From NCBI GenBank assembly GCA_963758525.1, contig CAVWVQ010000003.1, forward strand, positions 2,048,001 to 2,112,000: a stretch of 64,000 nt of DNA, written 5' to 3'. The stretch is from an uncultured Phycisphaerales bacterium. Lineage in GTDB: Bacteria > Planctomycetota > Phycisphaerae > Tepidisphaerales > Tepidisphaeraceae. The notes below the pieces were generated by a model. The model was not told the DNA's origin and did no database searches. It saw only the letters and a program-made list of their open reading frames with translations. Shown here piece by piece: positions 1-64,000 of this stretch. Made by a program: the position numbers and the translations under genes. Position 1 is the stretch's first letter. Each line of letters starts with the position of its first letter.

Positions 1-30
1 GCAAATAGCACTCGCAAATCAGGAGCCGCC

Positions 31-897
31 GTGTCGCACGCTCGCCAGTCATTCGGCAAATCCCATCACGAGTTTCGAGCGGGTTTTACTTTAACCGAGC
101 TTCTCGTTGTGATCGGAATCATTGCGGTGCTGATTGCACTGCTGCTGCCCGCGCTGGGCAAGGCATGTCGATCCGCAAGGACAGTGAAATGTGCATCGAA
201 CATGCGCCAGATCGGGATCCTCCTTCAGATGTATTGCGATGGAAACAGAGGATCGTATCCAGCGGCCTATGGCATTTGGAGCTGGGACGATCTCCTTTCC
301 ACTTACGACGGGCGCAATTCATCCGCCATTTCTTCCAAGCGAAGCAGCAGTGTGAAGTACAACGGCGTCACCTGGACCGGATGGGATCTGTGGCCGGTGG
401 GGTACTTTGGAGGAATCGTCCAGATCTATCAGTGCCCCGAGGACAGCGCAGACTACAAGACCGCATATCCGACTGCCGAATGGAAAACCTACAGCATCAA
501 CGGCACGCGCGGATTGGCCGGCAGCCAGCCGGTCCTCAAGGGGCTCTGCACCTACGCGGCGACTTCAATTCAGACGCTCTCGGCCAAACAGGCTTGGATT
601 GGCGTCACCAGCGAGACCATGGCAGTGGGAGAAGTACCTAATGACCGCAATTACATGGGGGACTACGGCTGGTGGAGCGAGCTGAATTCCACCGCCTCCC
701 TTGCCGGTGGCTGGAGCGGATTCGTAGGTCCTGTCATGGGTTTGCACGGACCTTATATGAACAACTTCCTCTTCTGTGACGGGCACGTTGAGCTGTTGGA
801 CATCCGCCGCACCTTTAACGGAAGCACGCTGACCAATTGGAGCACGCTGAGCGGCCCGAGCCTTCGCGGAATGTGGACCTATCAGAGCGGCGATTGA
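31..897 (+). CDS. Prepilin-type N-terminal cleavage/methylation protein with H-X9-DG C-terminal motif (DUF1559-type)
   Basis: [26 protein letters not shown]-terminus, [13 protein letters not shown], and C-terminal [16 protein letters not shown]. Confidence 0.9.
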
Positions 898-956
898 TCC
901 ACTGCGTTTAATCGTGTTGTTCCGCTGAGCCCCTTGTCATGCAGGAGACGCTGAAC

Positions 957-3574
957 ATGTCCAGAACGTGCGCGTGGTTTATGGTCTTTGCGTCGCTTGC
1001 GATGCTAACCGGTGCGGCGCCGCAGACCGATGCGCCCGCCCCGCCGAACCCCTGCGCCCAGCGGGAGGCGCCGGCGGCGTTACAAATGGCCAGGTCTACA
1101 CCATCCCGGCTAGCGAGCAGGCTGCTGGCCCGGCGCCGGTTAAAATCGACGGACCTGTCATCGAAGGCGCAAAACCGTTGAACGCGTCGATCGCGGTCGA
1201 TCCGTCCAAAATCATCAGCCACATCTCTCCGATGATCTACGGCGCATGCTTCGAAGACCTGAATCACGAAGTCTACGGCGGCCTTTATGCGCAGATGATC
1301 TTCGGCGAAAGCTTCGAAGAGAGTCCCGAAACCGGCCTGCCCGATGGTTGGTCGGTCTGGCCCGATCTGAACCGTCGGCCGATGTTCACCGGAATGTGGA
1401 CTATGCAGGATGGCGCCCTGTGGATGACGGCATACCGCGATTACAGCCTGGTCCGTGACGGACTCACCTTCGACGATGGAGTGGTCAGCTGCGATCTTCT
1501 GCAGGACAAGTACGACCCGGATCGATTTGTCGGAATCAGCGCGCGCGTGAATCCGAAAAACCATCGCCAGGGGTATCATCTGCGCTTTTCGGCCGGGACG
1601 AAGGAGCTTTCCTTATGGCGGAATGACAAGCGCCTCGCCGGTGCGGCTGTTTCTTGCGGACTCAATCAATGGCTGAGCGTAAAGCTGCAAATCGAAGGCG
1701 GCGATCTGACCGTTGCAATTGCGGGGAATGACCAACCTCTTCTTAAGGCATCGGATCCCTCCCCCCTGCCGCCCGGGAGCATCAGTTGCGACGCCGAAGC
1801 GTCACGAGGGATGTTCAAGAACCTCGCGGTGACCAGCGGCAAAACGAATTGGACGGCGGACTTCACCACCGACCATCCGCACGGCACAGTCAGTTGCTGG
1901 TGGGACGCGATCCTCAGCGGCGATGGCGAGTTCAAGTGGGACGCGGATCGCCCGTTCAACACCGAACGCTCGCAGAAGATCACGCTCAAATCAGCAACGG
2001 GCAGGGCAGGCGTCGCCAACCGCGGGCTGGGGCGATGGGGACTGTCGCTCACCCACGGCAAAACATACACCAGTCGACTTTATCTCCGCGGCCGCGCCGA
2101 AGGTGCCGTAACCGTCGCACTGCAAAGCGTCGACGGATCAGCAACTTACGCCACCCAGTCCCTCTCGGGCGTCGGTGACGAGTGGAAGCGATTCGACTTC
2201 TCTCTCACCGCGAGTCAAACCGACCGCAACGCGCGCTTCGCGGTCTGGATCGATCGGCCGGGGAGCATCTGGTTGGATCAAGTGGTGCTCATGCCCACCG
2301 GCGACGAACTGTTCAAAGGGCTGCCCGTCCGCGGGGACCTGGGACGGATGCTGGTGGATTCACACGTCAAGGCCATTCGCTTTGGCGGGGACAACTCCGG
2401 CGCGCTCGGTTTCCCGTGGAAGAATCAGATCGGCGATCCCGACAAGCGGCCGCAATACAATTGTCCTTGGTATCCCTTCGACTCGCGCGGCTGGGGCCTC
2501 GTCGAGTTTGTCGCTTTTTGCAAGGCGGCGGGCATCGAAGCGATCCCCTGCATGAGCCACCGCGAGACCGCGCAGGATGCCGCCGACTTTGTCGAATTTT
2601 GCAACGGCGCTCCCGACAGCAAGTGGGGGAAGGTGCGCGTGCAAATGGGATACGAGCAGCCGCTCAATCTTCACTGGCTGCAATACGGGAACGGATTCAC
2701 CGGGCCGGAGAAAACCGCCGCGTTGGCTGACGCGGTACACAAAGTCGATCCGAGCTTCAACATCCTCGCGGGCAGCATCGGTCACATGCCGTCAGTGCTC
2801 CCCAAGCCGCAGGTGCTGAAGCAATGGGGGCAGTTGCTCGACGGGAAGATTGTCGGCTATGCCATGTTCCCGTATGTCGGAGGTTGGGGCGACGGGAAGC
2901 AATGGGAACAGATGATCGTGCAGAACCGCGCCTCCTCCGGCAGCATCAAAGTCTACTGCCAGGAAGTGAACGGCGGCATTCACAACCTGCTGCGCGGATT
3001 GGCCGACGCGCAGTTCAACAGCATCTGCGAGCAACATGCCGATGATCTGGCCGCCGTCACCTACTGCGGCCTGGTGGAAGCCGACGCGTTTCCCGACAAC
3101 GGCTGGGAGCAGGGCCGGATTTTCTTCAACAGCCACCAATGCTGGCTCCAGCCCGCCGGGTGGGTGGGTAAAATGGCGGCCGGCGCATATCTGCCCCTGG
3201 GCGTCGCCTGCGATACGACAGTTCCCGCCATTACAGGCGAAGCTTACGGTCAGCCGCGGGCGCATATTCAGGGCGTTCCGCTCCTGAGCGTCACCGCATG
3301 TCGCGACCCAGCCACTTCGAAACTGGCGTTGAAGGTGGTGAATATTGCGAACGTTCCAATTGCAGCCGACATTGCGCTTGGGGGGATTTCCGCGATTCCT
3401 GAGATGGTGAACGTTGCAGTTCTCTCCGGCAACAATCTCAAGACTTTCAACACCGCCGAGGACCCCCAAAGGCTGCACCCCATCGATCAACAGATTAAGA
3501 TTGCGCCGCGGTTTACTTATACGTTTCCCGCGTATTCTTACACAGTATTCGGCCCTTTCCCGGTGTCGAAATGA
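957..3574 (+). CDS. Secreted GH51-like alpha-L-arabinofuranosidase with lectin/CBM-like insert; probable frameshift near 1050
   Basis: ISPMIYGACFEDLNHEVYGGLYAQMIFGESFE, GNG catalytic region and C-terminal LALKVVN...YTFPAYSYTV. A signal-peptide-like start (MSRTCAWFMVFASLAMLTGA, ATG 957) lies in a different frame from the 968..3574 ORF. Confidence 0.75.
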
Positions 3575-3581
3575 GGCAGTC

Positions 3582-5264
3582 ATGAAGGGTCAGGTGCGCG
3601 GGTTTCGTGTGATTGAGCTGGTACTCCTGTTTGCACTCTCAACATGCATCCGCGCCGCGTTGTGTGGGCTGCCAGAGGCAGCCGTTTCCTCCCCGCAGCG
3701 GCCCAATTCCCCGCAGCACCGCGGTATCAGCGTCCGCGACGCCGGTGCCGCGGGTGACGGAAAGACAAACGACACTCGCGTCATTCAAGCGACAATCGAT
3801 GCGATTTCCAAAGAAGGCGGTGGAATCGTCAGTTTCCCGCCCGGCGCATACCTGCTTGGAACAATCGAGCTGCGAAGTCGCGTCACGCTTCAGGTGGACG
3901 CCGGCGCGACGCTTCTGGGCTCGACGACATTGCAGGATTATCCAGAGGAGCCTCCGCCCATCCCCAACGCCACCATCGATTTTGAGTACCCGCGCCACGC
4001 CCTGATCCATGCCGACGCGGCCCAGGACGTGTCCATCATCGGCGACGGAGTGATCGACGGACAGGGAGGCTGCCCGGAATTCACCCAATGGCACAAATTC
4101 AGCGGACCCCAGAAGGCGGAAATGCTCCGCCACCGCCCCGATATCCTCGCCTTCATCCATTGCAAAAATGTGAGAGTTCGAAACGTCACCCTCCGCAACA
4201 GCGGCTACTGGGTGGAAGACTACCTCGATTGCGATGGACTTTTCATTAGCGGACTCACCGTCGTCAGCCGTTCTAACGGCAACAACGACGGCATTGACAT
4301 CGACGGCTCGCGCAATGTGCGCATCAGCGACTGCAACATCGATTCGGCCGACGACGCGCTGTGCCTCAAGGCGAGTTGCACCGATTGCGAAAATGTGACC
4401 ATCGACAACTGCATCGTGAAAAGCAACTGCAACGGAATCAAGCTGGGGACCGCCTCCGCGGGGGCTTTCAAAAACATCTGCATCGGCAATTGTGTCGTCC
4501 GCGACACGAAGCTGGCGGGTGTGGCGCTGGAAGTTGTCGACGGCGGCGCGCTGGACGGAGTTGTTGTTCACGGCATCTCGATGAGCGATGTCGCCACGCC
4601 CATTTTCCTGAAGCTCGGCAATCGAGGCGCCCGGCGAGTCGAGTCATCCAAGCCGTCGGAGATTGGTTCCTTTCGCAATGTCAGCATCAGCGACATCATC
4701 GCCACCACGCGCCTCCCCGACGAGCACGCGGAGTTCGGACTCATGCCTCTCGCTCCATCCATCAGCGGTTTGCCGGACCACCCGATCGAGAACGTGATCG
4801 TCTCGAATCTTCGCGTCACCTACCGCTCGGGGTGCCCCCGGGAAAAGCTCGTCGACGTCTCCAAAGTGCCGGAGAACCCCAGGGGATACCCGGAGATCGG
4901 GCAGTTTGGTCCGCTGCCGGCGTACGGACTGTTCTGCCGGCACGTGACCGGCCTGACCCTCCGCGACATCAATGTGAGCTGCGAACAGAAGGATGTGCGC
5001 CCCGCTCTCGTCTGCGATGATGTGAATGACTTGAGCGTGGATGGCCTGCGGGCGCAAAGCGAGGGCGAAATGCCAGTCATTGTTCTCAATGCGACCGACG
5101 GCGCCCTGATCGCTCGCTCCTCCTGCCCGGTCAAGGCGAAGACTTTCCTCAGCGCCCAGGGCGCGAGTCGACGGATCAATCTCTATGACGTCGACCTTGG
5201 CAAAGCCGCCATTGTTCCCGCGGATTCCGCCAATGTCTTCACGCAGCACAGTCCCGGAAATTAG
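3582..5264 (+). CDS. GH28 polygalacturonase-like glycoside hydrolase
   Basis: GAAGDGKTNDT, NNDGIDID, DDALCLK and GIKLGT motifs; start taken at MKGQ just after the upstream stop. Confidence 0.85.
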   Translation: MKGQVRGFRVIELVLLFALSTCIRAALCGLPEAAVSSPQRPNSPQHRGISVRDAGAAGDGKTNDTRVIQATIDAISKEGGGIVSFPPGAYLLGTIELRSRVTLQVDAGATLLGSTTLQDYPEEPPPIPNATIDFEYPRHALIHADAAQDVSIIGDGVIDGQGGCPEFTQWHKFSGPQKAEMLRHRPDILAFIHCKNVRVRNVTLRNSGYWVEDYLDCDGLFISGLTVVSRSNGNNDGIDIDGSRNVRISDCNIDSADDALCLKASCTDCENVTIDNCIVKSNCNGIKLGTASAGAFKNICIGNCVVRDTKLAGVALEVVDGGALDGVVVHGISMSDVATPIFLKLGNRGARRVESSKPSEIGSFRNVSISDIIATTRLPDEHAEFGLMPLAPSISGLPDHPIENVIVSNLRVTYRSGCPREKLVDVSKVPENPRGYPEIGQFGPLPAYGLFCRHVTGLTLRDINVSCEQKDVRPALVCDDVNDLSVDGLRAQSEGEMPVIVLNATDGALIARSSCPVKAKTFLSAQGASRRINLYDVDLGKAAIVPADSANVFTQHSPGN

Positions 5265-5386
5265 CAGTCAACGCCGATTTCCGCAGCCAATCACGTATGC
5301 AATCAGGAAAACTTCATCGAGCAGATGAAAAATGAAGTGCAGGCGCTGCCCAATCCGCTGAAAGTGAATCAATGAATCTGTTCCGG

Positions 5387-8098
5387 CTACTGAAGCGGGC
5401 AAACCACGATATTTTTGCGTCGCGACTCGGGAATAACGTGTTCGATTGTTACGTTGCCGCCGGAAATTCTGCCTTGAACGATCGTGTTTTGCGGACCGCG
5501 GAATTTGAAGTTGCAATCCCAATCTTTGGGCCACGCGGGACAAAGATAAATTGTGTCGCCTTTCCAGTTCCATAGCATGTATTGAAGGGTCGACTGCATG
5601 ATGCCGCCAAATTCGGGACAGGGTGCATAGTCGGGATTGGCGTACCAGAAATAGGGGAAACGGAAGTTTTTGTCCTTGCCCCCGGCGCGTGTGACGACGC
5701 CCTGCTTCACGCGCCTGGCGAGGCCAAGAATGGCGGCGCAGTAATCGCCATAGAACCATGCGTGCATGCTGGGACGATCCCCCAGGGCGAGCGTGTTCAC
5801 CGCCAACTCGTAATCCGCCGGGGCCGTGCCCGATTGCGGGAACATGAACGCCCGGAACGGCCAGATCGCGTAGAGGGTCGCGCGGTCGGCGCCTTGAGTT
5901 TTCTGTTCCTCTTGATCCCAGCCGGCCTCATGAGGCAGCAATCCGGGCTTTCCGTTTCGCCGCGTGCCGATGGGATATGACGGCGCCTCATCGAGTACTT
6001 TTTGCCAAAGCTCGATCATTTCAGCCGTCACGCCGCTTTTGCCCTTGAGCGCCAGCAGCCGGGGCAATTGTGTGCGAAGGAGAGCAACGCCCGACACCGG
6101 ATTGGCAGGCACCAGCCCGTCGGCCGGATAGCGCACGTACACTTCCGACTGGTCACAGGGCCAGAGAATAAGTTTTCCGGCGGTATCGCGCGGAAACCAT
6201 TGATCGATGAACTTGAATTTTTTCTGGGAATACGGAAGTAACGCCCGCTGCAAAAAATCATTGTCCTGCGTCAGCTCGTAGTAATCCAGCATGTACGGAA
6301 GGTATTCATCGCAGATGTCGATCGTCCATCGCCGGGCGCCCGTGTCTTGTCCAATGCCTTCCGGCACGATTCGCTTGAGGTACTGGCCGCCTCGCTTGAT
6401 GAATTGAGTTTTGCCCAGCCCTTCCCATGCCGAAATGCCCGCCAGACTGATGCAATCAGCCTTGCCGGTGAACGTCTTCACCTGCTTTTCCCAATCCTCG
6501 GATGCAATGGCCGGCCATTCGTACCAGGGACGAGCAATGTCGTAATCGCCGCCCATGAGCATTGGCCAATAGACGTGCCTCGTGTTTTGCGAGCGATCTG
6601 ACACGCCCCACAGGCGGTAATCGGGGGTCGTTTTCGCACACAACTCCGGGTTGAATTTTGCCGCATCCGGGTCCTGCGGATTCACGCCGGTCCAGTTTTG
6701 TCGGAGAACAGTCGCTTTCTGTTCGGGGGTTTTTGCTCTGTTGACCGGTTTGCCGAGTTCGACGTCGAGAAAATCGACATTGAACGTGCCCCCGTTGAAG
6801 GGGATGCGCCACAGTTCGGTCAAAGCGCCGGCCTGAGCGGCATTGAGAAAACGGTTATGCAGGTATCCGGCGGTGACCTGCTCGCATTTTTCTCCGCGCG
6901 TCACAACAATTTGGGAGCGATCCCAGAAGTCGCGCCACCATCTCAGGTGCTCGTGCCAGGCGTCATCGTAGTTGACCTTATCCTGCTGATCGGCCATTGA
7001 CTTGATCAGCGGAAGCCAATGTTCCGGCGTCGCCTGGTTCTGCTTTGAGTAGCGGAGAACATTGATATCGAGCCGCGCCCGCTTGGCCGGCCCTGATCGC
7101 AGCGTCAAGTCATCAACATGCTTGAATGGCTCGCCCCGCATCAGGGCGCCGAAGGTGACGGTCGTGTACTTCGGCAATAATTCCGCGCCGGGAAGTCCCC
7201 CCTCCACGACGCCTTGTTCGTGACGGTTGCGGTAGCCAACGCTCGTTCGTGGGTCGTGATAACACCAGATCACCTGATCGCCCTGATTGGGGAAAACGAT
7301 GTCGGCGATGTGAGTCTTCGGCACGTCGCTGGTGCGCCACGAGTCATCCTTCGCAATGATGCCGACGTCCTGTTGACCTGACCATTCCGCGTGAATCACG
7401 GATCGGTTTTTATCCACCCAGATTTTCAACTCGCCATGGGGCGATCGCAGGTAAATCGCCGCTTCGCCGAGGACCAGTTGTTGCCGAAAGCCATGATTGA
7501 CAGCCGCCTGCTTGAAGACCGGCGGATCGAAGGAAAGCCGGACGCGTCCAATTTTCCGCAGGCTGAAAAAGCCTGAAGAACCGGTCAACTTGCCGTTCTC
7601 GGCGTATGCGTCGAGTTTGCCGATGAGAAGGCCCACGTCGCCGTCGGGATAGGTCCAGACGTTCAAAGACACGTCGCCGTTGCCCAGGGGCATCGAATCC
7701 CGTGCGTTGACGCCGAGGGTGTCGAAACTGACGTTATAGCGATTCACGTCTTTCGAGAGATCCACCGGAGTCGTGGGGTCGTTCACTGAAATATCGATGC
7801 CCGCGGAGGTTTGATCGTCCCCGCCTTCGGAGGTCACACGAAGGTGATGCGGCCCCCTCGACGGGGTGGTCCACGTCAGCCGATAATTTGGCGCGAATGC
7901 TTCCCCGATGCGTATTGCTCCGTCGAAAATCTGCACGGCGGGAACGTTGTTCGTGCTGGCCGCTTGAAGAGTGATACAGGTGCCGGCTTCGAAGGGCGCA
8001 TTCGGTGATGGGCTGATCATGGTGACGCTGCCAGCCAAACGCGCGTTTGTTTGCGAAACCAGAATCGGAATGAAGATCGCCAGGATTGCCGTACGCAT
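5387..8098 (-). CDS. Secreted GH95-like/DUF5703-type glycoside hydrolase with N-terminal Ig-like domain
   Basis: DSMPLGNGDVSLNVW, HLRWWRDFWDRS, QNTRHVYWPML, LYAIWPF and LCPAWPKDWDCNFK; signal peptide MRTAILAIFIPILVS. Confidence 0.75.
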   Translation of the reverse strand: MRTAILAIFIPILVSQTNARLAGSVTMISPSPNAPFEAGTCITLQAASTNNVPAVQIFDGAIRIGEAFAPNYRLTWTTPSRGPHHLRVTSEGGDDQTSAGIDISVNDPTTPVDLSKDVNRYNVSFDTLGVNARDSMPLGNGDVSLNVWTYPDGDVGLLIGKLDAYAENGKLTGSSGFFSLRKIGRVRLSFDPPVFKQAAVNHGFRQQLVLGEAAIYLRSPHGELKIWVDKNRSVIHAEWSGQQDVGIIAKDDSWRTSDVPKTHIADIVFPNQGDQVIWCYHDPRTSVGYRNRHEQGVVEGGLPGAELLPKYTTVTFGALMRGEPFKHVDDLTLRSGPAKRARLDINVLRYSKQNQATPEHWLPLIKSMADQQDKVNYDDAWHEHLRWWRDFWDRSQIVVTRGEKCEQVTAGYLHNRFLNAAQAGALTELWRIPFNGGTFNVDFLDVELGKPVNRAKTPEQKATVLRQNWTGVNPQDPDAAKFNPELCAKTTPDYRLWGVSDRSQNTRHVYWPMLMGGDYDIARPWYEWPAIASEDWEKQVKTFTGKADCISLAGISAWEGLGKTQFIKRGGQYLKRIVPEGIGQDTGARRWTIDICDEYLPYMLDYYELTQDNDFLQRALLPYSQKKFKFIDQWFPRDTAGKLILWPCDQSEVYVRYPADGLVPANPVSGVALLRTQLPRLLALKGKSGVTAEMIELWQKVLDEAPSYPIGTRRNGKPGLLPHEAGWDQEEQKTQGADRATLYAIWPFRAFMFPQSGTAPADYELAVNTLALGDRPSMHAWFYGDYCAAILGLARRVKQGVVTRAGGKDKNFRFPYFWYANPDYAPCPEFGGIMQSTLQYMLWNWKGDTIYLCPAWPKDWDCNFKFRGPQNTIVQGRISGGNVTIEHVIPESRRKNIVVCPLQ

Positions 8099-8750
8099 GT
8101 TCGTTTTTCCTGGCAACAGGGTGGTTGAGCGCCTCATGGCTGCCATGACTGCATTGCTTTGCGAATGCTGATGGAGCGAAGGAAATTGCCAGCGCAATCT
8201 TGACTTCCGCATCATCCTACCGCGTCCTCCTCCAACAACGCTTTCATGTTTCACGACTCCCGACATCCGACAATCCGACAGTCCCGCCCTTGCCTTCCAT
8301 CTTTCGCGTCCGGTAATGTTGGCAGCGACACGCAATTCGTCAACTCGGCCCCGTCCCCCGGAAATACCGGGGGAGGGGAAAAGAGCATTCCAGCCGAAAG
8401 TGTCACAGACCCCCCACCTGCTGAGTATCGCAAATCAACATGCCTGAAAAATGGAAGCATTCATGCGGTTCGTCGCTCATACTAACAACCAGCTTGCAAT
8501 GCCTGCTGATACGCCAAGCATCGGAGATAGAACCCGGCGAACCAAATCGCCAGACGCAAGCATGGAAGGTGACCGGCAACTATCGCTTTCCAGCCTAGTC
8601 AAAACGTGAAAGCTATCGAGCCGGTTAGTTGGCATGATCCAACAGTGACGGCCAGCGCCGCGGCACCGGGGATCCTTGCAAAGCGAGTCTGAGGAGCACC
8701 GGAAGCGGTCGGAGAGCGAGAGGCGGGACAGTTTGCGGGAATTGCGCGAT

Positions 8751-8808
8751 TATCGCAATTCGATTTTGTTGATACGCGGAAGCAAATTCAATTTTTGCCC
8801 CGCATAAT
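8751..8808 (+). promoter_or_regulatory. Conserved promoter-like motif copy 1 (TATCGCAATTC-N19-AGCA...CATAAT)
   Basis: Same motif and spacing at 8751, 11241, 13352 and 14750, each upstream of a + strand gene. Confidence 0.6.
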
Positions 8809-8877
8809 GCTTGAAGGTTCATGCTCCCGCATGAAGGCGGAGCAGGCGGAAGCTTACAAGGCTCACGGAGACGAGAA

Positions 8878-11091
8878 ATGATCGAGACCCAGGACGAAAT
8901 TGGCGGAATTTCGGATATGAAGCTGTATTCGGCACCGGCTCAGGGCAGCGGGGCTCGGATCGGGGGCGAGGCGGACGCGAAGCGCAACCGGTTGGCAGCC
9001 CGGCTTAGCGCGGCCGTAGCGACAATCGCGTTGCTCCATGCGGCGCAGGCGCAGGCGACCACCTATTACTGGGACACCAACGGCTCCGCCACCGGCTTCG
9101 GAACGGCCTCGGGTACTTGGGCAGCACCAACCACTGGCAGCTCCACCCAAGGCTGGAGCACAAGTTCAACCGGATCCCTGACGCCCGGCACTGTCACGAC
9201 CGCGACCACCGATAGTCTGAACTTCGGCAGTACGACCAACACGCTTGGGGCAGGCACTATCACCGTCGCCAATGGAACCACCGTGAGCTCAGGAAACATC
9301 ACCTTTGGATCGGGATCAGGCGCCATCGTCGTGGGCGCCTCGGGCACCACCGGCATTATTGATGTAGCCGATAACCCAACGGTCACAACGATCACGGTGA
9401 ACAACGCTTCGGATACGATCAACGCCGGATTCAATGGGTCGACCGGCACCAGCACCACCGGCCAGCCGGATTTGAGTGTTGCCGGCACCGGCAATCTTAC
9501 CCTCGCGCAGGTTTATGGGGGCGCTGGGACCTCGCTTACGCAAACTGGCAGCGGAACAACGACTCTCAGCGGCAACGGGGATAATAGAGACCTCGCCCTT
9601 ACGGTCAGCAACGGCACAGTCATTCTGGCGAAAAGCAGCAGTACCACCGTCCATGCCTTTGGTGCGAATTCATCCATCGCCAGCGGCGCCACTTTGCAAT
9701 TGGGCTCCACGACTAATTACGAGATTTACGGCAACACCAATTTAACCGTCAACAGCGGCGGCGTCTTCGATCTCCACGGGGACAATCAAGACTATAACGC
9801 GCTTGCCGGACATCTGTATCTAAACGGCACCGGCGTCAGCAGCAACGGCGCGTTGATCAATAGTGCGGGCTCCACCACTTCGACGATCACCTTTGGAACG
9901 GGGGGCCTGGTCCTGCAATTGAATAGCTCCATCGGCGGCGCGGGGAATATTGCTATCTCTGGCGTAGTGAGCGGCAACTATGCCCTGACGAAGGTCGGCG
10001 CGGGTACTCTCACCCTCAACTCCGCCGATACATATTCGGGGGACACCGTCATCAGCAACGGGAACATCGCCTTGGGCATCGCGACGGCCCTTCAGGACAG
10101 CGCGTACGACACGACTGGTTCCACCGGCGCGATTGGTCTCAACGTGACCGGTTTCACCACGCCAACTCTCGGCGGCCTTAAAGGTTCAGTGGCTCTGGCG
10201 ACCGCAATCACCGGCTATGGCTCGGTGACCAATCTCAACCTGAATCCCCAATCAGGTGCAACCCCAAGCTATTCGGGCAACATTGCAAATGGGGCGGCTG
10301 GGATGACCGTGACCATCGCCGCCGGGTCGTCGGGAACCCAAAGCTTCTCGGGCGTGAACAGTTATTCAGGCGGAACAACGATCAATGGCGGCACGCTGCT
10401 GGCCAACAGCACCGATACCACCAGCGGTTCAACGGGTGCCGGGCTGGTCACCGTTGCCAGCGGCGGCACGCTGGGCGGTGGCGTCGGAACCACCGCCGGG
10501 ATCGTGAAGGGCAACATCACCGTGAACAACGGCGGAATTCTCACCGCAGGAGCCGGCGTCGCCTCCGCAACAGTCGCCGCGGCACCGGGGATCCTCAATG
10601 AGTCCTCTGGCACGACTACGCTCTCCACTGGTTCGAACTTCGACGTGAAGGTGGACAACGTCTCGGGAAGCGCCGTTGCGGGGACAAACTGGGATGAGAT
10701 CCAAATGAATCTGCTCTCTGTCAGCAGCGGCGTAAACATCAAGCTCTACGGCCTCACGTCCATCAACAAGATCGGGGCGACGCCAAACTTCAGTCAAACG
10801 AGCCCGTTCACGCTGAAGATTGCGACGATCGCCACGGTCAACCAGTCCACCCTAAATGGCGAGCTCGCCGACTTTACCCTGGACACGAGCAATTTCACCA
10901 GCGGCAATACTACCGCCTACGCGCAAGGATTCAGCCTGATCACAGTGTCCGATTTCAGCGGCAGCGGCTCCGATCTGGAGATACAATACAGCGGCACCCC
11001 CGAGCCGGGCACGGCGATGCTGGTCATTTCCGGCATAACGCCACTGGTGCTCGGCCGCCGCCGGCGGCGGAAAGTTGCGCAAGTGAGTTGA
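8878..11091 (+). CDS. PEP-CTERM surface protein with autotransporter-associated beta-strand repeats (start uncertain: 8821/8878/8917)
   Basis: G/T/S/N-rich; LTKVGAGTLTLNSADTYSGDTVI and NSYSGGTTINGGTL repeats; C-terminal TPEPGT + hydrophobic helix + RRRRRK. Confidence 0.9.
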   Translation: MIETQDEIGGISDMKLYSAPAQGSGARIGGEADAKRNRLAARLSAAVATIALLHAAQAQATTYYWDTNGSATGFGTASGTWAAPTTGSSTQGWSTSSTGSLTPGTVTTATTDSLNFGSTTNTLGAGTITVANGTTVSSGNITFGSGSGAIVVGASGTTGIIDVADNPTVTTITVNNASDTINAGFNGSTGTSTTGQPDLSVAGTGNLTLAQVYGGAGTSLTQTGSGTTTLSGNGDNRDLALTVSNGTVILAKSSSTTVHAFGANSSIASGATLQLGSTTNYEIYGNTNLTVNSGGVFDLHGDNQDYNALAGHLYLNGTGVSSNGALINSAGSTTSTITFGTGGLVLQLNSSIGGAGNIAISGVVSGNYALTKVGAGTLTLNSADTYSGDTVISNGNIALGIATALQDSAYDTTGSTGAIGLNVTGFTTPTLGGLKGSVALATAITGYGSVTNLNLNPQSGATPSYSGNIANGAAGMTVTIAAGSSGTQSFSGVNSYSGGTTINGGTLLANSTDTTSGSTGAGLVTVASGGTLGGGVGTTAGIVKGNITVNNGGILTAGAGVASATVAAAPGILNESSGTTTLSTGSNFDVKVDNVSGSAVAGTNWDEIQMNLLSVSSGVNIKLYGLTSINKIGATPNFSQTSPFTLKIATIATVNQSTLNGELADFTLDTSNFTSGNTTAYAQGFSLITVSDFSGSGSDLEIQYSGTPEPGTAMLVISGITPLVLGRRRRRKVAQVS

Positions 11092-11240
11092 ACTTGATTC
11101 TCTCTTCATGAAGCCTTCCATGGACGTTGCGGGAAGCTTACAATTGTGAAAGACGGCCCAGCCCCGGTCGCGCCCACGGACCCCGAGGCGAGGCGGTAGC
11201 CCAGCCATGAACGCCGCGCCTTCCGCAAGAGCCCCGCTTT

Positions 11241-11299
11241 TATCGCAATTCGACCTTGCCGAAACGTGGTAGCAATCAGCGCCGCATGCGGCGGATAAT
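11241..11299 (+). promoter_or_regulatory. Conserved promoter-like motif copy 2
   Basis: tatcgcaattc 11241, agcaa 11271, gataat 11294; near-identical over ~60 bp to copy 3. Confidence 0.65.
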
Positions 11300-11390
11300 T
11301 ATGAGTTTGGTGATTGCCTGGCGGAAACGACCGATCTGGGTCAGGGCGGATTCACCCCCGCAGAGTTTGGAACACAGTTGTGAGGTCTTC

Positions 11391-12354
11391 ATGCGCGACG
11401 CAAGTCTACCAAATTCGAAAATTTCCCGCCGCGGTTTTTCCCTGGTCGAACTGCTGGTTGTCATCGGAATCATCGCCCTGCTGATCGCGATGCTGCTCCC
11501 CGCATTGGCCAGCTCGAGGCGTTCGGCGCAGCTCATCAAGTGCGCCGCCAATCTGCGCACCATCGGACAGGCGATGAACCAGTGCGCCAACGAACATCGA
11601 GGGTATCTCCCATTGGCCGGGACCATCTACATCAAAGGTGGCCTGGCGCCCGCAACGCCAAGCAACATCGGCGACGGTTCGCGGCAGCGCTACACGTATT
11701 TCGACTATGATGGCGGTGGCAACTATATGCCCACGTCCCCCACCGCGGCGCTGGCGCCGTACCTTGGCGCTGCGACTGTCCGCGGGGACAACTACACCGA
11801 CGCCAACGCCGACATCCAGGCGCCCGGCCCCCTGCAGGATGCTTTTCTCTGTCCGTCTGACGAACCGACCATCAACCGCACTTATGGAGCGGGCGCCCTG
11901 ATCATAGACCGGTTTAACAATGACGCGCTGAACGGATGGTCCAGTTATGGATTCAACGCCGAAGCGCTCGGTTGGTGCGACAATGGAGTCGCATTGCTCA
12001 GCGGACACTCCCGCGCGAGGCAATGTCGCGGCGATACCTCATGCCTCCGACACCATGCTCCTCTGCGACGCACACGTTAATTCATCCGGCAGGTACGAGA
12101 TCTGGTGCCATGCCAGGGGCATGTCGCTGGGAGACGTCTACGCCGGCACCGGTGGAACAATCGGAACCAGTCCCTTCGATCTGCTGCGCCACCGCGGAGC
12201 GATGAACATCCTCTACGTTGACGGGCACGTCGATCAGCAGCCAATCCTCAGCACCGGCGGGATGACCCCGGTGGGGACCGCGAGCCTGACCAATCCAACC
12301 AACTGCCCCAGCGGCGGTTTGATGAAAGTGTCCATGGACGTCGATTTCCGATGA
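11391..12354 (+). CDS. Prepilin/H-X9-DG (DUF1559-type) protein, split by frameshift near 12020
   Basis: [25 protein letters not shown] in ORF 11256..12080; RHRGAMNILYVDGHVD in overlapping ORF 11947..12354. Confidence 0.85.
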
Positions 12355-12377
12355 CACCGGTTTATTGCGGATTCAAC

Positions 12378-12899
12378 ATGGAATTACGCGAAAAACTCAA
12401 GGAGAACTCCACCATCGTCGCGGGCGTTTGCGGCTTCGTCCTGCTCCTTGCGGGACTGACGATCTACCGCGCGACACTGGGGCAGCCGCACGCCAACGTG
12501 CGAATGATGAACTCCGCCTTCTTCTCGGACGACGATGGGAAGACCTGGTTCATCGACGATGCATCCAAGGTTCCTCCCTTTGAGCACCGCGGCGGCACCG
12601 CCTGCCGCGCCGCGGTCTATCGCTATGACAACGGCAAAAAGTTTGTCGCATACCTGGAGAAGTTTTCCGACGAGCAGAAACCCGAGATTGAGGCGCAGAT
12701 TGCCGCTGACCCCGAGCAGGCGACGCATTGGCTGCAAACCCCCATGCTGGTGAAAAAGCCCGGCGACCCCGCCTGGCTCCCCCCCGGCGGCGACGCCGAT
12801 GCCCGCAAGGCCTACGAAAAGGCCATCGAGCCGATAAGCCCCGACGGATCCCCAAACATGTCCCCGGTCGCCCCCAGCGACCCCGACGCCAGGCGTTAG
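12378..12899 (+). CDS. Membrane-anchored hypothetical protein with FFSDDDGKTWF motif
   Basis: N-terminal TM helix; clear paralogue at 18560..19087. Confidence 0.75.
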   Translation: MELREKLKENSTIVAGVCGFVLLLAGLTIYRATLGQPHANVRMMNSAFFSDDDGKTWFIDDASKVPPFEHRGGTACRAAVYRYDNGKKFVAYLEKFSDEQKPEIEAQIAADPEQATHWLQTPMLVKKPGDPAWLPPGGDADARKAYEKAIEPISPDGSPNMSPVAPSDPDARR

Positions 12900-12909
12900 C
12901 CCAGCCAGG

Positions 12910-13347
12910 CGCATCGTACGAAGTCTCTGATCAATCGATCAATCTGCGTGCATCTGCGTTTATCAGCGGTTAAATCTCTTTCAAGAAAGGGAACCGCAGA
13001 TGAACGCAGATGAACGCAGATTGAATGAAATCACTGAGAAGATCATCGGCTGCGCATACGATGTTGCATGGACTGGGAAGCGGGTTCCTGGAGAAAGTCT
13101 ATAAGAACGCTTTGCGCATCGTACGAAGTCTCTGATCAATCTGCGTGCATCTGCGTTTATCAGCGGTTAAATCTCTTCCCCTGAGCGGACGCCGCTGCTG
13201 GTGTGACCGCTTATCAAACAGAAGAAAGGGAACCGCAGATGAACGCAGATGAACGCAGATTGAATGAAATTACTGAGAAGCGCATCGTACGAAATCTCTG
13301 ATCAATCTGCGTTCATCTGCGTTGATCAGCGGTTCAATCTCTTTCCT
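12910..13347 (+). mobile_element. Tandem of three truncated or internally deleted GxxExxY-element derivatives (A: 3' end only; B; C)
   Basis: Nucleotide match to the 5' and 3' ends of gene 39915..40298 and to its flanking 33-bp inverted repeats and leader. Confidence 0.85.
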
Positions 13348-13351
13348 GATT

Positions 13352-13409
13352 TATCGCAATTCGGCCTTCCCGAAAGGTGGTAGCAATCAACGCCTCATCG
13401 GACGATAAT
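13352..13409 (+). promoter_or_regulatory. Conserved promoter-like motif copy 3
   Basis: tatcgcaattc 13352, agcaa 13382, gataat 13404. Confidence 0.65.
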
Positions 13410-13471
13410 ACTTGGTTAGTCATCTGGTGAGACGTGGAGTGCCCGATCGAGAGCTAACTGGCGAGGATATA

Positions 13472-14441
13472 ATGGCACACAAAACTCAATTCAATAGTCC
13501 AAAAGCGTTTCAGCAATCGGCACGGCCGCGCCTCCCTTCCGCTCCGACTCCGGCGGCTCGTGTCTCGCGCACGCATGGTTTTACCCTCGTGGAACTTCTG
13601 GTGGTCATTGGGATCATTGCGATCCTGGTCGCGCTGCTGATGCCGGCGCTTAGTGCCGCCCGCGAATCCGCCCGCACGCTCAAGTGCCTTTCCAATCTGC
13701 GGCAGATCGGGCAGGCATCGCTGATGTACAGCAACGACAACAAGGGTGTGGTGATGCCCTGCACCTGGGTCGGCACCGGAGCCTCCCCCCCGCAGGACAT
13801 CTGGTACATCGGGCTGGTAGCCATGGGCTATTTCCCAAACCAGGGACTCCAGAGTGCCACCGACACAACCTACGACTCCATCCTCTCCTGCCCCTCCGCC
13901 CCCCCGGTCCAGGCCAGCGCCGGCGCGGTCCTCAATGGTTTCACGACCCCCCCGACGGGGTTCGACGGCTTTCAGACCGCCACGTCCGGGCTCTTCCAAA
14001 CCTCGCCCCCGCTGTATGTCTGCTGCAGCTATGGAATCAACGGCAACAACAGCAATCTCAAGGTGTCGCCCGATCATTTCACTCCCTCGCAGTCATCGGG
14101 CGCAGCTTTATGCCGCCGGATTCAAGCTCGTGCAGATCAAGAGCTCTGAGCTAGCCTTCATTTACGATGGCGTCACTCTTCATGCCTACTCCTGCCTCAA
14201 CTGGCGTATCGTCAATCGCCATGGCAAGAGCGATCAGTCCACCCCGCAAAAAGCAGTGAGCACCGGGACCACCAACGTTCTGTTCTTCGACGGGCACTGT
14301 GAAACCATCCCCCGCGCTTCCCTGCCGTGGTATGTAAACAGCACCACACAGGCCGACATGATCGCTAACACCCTGACAGGATGGATCGCCGACGCCAAAG
14401 CCGGCGGTTTTTCCTATCCACTCTGGCGGGTCGGTCAATAA
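13472..14441 (+). CDS. Prepilin/H-X9-DG (DUF1559-type) protein, split by frameshift(s) near 14070-14110
   Basis: [25 protein letters not shown] and [10 protein letters not shown]-terminal RHG...[11 protein letters not shown] in ORF 13854..14441. Confidence 0.85.
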
Positions 14442-14519
14442 GTTCCCAGCTCCACGCCGAATCCACCGCGATCATTGAAGCTCGCTGGGAATCCGCCTTC
14501 ACAATGGTTGATAAAGCGA

Positions 14520-14695
14520 TGCCGCTGCTGGTGTGACTGCTTTCTCAAACAGAAGAAAGGGAACCGCAGATGAACACAGATGAACGCAGATTGAATAAAA
14601 TCACTGAGAAGATCATCGGTTGCGCATACGATGTTGCCAATGGGCTGGGAGGTCTCTGATCAATCTGCGTTCATCTGCGTTTATCAGCGGTTCAA
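14520..14695 (+). mobile_element. Internally deleted GxxExxY-element derivative (copy D)
   Basis: Leader gccgctgctggtgtgactgc...aagaaagggaaccgcag, both inverted repeats, and mini-ORF 14570..14659 MNTDERRLNKITEKIIGCAYDVANGLGGL*. Confidence 0.85.
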
Positions 14696-14749
14696 CCAAC
14701 GGCGATATTGAAGCTCGGCGGTTATGTGCCTCAACAACGGGCCGACAAC

Positions 14750-14807
14750 TATCGCAATTCAGGAAGGCTGAATCTTGAAAGCATCTTGACAGCGCGCGCG
14801 ACAGAGT
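14750..14807 (+). promoter_or_regulatory. Conserved promoter-like motif copy 4
   Basis: tatcgcaattc 14750, agca 14780, ttgaca 14786; -10 position degenerate (cagagt). Confidence 0.5.
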
Positions 14808-14832
14808 TGGAGCGGGGTGAGAAAGCGAGTCA

Positions 14833-15093
14833 ATGGAGATGAGACGATCGCTTCTGAGTCGAATCGACCTGGTGCTTTTTGTGCTGCTGACCGCTGCCTG
14901 CGGCGCCATCGTTCAGTGCAATCCCGGGCGTCATTATCTGCTTGGGTTGCTTGTCATGCCGATCTTGCTCACCACGGCCTTCAGCACGGTTTGCAACAAC
15001 GCAAGGGCGCGAGTGTGCGAGCATGCAGCGGACATGCGGCTTCAACCGATGCACCGCAACACTTTGGGGCCAACGCCATCTAAAGAGTCGTGA
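14833..15093 (+). CDS. Small hypothetical membrane protein
   Basis: 86-aa ORF with two hydrophobic stretches, overlapping the next start (GTGA). Confidence 0.4.
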   Translation: MEMRRSLLSRIDLVLFVLLTAACGAIVQCNPGRHYLLGLLVMPILLTTAFSTVCNNARARVCEHAADMRLQPMHRNTLGPTPSKES

Positions 15094-17588
15094 ACAACCG
15101 GCTCCCTCCTGCGGATTACATCATGATGTCCAGATCTCACCGCCTTCCGCGCTCCCGCCGCTCACACCGCCTCCTGGCGCGACTGCTGTTCCTTGCTTTG
15201 TTTGCGCTGATCGCTGGCATTTCGACCCGCTCTGAATTATTCGCCGGTCCAACCACCAAGCCCGCCGCCGCTCCCAAAGCCGCCCACCCCGCTGCACACA
15301 AGGGAGCGGAGAAAGCGACGGGCTCCAAAGAGAACGCGGCGGAAGAGATCACCCCCGAGCGGATCGACGAGGCCATCAAGAAAGGCGTGGCCTACATCTA
15401 TTCGCAACAGAAGCCTCAGGGACGATGGGAAACCAGTGACCATCGCACGGGGACATCGCATAAGGGAGACGAAGGGGACACCTTCGGCGGTTATAGCGCG
15501 CTGGCGACCTATGCGTTGCTGGCCGCCGGCGAGAAACCCGACGACAAGCGCATCGTCTCGGCCATCGGTTTCCTGGAAAAGGCCGACATCGTCGGCATCT
15601 ACGGACTGGGGATAAGGGCTCAGATCTGGCACCTCCTGGCCCGCAACCCCAAGAACAAGGCTGAAATGCAGCAGCTTGCAACAGCCGACGCCGATCGCCT
15701 CATCGCGGGAATCAACACCGAAGGAGACAACCGCGGCCTGTGGGATTACATCGGTAAGGGTACACGCGTCGACCACAGTGTCAGCCAATACGGGATACTT
15801 GGTCTATGGGCACTTCAGCAGGCCGGCGCAAAGATAGATATCCGTTATTGGCGCACTTTCGACCAGGTGTGGCGCGCGGATCAATTTCCCGATGGCGGAT
15901 GGGCCTATGACAGCACGCCCAAACACACGGGGGTTCGAAAGCCCGCTGCCTCCATGACTGCCGCGGGCATCGCCACGCTCTTCATCACTCAGGACAACAC
16001 CTACACCGATCTGCCCGACCGTCACGGCAACGTGTCTAACAACAACATCATCAATGGGCTGACCTGGATGACGGCTCACTTCAACGAAGTCACCACCAAC
16101 TACGCCTGGTATGGGGTAGGGCGCATCGGCGCCGCCAGCGGGACCAAGTACTTCGGCACGATCGACTGGTTCGAGCGCGGGGCGACGAGTCTCCTGAAGA
16201 CCCAGAAACCCGACGGCAGCTGGCTCCTGGCCCCGGGCCCCTATGGCGAGACACTGAGCGCCACCTGCTTCGCCGTCCTCTTCCTCTCACGTGGCCGTGC
16301 GCCGATCATGCTCAACAAGCTCCAATATGAGATGGCTGCAAAGACACCCAAGGCCCAGGAGGCCAACTGGAATGAGCGCCCGCGGGACGCGGCGAATCTC
16401 GCTCAATGGACCGGCGACCAGTTCGAGGGGACGGTGAATTGGCAACTGGTCAACCTGAAGGTCGCCCCCGAGGAACTCCGCGACGCCCCCATTCTCTACC
16501 TCGCGGGGGACCAGGCACTCAGTTTCACCGACGAAGAGGAAAGCAAGCTGAAGACATTCGTCCATGAAGGCGGCATGATTCTCGCCAACGCGGACTTCAG
16601 CAGCAAGGCATTCAGCGACAGTGTCATGAAGCTGGGAACGAAATTGTTCGGCTACGAATTTCGCGAGTTGCCGCCCAGCAGTCCGATCTGGAATGAAAAC
16701 GCCCGCATTCCCCGGGAGGGCTCCAAGCTGCTGGCGATGAGCAACGGGATTCGGGAAATCATGATCCTTTTCAACACCGGCGATCCCGCCAGAGCGTGGC
16801 AAACGCCCGCGAGTTTGACCGCTGCCGCCGCGCCCAAATCGCTGGAGATCGGCGCCAACATCTTCCTCTACGCGGTCGACCACAACAATCTGACATCCCG
16901 CGGAAACAGCACGCTCGTGCTGTCGAAGCGCGGCATCAAGACCGATGCCTCCATCGCAATCGCCCGGCTTCAGTACGGCGGCAATTGGGACCCCGAGCCG
17001 GGCGGATGGCAACGGCTCGCGGCAATCTTTCACAATGAACTTCACACCGAACTGGAGGTCAAGACCGTCGCTCTGGGCCACGGCGAACTGGGACGATTCA
17101 AGATCGCGCACATGACCGGCACCTCAAAATTTCAACTGACTGACGAGCAACTCGACGAGCTTCACAAGTTCATCGGCGCGGGAGGAACTCTGCTGATGGA
17201 CTCCGGCGGTGGATCGGCTGACTTTTCCAGTTCCGCCGATCAGATGCTCCGCAAGCTGTTCCCAGAAGACGCCGCGAAGGCGCTGAACACTCCGCTTTCA
17301 CCCGAGGATCCCTTCTACACACTTGCCGCTCACAAAATCGACCGAGTGGAATACCGCAGATTCGCCAAAACCGTCGTCGGCAGTCTCCACACGGGCCGCG
17401 TCTACGGAATTCCTGTCAAGAACAGAACCGCTGTCTATTACAGCCCTGAGGATATCTCCGGCGGTCTGGTCGGTCAGCCCACCGACGGTATCAACGGTTA
17501 CACCCCCGAGTGCGCCACCGAAATCGCCCGCAATATCATCCTCCGAAGCGCGCAGCATGGCGCTTCGGAAAAGGTCGCAGCAGAATGA
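15090..17588 (+). CDS. Prenyltransferase/squalene-cyclase-repeat-like domain plus two DUF4159-type domains
   Basis: DHSVSQYGILGLW, QFPDGGWAY, QKPDGSW, APILYLAG, GNWDPEPGGW and GGTLLMDSGGGS; paralogue at 19476..21915. Confidence 0.75.
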   Translation: MNNRLPPADYIMMSRSHRLPRSRRSHRLLARLLFLALFALIAGISTRSELFAGPTTKPAAAPKAAHPAAHKGAEKATGSKENAAEEITPERIDEAIKKGVAYIYSQQKPQGRWETSDHRTGTSHKGDEGDTFGGYSALATYALLAAGEKPDDKRIVSAIGFLEKADIVGIYGLGIRAQIWHLLARNPKNKAEMQQLATADADRLIAGINTEGDNRGLWDYIGKGTRVDHSVSQYGILGLWALQQAGAKIDIRYWRTFDQVWRADQFPDGGWAYDSTPKHTGVRKPAASMTAAGIATLFITQDNTYTDLPDRHGNVSNNNIINGLTWMTAHFNEVTTNYAWYGVGRIGAASGTKYFGTIDWFERGATSLLKTQKPDGSWLLAPGPYGETLSATCFAVLFLSRGRAPIMLNKLQYEMAAKTPKAQEANWNERPRDAANLAQWTGDQFEGTVNWQLVNLKVAPEELRDAPILYLAGDQALSFTDEEESKLKTFVHEGGMILANADFSSKAFSDSVMKLGTKLFGYEFRELPPSSPIWNENARIPREGSKLLAMSNGIREIMILFNTGDPARAWQTPASLTAAAAPKSLEIGANIFLYAVDHNNLTSRGNSTLVLSKRGIKTDASIAIARLQYGGNWDPEPGGWQRLAAIFHNELHTELEVKTVALGHGELGRFKIAHMTGTSKFQLTDEQLDELHKFIGAGGTLLMDSGGGSADFSSSADQMLRKLFPEDAAKALNTPLSPEDPFYTLAAHKIDRVEYRRFAKTVVGSLHTGRVYGIPVKNRTAVYYSPEDISGGLVGQPTDGINGYTPECATEIARNIILRSAQHGASEKVAAE

Positions 17589-17695
17589 CGCGGAGTTCCG
17601 CGAGGATGACGACCTTGAGCCGCCCCCAACGAATGGGCCTGTGGTATTCGGCATGGGAAATATGGGAAATTATGAATGACATCTTCAGGAGAACG

Positions 17696-18546
17696 ATGAA
17701 ATCTTCATCTAAGTTGGTGCTGGTGGGTTTCTTCCTGTTGACCGGCTTCCATAGTCAGGCAGCGCCGCCTGGCGAACCGACCAACGCAGCCGAGGCGGCC
17801 GCGAAGAAACCCCAATCCGATTACGACAAAGCGGCGGATGCCAAGCGAAAAGCCGCCATGTCGGCGGAGGAGTTGGCCTGGGAAACCGTGCTGGAAACCA
17901 ATCTGGGCTCGTACTACCTCCCCGGCTATAAGAAGGACAAGCTCGCGGGCAGGGAAACAGCCTGGGATTATGTGAAGGATGATCCGAAGCTGCCGCGCGT
18001 GCTGCTCATCGGAGATTCGATTTCACGCGGTTATACCCTTCCCGTCCGTCACTTGCTGGCCGGCAAGGTGAACGTGCACCGCGCCCCAGCCAACTGCGGC
18101 CCGACCGCGTCAGGCCTCAAACTGCTTCCCGCATGGCTCGGCGATGGGAAGTGGGACCTGATTCACTTCAACTTCGGCATCCACGACCGAAAGACTCCCG
18201 AACCGGTCTACGCCGCCAATTTGGAAAAGCTGGTGGTCGAGCTTCAAAAGACCGGAGCGAAGCTGATCTGGGCTCGCACGACCCCTGCGCCCCCGACGAT
18301 CCCGCTGGCTATACCCCCGAGCAATGTGACAAGCTCAATCAAATCGCTGACGCGATCATGAAGAAGCACGGCATCCCCGAGGATGATCTCTACGCCGCTG
18401 TCGAGCCGCACCTTTCGGATCTGCAACTGCCCAAAAGCGTTCATTTCAAAGAGGAGGGCTACGAGGTCCTCGGCCAGCAGGTTGCCGCCAAGATCATGTC
18501 TCAGTTGGAGCCAGAGCATCCTGATTTGCATACCCGTAATCAGTAA
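17696..18546 (+). CDS. SGNH/GDSL hydrolase, frameshift in C-run near 18290
   Basis: LPRVLLIGDSISRGY, FNFGIHD, and C-terminal SVHFKEEGY in ORF 18133..18546. Confidence 0.85.
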
Positions 18547-18559
18547 GATCGGAAATCCC

Positions 18560-19087
18560 GTGGGTATCCGTCAAACGATCGATGAAAGGCCGGAGCTTGC
18601 CATCGGCATTGTCGCGGCAGCGATCCTCGCTCTCCTGTTGATTCTATGGCGATCTAGCGGCAGTTTACGCCACGCGCGCGCACCTAGTACTCAGGCATTT
18701 TTTTCCGACGATGACGGCCAAACTTACTTTCAAGACAGCGCCTCAACTTTTCCGCCATTCGATCACAATGGAAAAATGGCCTATGGCGCGACCGTCCTTC
18801 GCTGTCGCGATGGGAAGCCGTTTGTCGCTTACCTGCAGCGGTACGATGCGACGACGCTCGAGAAAATCCACGCCGCGATAAGCCAGTATCCCGATCCGTC
18901 GTCCGCACTGGCGCACATGCCGCTGGATCCCATGATGGAGGTCAAAAAACCCGGCGAATCAACCTGGTATTCGATCGCGGCGCAGTCAGCGGACTATGCC
19001 CGCGTCACCTCGCCCCGCTGCCCCGACGGCAGCGCCGGACCATTTGAAGCCGTCATGCCCGGCGACGCCAACACCGGAGCGAAGTAG
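18560..19087 (+). CDS. Membrane-anchored hypothetical protein with FFSDDDGQTYF motif
   Basis: Paralogue of 12378..12899 (PPFDHNG, FVAYL, VKKPG..W, PDGS); GTG start at 18560. Confidence 0.75.
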   Translation: MGIRQTIDERPELAIGIVAAAILALLLILWRSSGSLRHARAPSTQAFFSDDDGQTYFQDSASTFPPFDHNGKMAYGATVLRCRDGKPFVAYLQRYDATTLEKIHAAISQYPDPSSALAHMPLDPMMEVKKPGESTWYSIAAQSADYARVTSPRCPDGSAGPFEAVMPGDANTGAK

Positions 19088-19475
19088 TAACAATCATTGC
19101 GCTCACGCCATTCGCCGCAACCTAAAGGTTCGTTAAACCATTTACGGTTGCTGCTGCGAAGGTGGTTTACGGACATGTCGGCTCCCGGGAAACGGGAGTT
19201 TTCCGACTAGCACACGGAAATTTCGGTGGTGATGAATCGGCTGTTGCGGGTACTTCGAATCGGAATATTCGGCGCGCTTTGCGCTGAGTTGAAGACAGGG
19301 GGTCATCAGCCCAATCGATAAATAGGCTGATGACCCCCTTTCCTCGTCCGCCATAGATCATTCCTCCCGGCGCAACGCGGGCGCAACGAGGCATCATCGA
19401 AACGTAGTGACTGGAATCACAATGTGAAGGATCGCGTCACCTGAAGCGATCATCTCGTCTGGGAAGCTTCATCGC

Positions 19476-21915
19476 CTATTGAGGCTGATCACCTGAACGA
19501 GTGGTCGGGGCGACGGGCGATGAAGGGGCAGTGGATTCGGGAGGGGCCGCCACAGGCGTTGAGGCTGGCTTTTGAGCGTAAAGAAGAATGTTGGTCATCA
19601 GCTTGGTAGCCGTTGCCGGGTCATAACCGACGATTCCGTCCACGGACTCACCTACAAGTCCCGCGCTGAGATCTTCGGGGCTGAGGAAGACGCCGATGCG
19701 ACCACCGGCAACGGGGATGCCCAGCAGATGCGGCCTCTGGCTGACACCGAGGATTCTGCTGGCATAGCGCCTGTATTGGAAGCTTGTCAGCTTGTTCCCC
19801 ATCAAGAAAACCGGAGAAGAAACTGGCAGGGGCGCCAGCAGGTTCCCTGCGGCGCCGGTTCCAAACATCTCTTTGAGCATCATCTGAGCGCTGTACGCAA
19901 AGTCAGCGCTGCCGCCGGCCGCGTCGATCACCAGCGTTCCACCCGCGTCGACGTAATCCTTCAGCTCCTTGCGCTGCTGAGGAGAAATTCTGAACTTGGC
20001 GGTGCCGGTGAGATGGGCGAGCTGATACCCGCTTGAGAGCTTTCCCGCCCCCAGCTTGACCGGCTCGACCGTCAGCGCGGTTGCAAAATCGTTATGAAGG
20101 ATGGCAGCGAGCCGCGTCCACCCGGCAGGTTCAGGATCCCAATTGCCGTCGGTCTGGATGCGCGCCATTTTCAAGGTTTGGCTCGGTTGCGTCCGATCTG
20201 GTTGCACGAGCCAGGTATCAGATCTGGCGAATAGATTCTGGCTGTCGCAGGAATACTGGAAGATATCGGCGCCCAATTCGAAGCACTCGGGGCGCAGTTT
20301 ATCGTTGTCGCTCTGCCAGATATGTCCGACATCCGCGTCGGGGATGAGGATCATCAGCTCGCGGACACCATTGCTGAGGCCCAGCAACGCAGGCCGCGGT
20401 CTCCAGCGGCGGGCGTTATACTGTTCGCTGGTGAAGATCGGGTGGTCGGGCGGCAGACGGCGGAATTCGTACTTGCCAAACATCTGCCTTGCGAGCTTCT
20501 GAAAGCTTCGCGAGAAGGCCGCCGAACCGCAGTCGGCATTGCCAAGAATCAAGCCGCCCTGCTCAACGAACATCCGCAGCGTCGCGACATCTTCAGGTCG
20601 AAGCAGCAACTCTTCATTGCCGCTAATGTACAGGATCGGCGCATCGTGGAGATCGTCGGGGGATACGCTGAGGTTGACAAACTGCCAATTGAGGGTTCCC
20701 TCAACCTGCGTGCCCGCCCACCGCGCGAGATGGCTGACATCCCGAGGACGTTCATTCCAGACGTCAGTTTCCTGCACTGCGTGCGAATTTGATGCGGGAA
20801 GCGAGTACTGCAGCTTATTCATCATTACCGGGGCGCGGCCGCGGGAGAGGAACAAAAGGCACAGCGCAGAGTCCGCGACGGCGCCGTATTTGGACGCCCA
20901 GGACCCATCGGGTCGCTGGGATGTTACAAGCCGATCGGCTCCGATCTGAAACCAATTGGAGGTACCGAAGTATTTTCTGCCGCTGGCTGCACCAATGCGC
21001 TCGATACCGTAGAGAAGATAGGCGTTGCCCGTTCCCAGCGCGTCCTGAATGTGGTTGTCCATCCAGAGAAGCCCGTTGTTGACGTTTGCGCTTCCGATGC
21101 CACCGGTGCACGGGTTCCAGCTTCTACCCAGCAGGAGGTAGTCCTGGGTGATCAGAAGGGTCGCTATGCCGGCGGCGGTCATAGAAGGGGTGATACCCTC
21201 CCGCCAGCCCTTGTAATACTGCCATCCGCCGTCGCTTTCCTGCGCGTCTTTCCATGCCTTGTCGACCATCTCCCAATATTTCTGCGGGATTTCCCCGCCG
21301 GCGCGCTCGATGGCCCACACTCCCAGAACCCCATACTGGGAGTTGCTTAGATCGTGAAAATAATGGATATCCGGCCCTGCTTGCCCGAAAGGCACACGGG
21401 GATCGTACTTCATTTTTTCACCGCGGGAGCCATAGCAGTATCCGTAAAAGCCGGCATTGGGTCCGCGTTGAATGATGCTGTTGAGCAAAAAAGCGGCGTC
21501 GGCGTCGCGCGCGGTATTGCGCTGGGGAGAAGACTTGATGAGCGGCCAGACTTGCGCGTAACGCAACCGCGTAAGTTCCATTGAGGTGCGCATCCATGAG
21601 CCAGGTGATGGCGGCAGCCAGCTTTGCGTCATCTGATGGTTTCTGACCCGCGGCCAGCAGCGCATAGGTTGCCAGGGCTGTAGATCCGCCCCAGTTGGCA
21701 CTTGAGCCGACGGCGGTGTGGCCATTGCTCGCCAGGAGCATTGCACTGTCTTTGGGCTCGGGGCCGTCCCAGTTGCCACCCGCTTGCGCACTTTCGAGAA
21801 AAGTGACGGCTTTCTGAATTGCCGCCTGAATCTCTGCCGGCGTTGCCGCGGTCGATGGCGCTGCCAGAGCGAAGACCACGGCCAGCGTGAAGACTCCCAG
21901 TTGCACATATCTCAT
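19476..21915 (-). CDS. Prenyltransferase-repeat plus double DUF4159-type protein, frameshift near 21560
   Basis: Signal peptide and first repeats in ORF 21418..21915; DLSNSQYGVLGVW, WNERPRD and GNWDPEPAGW in ORF 19476..21908. Confidence 0.75.
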
Positions 21916-21935
21916 TTGGTCCCTTCGCTATGGAA

Positions 21936-21986
21936 AGCACTAACGGGACGGGTCCAATTTTTAATTGGACCCGTCCCGTTAGTGCT
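21936..21986. repeat. Perfect 24-bp hairpin (REP-like or terminator)
   Basis: agcactaacgggacgggtccaatt-ttt-aattggacccgtcccgttagtgct. Confidence 0.8.
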
Positions 21987-22076
21987 CCCCCACCAGCATC
22001 AGACGCCGGCCTTGCAGGTACAACATGACTTGCAACAGGCGATCATACAACTACCGCGGGAGAGGCAGCAGCTTGC

Positions 22077-22442
22077 TCACTTCGCCTTTTTTGTCGTCGG
22101 CTTGCCGGGTGAGCTTTCGATGGTGACCACACTCGCGTGCAGTTCAGTGGGACTGATGTTGTTTCGCACCACTCCGACGTTAACTCCCTCTTTGATCGCG
22201 GAGGCATCAACCGCCGTTTTGCCCTGGATGAACTTCGTGTTCACGTCGCAAATCACGGTGAGCGTTCCATCGCCATCAGCGGGCTTCTTAAGAAGTGTGA
22301 TGACAAAGCTGTTGGCTCCCACGGACGAAATGGTCCCGCGAATTCCGTCGCGCGGCGCCTTGGGCGCCTTGGCGGCTTGGATCGCGCACGTGATCACAAG
22401 CGTTAGTGCCGCAGCGAGCGTTGCGATGTTCCTGGTTTTCAT
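22077..22442 (-). CDS. Small secreted OB-fold-like (DUF5666-like) protein
   Basis: Signal peptide MKTRNIATLAAALTLV, GTISSVGANSFVIT, and RBS caggag upstream. Confidence 0.6.
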   Translation of the reverse strand: MKTRNIATLAAALTLVITCAIQAAKAPKAPRDGIRGTISSVGANSFVITLLKKPADGDGTLTVICDVNTKFIQGKTAVDASAIKEGVNVGVVRNNISPTELHASVVTIESSPGKPTTKKAK

Positions 22443-22854
22443 GGTGAGAATCTCCTGCGGGATTGAACCCCTAAAAGAATGCCAGCTTCGCCGCCCCACT
22501 TGGGCCTAATATGATCCTTTCCCACCTCGCTCGGCTATCAGTTTTCGAGCAAGTTGAAAAATGAAAATCTCGAGTCTGTTGGCCGCCAAGCTATGCAGCC
22601 GAGTGGGAAGCGCCACGATAGCCTTGCCCTACCGCGCATCGCTGGACTAACACGCGAGGGAATTTCGTGTTTCGATTTGATCGAGAAGCGATAGCCGAGC
22701 CAGGCGGGAAGGGGTAGTTATCTGATCATCCGAGGAGGCCCAATGCTGCCGCGCCAACGCGGCACCGATCGAATGGGCGGGCCCTGAAGAGCGGTTATTC
22801 AGAAGAGATGACCAGTGACAATCGACTGCTGCGAATCCGCCGTGCTAACCCCGA

Positions 22855-24182
22855 GTGGAGTCTCACGTGCGCTTAAGGCGATTGCGAATTCATTTTGTTC
22901 TTTGGGTGATTCTTGCAGCGCGGCCGGCCTGGGCAGCGGATCCGGCAATCGGCTACAACGAGAATCTCAACAACCCCGGCGATGCCGTTAGCTATGACCT
23001 GTTCCTCCCCCACGCGTACCGCGCGGACGCCGAGCTTCCTGTGCTAGTGGTCTTGGGCGATCATACGCGCGAATGGACGAAGACCACCATCATGGAATGG
23101 GCGGAACAGCGAGGCGTGGCGATTTACGTGATGCTGCCGCCACCGAAGATCAACGGGAGGTACGCGCCGCGTAAGTTTGAAGTTGGCATGAAGGAATGTT
23201 TCGCCGCCATTGAGCAGATCAAAGGAATCAGCCGGGTCAATCATGTGTGCACCTACACGGCGCAGTGGGGGTTCTCCTCATCGATCGCGGCGGCGATGGA
23301 GTTCCCGCAAGACATCACCGGCATCATTTGCGCACCGTATGCCAGGTTTTACCCGGTGGACCAGAAGCCCTCCCCCTGGCTCGCCATAGCCGAACTGCAT
23401 TGGACGCGTGCGCGGTGGGCACAAACGAATCCCGGCCCCAAGATCTTCAATCGGTTCTGCCTCAGCGACCGACGCCCGCTGGCGGAACTGGAGAGTGCCT
23501 GGCTCCCGCACATCCGTGCATCGCGCAAGCGCCCTATACCGTGTTTGATGACGACGGGCGCACGGACCTGCCCCTTTCCGGCGAGTCGGTGCGGCCTGCA
23601 TTCGATTTTCTCATCAACAGCATCTGGCTGACGCACCCAAAGATTTCAGTTGCACGACGCCGGGCCGCAACCGACGAGCTTGAGCGACGTCTCAAACTCG
23701 TCGAATCCGAGCCCGATGCAAAAACGAGCTACGCTACGGTGGACGTCATATCGCGCCTGCCTGCTCTGGCTCCTGCTCTGCACAAACGCGCCTGCGAGCT
23801 CTGGCGATCCGCCGCCATCGCCTCGCTGGAGTCGCAGCCGGACGACATGACGCGGTATGAACTGCTCACCAATTACGTCGCCGATCCTCGGATGGCCGAC
23901 GGTGGAACAGCTCTCGCCAACGCTCGCAAGGAATTGCAGCGGCTTCAGAAGAATCCCCGACTCAAGGTCGAGATCGATGCGCATGCCGAGTATGAGCGAA
24001 TCGTGTGGCTCGATTATAATGGAAAGGGAATGACGTCAGTTGAGCCGACGATCGACTTCGAGCAATCGAAGAAAATGTTGAACGAACTGATCGCTCGTTA
24101 CCCGGACACGTTCGGAGCAATGGAGGCGGCTCATCGAATCGCGTACCTCGATGCCGCGACAAAGGCTCCGGCCAAAAAGTGA
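22855..24182 (+). CDS. Secreted hypothetical protein, frameshift near 23520
   Basis: Signal peptide ending AWA-ADP; continues in overlapping ORF 23247..24182 with a helical C-terminus. Confidence 0.55.
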
Positions 24183-24280
24183 CTGGATGGCGATCCGATC
24201 GGTCTTTCATGAAAAGCCCACGCGGTTTCATCGTCTCAAATGGGCGCCATCCGTTTTCGCGCAGTCGGATGATTCGGCTG

Positions 24281-26463
24281 CTATTTTTTGCTGGCGACCT
24301 TCGCCTTGGGTGGGATCTTCAGTGGCTTTTCGCGGGCCCCTTCGGCTTCGACGATGGGCCAACTCGCGCGAAGCGGATCGCGATAGGGGCCGATCTGGTC
24401 GATGGGGATCGGGCGAAAGCCAAGACCGAGCGCAGGGGAATCCGCCTTGAGGTGGAAATCGTCGTGAGCGGCGTCAACGAACAGCGGGTCGGCAACTTCC
24501 GAATGTGTGTCGAAGCCCTGGTGTTGCCAATCGGCCCATGTTTCGAGTTTTGTCGTTTGCATCAGCACCGGCTCGTCCATGTGCCAGATCAGGTTGGAAT
24601 CCGATGTGTAGTGATCGAGCGGCACCCGCACCAATGAGAACAACCGGCTGTTCTTGCCGTGGTAGTAAAAGATATTTTTGCGACAGACGTTTCCCTCCAT
24701 GATGAGGCCAGAGGGCAGCGGGGCCTTGAGCGGATCGATGTCCATCCCGCGCAAGGATCTCCAGGCGGGCTGGTCTTTGACCTTTTCCCAATTGAGGGCC
24801 ATCGTCGGAGAGAAATCATGCCAGAAGTGGCTCTTAATGTCCCACCCGGTGGCTTGAATCTGTTGCTCCGCGGCATCGACAAAAATATTGTTTTCGATGA
24901 GGTTGTCCCGCGCGTTGTGCAGGTTCACGCAACCGCGAACGCAGCGGACAACGATGTTGCCGATCAGATCGACGCCGGCGGAGTCGTCGTCGAGGTAAAT
25001 GCCCCAGGAGAAGTACGGCGACTGGAATTCGCCAGTGCCACCGCGGCGGCCGAAGCCGAGGATATCGTGGATGTAGTTGTAACGGACGACGGTGCCGCGG
25101 CTGGTGAGCCAATCGCGTCCATTGCAATAAAGCCCGCCAGTGTCTTCGGTTTCCAGGTCCACGTGGCGAACGTGATTGAACTCGATCAGGTGCTTGTTGC
25201 CCCCGAACAAGATGCCAAAGCGCGGACCGTCGTGAATCAGGTTGTGAGATGCGCGGCATCCGACGCCAAACAGGCTGACGCCGACGCCCTGCTTGTAAAC
25301 CTGCCCGAAATGATGGCAGTAATTGTTGTCGGCGTAGTGGCCGCACGGGGTGAGCGTTTGAACGACGCCCCCTGCGATCGAGATCGCATTGGAGCCGACG
25401 TCGTGAATGTCATTGCCGACGGCTCCGCATTTGTTGCCGCCGGAGATTTTGATAGCCGAAGAGTTGCCGGTGCAGGCCGTGCCGATGTTTCGCACGGTGC
25501 ATGCGGCGACGATGCTGTCGGTGCAGTTCTTCAATACCACGCCGTTGTCTTCGGCGCATTCGAGCGTCAGCCCCTTGATCGTCAACTTCGACACGCCATC
25601 CGCTTCGATGATGCTGTCAACCAATGGCGCGGCAATCACAGTCTTGGAATCAATGGGAGCGGGCGGCCAGAAATATAACGTGCCCGCCCGATCGAGGTAC
25701 CACTCGCCCGGCGCATCCAGTTCCTCCAGCGCGTTCTCGAGGAAATATCGGTCTCCCGGACGGATCGCGTAGCTGACATTGCCGGCGAGCGTTATCTTTT
25801 TGGAATCAGCGTCGATGCTCTTGATGGGCACTACATTGTTCCACCAGTTGTAGCGAGGAAAGATGAAGACCTCGATCTCCTCGGGGTGAGCCCATCGGTG
25901 GATGTCCTGCGGCTCGGGATGAAACGCATGCTTGTCGTCCCCGGGTGCGTCCTGATACAGCGGGAGCATTTTACCGGCCACGAATGCCCAACCTCCGCCG
26001 TATGGATTCGACGGATCGAAATTCGGATAGCGGGCCAGAATCTGCCGTTGATCTTTGAACAGCAGTTCGTGGAACATGATGCCCTTGAAACCTGCAGCAG
26101 CGACATCGGTTTTCAGAATGTGCTCTTTCCACGGGACAAAGCCGGTGATCCTTCTGCCGCCTACGACGACGGGCTGCTCACCTGGATAGCTGGCAACCGT
26201 CAACCCCGAATCGTCTCGCGAAAGCTTGAGGGTTTTCTCGAGGAAATAAGTGCCGCCGCGAAGTTGGATGACTGCCGGCTGATGTTGACGCGCAACATCC
26301 CGGCGCGGGCCAGCGATGCGAAGGGACCGTCACTTTTGTTTCGGTTTGCTTCATCAAACCGGCCACTCCACGCGTCATTGCCAGATGGCGAAACGTAGAA
26401 GATGGTTTGGGCGCACAGCGCCGGACATAGCAGGAGAACCAGCAGAATAGCACATCGTTTCAT
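24281..26463 (-). CDS. Secreted right-handed parallel beta-helix protein, frameshifts near 26200-26290
   Basis: IFYVSPSGNDAWSG...DGPFASLARA N-terminus, YFLENALEELDAPGEWYLD, WGIYLDDDSAG and ADPLFVD. Confidence 0.85.
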
Positions 26464-26582
26464 CAGGTCTCGACTTGAAGCCGAACTATGGAACTAAATG
26501 AACGTGCGCGATTACACGCACGTGCGAGAAGAACGCTGCCCAGAGGGCAGCCGCTAAGCGGTGTTTGGAAGGGCAACGTCAT

Positions 26583-28094
26583 CTATTGAAGCTTCAATTT
26601 CAAAACGGCCGCGGATGCTGCCGGCAGCTTAAAGGTCACCGAACCGGCCGGGCCGATTGGAAGGGGCGTAAAACCGCCAGCCCAACTGCCGTCGTCCTGG
26701 ATCCTCGCTCCGCCGAGTGTTATTCCCGCGTCAGCAGAGACGTCTCCGTTCGGCGCCGACATGAAGGAGACTTCGGCACTGACGAACTTCTCTCCGGCGA
26801 GCGTCACCTCGCGCTCGTGGGCGTCACCGCCGTGGTTCATGTTGATGAGAGTCACGAGCAGGGAATTGTCGGGGGAGATCACCGCATAAGCGAAGATGTT
26901 GCTCGCGGCCGGTGCGGAGACGCTGGTTTTGATCAACCGTCCATGGCTCGCGAGATCGAAAGCCTTGATCCCGTAGCCGAGCGGTCGAATCAAGTACCCG
27001 CCGGGCGACGAACAGAAGGCTGTGTATTTGCATGGTGTGATGGCGCTGCCGGCGGCGACGTTGTCGCCGGTGTGGAAGTTGACGCCGCTGGCGTGATGGG
27101 AAGCCCACCACCACATGAAATTCAAGCCCCACAATGCTGATGCGAAGGTGTTGCTCACACGAGTCGCGCCGCCATTGTAAAAGTTATTAGTTTCTTCTAT
27201 TCGATATGCAAGCTGTGCAGAGAGCGCTGTAGGTCCGAAACCATCGTAAAACTTCTGGTACAGCTGATTGAATTCGTCCGAAAGCATCCGATCGCGTCCC
27301 GCTTGCGGAGATGTCACCTTGCCACCAGCGCCGCCGGGGTACAGATGGACGGTGAGCAGTTTCAGGCGCCCTGGCTGCTCGAAATCTTTCATGAACCGGC
27401 AGGTCCAGTCCGGGTTGAGGTGAACGCCAGGCCCGCCGAACCGTGCATTGGGTGCCGCCTCAACGATCGCGTCGGCGAAGCGCTTCCAGTCGGCGCTGAA
27501 CCGGGCGTAAGGGTACTTTTCCACGGCGCCGCCCATGCGCTCGGAAGCGGGACGGGTGTCGATTTTCTCGACCGGATACGCGCTGGGTTCCTGCCCGATC
27601 GAAAAGCATTCGACCAGCGACCCATATTGCCCCATGATGTATTTGGCGGTGGCCGCATCTTCCTGCGGATCTGCATTGTACAATCGCAGGCAATAGATCA
27701 CTTTCACGCCCGCGGCTTGAGCGAAGGCGAAGAGACTGTCGATGTCGGCATGGGTGGGGATTTGCCGCTCGTTGCGATCTCCCGTGTTGCCGCCAATGCG
27801 CAGGCTCTTGATCCCGAGGGTGCGAAATACCGCGAGGAGCGCCCGGTTGTCGGCGCGGAAATAGCGCACGCCGGACTCATCGGGGAAGAGGAGCGCTGTC
27901 TCGAAGCTGAGCCCGGAAAAATCCTGCGGGATGTTTTCCGCGGAATTTCGAGCATCCACCGTTACAGTGATTCCGGGCTCCTCGTCGGCCGCTGAGAAGT
28001 TGATGAACGTAAGCGTGGAGAAGAATGCGAGCAGCGCCGCCCTCCAGAGATCACAACCGTGCGGTCGCGCGGATGAGCCATTGGAAATCATCAT
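26583..28094 (-). CDS. GH79-like (beta-glucuronidase/heparanase-like) glycoside hydrolase
   Basis: FSGLSFE, LRIGGNTGD, IGQEP, RIEETNN, VSNTFASALW and GVNFH. Confidence 0.75.
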   Translation of the reverse strand: MMISNGSSARPHGCDLWRAALLAFFSTLTFINFSAADEEPGITVTVDARNSAENIPQDFSGLSFETALLFPDESGVRYFRADNRALLAVFRTLGIKSLRIGGNTGDRNERQIPTHADIDSLFAFAQAAGVKVIYCLRLYNADPQEDAATAKYIMGQYGSLVECFSIGQEPSAYPVEKIDTRPASERMGGAVEKYPYARFSADWKRFADAIVEAAPNARFGGPGVHLNPDWTCRFMKDFEQPGRLKLLTVHLYPGGAGGKVTSPQAGRDRMLSDEFNQLYQKFYDGFGPTALSAQLAYRIEETNNFYNGGATRVSNTFASALWGLNFMWWWASHHASGVNFHTGDNVAAGSAITPCKYTAFCSSPGGYLIRPLGYGIKAFDLASHGRLIKTSVSAPAASNIFAYAVISPDNSLLVTLINMNHGGDAHEREVTLAGEKFVSAEVSFMSAPNGDVSADAGITLGGARIQDDGSWAGGFTPLPIGPAGSVTFKLPAASAAVLKLKLQ

Positions 28095-28295
28095 CTTGTT
28101 GTTTCTCGTGATGCTGAAAGTTGTTTCAGCGTTCTGCCGGGATACTACCCATTCTCCTCTCCGGTGACTTTCGAGTTTCGGCTGAGTCGAAAAGTGACAT
28201 TGCCAGGAGTCACTGCCGGCAATAATGCAACGCCGAATCGGGTCCCATTGCTGAAGCGCGTCGCCTACGCACTCCCTCCTCCTCGCTGTTCCACT

Positions 28296-30774
28296 CTACT
28301 TCACTTCCCACTCGAGAATGCCGCCGGAGAAGTCGTTCTGGAGCTTTACATTGAGGCGCAGCGCGGTGGTGTTGATCTTGCTGAAGCTCTGCGGGTTCAA
28401 CCGATTGGCGGCAACGCCGCCGAGGGAATCTGCCACTGCGCGTTTCCATGAGTCGCCGGCGCGATAGAGCACCTGCCATGCCGTGGGGACGCGGCATTGG
28501 CCGTGGCCGGTGTCGTCAAACCAGTAGACTGCGACGCCGGAAATATCCTGCGGCGTCTTGAAGTCGTATTGCACCCACTCCTCGGTTCCCTTGTGGTCCC
28601 ACCAGGTGAAGCGCGGAACGTTTTCGTCAGCGGAGGAAGCGGGGAGGATTCCGTCGTTGAGTGCATCCAGCGTATCGGGCCCGAGAAACGATGATGTGAC
28701 TTTCGCGCCCGCGGCCGGGCCGTGCGCGCGCGGGGGCCGGCCAGTCGTGAGCATCCGCGCCGGTTCCGATGACGGGAAATGCGCTGATGCGCAGGCGGGC
28801 CGCGCCCATCGGAATGAGCGTGATCGGCTCGACAGGTTCATCGGATCGCACGGGACTGGCCTGCAGCGGCATCAGGAGTTCTCGGCTGTCGGTCTTCCAG
28901 TTGAGCATCTTCCGGCCGCTGGCGTGAATTGCGAGGGGCGCTGTTTCGGGAGTGAAGGGCTGGGTCGCCGTTACGCCGTCTCTCCTGACCAGTTCCAGGG
29001 ATGCCGCGGGATCCTTCGCATCGAGCACCAGGCCGTAGTTCCACGGCGTCGTGGGACGCACCTCCTGCTCGGGGAACTGGTCGGTTCCGCCATAGCGAGA
29101 CCACTTTTCGCCAATGTCGAGTGAAAACGTGATCGGGCCGTAATTCACGGAGACCGCGTCTTTGTTTTTGGTCCATGTCTTTGTTCGTACTTTCATGGGA
29201 AGCTTGAGCGTGACGGTGTCGGCATCGGCCCATGTCCGGGAAATAGCGATGAAGTGATCGGGCCGGGCGTCGACCGCCACATCTTTCCTATTGATGGAGA
29301 CCGCGGGGTTCTCGCACCAGCCGGGCACGCGCAAATAGAGCGGAAAGTCCAACGGCTTGGCGGTCGATACCTTGAACTCAATCGCGTCGCTGAAGGGATA
29401 ATCCGTAACCTCCGAGATCCTCACGTTGGAGCCATTGGCGACTTTCGCATTCACCTCGCTGGCCGCGTACAGCGTGGCGGCAAGGCCGCCGTCGCTGGTG
29501 GCAGACCACATTTCCTCGGCGAAATACGGCCATCCCATGGCGTGATTGTGCTGGCAGCACCGATAGACGCCCAACGGGCTGTACGAAAACATGGTCCCGC
29601 CGTTCTGGATTCCCGGCGCTTTGTTTTCCCTGTCCAACTGCACCTGATTCGGGGCCGTGAGATAATGCAGAGCCTTCAGATCCGGCGTGAGCGCGGCAGG
29701 AAGAGAGTTGAACGCGAGTTCTTCACAACGATCGGCCCACGCTGCGTCCCCGCTGATTCGGCTCAGCATCTCGAAGCTGTGCATGAATTCGACGATCCCA
29801 CAGGTTTCGAAACCTTGCCGCGGATCGGTGAAGCCCGCCCGGCAGTTCTCATCTCCGCAGAAGCCGCCGCCTGGAACCTGTCCATAGATGCCCATCAGCG
29901 TGTTGTAGACATTCGCCGTGGCGGAATAGTCGGCTGGGCTCTTTGACTGCATGGAGTATTCCGCCGGCTCACGAAAGCCTTCGGCAAGATTGACGTTGTG
30001 CCAATTGGGCACGCCTTTGGTCCATGCGGCTGCGTGCCTGTGCAATTTCGCGGCAAGCTCCAGGAGCCAGGCATCGCCGGTCCGGTTATAGAGCCAGTAG
30101 ACGCTTTCCAGATTGTCGCCGGTTCGCATCTTGTCCCAATAGCCGCTGATAAACTGGTCGTCGGGAATCTGCAGCTCCCATTTGAAATACCGCGTCATGA
30201 GATCGATCGCGCGCTGGTCGCTGCTGAATTCGTAGTAGCTCTGCATGGCGTTCAGGATCGGCATGTGCGGCCAAAGATCGGGCTTGCCCCTGAGGGCGGT
30301 GCGAAGTCCCTGCGGGCCGAAAAAACCATCCGGCGATTGCGCCGCAAAGATCGCATCCAGCCATCGCTTCGCGTCGGCGGTGATGCGCTGATCTCCAAGG
30401 ACATAGCCCAAATCGCCGAAGCCCCGGAGCCAGTATGGAACTTCTTCCCATCCGTTTTTCCCTTCTCCCCTGGGATCGGTCCAGCCGTTGCCGTCAAACT
30501 TGCACCAGGGAGAAAGCTCCTCGAGGTGCCCGGCCATTCCGTCGGCTTCGAGGATGAGCATTTCGCGGAGCCAGCCCTTGGGCGTGATGCTTCCAATCGG
30601 AAGTCTGGCCATGGGCACCGACGCCAGCGGCGCACGGTTTGCGATCACCTGCCAATGAATGCCATCGACCGGGGGCGCAGAAACGCTTGTGACCGAATCA
30701 GCGTTCAGCGGGCTTGTCGGGATCGAGATGAAACACAGAACCAGACTCAGACTGCGCCCGATGTTCGAAATCAT
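28296..30774 (-). CDS. GH127/GH146-like beta-L-arabinofuranosidase with C-terminal F5/8-type (discoidin) module; frameshift near 28735
   Basis: GWEEVPYW, HNVNLAEG, FETCGIVEFM, RCCQHNH and LIPMGAARLRI; tail WWDHKGTEEWVQYDF in ORF 28296..28841. Confidence 0.85.
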
Positions 30775-30812
30775 CCTCACCCCCGCCCTCTCCCGGAATA
30801 CCGGGAGAGGGG
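30757..30812. repeat. REP-like palindrome, ccctcaccc-ccctctccc family copy 1
   Basis: cctcacccccgccctctcccggaataccgggagagggg; related copies at 44617 and 52373-52488. Confidence 0.8.
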
Positions 30813-31076
30813 GTAGGCCGCTCGAAGTTCTGAAGCATCTTGCAAAGACGTGACGAAGCCCCGCGCAAGTTGTGCGGTCCTTAGTCCATCGATCGGAATA
30901 TGCCTTTGCCACATGCCTCGATTTCAAAAACTGATCTCGATTGCCGCCCCCGCCTGTTAGGGATACAACGCTGAACGCAACGGCGTTGGTTCGGGATCGA
31001 TAGGTTTTCATTTCTCGCTTGAGTGTCGCTCCGAAATCATCGCCGATCGCTTGTGCGACGACAACGCGGAGGTTTT

Positions 31077-33663
31077 ATGTTTCATTTCCACTGGACGGTG
31101 AACAAAATTGCCTGCGCGGGTGCCCTGGCCATCCTGTGGTGCGCGGCGCCGGTGCGCCCGCCGATGACAAGCCATTTCGTCCGCCCGCAGTTCCGCTGAT
31201 TACGAGCGATCCATATCTGAGCATCTGGTCGGAGGCCGATCATCTCAATGACGCGGTCACCAAACACTGGACGCATCACCCGCATCCGCTGGTGAGCCTG
31301 ATTCGCATCGACGACAAGACCTACCGCCTGATGGGGGACGACCCGAAAGATCTCGAGGCATTTCCACAAACGAGCGTGAAGGTGCTGCCGACGCGAAGCA
31401 TCTATGAGTTCGACGACGGTCACGTTCACGTGACGATGACGTTCACGAGTGCGGCTCTTCCGCACGACCTGGACGTTCTCAGCCGGCCGCTGAGCTATAT
31501 CAATTGGAGCATACGTTCCGTCGATAATACGAAGCACGCGGTTGTGATTTACGACAGCACCAGCTCGCTGCTGACGGTGAATACGCCGCAACAGCAGGTG
31601 AATTGGGACCGGCAGACCGCCGGGGATCTCGTCACGTTGCGGAGCGGCACCACCGGCCAGACTTACCTCACGCCGGCCGGTGATGATACCCGGATCGACT
31701 GGGGCTATGCGTACGTGGCCGCTCCCGCCTCGCAAGCAGCTTCTGCCATCGGCGGGAGCCAGGCGTTGATCGCGTCGTTCATGCGCGATGGGAAGATTCC
31801 GCCAGGGGATGACACCCGCATGCCACGCGCGGCAGACGATGATGAGCCGGTGATGGCCTTCACGTTTGATCTGGGAAACGTCGCCGCCGATCCGGTCGAC
31901 CGGCACGTCATCGTCGCCTACGACGAAATCTGGTCGATCCGCTACTTTGGCAAACGCCTGGCGCCGTACTGGCGTCGCAACGGCGCGACGCCCGCCGATC
32001 TGCTGCAGAGCGCGGAGAAGGACTATCCCGAGTTGGTCAAACGCTGCGAAGAATTTGACAGAGATCTCATGGCCGACATGACCAGAGTCGGCGGAGCGAA
32101 ATACGCGCAGATTGCGGCGCTGGCCTATCGCCAGTGCTTGTGCGCGTGCGGACTGGCGGCCGACGCCAACAAGCAGCCGCTCCTGTTTACGAAGGAAAAC
32201 ACGAGCAATGGTGATGCTGCGACCGTCGACGTCATCTTCCCGATGGATCCGGTCTTCATCTTCATCAGCCCCACGCTCGCCAAGGCATCGCTGGTTTCCG
32301 TGCTGGACTATGGCGCGTCGGAACGCTGGAAGTTTCCCTGCACCCGCACGATCTGGGAACCTATCCAAACGTCCGCGGCACCGATGACGGCGGCGAAGCC
32401 ATGCCGGTCGAGGAAAGCGGCAACATTCTGATTCTGATGGATGCCATCGCTCACGACGATGGCAACGCCGACTTCGCCACGCGGTGGTGGCCGGCGCTGA
32501 CGAAATGGGCGAACTACCTCGAGCAATTCGGCCTCGATCCCGAAGAGCAACTCTGCACTGACGACTTCATGGGCCATCTTGCTCACAACGCGAATCTGTC
32601 GATCAAAGGCATTCTCGCCCTGGCCGCCTACGGCGATCTCTGCAAGATGCGCGGCGACGCCGCAGGCGCTGAAAAATATCAGGCGCTGGCGAAGGCAGAC
32701 GCCGAGCACTGGGTAAAAGTTGCCGTGGAGGACGGCCACTCCCGCCTGGCGTTCGATAAGCCGAACACATGGAGTCAGAAATACAACCTGGTGTGGGACA
32801 AGATCCTGGGTTTGAACGTGTTCCCGCCTTCGGTGGCAGAGAATGAGGTTGCCCACTACAAGACCGTCATGCAGAAGTACGGCGTCCCGCTCGATTCCCG
32901 CACGCATCTCACCAAAACCGACTGGTCTGTCTGGATCGCGACGCTCGCAAACAATAGGGCTGACTTTGAGTCGATCATCTCTCCGATCTACGACTATCTT
33001 GACCAGACGACGACCCGCGATCCGCTGGCGGACTCCTACGAAACCGACAACATCCGCAGCGGCGGAATGCACGCCAGGCCGGTGGTCGGCGGGTTGTTCG
33101 TCAAAATGCTCTCCGATCCGGAGATTTGGAAGAAGTGGGCCATCGGCGACAAGCAACCGGCCGGCGACTGGGCGCCGCTTCCCAAGCGTCCCATCCTGAC
33201 GCAAGTCGTTCCGACCTCCCGGGAAATTGCTGCCACGTGGCGTTATACATTCGAGAAACCCGCCGGTGATTGGACCGCCGAGAGTTTCGACGACTCGAGT
33301 TGGAAGCAAGGTGAGGGAGTCTTTGGCCGTAACGTTGCCAGGGGCATACCGCAGCGAACGAAGTGGAACACGGACGACATCTGGCTTCGTCGAGAATTTA
33401 CGATGCCTGATATGCCTGAAGGTGGGTTCACCAACCTCCAGTTCAGCGTCTATCACGACGAAGATGTCGATGTCTGGCTGAACGGCGTTCCCGCCCTCCG
33501 CGAAGGCGGCTACAACAACAGCTACGAGCCCTTCGACATCTCCCCGCCCGCCAGGGAGCTTCTCAAGCCAGGCGCCAAGATCACGATCTGCGTCCACTGC
33601 CATCAGACGATCGGCGGACAGGGCATCGACGTTGGTCTGGTCAACGTATCAGATCCTCAATAG
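31077..33663 (+). CDS. Glutaminase GtaA-like (DUF5127/DUF4965/DUF1793-type) protein; frameshifts near 31160 and 32340
   Basis: RPPAVPLITSDPYLSIWS, KENTSNG, MPVEESGN, QLCTDDFMGHL, WSQKYNLVWD and ARPVVGG. Confidence 0.85.
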
Positions 33664-33671
33664 GTAAATGG

Positions 33672-35570
33672 ATGCTACAGATGCAGCAGCGGAGTTGGAT
33701 CATCAGAACGGTCGTGGCGGGGCTTCTCGGAGCCGTCGCTCCCGCCCTGGCTCAGGTTTCCGGCGGGAAGCTGCCGACGCGCTGGGACAAAGACGTTTCG
33801 CCCACCAGCCCCCTGCCCGAATATCCGCGCCCGCAGTTGGTCCGCCTCAAATGGCAAAGTCTGAACGGCCCCTGGGACTATGCTGTTACCGACCCCAAGG
33901 CCACTGCGGCGCCGACGACGTACGTTGGCAAAATTCTCGTGCCCTACCCATACGAATCGGCGCTGAGCGGCGTTGGCAAGCCGAGCATTGTCGATAAACG
34001 GTTGTGGTATCGGCGCACCTTCACGATTCCCCCCGCCTGGCGCGGGAAACGCGTGTTGCTCCACTTTGGCGCGGTCAACTGGAACAGCACCGTCATCGTC
34101 AACGATACGAATCTCGGTGAACACACCGGCGGCTATGACGCTTTCGATTTTGACATCACAGACGCCCTCAAACCCGGAGACAACCAACTCATCGTCTCGG
34201 TTCAGAATCCCCTCTATCACGATGTGACGTGCGCGCAGGTTCTCGGAAAACAGCGGCCCGATCCGAGTGGAATATTCTATAGCGGCGCCACTGGCATCTG
34301 GCAGAGCGTCTGGATCGAGCCGGTTCCCACGACGTACATCGCCGGCCTGAAGATCACGCCGGATGTCGATGCTGGCGCGCTGCATCTGAAGGTGCACACA
34401 AACGGCGATATTGACGGGAAGATCAGTGTCACGCTGATTGACGGGAAAATCACCCGCGGCACAACCGAGGGAGTTGCCAGCGCACCGATGACCATCCCCA
34501 TCATCAAGCCACATCTCTGGTCCCCCTCCGATCCGCACCTGTATGGTCTGAAAATCTCTTTCAGCCGGGCCGGCAGCCCGATGGACCGCGTGGAAAGTTA
34601 TGCGGCACTTCGCAAGATCTCCCTGGGCAAGGATGATCAGGGCCGCACCGTGATGCTGCTGAATAATCAGTTCGTCTTTGAAGTGGGTGCTCTGGACCAA
34701 GGCTACTGGCCCGATGGAATCTACACGGCCCCCACTGACGACGCGCTCAAGTATGACATCGAGACGGCTAAATCGTTGGGACTGAACCTCCTGCGCAAGC
34801 ACGCCAAGGTGGAACCCGAACGCTGGTACGCCTGGGCGGATAAAATTGGCATTTTGGTCTGGCAGGATATGCCGCAGGCTTTTGGCAACGACCTGACCGA
34901 CGCGACCAGGGAGCAATGGCTCACCGAATTAAACCGCATGATCGCCACGCATGACAACCACCCGTCCATCATCGTGTGGACGCTGTTCAACGAAGGATGG
35001 GGGCAGCACGACACTGAAGCGATCGCGCAGCATGCCAAACAGCTCGACCCGACGCGGCTCGTGAACGCCGCCAGCGGCGGATACAACCAGATCGTGGACG
35101 GCAAAATGAGTCAGTTTCGGCTGCCCGCGCCCGCCGGGGTGGGCGACATCAACGACACGCACGCCTATCCGGATCCCGCCACCGAGAAGCACGATGATTC
35201 GCGCGCGCTGGTTTGTGGCGAATTTGGCGGCATCAGCATGCGCGTCGCCGGTCATGTCTGGAGCACCGCCAACTTCGGCTATGGACGTGTCATGCCCGAC
35301 AGCTGGCACCTGACGCAGCGATACCAGAAAGTGCTCAACGAGGCTGACGGATTGCGAAGCCGGGTTGGAGCCAGCGCCGTCGTCTACACGCAGCTGACGG
35401 ACGTTGAAGAAGAGACCAATGGCCTGATGACCTACGACCGGGCCGTCGTGAAGCCGATCGTTGGTTTTGTCGTCGCCGCGAACCAGGGGCAATTTCCCCC
35501 TTTGCCGCCTGCGCCTGTCAGTCATGAGCCGTCACCAACCACAAGGAATGAACCGCAGCAGCGAAAATAA
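33672..35570 (+). CDS. GH2 glycoside hydrolase (beta-galactosidase-like)
   Basis: PLPEYPRPQL, LLHFGAV, LDQGYWPDG, RKHAKVEP, FNEGWGQ and GEFGG. Confidence 0.9.
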   Translation: MLQMQQRSWIIRTVVAGLLGAVAPALAQVSGGKLPTRWDKDVSPTSPLPEYPRPQLVRLKWQSLNGPWDYAVTDPKATAAPTTYVGKILVPYPYESALSGVGKPSIVDKRLWYRRTFTIPPAWRGKRVLLHFGAVNWNSTVIVNDTNLGEHTGGYDAFDFDITDALKPGDNQLIVSVQNPLYHDVTCAQVLGKQRPDPSGIFYSGATGIWQSVWIEPVPTTYIAGLKITPDVDAGALHLKVHTNGDIDGKISVTLIDGKITRGTTEGVASAPMTIPIIKPHLWSPSDPHLYGLKISFSRAGSPMDRVESYAALRKISLGKDDQGRTVMLLNNQFVFEVGALDQGYWPDGIYTAPTDDALKYDIETAKSLGLNLLRKHAKVEPERWYAWADKIGILVWQDMPQAFGNDLTDATREQWLTELNRMIATHDNHPSIIVWTLFNEGWGQHDTEAIAQHAKQLDPTRLVNAASGGYNQIVDGKMSQFRLPAPAGVGDINDTHAYPDPATEKHDDSRALVCGEFGGISMRVAGHVWSTANFGYGRVMPDSWHLTQRYQKVLNEADGLRSRVGASAVVYTQLTDVEEETNGLMTYDRAVVKPIVGFVVAANQGQFPPLPPAPVSHEPSPTTRNEPQQRK

Positions 35571-35684
35571 CTGACCGTCGCGCCCGGCAAAGAGTGCGCG
35601 ACGCTGGGAGTTGATGACCGCACCTGGAAAGATGCCGGCAGGCTTTTGCGTAATGACTTACCGACTTCCGCGCGCCCCAGGCGT

Positions 35685-35954
35685 GGGCGTGCGCGAATTT
35701 CCGGGCGCAACCCATTCGCGGCGAAATCCCGCTCGTGCCACCTCCCCTCGTACTGCTCCGAAAAGAGATGTGGGAGACCAAGAAATGCCCAATGCCCAAT
35801 GGCCAACAAAATCCCAAATTGCAATGACCAATGCGAGAACCAGCCTTGAGACTTGGACCTTGGGGCTTTGTTGGCCATTGGGCCTTGGACATTTCTGCTC
35901 TGAAAGGAGACGCCACCCACGCCACCCAATGTCCCCGCAAATTCACGCACGCCC
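35685..35954. repeat. Nested intergenic inverted repeats (outer 16 bp; inner ~37 bp of ccaatg-type units)
   Basis: gggcgtgcgcgaattt/aaattcacgcacgccc enclosing arms at 35781-35817 and 35860-35896. Confidence 0.75.
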
Positions 35955-36079
35955 CTTGGGCGGTTGGTTCCGGCACGAGTCTGCGGCACGAGTCTCGCGA
36001 CGGGCGCGGTTTGGGCCTAAAATGGGAGGATGCGGGCCGAGTGCGGCGGAGAGGGATGAGCACTTCGTGAACTAAGCCT

Positions 36080-37762
36080 ATGCCTTCGGATCAATCAACG
36101 CGGGATCGGCGTTTTATCGCCCCGGTGCAATGCGACATCTGCGGGGTGTCGGCGCCGGGTCTGCGCCTGATTAAAGATGTGGCGGGGTCGGGATATTGCG
36201 ATTCGTGCTTTCGGCGGCTGCGGAGCGGAACCGAGGAGATTCCGGAAAGCGACGGGGTTCGATTTCGCTGTTCGACCTGCGGGACTCCAACGAAGCCGCG
36301 CGAGCTGCGGGAACTGGGCGAGCAGTTGATCTGCCGGAAATGCCTGGCGTCAACTTCGGGGGATAGTTCGGCGGGCTCGGTGGCGGGAATGTCGCTGGCG
36401 GGGGCACGGGCTGCCGCCACCGCCGCCAATGCGGCGGAGATCGTGGCGCATCTCGAGGGGCCGCTGCCAGGGAACATTCTTCAGAAGCTGACGTGCCCGC
36501 ATTGCTGGAATGTTTTTCCGCCAGATCAGATCCTGTGGATCTCGCAGCATGCGGAGTTGATGGGAGATCCGGTGCTGGGGGCCGAGGCGCCGGTGCGGTT
36601 TCGGCCCAGCCGGTTTAACGCGCGGGGCGAAGCGCTCGATGGGCGCGACGTGCCGTGCCAGCATCTGGCGTGTCCGCGATGTCATCTGGAGTTGCCGCGG
36701 GCCGTCATCGAGGCTGAGCCGCTGTTCATGTCGATCATTGGAGCGCCCGCCAGCGGGAAATCGCATTTGCTGGCGAGCATGACGTGGGCGCTGCGACGGC
36801 TGCTGCCGGAGAAATTCTCACTGGCGTTCAACGATGCGGACACGCTCTCGAATCACATTCTCGCGGGATATGAGCAGACGCTCTTTTTCGCGGACGACAC
36901 CGATCTGCCGGTGGCGATCCAAAAGACCGAGCTGCACGGCGAACTCTATGACGAAGTGCGCCTCGGCCAGCAGATCATCAGTCTTCCGCGGCCGTTCCTA
37001 TTTACGCTCCGCCACACAGGGCGTGCCATCGGGCAGACGGACGCGGCCCGAATGCGCGTCATCTGCCTGTACGACAACGCGGGCGAGCACTTTCATCCGG
37101 GGATGGACTCGCTGTCGTCACCCGGCACGCAGCACCTGGCCAAGTCGCGCGTGCTGCTGTTTCTGTTCGATCCGACGCAGAACCCGCGCTTCCGCGATCA
37201 TTGCCGAACCTTCAGCTTCGATCCGCAGCTCTACGGCGCATCCCGCACCGAGCGGCAGGAGACGATCCTCACCGAGTCGGCGCAGCGGGTTCGACGATAC
37301 GTCGGGCTCTCCCCACACAAGAAGCACGACCGGCCGCTGCTGGTGATCGTCTCCAAAGCGGATATCTGGGCTCCGCTGCTCAAGGCAAACATCGACACCG
37401 AGCCGCTGGTTTCGGTTGGTGACGGATCGTCGGCCGCGGTCGATCTGCCGCGCATCGAGGAGACGTCGCGCGAGCTGCGGTCGCTGCTCAAGACGTGGGC
37501 GCCGGAGTTCGTGGCGGCAGCGGAAGACTTCTGCAACACGGTGCTGTACGTTCCGGCAAGCGCACTGGGGCGCGGGCCGGAATTGAAGGAGGAGACGGGG
37601 CTGCTGACGATCCGCCCGCGCGACATCCATCCGAAGTGGGTGACGGTGCCGGTGCTGTATATGCTGGCGAAGTGGGCGTCTGGCGTGCTCCCGGCGGTGC
37701 GAGCGCCGCAGGCTGCGAAGGCAAAGGCGTCCGCGCCGGTTCCGTCGCAGCGGAAGCAGTAG
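36080..37762 (+). CDS. TRAFAC-clade GTPase (double-GTPase-like) with N-terminal Zn-ribbon CxxC pairs
   Basis: G1 GAPASGKS, G3 YDNAGEHF, G4 SKAD; six CxxC pairs including CPHCW and CPRCH. Confidence 0.8.
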   Translation: MPSDQSTRDRRFIAPVQCDICGVSAPGLRLIKDVAGSGYCDSCFRRLRSGTEEIPESDGVRFRCSTCGTPTKPRELRELGEQLICRKCLASTSGDSSAGSVAGMSLAGARAAATAANAAEIVAHLEGPLPGNILQKLTCPHCWNVFPPDQILWISQHAELMGDPVLGAEAPVRFRPSRFNARGEALDGRDVPCQHLACPRCHLELPRAVIEAEPLFMSIIGAPASGKSHLLASMTWALRRLLPEKFSLAFNDADTLSNHILAGYEQTLFFADDTDLPVAIQKTELHGELYDEVRLGQQIISLPRPFLFTLRHTGRAIGQTDAARMRVICLYDNAGEHFHPGMDSLSSPGTQHLAKSRVLLFLFDPTQNPRFRDHCRTFSFDPQLYGASRTERQETILTESAQRVRRYVGLSPHKKHDRPLLVIVSKADIWAPLLKANIDTEPLVSVGDGSSAAVDLPRIEETSRELRSLLKTWAPEFVAAAEDFCNTVLYVPASALGRGPELKEETGLLTIRPRDIHPKWVTVPVLYMLAKWASGVLPAVRAPQAAKAKASAPVPSQRKQ

Positions 37763-37793
37763 ATGCGGAGGAAAGAACCGCGGAAATCATACG

Positions 37794-38524
37794 ATGGCCT
37801 GGGAGCTTTATTACACGTCGGCGCGCGCGGCTTGCGAATCGGGAGCAGGGGGTTCTGCACCGTGGCGCGGACGGAAGGGATGCCGTTGGCGACAGCCGAT
37901 CGGCTTGAATCGCTCAGCGGATATCAGCCGGCCGCGGCGCACGCCAGCAATCCGGCGGGCGCGCCGGCGTTGCTTGCCCATTGGCGTCTTGCGACCCTGG
38001 GACGGCCGCGCAGCGTGCTTTCGCGCGTTGCAATGGGGGGCTCGGATTATTCGGGGCGGCTCAACAAGTTCGCGTATCACTTGATGCTCGAGACTGCCGA
38101 GCAGGCGGCCGCGGGACCGGCGTGGATGCTGGCGCAGCCGGGGATCATGAAGACAACGTGGGAAGGAGAACCGCGCGTGCTACCCCCCTTGAGGTTGTCG
38201 ATTTCCGCCGGGAGCGACGGGTTATCGGACCAGGCGGCGGGCAATTGTCATGCGCGCGTCTTAGCCGATGCATTTGTGGCGGACGCGACAAAATCCGCCT
38301 GCGTCGTCTATCCGCCCGGCGTCGACCCATTGCCGTTGCTGGCGGACGCGCTGGCGCTGTTGGACGCGCGGCTGCGCTGGCAGGTGACCTTCAGCACGTG
38401 CTTCAGCGAGCTGTCGGCGGGGCTGAGTTGCAACTGGCGTTGCATGCCCGCGGGAACCCCCGCCGCGGCTGATGCGGCGCGTCATGCCACCAGCGGTGTG
38501 GTGATCGATCTGACTGCGCACTGA
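37794..38524 (+). CDS. GTPase-associated protein 1 N-terminal type-2 (GAP1-N2)-like protein; frameshift near 37825
   Basis: MAWELYYTSA (ORF 37794) joins RGLRIGSRGFCTVARTEGMP...LESLSGY...DYSGRLNKFAYH...RWQVTFST (ORF 37763). Confidence 0.7.
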
Positions 38525-38526
38525 AC

Positions 38527-39546
38527 ATGGTGGATTACAAGGAGATTCCCGAGCTCATCCGCGCCTTCCTGGCCGCCAGCGACTCCGCGGGCCAGCGGGG
38601 GTGGAACGATGAAACCGCTGACCTGGCGGCGTCCTATATCACGCTGGTCAAGGAAGCCAACGACCGGCTGCGGCGCTGCGCCGAATACCTGCAGCGCGGG
38701 ATGCGATCCGAGGCGATTCACCTGGCGGAATGTCAGCCGAGATTGCTCGAACTGGCCGAGGCGCTGCGTCTTCCCGACCCGGCGGTGTGGACGCGCGCCT
38801 GCATGGCGCACGGGCTTCCCCCGCCCCCGGAGTTACTGACCGATGGATTGGACAAGATCGAGGAAGCATTCGGCATCGAGCGCGCCCTCGAGCCGCTGCT
38901 GGCGCGGCATCGGCTGCTGGCGCTGGCGCAGTCGCCTGTGAAAAACCGCCAGGAAGTGCTCCGGGCGGTCTTCGAGCAGGATCCGGAAAATCCGAGTTGG
39001 GACGAAGGGCTGCGCCTGCTAGACGTCGCGCGGTTCAAGGAGCTGCGCGCCGAGGCCAAGGTCGCGTTTAACGCGCATGACCGCGCGGCATTGGAGCGGC
39101 TGGTCGATGAGTTGGAAACGCACCCCCCGCGCGCGGCGGTGCCGGATGATTTGCGGGACGGATTGAACAAGGCGTTGAACTCCGTACGGCTCGAAGCGGC
39201 GCGGAAGCTGCTGTTGCCGCTGCTTGGCGAGCTCGACGCGGCGCGGGCGGCGGGAAATTACGAGGTGGCGACGGAGTTGCTGGGCCGATGGCAGCAAACC
39301 GTGGACGCGGCGAAGGTGGTTTTGCCGCCTGAGCTTCAACAGAAGGTGCGACCGACAATCGTGTGGCTCGCGTCGGAAAGTCATCGACAGGGTGTCGAGC
39401 GAAAGCGCCAAATGATTCAGCCGATCATTCAGACGGGCCAGCGTGACATCAAATCGGTGCAGCGCAATCGCAACCTGCTGATCGGCGGGATCGGCGCTGC
39501 CGCGGCACTCGTTGGCTGGGGCCTCGTACACCTGTTGCGTCATTGA
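38527..39546 (+). CDS. Alpha-helical protein with C-terminal TM anchor, GTPase-operon associated
   Basis: Starts 2 nt after the previous stop; NDRLRRCAEYLQRGMRSEAIHLAE; C-terminal LLIGGIGAAAALVGWGLV. Confidence 0.7.
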   Translation: MVDYKEIPELIRAFLAASDSAGQRGWNDETADLAASYITLVKEANDRLRRCAEYLQRGMRSEAIHLAECQPRLLELAEALRLPDPAVWTRACMAHGLPPPPELLTDGLDKIEEAFGIERALEPLLARHRLLALAQSPVKNRQEVLRAVFEQDPENPSWDEGLRLLDVARFKELRAEAKVAFNAHDRAALERLVDELETHPPRAAVPDDLRDGLNKALNSVRLEAARKLLLPLLGELDAARAAGNYEVATELLGRWQQTVDAAKVVLPPELQQKVRPTIVWLASESHRQGVERKRQMIQPIIQTGQRDIKSVQRNRNLLIGGIGAAAALVGWGLVHLLRH

Positions 39547-39643
39547 GGACGAGGCGCTGGCTGCGCCCGCAACCCAAAGCAAAGAATCTGACCGCGGATG
39601 AACGCAGGGAAAGAGATTGAACCGCTGATAAACGCCGATGAAC

Positions 39644-39903
39644 CCAGCGCTGCCTCGCTTCGCTCGGCCGCAACCAAACGAAGAGCCGCGAAGACGCGAA
39701 GACGCGAAGAGAGACGCGAAGGTAAGAAAATCAAAAATGCGGGATCGAAGCCCAAGGAATTGTGCCTTCGGGTTTCAGGTGCAATTGAATTGTCTTCCTT
39801 CGCGTTTGTCTTCGCGTCTTCGCGTCTTCGCGGCTCTTGATCTTTTGGCTGATCGCCTGCCCGGGAAAATTTGCGCAGCGCGCGAAGATCTCAATGGGTT
39901 GTG
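39644..39903. mobile_element. 260-bp non-coding insertion (cgcgaag-hairpin element) copy 1
   Basis: Splits the downstream IR as gatgaAC[260 bp]ACgcagatt; near-identical inverted copy at 47629-47887. Confidence 0.8.
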
Positions 39904-39914
39904 ACGCAGATTGG

Positions 39915-40298
39915 TCAGAGACTTCGTACGATTCGTTTAATGTCCACTTGTGGTTTCCCGAAGTTAATCAAGAGGCAAATGTGAAGGCCGGTCGCCTTGA
40001 GATAGTTGATGCATTGTGCCATGTGGATCTCGTCGAATGACTTCACTACCTTGAGTTCCACGATGACACATCCTTCAACCAACAGGTCCGCGTAATAATC
40101 GCCTGCTACCTCGCCGCGCCACAGGACTGGTATCGGATGCTGCTGCGAAACCGCGAGGCCCACATGACGCCGCTCGATGCGTAAAGCGTTCTCATAGACT
40201 TTCTCCAGGAACCCACTTCCCAGCCCATTGGCAACATCGTATGCGCAACCGATGATCTTCTCAGTGATTTCATTCAATCTGCGTTCATTTGCGTTCAT
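39915..40298 (-). CDS. GxxExxY protein (PD-(D/E)XK nuclease-like)
   Basis: GSGFLEKVYENAL, YADLLVEGCVIVELK, AQCINYLKATG and LLINFG; RBS aagaaaggga. Confidence 0.92.
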   Translation of the reverse strand: MNANERRLNEITEKIIGCAYDVANGLGSGFLEKVYENALRIERRHVGLAVSQQHPIPVLWRGEVAGDYYADLLVEGCVIVELKVVKSFDEIHMAQCINYLKATGLHICLLINFGKPQVDIKRIVRSL

Positions 40299-40572
40299 CT
40301 GCGGTTCCCTTTCTTCTGTTTGGCAAAGCAGTCACACCAGCAGCGGCGTCGCCGACAGCATCGTGAAGAAGTGACGACGAATGCTTGGAGTTTAACGTAG
40401 AGAAGGGAGAGGTTGAACCGCGGATAAATGCCCTGAGGGCTGCCCCCAACGCAAGGCACGAAGGGAGGAAGGAGGGTGCTTGTTAAGAAAACAAGATGTG
40501 ACAATCTTGCTATGCGGGGCAACGACGCAGTATTTCCAGTCGTCCGGCGCCGCCCATTGCCGTGGAAGCGGA

Positions 40573-41895
40573 TCACGCCAGAAGCTGATCGTAGACCTTC
40601 TGGACCTTTTCGACGGTGTGTGCGATGGTGAATTGCTCGCCGACCCGCAGGCGTCCGCGCTCTCCCATCTGCGCCGCCGCCTGCGGGTCGGAGAGCATCT
40701 GACAGATCGCTTCGGCCATCGCCACGGGATCGCCCATCGGAACCAGCAGACCGGTTTCCCCATGCACGACGATTTCGGGAACGCCGCCGCCGTTGGTCGC
40801 CACGACAGGCTTCCCCAGCGACATCGCCTCGATTAATACTTGTCCGAATGGCTCGCCGGTGGTCGAGGCATGAACCAGCAGATCGATGCCCGCCATGTAT
40901 TGCTGAATGTTGCCGCGGAATCCCAGGAAGTCCACGTAGTCCTGCGTGCCGAGCTGGATCGCAAGCTCGCGGACTTCGGTCTCGTATTCTTTTTCATCGA
41001 AGAGCGCCGCGCCGACGATCTGAAACCGCGCCTCGGGAAACCGCCGGTGCGTCCACGCCGCCGCCTGCAGGAAAATGTGCTGACCCTTCCATCGCGTGAT
41101 GCGGCCCACCAGCGCCACGCAAGGGCCCCCGCAGCGCGTCACAGGGCCCTGTTCTTCGGTTGTGGTGCCGGTCCCGGAATCTGGCGCGGTAACGGTTCCG
41201 TCATGCACGACGCGCACGCCCGTGCGCGCGCCGATCGTGTCCCCATCATGCTCGTCCAGGCTGCGGGAGGACTCGATTGCGATGCCCGAGGGAATCGCCG
41301 CCGAACTCTGGGACCGGCGGCGGAGGGTGTTGAGCGTTGCACCGGAATTGGCGATGACCCACGTTGGGATAAACTTGGTCAGCACGCGAAACGCGTAGAC
41401 AACGGGGCTGGGCAGATAGTCGGAGTCGATGCGATCGCGAACGTGCCAGATCACCACCTTGCGGCAAAACCGCGCCGCCAAACCGCCGATGATGTCGGAT
41501 TTGAGAGAATTGGTGTGAACCAGGTCGACGTTCAGCCGGCGGATCCGCCGCGTGACTCCAAACACCGCGAGCAGCGTCTGATGAACTTCGCGAAGCCGCA
41601 GGAGTGACCGGACGCCCAGAGTATCCTTGCGCGCGTGCAGAACGCTGCCGGCAATCGAATAGAGATGCGTCTCGATCCCTGCGTCTTCCAGCTTGACGCG
41701 CAGCGGCCCGTCCTGCAGGAGAAGCACAACCGGGACGTACCGGCTCGTGTCGAGATTCTTGACGAGATTCAGCAGCGCGATTTCGCCGCCTCCCAGCGCG
41801 GCGGTGTGATCGATGTACAGCACGCGCCGGGGCGCGATCGCGTCCGCGACAGGCAACTCCGTTATTCCATCGATCGTTTGCGTCACGCTGCTCAC
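40573..41895 (-). CDS. GT4 glycosyltransferase
   Basis: GGGEIALL, VGRITRWKGQ and EPFGQVLIEAMSLGKPVV. Confidence 0.9.
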   Translation of the reverse strand: MSSVTQTIDGITELPVADAIAPRRVLYIDHTAALGGGEIALLNLVKNLDTSRYVPVVLLLQDGPLRVKLEDAGIETHLYSIAGSVLHARKDTLGVRSLLRLREVHQTLLAVFGVTRRIRRLNVDLVHTNSLKSDIIGGLAARFCRKVVIWHVRDRIDSDYLPSPVVYAFRVLTKFIPTWVIANSGATLNTLRRRSQSSAAIPSGIAIESSRSLDEHDGDTIGARTGVRVVHDGTVTAPDSGTGTTTEEQGPVTRCGGPCVALVGRITRWKGQHIFLQAAAWTHRRFPEARFQIVGAALFDEKEYETEVRELAIQLGTQDYVDFLGFRGNIQQYMAGIDLLVHASTTGEPFGQVLIEAMSLGKPVVATNGGGVPEIVVHGETGLLVPMGDPVAMAEAICQMLSDPQAAAQMGERGRLRVGEQFTIAHTVEKVQKVYDQLLA

Positions 41896-41973
41896 TAAAT
41901 CCGCGGGATTTGCCGCGCACCGTTAAACTACACGAAAGCCGACAGCCGGCGGCCGTTACCGCTCCGATCGCGT

Positions 41974-43014
41974 TTACTGGGGAAAATCCTTGTCCATCCA
42001 AATGCTGGCCAAATCACCGCTGGGGCCGTCGCCCGGCAAAGCGATGGTACCGCCGCTCTTCAAGATTGCGACGTTGTCGACATGCCCGTCGGCAAACAGC
42101 ACATTCATCCGTCCTCGATGCCGGATCAGATCAAAATTGATTGGGCCCGAGGTATTGAACCCGCCGGCATCAGACCCATGGTATACGTCGGCCATCGTGT
42201 CTGGCGCCGATGTGCAAAACATGTCAAACCGCTGCCATGCCCCAATACTCCCGTCGCCCTGCCCGTCGCAGAGAAGCATGGTCCGGCTCGGATTGCCGAT
42301 GGCGGGTATAAAGCCGGCGGCCCGGGCATGTCTGATGTCATACCGGGTATTATTCGGCCCGAATCCAAGTGCATCGTTGTTGTCACAATAGCTTGAATAG
42401 CCGGTCAAGTGAGTGTTGAAAGCGGCTCCATCCTCGATGATGCTGCCGAACGATGAAGGGGCGCACTCCGCGATGTTTTGATCGGAGGGGCATGAGAACA
42501 TGGCCTGCAACGGCCCGACGGCGATGTCGGCCTCCACCGTAAAATAGTAGTCGGAGCGGCAGGGCATCCCCAGATACGGCGCCAGTGCGGCGGGCAGCGC
42601 CGTTGGCCGAAGACCGCCCCAATCCGCGAGGTAGTCGTATTTTTGCATTGCCGCATCGGCGAGGTTTTCCGGGGTGTCCTGGGAAGTCCCGGTCGGGCCG
42701 GCGTACTGAGCGCCCACCAGCGGGAAATATTGGTGGTGTTCATTGGCGTGCAACATCATCGCCTGCCCGATCGAGCGAAGGTTGACCTCGCATTTCAGCG
42801 AATTGGCCGCCTCCCGCGTGCGGGCGAGAACCGGCAGCAGAATCGACAGCAACAGGGCGATGATGGCGATCACCACCAGCAGTTCCAGGAGCGCAAAGCC
42901 AGCGCGCAACTCACGGAACCGGGTTGTGCATCGGTAGCGCATGCAAATGGGGAGAACAAACCTTCGATCTACGTCACTACGGCTCAATAGAAGTGAAGTT
43001 CCACTAATCCTCAA
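41974..43014 (-). CDS. Prepilin/H-X9-DG (DUF1559-type) protein (start may be downstream, ~42942)
   Basis: GFALLELLVVIAIIALLLSILLPVL and RHRGRMNVLFADGHVD; close paralogue of 11391..12354. Confidence 0.88.
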   Translation of the reverse strand: MRISGTSLLLSRSDVDRRFVLPICMRYRCTTRFRELRAGFALLELLVVIAIIALLLSILLPVLARTREAANSLKCEVNLRSIGQAMMLHANEHHQYFPLVGAQYAGPTGTSQDTPENLADAAMQKYDYLADWGGLRPTALPAALAPYLGMPCRSDYYFTVEADIAVGPLQAMFSCPSDQNIAECAPSSFGSIIEDGAAFNTHLTGYSSYCDNNDALGFGPNNTRYDIRHARAAGFIPAIGNPSRTMLLCDGQGDGSIGAWQRFDMFCTSAPDTMADVYHGSDAGGFNTSGPINFDLIRHRGRMNVLFADGHVDNVAILKSGGTIALPGDGPSGDLASIWMDKDFPQ

Positions 43015-43161
43015 GATATCGGATCCGATTGCAATTAGAAAAGCGTTTTGTCAATATTAGGTTAAGCTCACGCCCACGGCCCATTGGAATTGGGACACTA
43101 CTACTTGTGAAAGAGGCACTTGCGCAGATTCACGGTCTTCCCGCCCGGCTGGCGGAGATTT

Positions 43162-44367
43162 CTAAGGCGTATGATCGCCCTTTGCCGCTCGCAAGGGAGT
43201 TGGTCCGAGCAATTCGCGGATCGCTGATACCAGGTTTTCCGCATACCGCTCAACGGAGAAGTCGAGCGCCCTCCGTCGCGCCGCCTGGCCCATCGACCTG
43301 CCCGTTGCAGGGTCGCGCAGATATCGAAGCACAGCGTCGGCCAACGCTGCGGAATCGCCGAAGGGCGTCAGGAAACCATCGACACCCGGCGTAATGATCT
43401 CGGCGGGGCCAAATCCGGAACCGGCGACAATCGGCTTCGCCATCGCCATCCCCTCGATGACGACCAGGCCGAACGGTTCGTTGTCTGAGGCGTGCACGAA
43501 AACATCCATCGCCGAGATCCACTCCGGTATATTGCGCTGCAATCCCGCCATCGTGACCACGTTACTGAGATTCAGCGCATCGATCCGCTGCTGAAGAAAC
43601 GCGGGATAATCCGGTTCGAGATCGTGAACGCCTCCCACGACGACGCAGCGGGCGGCGGGAAATTCCTGCAGGATCGCGGGCATCGCATTGATGAGCACGT
43701 GGATCCCCTTCCACGTCTGCAGACGGCCGACGATTCCGACGATCGGCACGGCAAGCGGCAGACCGAGTTCGCGCCGAGCGTCGTCCTTCGCTGCAACACG
43801 CTCGGGATCAAAGCGGGAAACCTCCACGCCCAGATGCACCGCTCTGACCTGCCTGGCGGGATTGAGAGCCGTCTGGGCCGCGGCAGTGGCGTGCGAGCAT
43901 GCGAGGATGCCCCGGGCGGGAATGGCTGTTGCGCAGCGGTCGAGCCATCCGCGCGGGTCTGGCAGCCCAAGCTGGAACCACATCGCAGGAACCCGGGCCA
44001 ACATTCCCGCGGGACCGCCATAGAGATGCGCCTTGGTCATCCAACTGAACACCAGGTCGAATTTTTCGCGGGAGAGGATTCGAGCGATCTTCAGCACCGC
44101 GGCGAGCATGTGATGGGGTTGGCGAAGACGTCCGGCCGGCACCACCCGCGACTGCACGCCGCACGCAGCGGCGTCAGCGACCATCGGGCCGTCTTCCAGA
44201 AATATCACCGACCACCGGACGCCAAGGCCCTGGCCCGATTTCAACAACTGAAGCAACGCGACTTCCGACCCGCCGCGTTGCTCGGCAAGCGGCATGATGA
44301 TCAGCACCTTGAGATCGCGACCGCCAGATTCCATCAACTCGGCGCCGTACGGCCTTTCTGCATCCAT
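43162..44367 (-). CDS. GT4 glycosyltransferase
   Basis: GGSEVALL, VGRLQTWKG and EPFGLVVIEGMAMAKPIV. Confidence 0.9.
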   Translation of the reverse strand: MDAERPYGAELMESGGRDLKVLIIMPLAEQRGGSEVALLQLLKSGQGLGVRWSVIFLEDGPMVADAAACGVQSRVVPAGRLRQPHHMLAAVLKIARILSREKFDLVFSWMTKAHLYGGPAGMLARVPAMWFQLGLPDPRGWLDRCATAIPARGILACSHATAAAQTALNPARQVRAVHLGVEVSRFDPERVAAKDDARRELGLPLAVPIVGIVGRLQTWKGIHVLINAMPAILQEFPAARCVVVGGVHDLEPDYPAFLQQRIDALNLSNVVTMAGLQRNIPEWISAMDVFVHASDNEPFGLVVIEGMAMAKPIVAGSGFGPAEIITPGVDGFLTPFGDSAALADAVLRYLRDPATGRSMGQAARRRALDFSVERYAENLVSAIRELLGPTPLRAAKGDHTP

Positions 44368-44466
44368 CTGCCACTCCCGCCGTGCCCGCCTGAAGGCCTG
44401 TTCAGATCCTGCGCAGTCAGAAATTATTTTGACTCCGCTGCGGCGGCTCGTCCGAAGCGGAAGCCC

Positions 44467-44672
44467 AGATCGAAGTCATAGAGCCGACGAATCCTCGGGT
44501 CAACACGTGCCCGACCGTCTCTGCGCCGCCCCCTCTCCAGGTATTTTCGGGAGATCGAAGTCATAGAGCCGAGAAATCCTCCGGTCAATGCGGTGCATGA
44601 CCATCTCTGCACGCTGCCCCCTCTCCCGGCATTTCCGGGAGAGGGCTGGGGTGAGGCTGATTTCGAACGTAG
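44467..44672. repeat. ~85-bp imperfect tandem duplication ending in ccctctccc-family palindrome (copy 2)
   Basis: agatcgaagtcatagagccga at 44467 and 44552, with similarity continuing through ccccctctcc..g..attt.cgggaga. Confidence 0.75.
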
Positions 44673-44714
44673 GGGATCTCTTGGTATTCGCAGGCTCAAA
44701 GCCCGCACGACAAC

Positions 44715-45278
44715 GTGCTGCCCGACCATTCGCCCAGACCCTCCGCGCCCGCTTTTCACTGGCCTTCGCATGCCGCGGCAGATACATTGATTCTCGTGCA
44801 AGCTGTCGCGCCCTTGGTTTACTCCCGCTGCACGGTCGTTCAACGCTCTTCGGTTTCCGGTCGATTGCTTGCCTTGGCGATCGCGATCACGTGCGGTGCG
44901 GTGCTGCTGACGGCCGCCCGGCTGACGCCAGATCGTCATGGCTTTGGCACCCATACCGCGCTGGGCTTGCAGCCCTGCGCGTTTCTGGCGCGGACGGGCC
45001 TCCCCTGCCCCGCGTGCGGAATGACCACGAGCTTCGCCTGTTTTGTCCGCGGGCATCTGCTCGATAGTCTATACGTGCAGCCGATGGGAAGCGTCCTGGC
45101 GGCGCTGACCTGCTTCGCCTGGTGGGGCGGGTTGTATATTGCACTCACGGGCAGACCGATTTATCGCTTGCTTTGGGTCATGCCCAGCCGATATTACGTG
45201 GTCCCGCTGGTGTCATGGGGGGTCGTCGCCTGGGCGTGGAAAATTTTCATCCACGTGCGCGGGATCGACGGCTTCTGA
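44715..45278 (+). CDS. DUF2752-type membrane protein (start uncertain)
   Basis: GTHTALGLQPCAFLARTGLPCPACGMTTSF plus TM helices. Confidence 0.8.
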   Translation: MLPDHSPRPSAPAFHWPSHAAADTLILVQAVAPLVYSRCTVVQRSSVSGRLLALAIAITCGAVLLTAARLTPDRHGFGTHTALGLQPCAFLARTGLPCPACGMTTSFACFVRGHLLDSLYVQPMGSVLAALTCFAWWGGLYIALTGRPIYRLLWVMPSRYYVVPLVSWGVVAWAWKIFIHVRGIDGF

Positions 45279-45290
45279 CGAGGGTTCATC

Positions 45291-45977
45291 ATGAAATCGT
45301 TTCGCGCATGCAGGCGCGCCTGCCCGTTTATCACGCTTTTGCTGTTGCTGGGCGGTTGCAACGTCGTCGGCGTGCTCGCCCAGGCGATGCCGCGGGACAA
45401 CATTCCCGCCGCGTATAAGAAGCTGGCCGGGCAGAGCGTTGTGGTTTACGTCTGGGCCGATCGCGGTGTCCGCATCGACTGGCCGGACATTCAATTCAAC
45501 CTTACTAGCGGCGTGCAAAGCAAGCTGCAGCTTGCCCAGAAAGCCGATCCCAAGCTGGCGGAACTGAAAGACACGACATTTCCGCTCGGCGCTGCCTCGG
45601 TCGCGCGGTTTCAGGAAGATCATCCCGAACTGGAGGCGCAGCCCATCAACAGCGTCGCGCCGATGCTCAATGCGTCGCGCGTTGTTTACGTGGAAATCTC
45701 CTCGTTCCAGACGCGCTCGAATGATTCGGTCGAACTATATCGCGGCTCGATCACCGCGATCGTGAAGGTGCTGGAAGTGAAGAACGGTCAGGCGACGACA
45801 GGATTTGAAGATCGCAACGTGGCGGCGGTCTTTCCGCTTAAGAGTCCCGAGGAAGGAGTCGCCGATCTGACCGATGAGGCAGTCTATCAGGGCGTGGTAA
45901 AGGAACTGGCCACCCAGATTGCGATTCGCTTCATCCCCCACGCCGACGCCGATGAACAGGACGAATTGGACAAGTGA
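45291..45977 (+). CDS. Lipoprotein, hypothetical
   Basis: Lipobox LLGGC; operonic. Confidence 0.7.
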   Translation: MKSFRACRRACPFITLLLLLGGCNVVGVLAQAMPRDNIPAAYKKLAGQSVVVYVWADRGVRIDWPDIQFNLTSGVQSKLQLAQKADPKLAELKDTTFPLGAASVARFQEDHPELEAQPINSVAPMLNASRVVYVEISSFQTRSNDSVELYRGSITAIVKVLEVKNGQATTGFEDRNVAAVFPLKSPEEGVADLTDEAVYQGVVKELATQIAIRFIPHADADEQDELDK

Positions 45978-46648
45978 ATTTCAAGCGTGATTCAACCTCA
46001 CGTCAGGCGAAACTGACCATCGGCGCAGCGATGCTGCTGCTAATGGCCTGCGCCGGCGGGTGTCAGTACCTGGGCGCGCTGCTCTCGAAGGTGGTTGATG
46101 ATCCGCCGGTTCCCGCGGAGTACGTTCCAACGCGCGAAGAGATGCTGGTGCTGATTGAGGATTCGCACAATCCGGATCTGATCGGAATCATCGGCGACCG
46201 CATGATGAGCGACGTGGCCAAAAATCTCTCGCTGCACAAAGTGGATCAGATTGTCCCCCCGACGAAGCTTTTCGACTTCCGCTCCGCCCACCTGGATCAA
46301 TTTCGGCAGATGTCCATTCTGGCCCTGGCCCATGCGATGGGCGCGCGGCAAGTCCTCTACGTCGACGTCATCAGCTTCAACGTGACCGCGCCAATCGCCA
46401 GCCAAACCGCGAAGGGGGCGATCACCGCCCACGTAAAAGTGATTGACGCACAAACCGGCGAAACCCGCTGGCCCCAGGACGCGGGGCCGAAGATCATCAC
46501 CGTCGAATCACCAACGATGCCGCTCAAGGGCGACGGCTCGCTTGAGCCTCTCAATGACTACATCGTTGACCGCCTCTCGGAACGCATCTCTGAGTTGTTT
46601 TACTCGCATCCCCCGATCACCGACGATCAGTCGGAAGAGAAAAACTGA
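45974..46648 (+). CDS. Lipoprotein, hypothetical (likely distant paralogue of the upstream gene)
   Basis: Lipobox AGGC, GTGA overlap, and similar ARQVLYVDV...KGAITAHVKVID segment. Confidence 0.7.
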   Translation: MNFKRDSTSRQAKLTIGAAMLLLMACAGGCQYLGALLSKVVDDPPVPAEYVPTREEMLVLIEDSHNPDLIGIIGDRMMSDVAKNLSLHKVDQIVPPTKLFDFRSAHLDQFRQMSILALAHAMGARQVLYVDVISFNVTAPIASQTAKGAITAHVKVIDAQTGETRWPQDAGPKIITVESPTMPLKGDGSLEPLNDYIVDRLSERISELFYSHPPITDDQSEEKN

Positions 46649-46686
46649 ACGTCCGATAGCTGGGCGCACCCGTGAACCGCAGACGA

Positions 46687-46790
46687 AGGTTAGCCGCGAC
46701 GCGCAGCGGAGCGCGTATTCGAGCGGTAAACAGCGCAATTTTTACACCTCGCCCACGGATACGCGCTCCGCTGCGCGTCGCGGCTAACCT
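46687..46790. repeat. Perfect 32-bp inverted repeat with 40-nt loop (REP-like)
   Basis: aggttagccgcgacgcgcagcggagcgcgtat / atacgcgctccgctgcgcgtcgcggctaacct. Confidence 0.85.
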
Positions 46791-46897
46791 CGGCTAACTT
46801 TAATGCCCTGAGGTCACACAGCATGCGCGCCTCAAGCTTGAGCCCGCTCGCCGTTAAGCTGTTCCCGTGAATGTTCGATAGTGGCTGAGAGGCCACA

Positions 46898-47341
46898 ATG
46901 AATTCAGAATTGCAATCTGCGCCCGAAACCGCCACCGAGGCTGACCGTCGCGAGAGAACGCCTGGCCCCGATCGGCGGCTCGACCGTCTGGATCGCCGCG
47001 CCGGCCTGGAGCGTCGCGCGCAGTCCGCCGACGCCGCCGACTACACCGGGCCGGAGCGACGCGAAGCCCAGGAGCGCCGCGGGAACAGTCTCGAACGCCG
47101 TCGCGGCCCCGGGCGTCGTCTGGCCGACGATCGCAAGAGCGCCGAAGAGGGGGAAATGAACCAATATCAGTTCGAGTTTGTGATGGCGATCCAAACCTAC
47201 AAGAAGGTCAACAAGCGCCTCTATCCAACCTGGACAGAAATACTCGAGATCGTCGAGCAGCTTGGGTACCGCAAGGTTCAGCGCCGTAATTTCAAGCTCC
47301 CGGATTGCCCCGAGCCCCAGTTGCAGACCGATGGCGCATGA
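46898..47341 (+). CDS. Hypothetical protein with (D/E)RR repeats
   Basis: Multiple DRR/ERR units followed by EEGEM...FEFVMAIQTYKKVNKRLYPTWTEILEIVEQLGYRK. Confidence 0.75.
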   Translation: MNSELQSAPETATEADRRERTPGPDRRLDRLDRRAGLERRAQSADAADYTGPERREAQERRGNSLERRRGPGRRLADDRKSAEEGEMNQYQFEFVMAIQTYKKVNKRLYPTWTEILEIVEQLGYRKVQRRNFKLPDCPEPQLQTDGA

Positions 47342-47368
47342 ATTGGAGCTCGAAGCGCGGATTTCGCG

Positions 47369-48009
47369 GCGCTGGCCTCGCCCGCAACCCAAATCAAAGA
47401 ATCTGACCGCGGATGAACGCAGGGAAAGAGATTGAACCGCTGATAAACGCCGATGAACGCAGATTGATCAGAGACTTCGTACGACGCGTTTAACGCCCAA
47501 TTGCAAGTTCCCGAAGTTGATCAAGAGGCAAATGTGAAGGCAGGAACCCACTTCCAGCCCATTGGCAACATCCTATGCGCAGTCGGTGTTCTTCTCAGTG
47601 ATTTCATTTAATCTGCGTTCATTTGTGTCACAACCCATTGAGATCTTCGCGCTGCGCAAATTTTCCCGGGCGGGCGATCAGCCAAAAGATCAAGAGCCGC
47701 GAAGACGCGAAGCCGCGAAGACAAACGCGAAGGAAGACAATTCAATTGCACCTGAAACCCGAAGGCGCAATTCCTTGGGCTTCGATCCCGCATTTTTGAT
47801 TTTCTTACCTTCGCGTCTCTCTTCGCGTCTTCGCGTCTTCGCGGCTCTTCGTTTTGGTTGCGGCCGAGCGAAGCGAGGCAGCGCCGGGTTTATCTGCGGT
47901 TCCCTTTCTTCTGTTTGATAAAGCATTCACACCAGCAGCGGCGTCGCCGACAGCATCGTGAAGAAGTGACGACGAATGCTTGGAGTGTAACGTAGAGAAG
48001 GGAGAGGTT
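47369..48009 (-). mobile_element. Degenerate, internally deleted GxxExxY element (copy E) with nested insertion
   Basis: Matches 39554-40414 at both ends; ORF deleted between FL and LHICLLINFG (join 47540/47541) with an internal TAG. Confidence 0.82.
47629..47887. mobile_element. 259-bp non-coding insertion (cgcgaag-hairpin element) copy 2
   Basis: Reverse complement of 39644-39903; on the - strand it splits the upstream IR as gataaAC[insert]ACacaaatgaacgcagatt. Confidence 0.8.
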
Positions 48010-50546
48010 TGCCGGCGCAGCCTGCGCCAAGTCTTATCTGCGCCCGGCTTTGCCCGTGGCGGAATCCGCACCGGCTTTTTCACCACCGCAGCGCCGATTC
48101 CATCTGTTCCCGCCGCGTCGATCGGCGGATCGAGCGGAAGAATCTTCAGCGATACGACATTCGTCGGGCAGACCTCGACGCACTCCCCGTCCAGATCGCA
48201 TTTGTTGAGATGCCGAAGATCGACCAGGGCCTTGCCGTCGATCATGCGCAACACCCCCTTGTCGCAATGGGCGACGCAGACTTCGCACCCGATGCAGTCG
48301 CGCGTGTCGATGTTCAGTGCCACGCGATACATCTGTCCGTCGGCGGGATCTTCACGAACAAAATTCCCGGTGGGGCTGGCGGTTTCGCGGGAATCATTGA
48401 TCTCAAAATCCGCGTCAAGCTGGTCGAAATGGCCGTGTGACTGCACTTGCACCGTCCCGCGGCGGCGCAAACGGTAGACCGGCTGATTGCAGCTCTCGCA
48501 CAGTTGGAGCTGTTCGAGCTTCTCCAGATACTTGATCGTCGTGCTGACGACGGTCGCGTGAGACCAGGTCAGCGGGCTGACGCTCAGCGGCGCGTTCGTG
48601 TATGGATTCACTTGCTCGGCAAGCACGCCGCTTTCCAGCGCGTGGCCTGCCGTCCATTCGAAGATCGGAATCGCGGCTTTGAGCTCGGCGACGCTTTTGG
48701 CGCACGCGATGTAATAGTCAGCCATCCACAGCGTGCAGATAAACCACGGATTTCCCGGGACGGCCGCGATGTCGCTGCTGATCCGATGATAGTAGTCGTT
48801 TTCGTAGCGCGCCACGCCCCCAACGCGTGTCTTGACCCACAGCTTCTGCTCGACGGCCCGCATCGTCGATTCGACGCGCGGATCTTCGACCTCAAAGAGA
48901 TGAAATTTGAAAATCGCCCAGAGCGAAGCATCCACCGTTTCGTCGACTTCAAAAAGCTCGTCGATCGACGGATCGTGGAGCAGCGGATCTTTTTCCTGAT
49001 AATCGCCCGCGTCCGGCGGCTTGGGAACATCCTTCATCACCAGCCGGCGAACAAACCGGCCAAGCTTCTCGCTGTACAGATATTTCGCGGCTCCCTCTTT
49101 TACTTCCTTCGCGGCCCTGGCGTAGATTTCCGCTTTGACGCGGTCGCCAAAGCAGACGGCAAAGTTGTGTGCCGCTTTGAGCCCGCCATAGACCGTTGCC
49201 ACGGTGAACGCATGAACGCCCCACCGCTCCTCCCACAAGTCGTAGCTGGGAAGCGGCAAACCCGTGCGCGGATCGCGGTAACGGACCATGAAATCCGCCG
49301 CCTTCTGCACCAGGTCCACCCACAGCGGGCGGATGAATTCGATGTCGCGATAGCGGAAATAGTGGCGCCACAGCGCCCAGACGACCAGGGCCGTTTCATC
49401 TTCCTGAATCGGCATCGCCCGGTTGCCCTTGAGCACCCACGGATGCCAGCTTGAGGCTGGCGAACCGTCCGGGTTGTACTTGTGATAGAAATAACCCTCG
49501 TCGGTGAGCACGTCGCTGCAGAATTTGTAGAACCATCGCGCGATGTCGGGGAAGCCCGCCATATCGAGTGAATTCGCGACCAGCGCCCCGTCGCGCGGCC
49601 ACATATAGGAATAGGTGTCGCGCGAGAACTGCATGATGTCCGAGTCATTGGCGGCAATGATCGCGCCGCCGTTGTCGATCTGCGTGCGCAGCACCAGCAG
49701 CGAACGCTTGAAGAGCTCGACCACTTTCTGCGGGAGGTTGCCGAAATTGATGTTGGTCCCGCCCGCCCAGAGCCGCCAGTAGCTGCTCGTGCGATCCACC
49801 ACGCCCTGCGGTCCCATCTTCGCCAGCCAGTTGTTGAGTTCGAGCAATTCATCGCGCGACTTGCCCGCCATGATGATCATGTAGACGTTCTGCTCAGCCT
49901 CGGGGGCGAGCGGGACGTGCAGCGAGATGGTTGAATCGACCGAGCCCTGTGCGATCGGGTTGCCCTGCAGATGCCCGTCTTCCGCGTCACGGTAGGTTCC
50001 CTCAGCTCCGTTAAACCCACTTTTCCCCGTCGCATATTCGTCGATGCGCTGTACGGCATCGGCGTGAAACGTGATCATCAAATATCGCTTGGCGCGATAA
50101 TGCACCATGCCATTCAGCTCGGGATCGAAGTAGGCGGTGTCGCCCACTTTCGTGCCAAACATGCTGAAATCGTTGTGATGCATCACCTTGGCGACGCGGG
50201 CGTGCGGAGCAAGATTCTTGATCTTGATCTTGCGGATCAGGATGTTGCGATGGAAATCGACGACGTCGTTGCAGTAGAGCGCCAGCCGAAGCTCGCGATG
50301 ATCGAGGCTGACGCTGGTGGTGAGCGTGTCGCGCAGATACCGCTGCCGGACGTTCCACCCGTCGCAGCTCCACGCCAGCAGCGAGCGCTGCTGCCCCGGA
50401 ACATCGCAGTAGACGCCAAAATGGCACGGCCCAGCGCCGGCGTGATTCTCCTGCCCGACGTGAGGAAAATACAGATCGCGAATCTGGTACTGATGATCGA
50501 AGTTAACGAGCAGTTGCCCGTTGCCGACCGGAATATCTCGTGGCAT
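47805..50546 (-). CDS. GH15 glucoamylase-like hydrolase fused to C-terminal dicluster ferredoxin domain (ORF tail runs into repeat element)
   Basis: MPRDIPVGNG, YSYMWPRDGA, QEDETA, SYDLWEER, LAEQV and SPLTWSHA; then CIGCEVCVAHC and CDLDGECVEVCP. Confidence 0.85.
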   Translation of the reverse strand: MPRDIPVGNGQLLVNFDHQYQIRDLYFPHVGQENHAGAGPCHFGVYCDVPGQQRSLLAWSCDGWNVRQRYLRDTLTTSVSLDHRELRLALYCNDVVDFHRNILIRKIKIKNLAPHARVAKVMHHNDFSMFGTKVGDTAYFDPELNGMVHYRAKRYLMITFHADAVQRIDEYATGKSGFNGAEGTYRDAEDGHLQGNPIAQGSVDSTISLHVPLAPEAEQNVYMIIMAGKSRDELLELNNWLAKMGPQGVVDRTSSYWRLWAGGTNINFGNLPQKVVELFKRSLLVLRTQIDNGGAIIAANDSDIMQFSRDTYSYMWPRDGALVANSLDMAGFPDIARWFYKFCSDVLTDEGYFYHKYNPDGSPASSWHPWVLKGNRAMPIQEDETALVVWALWRHYFRYRDIEFIRPLWVDLVQKAADFMVRYRDPRTGLPLPSYDLWEERWGVHAFTVATVYGGLKAAHNFAVCFGDRVKAEIYARAAKEVKEGAAKYLYSEKLGRFVRRLVMKDVPKPPDAGDYQEKDPLLHDPSIDELFEVDETVDASLWAIFKFHLFEVEDPRVESTMRAVEQKLWVKTRVGGVARYENDYYHRISSDIAAVPGNPWFICTLWMADYYIACAKSVAELKAAIPIFEWTAGHALESGVLAEQVNPYTNAPLSVSPLTWSHATVVSTTIKYLEKLEQLQLCESCNQPVYRLRRRGTVQVQSHGHFDQLDADFEINDSRETASPTGNFVREDPADGQMYRVALNIDTRDCIGCEVCVAHCDKGVLRMIDGKALVDLRHLNKCDLDGECVEVCPTNVVSLKILPLDPPIDAAGTDGIGAAVVKKPVRIPPRAKPGADKTWRRLRRQTSPFSTLHSKHSSSLLHDAVGDAAAGVNALSNRRKGTADKPGAASLRSAATKTKSREDAKTRRETRR

Positions 50547-50662
50547 CAGGAACCTGCCTGCAAGTGCGCACCGTCGTTCGCCACATGGCCCCAAGTTATC
50601 GGGCGCCTTGCCGCTTTGGTTATTGGTATTTCGACCGCTCTTCCCCGCCGACTTGAATCCGT

Positions 50663-52093
50663 CTACACGCGAAGCGTAAACGCTTCCTGCAACTGATCTC
50701 GATAGCGCTCGCGGATCGGCGCCACCACGTCGGCAATAAAACGTGTCACCTGTACCGAAGAGCGTCCGGTGAACGCCGACGGGCTCAATACCTCGTCCCA
50801 CTTGATCCGCGAGAACGCGGGATCACTTCGCAGCCGCGAAATCAGGTCATTCTCCCTGCCGTACATTTTCACCTGCTCGCTGGCGGCCAGTGAGTGATTG
50901 CGAATCACTTCGTGCAGCACCTGACGATCGCCCCCGCCGCGCACGCCCGCCATCAGGATTTCCTCGGTTGCCATAAATGGCAATTCCGCGGCAACCGCGG
51001 CCGCGATGGTCTTTGGATAAACAACCAGCCCGCGCACCACATCGATGACGATCTGCAGGCAACCGTCCAGCGCCAGGAACGCCTCGGGGATGCTCAGCCG
51101 CTTGTTGGCCGAGTCATCCAGCGTCCGCTCGAACCACTGCTCGGCAGCGGTCTGCAACGGCGAGGTCGACAGACTGATGACAAATCGCGCCAGCCCCGTC
51201 GCCCGCTCGCAGCGCATGGGATTGCGTTTGTACGCCATCGCGCTGGAGCCGACTTGCTCTTCCTCGAACGGCTCCTCGATCTGCTTCATGCCCGCCAGGA
51301 GACGAATGTCATTGCAGAATTTATGGACGCTCGCGGCTGCATTGGCCAGGGCGGAGACAATCTGCGCATCAATTTTGCGCGGATACGTCTGCCCCGTAAC
51401 CGCAAAAGACTCGGCGAACCCGAACTTCTGCGTCACCATCCGGTCGAGCCGATCGACCTTGTCATGATCTGAATCGAAGAGCGAGAGAAACGACGCCTGC
51501 GTGCCGGTCGTTCCCTTGACGCCGCGGAAGCGCAGCGTGGCAATGCGATGCTCGATCTCCTCCAGATCGATCGCCAGGTCCTGCGCCCAAAGGCTTGCGC
51601 GCTTGCCGACGGTGGTGAGCTGGGCCGGCTGAAAGTGCGTGTAGCCCAGCGTGGGCAGGTCCTTCCACTTTTGGGCAAATGTCCCCAGCGCGTCAATCGC
51701 GCTGGCAAGACGACCCGCCACGAGTTGCATCCCCTCGCGCATGATGATCAGCTCGGCGTTGTCCACGACGTATTGCGACGTCGCTCCAAGATGAATGATC
51801 CCGCGTGCCGCCGGCGCAATTTCCTCGTACGTCGCGATATGTGCCATCACATCATGCCGTTTGCGCCGCTCCCATTCCGCGGCCTTCGCGAAGTCGATCT
51901 GGTCGACGGCTGCCTCCATCTGCGTCAGCGCCTCTTGCGTGATCCGTGTCAGCCCCAGCTCGCGCTCGCATCGCGCCAATTCCAGCCACAGCCGCCGCCA
52001 AAGGCCGAACTTATGCTGCGGCGAAAACAGCCGCAGCATCTGCGGGCTCGCGTTGCGGGAGACCAGCGGCGATTCGTAAGTGTCATGAGCCAT
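50663..52093 (-). CDS. purB: Adenylosuccinate lyase
   Basis: HDVMAH, IHLGATS, GYTHFQPAQ, RGVKGTTGTQASF and signature GSSAMAYKRNPMRCE. Confidence 0.96.
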   Translation of the reverse strand: MAHDTYESPLVSRNASPQMLRLFSPQHKFGLWRRLWLELARCERELGLTRITQEALTQMEAAVDQIDFAKAAEWERRKRHDVMAHIATYEEIAPAARGIIHLGATSQYVVDNAELIIMREGMQLVAGRLASAIDALGTFAQKWKDLPTLGYTHFQPAQLTTVGKRASLWAQDLAIDLEEIEHRIATLRFRGVKGTTGTQASFLSLFDSDHDKVDRLDRMVTQKFGFAESFAVTGQTYPRKIDAQIVSALANAAASVHKFCNDIRLLAGMKQIEEPFEEEQVGSSAMAYKRNPMRCERATGLARFVISLSTSPLQTAAEQWFERTLDDSANKRLSIPEAFLALDGCLQIVIDVVRGLVVYPKTIAAAVAAELPFMATEEILMAGVRGGGDRQVLHEVIRNHSLAASEQVKMYGRENDLISRLRSDPAFSRIKWDEVLSPSAFTGRSSVQVTRFIADVVAPIRERYRDQLQEAFTLRV

Positions 52094-52102
52094 GAAATCG
52101 AT

Positions 52103-52264
52103 CCCCGTGGCATAGGCTTCCGGTCCATGCTGGCGGCGTGGTAGCGAATAAAATCAGATCGCTCAGCATGGACTCACCAAACAGTTTCGCGAAGAGAATG
52201 AGGAGCCGCGGCTGCGCGTAATTTATCGCGCAACGAACATGGGCTGGAAGCCCATGCCACGGGG
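52103..52264. repeat. Inverted pair of gtggcatgggc-type REP-like palindromes
   Basis: ccccgtggcataggcttccggtccatg ... catgggctggaagcccatgccacgggg; related unit gtggcacgggcatcttgcccgtg near 55929. Confidence 0.75.
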
Positions 52265-52372
52265 AAGGCATCTTTTATCAGAAATTCCCGGCGTTCAGAA
52301 TGGCGCGCTGGTGGTGAACGGTCAGGGTACGCGAATTCCCGGGGCACCTGTTCGCGGCGATGCCCGCCCTTG

Positions 52373-52488
52373 CCCCCTCTCCCGGTATTCCGGGAGAGGG
52401 TTGGGGTGAGGGTGCTTGGATCGACGAATGCCGTCGGTGCTCGAAATCACCCTCACCCTGTCCCTCTCCCGGAGTACCAGGAGAGGGG
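52373..52488. repeat. Inverted pair of ccctcaccc-ccctctccc palindromes (copies 3 and 4)
   Basis: cccctctcccggtattccgggagagggttggggtgagggt ... accctcaccctgtccctctcccggagtaccaggagagggg. Confidence 0.82.
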
Positions 52489-52559
52489 ATCGGAGGGCGT
52501 TCGCAGCGAAATTAAGCCACGTGCATTGCGACCAGGATGCTACATCACCGCAACGTCAC

Positions 52560-53696
52560 TCACTCGGCCTTCGGCGCCTCCACCGGCCGCTGCAGGCTGA
52601 CCGTCGCGCCCAAGCCCAGAAAGGCGAAGCCTGCGGCGACCGCGGCGACGCCCCATTGAAGGAACAACGCCATGCCTCCCGACGATGCCGCCGCGGCGAT
52701 CCAGTAGAACGCGTGCCGCCGCAGATACACATAGACGTACACGATATACGCCCCCGCGATGACGATCATGGCCGAGGTTAGCGGCGTCCTCGCTCCGATC
52801 TGCAGATACAGAGGTGCGGGGTCCGCCAATGTCATTGCGATCGCCAGGACTGGCAGTCCCAGCCGCGCCGTCTTGAACATCCCGCGAAGCTGCGGGTCAG
52901 CGATCCGCACGCGCGCCAGTGGCAGCGACACGCCCAACAGCACCAACGCGCCCTCACCAAGATAAAAGCGGGCGTTGTAAACCCAGTGCAGCATTCCCAG
53001 ATGTGCCACCAGTGACACGAACGGCAGCACCATATACAGCCGCAGGATGAACTGCCGGCGCGGCGCGTCCAATTCAGCGGACCGACCCCTCTGGAAGCGC
53101 TCCGCAAGCCACAGTTGCACTTCGTACAACACCGGCAACAGCGCGATGACCACCCATGCAGTATAAAACTGCTGAAAACTCGGCACCCCCGCGTGTGCCA
53201 CGGCTTTGAAGACGCTGGGAAGTCCGAACAGCACAAGCAGCTCCGCCGCCACGAATTTGAAGACCCTCGCCGGGAATTCGCGATAGAGCACGCGAAAGAT
53301 GACCGCGACCTTCAGGAGAGCCAGAACAAATACCAGCCCATTCAGGATCAGCGCCGTCGGCCCGCGCGTCTGCGCCATCTCGGCGTTGAGAAACGCCAGA
53401 TCGACAAGGAATGGCGCTTCGAGCAGCAGCAGCGTCCGCCCGTCGCGTTCGATTCCCCGGTCGCGGATCAGATACAGCCCCAACGCGATCAGCAGCACCT
53501 CATACAGATTCAGCGTGACCACCAGCACCAGCAGCCGCGGCAACTCGCCCGCCCGCAGGCCCAGATCGCCATTGAGCGCGTAACACCCGGCGATCATGCA
53601 GAGTGCACTGAGCAGATAGAAAGGATTGTGATGAAAAAGAAACGTCGCCAGCGCCCGGGAAAGCCGCGCGCGCACAGAAGCGGATACGGCGTCCAT
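52560..53696 (-). CDS. Polytopic membrane protein, hypothetical
   Basis: HNPFYLLSALCM start region, roughly ten TM helices, and RBS aaggag. Confidence 0.75.
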   Translation of the reverse strand: MDAVSASVRARLSRALATFLFHHNPFYLLSALCMIAGCYALNGDLGLRAGELPRLLVLVVTLNLYEVLLIALGLYLIRDRGIERDGRTLLLLEAPFLVDLAFLNAEMAQTRGPTALILNGLVFVLALLKVAVIFRVLYREFPARVFKFVAAELLVLFGLPSVFKAVAHAGVPSFQQFYTAWVVIALLPVLYEVQLWLAERFQRGRSAELDAPRRQFILRLYMVLPFVSLVAHLGMLHWVYNARFYLGEGALVLLGVSLPLARVRIADPQLRGMFKTARLGLPVLAIAMTLADPAPLYLQIGARTPLTSAMIVIAGAYIVYVYVYLRRHAFYWIAAAASSGGMALFLQWGVAAVAAGFAFLGLGATVSLQRPVEAPKAE

Positions 53697-54228
53697 GATG
53701 GACTCCTTCGGTTTGGCCGTACGCGGGACAACGGCGGATTGAGAAGGATCAACGTTTAGTGAAAGGGAAGCGTCTGGCTTTCCACACCTCCTGACAGACT
53801 CGCAAGCACGCCGGCCGGGATCGATAAGATGGATGATGATAAAGCCGCGCTGGCGACCCGCGAAGCGAGCAATGAAAGAGCCCCGCCAACCCGAAGCCTC
53901 TCCCGCAAGTCCGCGGTGGCGGGCTATTGATAACAGACCATCGCACCGCGATTGTTGCAGCGAAAATAAAACCTCGATTCACGGAGTCGATGTCCGACGC
54001 GTTGACGGCCGCGTTGTACCACCCGAAGAGGTCCACGCAACCGGTCCCGCCGCCAGCGCGGCAGGAATTTTCTGGGCTGCGGGGTTGGGCACCAATTCAA
54101 CGTGTCCGCCTAGAAACAGAAATACTCCACCCCCGGTAGACGCCGGCATTGCCGCATCATATGACATGACCGCCGTCGTCGAGCTGCTCCATTCCTCGAT
54201 CGCGCAATACGTACCAAAACACGAGCAC

Positions 54229-55245
54229 TTACTGCCCCGGCTCCGGCTTCCCATGCAGTTCCGCGAGCAACTCATCCAGCGCGCTCTTCCGATCTTCCGG
54301 TTCATACGGCACCCAGCAACTCCGCGGCAGCGCCTGAAGCATCTGCTTGGCCTTGAGGGCCGTTTGATCGTCGGGAATGCTCTTGCCGGAGGTGACCGCA
54401 AGCTGCTGATATTGCCGGAACTGATCGGGAGTGGCGATATTCGCGATCACGTGCGCCGTTGCGTTGGCGCCCAGCGCAGCGACGCGCTGATCGGTGGCCT
54501 TCACCCGGCTGGCGAGCGTGGGATGATCGCTCTCGATCGCCGGCGTCTTGTCGTAGCCGGCGGCGATCATGTGCTTGAAGAAATCGCCGAAGTGCGTCGG
54601 GTCCCAGCCGGCGATCACGTAGAAATGGAATCCCAGCTCGTCGGCTTGCGCTTCGTCGCCGCGGGTGAAGCCCATGTTGACAAACTGCGCCGCCATCGCG
54701 CCGGCGCTGGCGCCGCCCTTCGCGTACGCCGCGCCGTTGTCGCTTCCCCCGGCAACGTATCCCGCGGCGCCGGCGATGCCTTCAATTCCCATTGCCGCCA
54801 TGCTGCGGTTCATTCCCTTGTGGACGTGGCGGGCATAGATATGGCCGAACTCGTGCGCGATCACCGCGGCCAGTTCATCTTCGCTTTTGGTCTGCTGGAA
54901 CAGCTCGTTGTAGACGTAGACGTGGTATCCGCCGGTCGTGAAGGCGTTGAGCGTTTTGCTGTTCACCAGGTGAAACTGCACCTTGTCGGAGAACATCCAC
55001 TGATCGCTCTCGTCTTTGACAAAATGACTTTTGGGCCCGTAGTGCTGTGCGTCGGCGATCTTCGCCGCCGCCTGCACCCGCCGGCCGATCGCGGTGAAGT
55101 AGGCGTTGACGTCCGACTGCACCACCTCGGCCGGATGCAGACTGCCGTCAAACTGATCCGCCTGCAACTGCACCTTCTTGTCGCTGGCGCACCCCGCCGC
55201 CACGGCAAGCAGACAAAACAACCCCGTCGACCATAGATGTTTCAT
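54229..55245 (-). CDS. M48-family zinc metalloprotease lipoprotein
   Basis: Lipobox AAGC, NAFTTGG, ELAAVIAHEFGH, EAQADELG and DHP. Confidence 0.9.
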   Translation of the reverse strand: MKHLWSTGLFCLLAVAAGCASDKKVQLQADQFDGSLHPAEVVQSDVNAYFTAIGRRVQAAAKIADAQHYGPKSHFVKDESDQWMFSDKVQFHLVNSKTLNAFTTGGYHVYVYNELFQQTKSEDELAAVIAHEFGHIYARHVHKGMNRSMAAMGIEGIAGAAGYVAGGSDNGAAYAKGGASAGAMAAQFVNMGFTRGDEAQADELGFHFYVIAGWDPTHFGDFFKHMIAAGYDKTPAIESDHPTLASRVKATDQRVAALGANATAHVIANIATPDQFRQYQQLAVTSGKSIPDDQTALKAKQMLQALPRSCWVPYEPEDRKSALDELLAELHGKPEPGQ

Positions 55246-55388
55246 GAAGATCTCCGCGCCAGCCCCCGTGAAAACTACACCACCTTGCGGCAACCATGAA
55301 TCGCTCGGTGTGATTCCCACGCAGTCGGCGTCGCTGACGCTGTCCGCGGTCTCCGACCCAAGCTACAGCGCCGCACGTCACCGCCGGG

Positions 55389-55712
55389 TTATGCCTCGTC
55401 GGCATCATAGGCCGGCGGCGCATAAACGTTGAACGTGACCGCCGGCGAAGCTGCCTTGTTCACGAACCGGTGCGGAACCCGGGGCGGAACGATCACCACG
55501 TCCCCTTTTCGCAGCGTCAGCTTCTCCTTGCCGATTTCCGCGAGCACTTCCCCTTCGAGCACCAACAGCACCTGTTCGCTTTGCGGATGCTCGTTGCCCT
55601 TCGGTCCGCTCGACTTTCCGGGGGCCAGCGTCATCGTAGCCGTCTGGCTCTTTTTGGAGGTCTGAAGCACTTTGAAAAATGCCCGGCTGTCACGCGCATT
55701 CGCTACGTTCAT
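55389..55712 (-). CDS. Cupin domain protein
   Basis: EHPQSEQVLLVLEG and GDVVIVPPRVPHRF. Confidence 0.88.
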   Translation of the reverse strand: MNVANARDSRAFFKVLQTSKKSQTATMTLAPGKSSGPKGNEHPQSEQVLLVLEGEVLAEIGKEKLTLRKGDVVIVPPRVPHRFVNKAASPAVTFNVYAPPAYDADEA

Positions 55713-55769
55713 GGCCTGATGCTACGAAACTCCGGCTGACAATTCATCATTCGCATTGAATTCGAAATT

Positions 55770-56058
55770 GAAGAGCCGAAGGCGCGAAGCAGCGAAGACA
55801 AACGCGAAGCCGGGGGAGTGCAAACCGTGCGTGACGCGCTGGGCCCGCGGCCCGTTGCCGTGGCACGCGTGCCACGGGGAAGCGTATCAACTCTCACAGG
55901 ATGAGTCGCACTGCCGCAGCGGCGTTGCCGTGGCACGGGCATCTTGCCCGTGCTGGTTGCGTCGACAATGACGAGCATCTGCGGGTCGCACCAACAGGCT
56001 CCACCCGCTTTCTCTTCTTCGCTTCTGTCTTCGCTACTTCGCGCCTTCGCGGCTCTTC
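55770..56058. repeat. cgcgaag-family inverted repeat enclosing gtggcac palindromes
   Basis: gaagagccgaaggcgcgaagcagcgaagacaaacgcgaag / cttcgcttctgtcttcgctacttcgcgccttcgcggctcttc. Confidence 0.78.
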
Positions 56059-56825
56059 TCCCCCGCCAGCACAAACCGGTGCCCAAAGTGCCGGTGATAC
56101 GTCGCAAACGAGATCCCGGCCTGATCGCGCAGCGCGATGATTTCCTCTTTTCTGAGTGCCTGCGCCACGCTGATCCGTCCGTCGTGGCGGACCATCGGAT
56201 TCGCCAGGCTGGTCAGCACGTTCACCCAGAAGTACGCCCGGCGATGCCGAAGCAGATCCCCCACAATGACACCCCGCCGCGCAACTCGCCCCATCTCCGC
56301 CAGCACAGTCACAACGTCCGCCTCATCGAGATGATGCAGGAACAGCGAGGTCGTCGCGTAATCGAAGCTGCCGTCCGCGAAAGGGAGGCACATTGCGTTT
56401 GCCTGCACGATCCGAACACTATCGTTCGATCCGGCGGCCCCCGCCGTCTTGGCGTGCAGATCGACACCCACGACTCGCACGTCAAACCCGCGCCGCACAG
56501 CCCACTTCAACATCGCCCGCGGGACATCCGCCGAGCCGGTGGCAATGTCGAGAATCCGAATCGTCTCGCCGGGCTTCCAACTTCGGCTGAATCGCGCGAG
56601 ATGGCTCAGCGTCGATCGCGTATACCCGAGCACTCCGTTAATCCGCCGAAGATATCGCAGGCTCTGGCGAAGTTGCTCCGCGTCCGTGCCCGGTTCGTCC
56701 ATCCACTCCGGGCCACGCAGACGCGAGCGGAGGAAGCGGGGATTGACGACGTTCAATACGCTCGGCGGGTCGCGGAGGAGGGGATCGTTCACTTCCCACC
56801 TTTGGTTGTTGGCGATGGTGCGCAC
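56034..56825 (-). CDS. SAM-dependent methyltransferase (start uncertain)
   Basis: EWMDEP, ILDIATGSADVP and FDYATTSLFLHHL. Confidence 0.85.
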   Translation of the reverse strand: MRTIANNQRWEVNDPLLRDPPSVLNVVNPRFLRSRLRGPEWMDEPGTDAEQLRQSLRYLRRINGVLGYTRSTLSHLARFSRSWKPGETIRILDIATGSADVPRAMLKWAVRRGFDVRVVGVDLHAKTAGAAGSNDSVRIVQANAMCLPFADGSFDYATTSLFLHHLDEADVVTVLAEMGRVARRGVIVGDLLRHRRAYFWVNVLTSLANPMVRHDGRISVAQALRKEEIIALRDQAGISFATYHRHFGHRFVLAGEKSREGAK

Positions 56826-56969
56826 ACGCTACAAGTGATATCACCGGTCGCTTGCCTGCGGAAATGCAGCAGACGTACGCGCCCCGGCGTCACGCAATCC
56901 AGATTGCCAGTAGGATATCGAGCCAAACTTTTCGATGGTAAGCGGCCGGGCAAATCCTCTCGGAGCTTT

Positions 56970-57581
56970 ATGATACTGGCGCAGGGCGCTCCCGCGGAAG
57001 GCCTAGCGCCGCTCTGCGGCGTCGTTGGAATTCTCCTACTGCTGATTTGGCTTGTCGCGGCAGCCATTCGGCTTTTGAACCTCGGGAGACGCCGGGCGCG
57101 GGCTCGAGGGCCGAATGGACCCGAGCGGAGGAGTTGGCCTCAGCGCATCTTGTTCGTCGCGCTGACGTGCGCGCTGCTGTTTGGGCTGATCTTTGTATTT
57201 CTTGCGTTGTCAGTGCTGGAGTCGCCGACGCACGCGTGGAGAAACCGGACGCGGACGGTTATTTTGAGCGCAGCAGACACCGCAACCGGCCAGCGCGTCC
57301 CGATCGAGGCGACCTGGCGGCAGGACATCGAAGATCCATGTGCCGTCCTCAGTTCCGGAACAAGCTCGTCGACTCAACCCGGCGAAGTTGAGGTCACGTG
57401 GAATGTTCAGATTCCGCTCACAATTACCGCGAACGGTTACGACGATCAGGTCGTGACGCTTAACCCGGCATTGCCAAAACGGGTGCTGCTCCATCTCTCC
57501 CGAACGATCTGCCAGGTGCCGCGCGAATCCATGAACAGGGAACACGAATCTGCGCCAATGGGCACGAATCCTCACGAATAA
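56970..57581 (+). CDS. Hypothetical membrane protein
   Basis: ggag RBS, ATG 56970, two TM helices; only the 3' part of ORF 55944..57581 looks real. Confidence 0.55.
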   Translation: MILAQGAPAEGLAPLCGVVGILLLLIWLVAAAIRLLNLGRRRARARGPNGPERRSWPQRILFVALTCALLFGLIFVFLALSVLESPTHAWRNRTRTVILSAADTATGQRVPIEATWRQDIEDPCAVLSSGTSSSTQPGEVEVTWNVQIPLTITANGYDDQVVTLNPALPKRVLLHLSRTICQVPRESMNREHESAPMGTNPHE

Positions 57582-57637
57582 ACGCGGGGAAATCTGTTTC
57601 GTGAAGATTCTTGCGAAATTCGTGTCGATTCGTGTTC
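57540..57637. repeat. cacgaat-family imperfect inverted repeat
   Basis: gaacacgaat..cacgaat..cacgaat / ttcgtg..attcgtg..attcgtgttc. Confidence 0.7.
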
Positions 57638-57782
57638 TGCATTTCTCGGTACCTGCGGAACGGGCGGGATCGCGCACGTCATTTAGACAGAGATGCCCGA
57701 CCACCCCGGACGCCTTCGCATTTTCCTGTTTCACCTGGGCATCAATCAATCCACGGCGGCCTCAGTCGCGGAAGAGGGCCAC

Positions 57783-58079
57783 TCAATTCATGCGTAGAGC
57801 TCCGGCATGGGGATCGAGATTCGAGACGAAGCGGGTCTTGGGTGGTTCGGTCGCCAGCGCCACGCCACCGGGAGATCTGGACCACTCGCGATCTTGCAGG
57901 GGTTGTGTCTCTAAAGCGAGGACGTCGGGCACCATGGTACGGGAGTACGGTTCGACAAGAGCAAAGATGCCCTTGGGGAGCAAGCCTGCATTGAATGCGT
58001 CGCAGATCGCGCCGGTCCAATGCTGGTGGAAGTGATGAAAATAACCTAACGGCGCTCGAGTCCAATCATGGATGGGCAT
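57783..58079 (-). pseudogene. Truncated DUF4058-type gene (N-terminal part only)
   Basis: MPIHDWTR...FHHFHQHW...LLPKG.FALVE...PDVL is the N-terminus as recalled for this planctomycete family; the ORF stops after ~98 aa. Confidence 0.65.
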
Positions 58080-58373
58080 GGCGACCACCTCTATGGTGAG
58101 AGCTTATCATTGACTCTGCAGAGCCGCGACTTGCGGTCAGCAGATCAAGCCGGTCGAGCTCGCATCCCATCCGCGCCCATCCGCGCGAACCGTGGCTGAA
58201 ACTCTTCCTGTTCGAGAGCAGCCCGGCGACAAAGTCGCTCGGCTCCGTGCTGCCGCGGCTCTGACGCCCTTTCCCACGGGTGCGATTACTCTGCGCCCGC
58301 GTTGGACCAAGCCCTGTCTGAAACTCCCCGCGCGGCCCGACAGGCGCGGCCCTGCCGGTCGTCGAATAAATCG

Positions 58374-58517
58374 GGGTGTGCCCAGCGTTCTGCGTCCCTC
58401 CCCCGTGCAGCCGTCGAGCTTTGCTCGCGGTTGTCCGAGCGGCACAAAATCCCGCGAGCAAACTCGGCGGCTGCACTCAGAGAGACGGAACGCTTATCGC
58501 AAAATCTGGGCACACCC
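58374..58517. repeat. Nested inverted repeats downstream of the SRPBCC gene
   Basis: gggtgtgcccag/ctgggcacaccc enclosing gtgcagccgtcgagctttgctcgcgg/ccgcgagcaaactcggcggctgcac. Confidence 0.72.
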
Positions 58518-58526
58518 AACGGACCC

Positions 58527-59432
58527 TCAATCTCCGGCGGATGTTTGCAGCACCGCTGCCAGTTGCTGCAGCGACGCGGTCCAGCCGCGTTCGTGGCCCT
58601 GCTTGCTTTCGACGTTGGCAAAGCCGTCGTGGATCAAAGTGACTTCGGTGCCGCCGGCGCGGGCGGTGAGTTCGAACGTCACGCGCGATTCGTGGTTCTG
58701 GTCTTCCCACATCCACGAATAGACCAGGCGGTTGGGCCGATCGATCTCCTGGTAGGCGCCGGCGACGAAGAGGGTTCCGGGGCCGGTTGGAGCATCGGGC
58801 CGCTTTTCCATTTTGATGCGGTAACGGCCGCCGATGTGCGGCTCCATCAACATCACGTCGCACGTTTTCACCATGATGCGCGGGCCCATCCATTGGCAGA
58901 CCAGCTTCGGGTCGAGCAATGCGTCGAACACCCGCTGCGGCGAGGCGTTGACCTGCTGCTTGAGCGTGAGCCGCAGTTCGAGCAGGTCGGCCAATTGCGG
59001 CAGCGACCCGCCCCACCCGGCCAGATGCTGATCGCGGGCCTGTTCTGAACTGAAGCCTTCATGGGTGAGCGTCACCAGCGTCCCCGCATCGGCCGGCTCG
59101 AACAGAACCGTGACGAGCGTTTCGACCTCTTCGCCGTCGCGAATCCAGGTGAATGAGAGGTGGGTGTGCCGGTCGATCCGGCGATAGACGCCGCTGACTC
59201 CCCCGCTGCACGGCTCCCGCCCCGCGACTGCCCTGGTGTGCGTGCGAAGATGGTAGCGCCCGCCGACGCGCGGCTCGAGCAGCGTCGCCTCGCACGATTC
59301 CACCCATTCCCTGGGCCCGATCCACTTGCACAGCAGCTTCGGGTCGAGCCATGCGGCGAACACCGCATGCGGGGGCGCCTTCACGTGCTGCGTGAGGGTG
59401 AGCTTGAGTTCCGTTTCACTTGCGTTTGCCAT
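58527..59432 (-). CDS. Tandem SRPBCC (AHSA1-like) domain protein
   Basis: Two repeats of APP/ASP.VF.A.LDPKL.C.W.GP...GGRY...GT.VTL.H.GF...H..GW. Confidence 0.9.
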   Translation of the reverse strand: MANASETELKLTLTQHVKAPPHAVFAAWLDPKLLCKWIGPREWVESCEATLLEPRVGGRYHLRTHTRAVAGREPCSGGVSGVYRRIDRHTHLSFTWIRDGEEVETLVTVLFEPADAGTLVTLTHEGFSSEQARDQHLAGWGGSLPQLADLLELRLTLKQQVNASPQRVFDALLDPKLVCQWMGPRIMVKTCDVMLMEPHIGGRYRIKMEKRPDAPTGPGTLFVAGAYQEIDRPNRLVYSWMWEDQNHESRVTFELTARAGGTEVTLIHDGFANVESKQGHERGWTASLQQLAAVLQTSAGD

Positions 59433-59793
59433 GACCATGATTTCTCCTGAGAGGGATTTGAGGTTGTGCAGGCGGATCGAAATGATCCGCCAACTGTTGA
59501 AGGCTCCCGGACCAGAACCCGCGATAGAACTCGAGCCACTGCTGGGCGGACTGCAATGCCTGGGTCTCAAGCCGGCAACGGCGGTGCTTGCCGTCGATGC
59601 GCCGGGCGATCAGGCCGGCGTCTTCGAGGACCCGCAGGTGCCGGGAGACAGCAGGGGCGGAAATCGGGAACCTCGCCGCGAGCGTCCCCGCGGCGACTTC
59701 TCCCGCGGCCAGCACCTGGAGGATCTCACGCCGAGTTGGGTCCGCCAACGCGGCGAAGGTGCGGTCGAGATCCGGGGGCTCTTCAATTAACAT
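59416..59793 (-). CDS. ArsR/SmtB-family transcriptional regulator
   Basis: LDRTFAALADPTRREIL and SAPAVSRHLRVLEDAGLI. Confidence 0.92.
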   Translation of the reverse strand: MLIEEPPDLDRTFAALADPTRREILQVLAAGEVAAGTLAARFPISAPAVSRHLRVLEDAGLIARRIDGKHRRCRLETQALQSAQQWLEFYRGFWSGSLQQLADHFDPPAQPQIPLRRNHGHGKRK

Positions 59794-59798
59794 TCGTG

Positions 59799-59822
59799 TT
59801 ATTTAACCTATAAGTTAAATAA
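59799..59822. promoter_or_regulatory. Palindromic operator, probably ArsR autoregulatory site
   Basis: ttatttaac-ctataa-gttaaataa, 5 nt upstream of the ArsR ATG in an AT-rich patch. Confidence 0.75.
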
Positions 59823-59960
59823 TTGCAAGGGGAAAATTTTCAAGTGCCGGGCGAGATTACGCAGCTCATCCACGGGTGCTTTCTGATATTCGCGGCTGGG
59901 CACGCCCCGCGAGCGAGGCAGCTAATTAAAGGATTCGGACTCGAAGACGAGTGCCTGATG

Positions 59961-61193
59961 TCATTTTGCGCCGGAATATGTGGCGCGGACGTAGCGGATG
60001 TAATTCTCTACCGATCGCAGCGCCGCTACGAGGCGCGGTTCCATGATCTTCACGCCGACGTCGTTCAGGTGATAGTCGGTGTCGTAGCCGTACTCGCGCG
60101 GCAGAACATTTTCGCCGGGCTGGAGGAGTTCGATGGCGCCGTTCCGCGTTGCGTAGTCAATAAACGTCTGCTCCATCTTGAGCAGTGCCGGTTGATCGAA
60201 TTGGGGGACGCTGAGCCGAAGGGGAGGCATGACGCACAGGGTGCAGTTCCGCGCGGCGCAGGCGTCCTTCAGCAGCGAGAAAGCGGTTCCGCCACGGCTG
60301 TCAATCGGATCCATGGCCGCGGGATTGTGCTCGTCTGGGTTGCTGAGTTGCCATGATGCGTAGCTAAGGGAACCGGGCCGCGGGAAGAGGATATTGCCGT
60401 CGGCGTCGATCGCATCAAGTGTATAGGGGGTTTTCCCGTTTCGGGGTTCTGAGCCGTCCGCAGCCGCACGTTGTCCCGCGGGGGCCGGGGCCTGCGGCGG
60501 AGCCTTTATTCCAAATGCGCGGGCAACCCTTGGGCCAAAGAATCGATCGACGACGCCGTTGCTCGGAACGGTGCCGAAGGCTCTCTGGAGCCGATAGGTG
60601 GCGTTAGCCTCCAACAACGTGCGAATGCGACTCGATCGATAGCGGGCTCTCCACCATCGAGTCGTGAAGAACACCTCCGGCGTTTGTTGGATGGCGTTGG
60701 GATGCGCGGTGAGAAATTCGAGGCGCAGGTCGTCGTTGCGATCGTTTGAGGCGTTTCTGTGGAAATGAGAGAGCTCAGGGGAGTAGACGACGATATCGCC
60801 CGGGCTGACGCATTCCAGGGCGCGGCCGGCGATGACATCGGCGCCCAGGCCGGCATGGAGGCCGTAGTTGATGACGGGCACTCCAAGGTCGCGCGTCATC
60901 CGGGGTGCATCGACGCCGAAGCGGATGTTGCTGCCGCCGATGAAAATGATCTTGTGCTGGTGAATCCGCTGGGCGACGGCGGCGGTTCTGGAATCGAGCG
61001 CCAGCGTCCAATCCAATGCGGGCGGGGGAGGCACGCGCTTGCCAATTTCGAATCCAAGGATCAGAGGTGACAATGCGGCAAAGACGACTGCGACATTAAA
61101 GAGCATGGCCTGGCGACGCGTACCAGGGACGACCGGGGGATGATCCGGTTGCTGAATCTTCGGCAAGGGTCGCGGTGGCTCGGCGGGTCTCAT
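59961..61193 (-). CDS. SGNH-like (DltD/AlgJ-like) partner of MBOAT
   Basis: N-terminal TM, KIIFIGGSN, NYGLHAGLG and DTDYHLN. Confidence 0.65.
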   Translation of the reverse strand: MRPAEPPRPLPKIQQPDHPPVVPGTRRQAMLFNVAVVFAALSPLILGFEIGKRVPPPPALDWTLALDSRTAAVAQRIHQHKIIFIGGSNIRFGVDAPRMTRDLGVPVINYGLHAGLGADVIAGRALECVSPGDIVVYSPELSHFHRNASNDRNDDLRLEFLTAHPNAIQQTPEVFFTTRWWRARYRSSRIRTLLEANATYRLQRAFGTVPSNGVVDRFFGPRVARAFGIKAPPQAPAPAGQRAAADGSEPRNGKTPYTLDAIDADGNILFPRPGSLSYASWQLSNPDEHNPAAMDPIDSRGGTAFSLLKDACAARNCTLCVMPPLRLSVPQFDQPALLKMEQTFIDYATRNGAIELLQPGENVLPREYGYDTDYHLNDVGVKIMEPRLVAALRSVENYIRYVRATYSGAK

Positions 61194-61199
61194 ATGGGG

Positions 61200-62590
61200 T
61201 CAAAACCGGTAGTATAGAAATTCAGGAGGAGCGACGGTGCCGAGGGTGAACAGCATGCTCAGGCTCATCAGCGCGCAGCGCCCAGCGCCCACGGCAACGT
61301 TGGACGGAAGCGCCGGCTCAATTCCCGAGTGTTGGGCAGCGCCAGGGCGATGATGATTGCGATGAGCAAATACGGCAGCGCGGTAACGAGGACAGGGTCG
61401 TAAGCCATGCGACGGCCGATGTTGAGTCCCAGCATCGAACGGTAGACGCCAGCCGCGTCGCTGAAGGATTTTGCGCGGAACAGAACCCAGCCGCCGACCA
61501 CGGTAGCAGTAGTCAGCAGCCAGCCCGGAAGCGCCGGCATCGTGCGTCTGGCGGCGGACCAGCGGTGGTTGATCACCAATGCGATTCCGTGCACTCCTCC
61601 CCAGAGAACGAAGGTCCATCCCGCTCCGTGCCACATCCCGCCGATCAGCATGGTCACCAGCAGATTCGCGGTATTCCGCGGCTTGCTGACACGAGACCCG
61701 CCGAGGGGGATGTAAATATAATCTTTCAGAAAGTTGCTCAGCGTGATGTGCCAGTTGCGCCAGAACTGGCTGATGCTGGTCGATTTGTAGGGGGACAGAA
61801 AGTTCCAGGGGAATTGGACGCCGAACATGAGGGCCAGACCGACGGCCATGTCGGAGTAGCCGGAGAAATCGAAGTAAAGCTGCATGGTGTAGCAGATGAC
61901 GACCGCCCAGGCGTTGAGCGTGGCGAGTGAATGCACGGCGGCGGGATCGAAGCCGGCGTCGGAAACTTTGCCCAGCGAATCGGCCAGCAGCGTCTTCTTT
62001 GCCAGACCGACGGAAAAAATGAACAGCGCGAGCGACAACGTCTGGGCGGTGGGCCTGGGTTGCTCCAGTTGCGGCATCATCGAGGCGTGATGCACGATCG
62101 GCCCGGCAATCAGATGCGGGAAGAAGCTGACGAACAGCAGATATCGCCAGAACCCCGCCAGAGGCGCGGCCCTTTTGTAGCGGTCGATGAGATATGCGAT
62201 CTGCACGAACGTGAAAAACGAAATCCCCAGCGGGAGCATTTTGGCAGCCAGTGGATGGCTCATGATCCCCACTTGAGCAGCGACGGAGGACGCGAATACG
62301 GCATACTTAAACCAGAACAGCAGGGCGACGTTGCCGGCCACTCCAACGCACAGCGCAGCCTTGGCAAAATACCGGCCGCGCTCCACGTATCGCGAAAGAA
62401 TCCAGTTAATGACGATCGATGACAGCAGCAGAGGTATATCCCGCGGGCGCCAGACGCCATAGAAGACAATCGAGGCGGCGGTGAGAATTCCCAGTGCCGC
62501 GCCCACGCCGGCGAAGCGCCGCATCAGCGCAAACAACAGGCCCGTGATCGGCAGGAAGACGAAGATGAATTCGACGGATGAGAAGAGCAT
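61200..62590 (-). CDS. MBOAT-family O-acyltransferase (AlgI/DltB-like); frameshift near 61280
   Basis: LPLGISFFTF, FFPHLIAGPI, YFDFSGYSDMA, FWRNWHITLS and GMWHGAGW; terminal EFLYYRF in ORF ending 61200. Confidence 0.92.
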
Positions 62591-62765
62591 GCGTCAGGCG
62601 GGAGATTCCTGCTGGAATCGGCCCGCCTGAAAGAGTAGCAGATTGTCGGGAAAATCACGTTTCCCGCGCGGGGGGGCTTAACACCGCGCAGGCGCGCTTG
62701 CGCAGCAGCGCCGGGCCGATATGTTCAGGGAGGAGATCCGGGGCGGCACGAATGCGAGGCGCGCG

Positions 62766-63593
62766 ATGAAGGGCGTTATTCTGGCGGGAGGTACGGGGTC
62801 GCGGCTTTTTCCGCTGACCAAGGTGACCAACAAACATCTGCTGCCGGTCTATAACAAGCCGATGATCTATTACCCCGTCGAGTGCATGGTGCGGGCTGGC
62901 ATCGAACAGGTGCTGCTGGTGACGGGCGGCAACAACAGCGGTGATTTCATCCGCCTGCTCGGCAACGGGCGGGAGTTTGGGCTGAAGAATCTCAACTACA
63001 CGTATCAGGAAAAGGCTGGAGGAATCGCCGAGGCACTTTCGCTGGCGGAGCACTTTGCCGAGGGAGAGCCGATTTGTCTGATTCTTGGAGATAACATCGT
63101 TGAATACGCCATCAACGACTGCGCGCAGCGGTTCGCGGAGCAGAAGATTGGCGCGAAAATTCTGCTGTCGCAGGTGGAGAATCCTTCCGCCTACGGGATC
63201 GCGGAGATGAAGGGGGAGGCGGTTGCCCGGATTGTCGAGAAGCCGAAGGAGCCCAAGAGCAACTGGGCGGTGATCGGGATTTATTTTTTCGATGGGAAGG
63301 TGTTCGAGATCGTGCGCACGCTCAAGCCGTCGGCACGAAACGAACTGGAGATCACGGACGTGAACAACGCGTATATCCAGCGCGGCGAGATGACCGCCGA
63401 CAAGCTGAACGGGTGGTGGGCGGACGCCGGCGAAAACATCGACTTTTACCTGAAGGCGTGCAATAGGGTGGCGGAGTCGGGAGCGAATAAGGAGGGGGGA
63501 GGCACGAAGGCACTTGGGGGAGCAGGCACGGAGGCACGGGAAGAAGCAGGCACGGAGGCACGAAGGCACGGAGGCACGGAGGGAAGGAAGTAG
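62766..63593 (+). CDS. rfbA: Glucose-1-phosphate thymidylyltransferase-like nucleotidyltransferase
   Basis: MKGVILAGGTGSRLFPLT, NKHLLPVYNKPMIYYP, LGDN, EKP and PSARNELEITD; adjacent to rfbC. Confidence 0.85.
   Translation: MKGVILAGGTGSRLFPLTKVTNKHLLPVYNKPMIYYPVECMVRAGIEQVLLVTGGNNSGDFIRLLGNGREFGLKNLNYTYQEKAGGIAEALSLAEHFAEGEPICLILGDNIVEYAINDCAQRFAEQKIGAKILLSQVENPSAYGIAEMKGEAVARIVEKPKEPKSNWAVIGIYFFDGKVFEIVRTLKPSARNELEITDVNNAYIQRGEMTADKLNGWWADAGENIDFYLKACNRVAESGANKEGGGTKALGGAGTEAREEAGTEARRHGGTEGRK
63500..63583 (+). repeat. aggcacg(g/a) short tandem repeat tract inside the 3' end of the rfbA ORF
   Basis: About eight aggcac units, e.g. ggcacggaggcacgaaggcacggaggcacgga. Confidence 0.75.
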
Positions 63594-63711
63594 GATCTTT
63601 GTTAAAAGGCGACGTCAGACGGGTTTTGGTGGGAAGTTAACCGCGGCGATTGGATTATCATCGGGACCTTTGGGGTCGCTTTTAAATCGGGCGCGGTGAA
63701 CAACGGACGGT

Positions 63712-64000
63712 ATGCAGATTGTCGACAGCAAGATTACTGACGTGAAGATCCTGGAGCCGCGCCGCATCTCCGATGTGCGCGGGTATTTCAGCGAGACGTA
63801 CAGCGAACGGTTGCTCCGGGCGGCGGGGATTCATGTCGCTTTTGTGCAGGACAATGAATCGCTCTCCGTGGAAAAGGGGGTCGTGCGCGGCCTGCACTAC
63901 CAGATTGCGCCGGCGGCACAGGCGAAGCTCATCCGGGTGGTCAGCGGGGCCATCCTCGACGTTGCCGTGGATATTCGCAGAAGCTCGCCGACGTTTGGAG
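63712..64000 (+). CDS. rfbC: dTDP-4-dehydrorhamnose 3,5-epimerase (partial, runs off window)
   Basis: Manual translation: MQIVDSKITDVKILEP...DVRGYFSETY...FVQDNESLS...RGLHYQ...QAKLIRVVSGAILDVAVDIRRSSPTFG. Confidence 0.93.
   Translation, partial: MQIVDSKITDVKILEPRRISDVRGYFSETYSERLLRAAGIHVAFVQDNESLSVEKGVVRGLHYQIAPAAQAKLIRVVSGAILDVAVDIRRSSPTFG

Follow-up and report, generated by a model that had tools for sequence, protein, structure and literature searches.

The locus studied here raises the question of what moves a small gene. In the genome of an uncultured Phycisphaerales bacterium, a GxxExxY gene lies within an inverted repeat of 10-bp units, and gene-less copies of the same sequence recur in the 64,000-nt stretch of DNA that we analysed (the window, to whose positions coordinates refer unless a contig is named). 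An earlier note on this DNA had proposed an autonomous/non-autonomous pair in which the inverted repeat is the cis element and the GxxExxY protein a candidate mobiliser. Our analyses bear out a mobile element with gene-less derivatives, but its outer cis-acting ends are those of an IS family, and GxxExxY is not a likely mobiliser of the focal unit, whose ends belong to that separate family.

Extent, parts and copies of the focal element

The whole element, A, occupies positions 39551..40513 on the minus strand (963 bp, ends ±1), is larger than had been reported, and is non-autonomous, carrying no gene for its mobiliser. All its parts are read on the minus strand. The target-side end (40477..40514) is oriIS-like by layout, carries the motif YRNNRCAA..TCTTGTT with YYG before it, and aligns to those of three autonomous copies (L244, L259 and L250); the true 5' end of A thus lies at −216 from the ATG (window 40514). 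The leader (40307..40476), which is common to A copies, starts with a piece of a different tandem-arm family, the one with AAGGCACG units. The left arm (40274..40306) is made of three 10-bp units and contains the start codon, as the earlier note stated, the protein beginning MNANERRL. The GxxExxY (PDDEXK_3) gene follows at 39915..40298. The right arm, described previously as running on directly after the stop codon, is broken at this locus: arm comparison gives a first part (39906..39913) and a second part (39619..39643), split by a nested 262-bp miniature element, B (39644..39905), which sits at Y^G without duplication and consists of a target-side end, a CGCGAAGA-unit hairpin and a hairpin end. 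The letters quoted for an uninterrupted right arm are those of the copies at 13–14 kb. The inverted repeat itself is real, since the focal arms match at 29 of 33 positions once the insert is removed. The hairpin end of A (39551..39575) is terIS-like by layout and has a GGTTGCGG-loop-GCGC motif.

Alignment of window 40514 and of the end motif revealed that the outer ends of A are two asymmetric IS-family ends, not the inverted repeat. A second two-ended copy in the focal genome assembly (G000:C3:3898405-3898800) has the same start base and the same end motif, with the gene deleted, and this copy, together with the match of the ends to the IS family, identifies 39551–40513 as the real unit. The focal insertion site, GCCCCGC^GTCCTC, is outside any tandem arm. 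A search of Rfam over element A returned no match, and a promoter/terminator scan was at chance level. The focal GxxExxY gene is convergent with its downstream neighbour. Directly downstream of A (36080-39546) lies a double-GTPase/GAP1 cluster (PF19993, weakly, PF20013 and PF20014), the last gene of which encodes 339 aa here and is longer in three relatives, so that it may have been truncated near the A insertion.

The further copies reported for the window were all found, four of them internally deleted and one a 3' end only. Three tandem deleted pieces lie at 12910..13346 on the plus strand (the first 3'-only, the second with a junction from +124 to +367 and the third from +49 to +367), and a fourth at 14516..14695 on the plus strand (+81 to +377); none of these has either IS end. 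The copy at 47366..48009 on the minus strand (junction +93 to +311) keeps the hairpin end and is missing the target-side end. It had been said to share both outer ends with the focal copy; the 3' ends are indeed identical, but the 5' ends differ, the left edge of the 47.4-kb copy being at −115 from the ATG versus −216. A ~45-nt motif repeated at 8420, 8745, 11235, 13346 and 14740, beside the A pieces at 13–14 kb, lies upstream of paralogous prepilin-type genes and is probably their common upstream region.

In the focal assembly, G000 (6.47 Mb in 6 contigs, 91% complete and 6% contaminated), A pieces are present at 13 loci, only one of which has an intact gene. The hairpin end terminates seven of the 13, including both outer ends that had been noticed as common, the target-side end is kept at two and lacking at 11, and six have neither IS end, among them four of the window's five deleted pieces. 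The left ends of the copies are ragged (−16 to −216), the arms giving no fixed outer boundary, and the only two copies with identical, exact ends on both sides are bounded by the IS ends and not by the arms. Deletion junctions have 1–8 nt of short homology. Some recur with different flanks, three loci sharing the +47 to +353 junction and two the +93 to +311 junction, which indicates that deleted forms of A have themselves been copied. Five of the seven hairpin-ended copies have short downstream sequence in common, in two groups, and may therefore not be independent insertions. The loci with missing ends would reflect either decay after insertion, or a hairpin end that alone is obligatory, or another copying process, possibly involving GxxExxY. 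Two of the deleted copies fold far better than shuffled sequences (z −9.0 and −7.4). Isolated end hairpins do no better than shuffles (z −0.3, −0.2 and +0.5; −2.0 for the target-side end of A), and the term hairpin end therefore rests on conservation, not energy.

Mobility is further indicated by an empty site of the kind the earlier note had suggested seeking. A 19.4-kb soil contig of a relative (~82% identity) holds both genes flanking A without the element between them, joining 39451 to 40583 with 122 letters versus 1131 in the window; this is a site in another species with the exact junction out of view, and loss there is possible. The corresponding regions of two same-genus and three same-family genomes were uninformative, as the flanking genes are not adjacent, and wherever the 3' end of an orthologue could be seen in these five, no A element lay downstream of it. 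We saw no excision in the short, sparse soil contigs of a near-identical strain (X1/X2) and no circle junction in assembled contigs. 'Go-back' joints in run X4 were set aside as possibly arrays or repeats of other organisms. Record 20 of the same run is a 384-nt contig with this GxxExxY gene at 96% identity, the orthologous flanks being ~82% identical; the gene could have been transferred recently, and the contigs cannot be tied to one organism.

An unnamed IS family with the same ends

The earlier note had recognised no transposase, and this holds within the window, but the genome contains 23 Y1 (HUH) matches as well as ends of an enzyme-bearing family. A known IS family whose ends match and account for the spread had been named among the findings that would refute the earlier proposal; such a family was found, except that it is an unnamed one. 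In relatives the hairpin motif occurs at contig edges (G019, G049 and G007), upstream of an unnamed gene. Of 80 metagenome loci surveyed for the ends, 73 had sufficient flank, and in 65 of these the motif is upstream of the IS gene; the target-side motif follows the stop codon in 60 of 74. The motif being anchored solely within the element, 60 of 60 sites have G at flank position −1 and Y at both −2 and −3, giving a target consensus of CTYYG-Y^G and insertion at YYYGY^G without duplication. When filled and intact A arms are compared, the cut in YYYGYG falls between Y and G and no base is lost or duplicated; this register was inferred and could shift by a base or two.

The closed genome G157 contains at least 10 IS copies; in nine of them, 8 of 8 pairwise comparisons gave identities of at least 1543/1545, with sharp ends and different flanks. 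The IS gene was found in three of the five genomes with at least seven hairpin ends versus one of 56 others. In G000 it was not recovered by tblastn, by genome search or by an unfiltered HMM search (lowest E 1.2), and G005, with 10 hairpin ends, likewise yielded none. An ori profile search of G000 found two places, both of them A copies; the general target-side pattern missed the variants of G157 and G085. G019 and G007 (93% and 87% complete) have the IS with no TIGR04256 match, and the IS therefore does not need a GxxExxY gene. A Y1/RAYT helper was considered and rejected, as none of the 23 Y1 matches in G000 has these arms or ends in the 150 nt upstream, and the 10 read on both flanks carry other repeats. 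About a dozen of these 23 PF01797 matches are near-identical Y1 elements with terminal inverted repeats (CTGTTAAGGTGACATCCA type) that have spread recently and are unrelated to A.

The family prefers arms of the GxxExxY type as its target. At 36 of 44 reconstructed empty sites of autonomous copies the site lies in a run of tandem units 7–11 nt apart, versus 65 of 356 control YYGYG sites in flanks and 656 of 3000 in genomic sequence, and an inverted partner arm is present at 13 of 35 sites versus 14 of 400 controls. In G157, two GxxExxY cassettes have an IS copy in the left arm (L328 and L349) and a third has a 153-nt miniature next to it; a copy at L253 is likewise in a cassette arm. Captured genes were also found: the interval from the IS gene to the hairpin end holds a GxxExxY gene together with its right arm in L257, and in L262 an ORF that by eye is of the four-helix-bundle type. 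Capture of GxxExxY is rare, with IS ends within 380 nt at one of 170 GxxExxY loci. As to other cargo, the closed genome G085 (L354-L359, L350) has 99 hairpin-end matches, and its miniatures, some of them tandem, carry a GTCATTGCG-type hairpin that resembles Ssn-related repeats. A miniature in G157 (L352) has a short ORF fragment resembling, by eye, a bacterial RelE-type addiction-module protein.

Judged by its sequence, B is a miniature of the same IS family that split the arms here. Its right end is the GGTTGCGG-loop-GCGC motif and its left end fits the family's target-side motif. It occurs at 13 sites in G000 with fixed ends, free sequence on the right and no duplication, its left flank is YYGY at 12 of the 13, and the 11 copies compared are 98.1–99.6% identical. 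Four B sites are inside A arms in the same register, including a second B at 47627..47887 on the plus strand, in the left arm of the 47.4-kb copy and in the same register within the 10-bp unit. The left-arm B occurs with two different deletions, each of which is also found without B. At G000:C3:573700-575653 and 4092494-4093896 there are tandem B arrays plus a captured 120-nt host segment. The four-unit form of the array, a 1.4-kb composite, is inserted exactly within a right arm of A; in the assembled contigs, the composite array would be compatible with read-through.

The IS gene encodes a protein of ~510 aa which, beyond a weak C-terminal helix-turn-helix, had no Pfam, NCBIfam or PDB sequence match. 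In particular, no HUH Y2 match was found for a family protein in these three resources, and none to PF02486 (Rep_trans) at E≤1 in seven family proteins. D20, D247, Y318-x-K320 and L325-R326-x-E328 are invariant in 95 sequences, and match motifs N', III and IV of Rep_trans among those listed in PMC5714925, motifs I and II being unmatched. The enzyme model (pLDDT 87.8) had as its best Foldseek match RepSTK1 (4CIJ; E=0.004, prob 0.84), 4CWE and TBP also being matched, with no E below 0.001 and low TM-scores. A VIA search matched residues 2-387 to the TBP fold at Z 8.1 (rmsd 3.5, 175 aligned), where a Z near 8 can be background, and the modelled C-terminus is a winged helix. Sequence motifs and model together predict an enzyme resembling a Rep_trans-type tyrosine nickase.

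The GxxExxY protein and its arms across phyla

The 127-aa ORF at 39915-40298 (minus strand) is a clear GxxExxY member, matching TIGR04256 at E=2e-40 (137.6 bits versus a cut-off of 35) and PF13366 at E=2e-38 (131.7 bits versus a cut-off of 22). That GxxExxY proteins are PD-(D/E)XK-like, as the earlier note stated, is upheld: E32, D71, E81 and K83 are conserved in 168–173 of 173 sequences and present here along with Q95 and Y99, and the model (pLDDT 93.6) is closest to Cas4 and lambda-type exonucleases, with Cas4 SSO0001 the top structural match (E=6.5e-4). A PDB sequence search with the protein gave no match. PD-(D/E)XK hydrolases are not known to have a strand-joining step. The protein is probably a functional nuclease of the Cas4/lambda-exonuclease kind, linked to its own type of arm. 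The function of PF13366 is listed as unknown in PMC3424549, and the domain receives a mention in 10.1101/2021.01.26.428298.

The earlier note had suggested testing whether tandem-unit inverted repeats flank these genes across phyla, and they do bracket homologues in many phyla and co-vary with protein clade. Inverted tandem arms (score ≥30) bracket 98 of 110 homologue loci versus none of 387 shifted controls; 30 of the loci are from G000 and relatives and 80 are the closest GTDB matches, from many phyla including archaea, and the focal locus fails the score because its arm is split. Arm type follows protein clade, with 26 changes on the tree versus 52.2 when shuffled (0/200), the FastTree tree comprising 93 core sequences and 118 columns and leaving many forks open; a 52-row clade (support 91) has no T-ending units. 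The nuclease may therefore recognise its own arms. Within G000 there are three other GxxExxY genes, each with a different arm unit, so that four genes have four unit types, and four-helix IVP and DUF559 genes have their own arms.

Counts of ten-mer arms vary with the gene: there are 0–6 in 13 relatives without it, a median of 14 and up to 119 in 23 with a matching-type gene, and a median of 2 in 25 with only other-type or unfetched genes, eight of which have at least eight; kin in these sets are not independent, and the presence of G004 among the 13 changes nothing. G006, G018 and G030 have 77–119 ten-mer arms with 0–2 hairpin ends, which shows that this IS is not needed for arms to multiply. 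Of 29 cassettes in relatives, 14 map to eight operon junctions of G000, one of which holds a GxxExxY gene, the rest being empty or having other inserts. A crude ORF test gave the same orientation for the cassette and both neighbouring genes at 41 of 91 loci, and all 14 mapped junction cases are co-oriented. A frameshifted GxxExxY gene at G000:C3:1855542-1855847 shares operon junction and arm type with G016, of another genus, which we read as long-term retention at one site.

Inverted repeats with periodic arms are common in this genome: 224 were called, overlapping ones counted, and they fall into many families with units of 7, 8 or 10 bp. IVP genes are flanked by several of the 7-mer and 8-mer families, each gene having a family of its own. 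A long gene at G000:C3:4375000-4379500, resembling by eye an error-prone DNA polymerase III alpha subunit, is interrupted by tandem inverted repeats, some of them in frame, and by a four-helix IVP gene (PF05635, 4377228-4377545). Hairpins of the CCCTCTCCC type, which we take to be BoxC-like, are present in the window at 30750-30817, 44527-44674 and 52371-52493, are abundant in relatives, and also flank DUF559 genes at C3:1103306 and 1210856.

Origin of the unit and its relation to known elements

The explanation that we consider probable is that the 963-bp unit is a GxxExxY gene with its arms within the ends of the unnamed IS family, moved in trans by the family's ~510-aa enzyme, predicted to be of the Rep_trans type. 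GxxExxY is then likely cargo in this unit, with no sign of it moving the unit, because the ends are those of the IS family, the family prefers such arms, and a relative has the flanking genes without the element. The enzyme would nick one strand at one end; strand displacement of the IS91 or Helitron kind would follow, with release at the other end and joining to a target between Y and G. From the repeated landing of the family in arms it follows that a damaged or bypassed end plus a downstream end could capture the intervening DNA, in this instance the GxxExxY cassette. The long arms may then promote deletion of the gene through short homology, and some deleted forms would be copied again.

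A different explanation, which we hold to be unlikely for this unit, is that the GxxExxY nuclease recognises its own arms and spreads both the cassette and gene-less hairpins, in the manner of Ssn/NTS or RAYT/REPIN, with the IS ends as hitch-hikers. The near-universal bracketing of homologues by arms whose type tracks clade and not host, the ten-mer counts by gene type, the three arm-rich genomes nearly devoid of hairpin ends, the single filled junction among eight, the conserved catalytic residues and Cas4/lambda-exonuclease-like fold, and the six A loci without IS ends are all consistent with it. However, co-variation of arm and protein follows from linkage alone, a hydrolase of this class has no known strand-joining step, the eight arm-rich genomes with other-type or unfetched genes run against dependence on the matching gene, and the two exact-ended copies are bounded by IS ends, with no fixed arm boundary in G000. 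Even with the focal unit carried by IS ends, GxxExxY may still spread its own arms in the wider family.

Two other explanations were weighed. Without a dedicated mobiliser, host recombination, gene conversion and slippage among hairpin repeats could have produced the copies, with IS ends accumulating in neutral hairpins; the short homology at the junctions fits this, conversion could explain the combinations of B and deletions, and the assembly has no helper gene. We nevertheless judge it quite improbable in view of the base-exact ends, the strict target consensus and the unrelated flanks of B and of two A copies, together with the composite placed precisely in an arm and the empty orthologous site. 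That the arms serve mainly as an RNA stem through which the gene is looped out of operon transcripts or processed, as with intervening sequences of 23S rRNA, would suit the frequent position of cassettes at operon junctions and the similar arms of four-helix IVP genes in G000. It seems to us scarcely credible here, as the focal gene converges with its neighbour, its stem is broken by B, Rfam gave no match, and the IS ends and dispersed copies would be left unexplained.

Transport by the IS family invites comparison with IS91/ISCR and Helitrons, which likewise have ends that differ from each other, lack terminal inverted repeats, do not duplicate the target, capture neighbouring DNA and give rise to gene-less derivatives, with the target beside the end downstream of the gene and a subterminal palindrome at the upstream end. 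The layout of IS91 (target beside the downstream end, upstream palindrome, no duplication) is described in 10.1101/2025.01.24.634351, and rolling-circle insertion sequences are also treated in PMC5714925. By this analogy, transposition would be of a rolling-circle or strand-displacement type. Unlike IS91/ISCR, the family has no HUH/Y2 match, a predicted TBP fold with winged helix, and YYYGY^G in hairpin arms as its target in place of GTTC/CTTG. With Rep_trans/MOBT proteins (PF02486; RepSTK1 4CIJ, 4CWE) it appears to share the D...D...E, YxK and LRxE motifs and, by prediction, a TBP-like core, and with Rep-Arvir a C-terminal MarR-like winged helix, as described in the part of PMC13107129 consulted, which gives no transposase role for Rep_trans. 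It differs from them in having no PF02486 match and weak structural scores, and in its multi-copy chromosomal insertions in place of plasmids, phages or ICEs.

Ssn/NTS/SRM systems resemble the cassettes in having a small nuclease gene flanked by hairpin repeats, gene-less copies and many pairs, but Ssn is a GIY-YIG enzyme with demonstrated ssDNA cleavage (PMC11893778), whereas GxxExxY is a PD-(D/E)XK protein (PF13366) with tandem arms of 7–11-bp units. REPIN/RAYT systems (PMC3116915) similarly have one gene type per repeat type, gene-less doublets and repeats nested in repeats, but RAYT is an HUH Y1 enzyme, and the Y1 genes checked here carry other repeats. A classical MITE would have terminal inverted repeats as its outer ends and a duplicated target; here the arms are internal and there is no duplication. 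Some IS target REP sequences, as do members of the IS110 family such as IS621, for which a palindromic repeat is a safe site. IS110 elements encode a DEDD recombinase with a bridge RNA; the family described here is like them in specialising on an intergenic palindromic repeat and unlike them in its enzyme. Our literature search, with ISfinder and subscription journals outside its scope, turned up no publication describing GxxExxY arms or a transposase of the Rep_trans type.

Element A is thus real, mobile and larger than reported, and is probably the cargo of an undescribed element that resembles IS91 but has another type of enzyme. We tentatively extend this to a two-layer selfish ecosystem in many phyla, in which GxxExxY proteins may be sequence-specific ssDNA nucleases, each keeping its own family of tandem-arm hairpins, and a new class of transposon with a Rep_trans-fold enzyme may have specialised on these hairpins as its target, capturing and dispersing the cassettes and other small genes in the manner of Helitrons. 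The findings make the link between two large orphan families concrete and testable. The unnamed IS now has two described ends (~40 and ~25 bp), a target with its cut position and a predicted catalytic tyrosine, and GxxExxY has a candidate substrate for each clade. If true, a Rep_trans-fold transposase would be an enzyme type for which we found no paper, and the spread of 'mobile elements' made up of GxxExxY and hairpins can be due to a second element that is not annotated.

Follow-up and report, generated by a model that had tools for sequence, protein, structure and literature searches.

The window analysed here is a 64,000-nucleotide stretch from the genome of an uncultured Phycisphaerales bacterium (G000; assembly of 6.47 Mb, 90.9% complete), and it holds two copies of a short insert, each seated in an arm of a GxxExxY hairpin cassette. 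Copy 1 (262 bp, 39644..39905, + strand) interrupts the downstream arm of an intact cassette, whose GxxExxY gene (TIGR04256, E 2e-40) lies at 39915..40298 on the − strand, and a deleted cassette carries copy 2 (261 bp, 47627..47887, − strand) in its upstream arm. Both inserts are thus found in the two hosts named by the original prediction, in identical register and orientation relative to the 10-mer of the repeat. The two copies agree in 256 of 260 aligned bases, with 3 gap bases.

Copy 1 is built of three parts: a left end (39644..39678, +), which starts with CCAG and continues through a GC hairpin to GCAACC; a gene-less hairpin cassette; and a right end (39864..39905, +) of the form AAAT..GCGAAGA..TTGTG(A/G)C, here closing with TTGTGAC. 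We consider the left end putatively ter-like and the right end putatively ori-like. The cassette has one arm of GACGCGAA units at 39681..39734 (+) and a second at 39785..39838 (−), an inverted version of the first and 87% complementary to it, so that the internal inverted repeat of ≈43 bp described in the original prediction is real, its length having been understated: the arms are 54 nt long. The insert does include a repeat-derived reading frame of 88 codons from an ATG (39638-39904). An Rfam scan of the insert gave no match at the gathering level, the sub-threshold matches to miRNA precursors being caused by its long hairpin, and the strand asymmetry of its fold is not significant (z −9.1 vs −8.5).

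On the left the insert abuts GATGAAC (39637..39643, +), whose terminal C is target DNA, and on the right GCAGATT (39906..39912, +). When the two halves are rejoined they give the sequence of empty paralogous arms, found at 9 places with at most 2 mismatches from the rejoined flanks, for a net insertion of 262 bp; the target of copy 1 is an arm of the cassette of the neighbouring GxxExxY gene. Furthermore, left ends of a second kind, subtype B of the same element family, precede the host cassette of copy 1 (39553..39578, +) and the deleted host of copy 2 (47368..47393, +), so both hosts themselves lie behind a family end; a degenerate subtype-B left end facing the opposite way is found at 48007..48028 (−). 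Elsewhere in the window, further deleted GxxExxY cassettes with GATGAACGCA arms stand in tandem at 12900-13350 and 14516-14710 and carry no insert, and a diverged pair of GACGCGAA arms without family ends flanks an unrelated 180-bp core at 55769-56058.

Genome-wide, the insert occupies 13 sites with 20 right ends (22 rows of pattern matches, from which a variant family and a single chance row were removed), three of the sites being tandem arrays. The units with both ends (n = 13) are 90–100% identical to copy 1. The base to the left of the insertion is C at all 13 sites and is the sole constant base of the left flank, while the dinucleotide after TTGTG is AC at 7 sites and GC at 6. In full-size relatives the element terminates in TAGTAGT at the same position and the left C is retained; we therefore count the right (A/G)C as part of the element and the left AC as target DNA. 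The original prediction had read the AC seen on both sides as a 2-bp duplication or a shared core. AC does flank the insert on both sides at 4 sites, the two window copies included, but left and right dinucleotides are equal at just 5/13 sites, where ≈4.2 would be expected from the column frequencies, and this comparison supports neither idea.

The survey of flanks instead gives a target of C^AC(A/G): after the C, A is found at 12/13 sites, C at 12/13 and a purine at 13/13. GA(T/G) stands 6–7 nt before the cut at 12/13 sites, versus 7.2% of 92,235 background CAC(A/G) sites, an enrichment from which we conclude that tandem arms of the CACRGAT type are preferred as target. Four of the 13 sites fall in one arm family, and several others lie in unrelated arms or single units; two hosts carry one rare flank variant. 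Two pairs of sites have host arms in common and may not be wholly independent. The different flanks and the haplotypes across the 13 sites support the earlier reading of the window copies as separate insertions. One detail is less simple. In the GATGAACGCA arms the base after the element is A in 3 of 4 insertions, and the corresponding base of empty units is G in 23 of 24; a clean cut at C^ is not enough to account for this. The insert is a real, recently spread mobile miniature of an unclassified transposon family, and the 13 sites support the proposal that it is a non-autonomous, sequence-targeted element that uses GxxExxY-type arms and is mobilised in trans.

Tandem arrays of the miniature or of its variant are located in G000 at C3:573870-575652, C3:4092495-4093896, C3:3900152-3901447 and C3:3463923-3465060. 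In the array at 574k a left-truncated unit recurs with 140 bp of its flank, the joint being a 5-base microhomology within the left hairpin. The array at 4092k, itself located in a GxxExxY arm, reproduces this array as a block, including the 140-bp spacers. Array junctions recur among the short-read contigs of run X2. A right-to-left joint, as in a circle, was not among the joints listed for four contig sets, in which contigs can show presence only. One contig of run X4 omits the 262 bases and probably represents a paralogous or foreign empty arm. The exact right-end pattern was found in 0 of 150 genomes, and in 60 related genomes the whole 260-bp query matched pieces of arms and nothing more.

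The ends of the miniature are shared with much larger elements. Its left end, taken with the target C, is identical in 35 of 36 bases to that of the full-size element L340, in 34/36 to L361 and in 32/36 to L366, and it follows the family pattern C(N)(Y)AGCGC-hairpin-GCAACC; the right end likewise follows the family pattern AAAT..AAGA..WGTRRY beside the target. Scanning genome_contigs with the left-end pattern returned 121 loci, or an estimated ≈1,100 stretches, from many phyla, and a right end was located for 17 of 122 left-end matches (106 of the 122 had at least 300 bases downstream). In L208, L224 and L195 a single ORF of ≈515 codons lies between the two ends. Starting from the gene, loci with enough flank have the left motif in 70/95 cases, the right motif in 69/95 and both in 51/85, counts that include repeated copies and a loose right motif (58 of 76 matches pass a stricter form). 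Genome G277 alone holds seven full-size elements with identical ends and different flanks, at C^AC(R) targets without duplication.

Of 300 other genomes, 7 contain the right-end type of the miniature, TTGTG(A/G)C, against 0 in the control. In L470, L471 and L474, from two genomes, it lies directly 3′ of the stop codon of the 515-aa gene, and the copy-1 right end is identical to these gene-linked ends in 27–28 of 42 bases. A matrix built from 54 full-size right ends alone places 8 of the 20 miniature right ends within the top 32 of 12.9 million positions, the matrix being unspecific on its own (above 11 bits, 57 matches in the reversed genome vs 32). Finally, G000 retains a remnant at C4:≈63905-63993, consisting of the 14 terminal codons of the 515-aa gene followed by a right end, while its vicinity lacks a left end; 10 of its 14 residues are identical to the C-terminus of L474, and its insertion point, C^GCAGATT of a GxxExxY arm, is like that of copy 1. 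A C-terminal profile failed to pick up this 14-codon remnant, and neither tblastn nor a genome search returned an intact gene of the family in G000 (at 90.9% completeness), so this assembly offers no cognate enzyme for the recent copies. Taken together, these shared ends make it very probable that the miniature belongs to the family of the 515-aa gene. A search of viral_contigs did not return the 515-aa family, and the 21 viral matches to the right-end pattern look like chance.

At least 7,876 homologues of the ≈515-aa protein were found among 7,999 scored candidates, named just “hypothetical”; the family is present in 7 of 201 genomes of a phylum-wide sample and 8 of 141 of a family-wide one. 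It has no Pfam or NCBIfam family, a PDB sequence search gave no match, PHROGs gave a weak winged-helix match and nothing else, Foldseek with the models gave nothing at E ≤ 0.001, and the Atlas neighbours are unnamed. No description of the family was found in the openly accessible literature searched. The structure models are confident (pLDDT 88.6 and 92.7). The N-domain model matches TBP with Z 8.2, RepDE (4cwc) with Z 6.9 (rmsd 4.9, 177 aligned) and RepSTK1 (4cij) with Z 6.7 (rmsd 4.8, 194 aligned); the values of 6.7–6.9 lie below the comparison tool's own caution line of 8, and since unrelated folds score alike we treat the likeness to Rep_trans as suggestive only. The C-domain is modelled as a MarR-like winged helix.

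Six residues show no variation in either alignment and fall on strands of the model: D20, D250, Y320, K322, R328 and E330. Their order is that of the Rep_trans motifs N′, I, III and IV as given in the accessible text of PMC5714925, and it also parallels D46, D142, Y191 and E214 of RepDE in that of PMC13107129. Neither an HUH motif nor helical tyrosines are invariant in the protein, the conserved Tyr being on a strand. On the strength of these models, the ≈515-aa protein is predicted to be a Rep_trans-type tyrosine nickase. Judging from the sequence links above, an unclassified Rep_trans-like protein of this family is also the most likely recombinase to have moved the miniature.

Rep_trans initiators (PF02486; RepDE 4cwc, RepSTK1 4cij) have a TBP-like fold with D, D, YxK and LRxE on strands, according to the accessible parts of PMC5714925, and Rep-Arvir, treated with RepSNJ2 in the accessible text of PMC13107129, has a C-terminal MarR-like winged helix. 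The 515-aa protein would resemble both, with its predicted TBP-like fold, the order D-D-YxK-RxE on the modelled strands and the modelled MarR-like winged helix at the C-terminus. It differs from Rep_trans in length (515 aa), in its large insertions and in the lack of a sequence match to PF02486, whose profile matched 0 of 77 family members at E ≤ 0.1; the setting of its gene differs too, being an integrated element with fixed ends and multiple copies instead of a plasmid, a virus or a conjugative element.

In its layout the family comes closest to IS91. The accessible text of PMC13181058 and PMC5714925 describes IS91, IS801 and IS1294 as having unlike ends without terminal inverted repeats, no target duplication, a short fixed target beside the gene-downstream end, a hairpin beside the far cut, a far cut site that resembles the target, and gene-less miniatures that can be moved in trans. 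The family of the miniature has all of these: unlike ends, no terminal inverted repeats, no duplication, the target at the gene-downstream end, a hairpin at a target-like putative far cut site, and gene-less miniatures. The IS91 analogy of the original prediction is thus closer than its IS110 analogy. Unlike IS91, whose TnpA is an HUH/Y2 enzyme with 5′-CTTG or GTTC targets (PMC13181058, PMC5714925, as far as accessible), the family has a protein without an invariant HUH motif and with a predicted TBP-like fold, and the miniature inserts at C^AC(A/G), within tandem repeat arms for the most part.

Other known systems fit less well. IS200/IS605 elements with their miniatures, and REP/REPIN repeats with RAYT, rely on Y1 HUH enzymes; they resemble the miniature in lacking a duplication, in hairpin ends, in a target-like cut site within the element and in gene-less copies that outnumber the parent copies, but the 23 Y1 matches in G000 have unrelated ends. 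IS110 and IS1111 share insertion into repeats without long duplications, yet the miniature has neither a two-sided core nor a linked DEDD gene, and its insert has none of 9 target words, although a guide could be encoded elsewhere. In contrast with a classical MITE, its ends are unlike, its inverted repeat is internal and the target is not duplicated. The miniature belongs to none of IS91, IS110, IS200/IS605 or the MITEs, but likely works in an IS91-like manner.

The interior of the miniature provides the link to the GxxExxY repeats. In G000, at C3:275331-275915, an intact GxxExxY gene lies between arms of the same GACGCGAA type and is preceded by a degenerate form of the miniature's left end, and because the arms of the insert match those of this cassette we read the insert as a pair of ends around a GxxExxY-type cassette without its gene. 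A resemblance between the centre of the insert and the start of the GxxExxY gene at C3:275k is weak, 38 of 1000 shuffles being equally good, and was set aside. Miniatures with similar ends and other cargo are found in G000 at C2:252415-252652, C3:302298-302793 and C3:4150916-4150684, as well as in the viral contigs L038 and L126. At 6 of 80 metagenome loci a GxxExxY gene stands no more than 500 bases upstream; in the four inspected (L345, L352, L356 and L360) it is divergent and adjoins the 515-aa gene, with arm-like units after the stop codon. L391 is likewise a full-size element with a divergent GxxExxY gene beside the 515-aa gene, and in L318 and L401 elements are inserted in an arm beside a GxxExxY gene. 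In L349 the place of the GxxExxY gene beside the 515-aa gene is taken by what we presume to be a four-helix-bundle-like gene. At L186 (G002 C5) a family left end is followed by CACGGAT arms interrupted by a gene that we call IS110-like from the appearance of its ORF, and which may represent a second type of element using the same arms. A description of GxxExxY cassettes as mobile was not found in the openly accessible literature searched; the accessible part of 10.1101/2021.01.26.428298 merely names the domain.

We believe, with reasonable though not full confidence, that an unclassified IS family has this insert as its gene-less miniature, moved in trans by the predicted Rep_trans nickase through an IS91-like rolling circle. 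Read on the bottom strand, the target is CYGT^G, and the left end has CTGG^G or CCGG^G, or CTAG^G in the case of G277; as the layout matches IS91 and the far cut site resembles the target, the right end is read as the origin and the left end as the terminator. The enzyme would nick the bottom strand at the ori-like right end, in the target CYGT^ beside the element, and replication would displace the nicked strand. A second cut would follow after the left-end hairpin at CTGG^G or CCGG^G, a ter-like site that mimics the target, and the single-strand circle so formed would then integrate at another C^AC(A/G) site, preferably in tandem CACRGAT-type arms. The cargo would be a GxxExxY hairpin cassette minus its gene, so that the arms serve as both target and passenger. 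A start at a later right end, with a stop at the one left end that is intact, would account for the 4092k array, as would a two-ended cut. Neither DNA captured past the left end, as in one-ended transposition, nor a transposition intermediate was demonstrated.

The main rival keeps the family and the enzyme and changes the route: the enzyme would cleave both ends while a single strand is exposed and the donor would be resealed, in the peel-and-paste manner of IS200/IS605 and without rolling-circle synthesis. The absence of duplication, a left terminus that mimics the target, hairpins at both ends and the preference for hairpin-forming arms all suit such a route, and from sequence alone the two routes are inseparable. 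We nonetheless consider it unlikely, since the layout from gene to end, the hairpin at the far cut and the target at the near end fit the IS91 pattern (accessible text of PMC13181058), the modelled enzyme resembles replication initiators, remnants with the right end only exist, and the 4092k array appears to have travelled as one block that reaches from a later right end to the single left end still intact. A very unlikely reading is that the insert was spread by the GxxExxY system itself, through nuclease-induced homing or gene conversion between arms, the family ends being inherited decoration. It would account for the GxxExxY-type interior, for the 4/13 sites in one arm family and for copies that are haplotype mosaics, with a rare flank variant common to two hosts; all 13 sites, however, break exactly at the family ends and never at the arms, several lie in unrelated arms or single units, and elsewhere the same ends flank unrelated cargo or the 515-aa gene.

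Movement by an IS110/IS1111-type recombinase through an AC core, perhaps guided by RNA from the insert as a bridge RNA, draws on the AC found on both sides at 4 sites and on the four intact IS110 copies of the genome. We hold it to be extremely unlikely: the match of dinucleotides is at chance level, the ends and targets of the IS110 copies are unrelated, 0 of 9 target words occur in the insert on either strand, and both ends are linked to a different gene. The least likely of the readings weighed here derives the two window copies from one inversion, an arm-to-arm template switch or a misassembly. The hosts at 39.6-40.4 kb and 47.4-48.0 kb are indeed related direct repeats with inverted inserts, but their gene remnants keep their orientation, and the copies lie in different units of different arms. 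Copies 1 and 2 also differ in haplotype, the variants of copy 2 being common to dispersed copies and not to copy 1, which argues against a local inversion; there are 11 further sites besides, and the array junctions recur in short-read contigs from run X2.

Known transposase chemistries include those of the DDE, DEDD, HUH, serine, tyrosine recombinase and Cas1 enzymes. The roles given for Rep_trans enzymes in PMC5714925 and PMC13107129 are the replication of plasmids and phages and conjugative transfer. We put at about even the chance that the elements described here form a new class of bacterial transposon, with TBP-fold Rep_trans nickases, that numbers in the thousands, targets GxxExxY arms and carries their cassettes. 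If so, the at least 7,876 unannotated Rep_trans-fold proteins would add a class of transposase, the elements would be a main vehicle that spreads GxxExxY hairpin repeats across phyla, and the family would explain many gene-junction repeats in environmental bacteria. The 262-bp element would then be a ready-made minimal substrate that defines both ends. As the miniature defines the two ends and the target at single-base precision, the claim is directly testable with one gene and ≈80 bases of ends, and the link between the family and GxxExxY, through targets and cargo, is likewise a testable route for the spread of the cassettes.

Other mobile genes of G000 were rejected as movers. The four near-identical IS110 copies (C3:2707646, 3872656, 4129647 and 4131821) have ends unrelated to the miniature; the motif that hosts all four is presumably the prepilin N-terminal sequence of different genes. 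Group II intron-type reverse transcriptases gave 6 matches, and the 5 inspected have unrelated ends. One element of this type, with a 466-codon RT frame, is present in four copies (C1:202459, C1:207753, C2:269151 and C3:3034309), with flanks that we take to be integron cassette repeats. None of 23 matches to Y1 transposases has these ends in the flanks inspected. Multi-copy Y1 (HUH) genes at C3:303867, 305758 and 4614154, C1:316102 and elsewhere have long terminal inverted repeats, which are unusual for Y1 enzymes. Within the window, a different family of REP-like palindromic repeats occupies gene junctions at 30750-30817, 44552-44674 and 52373-52493.
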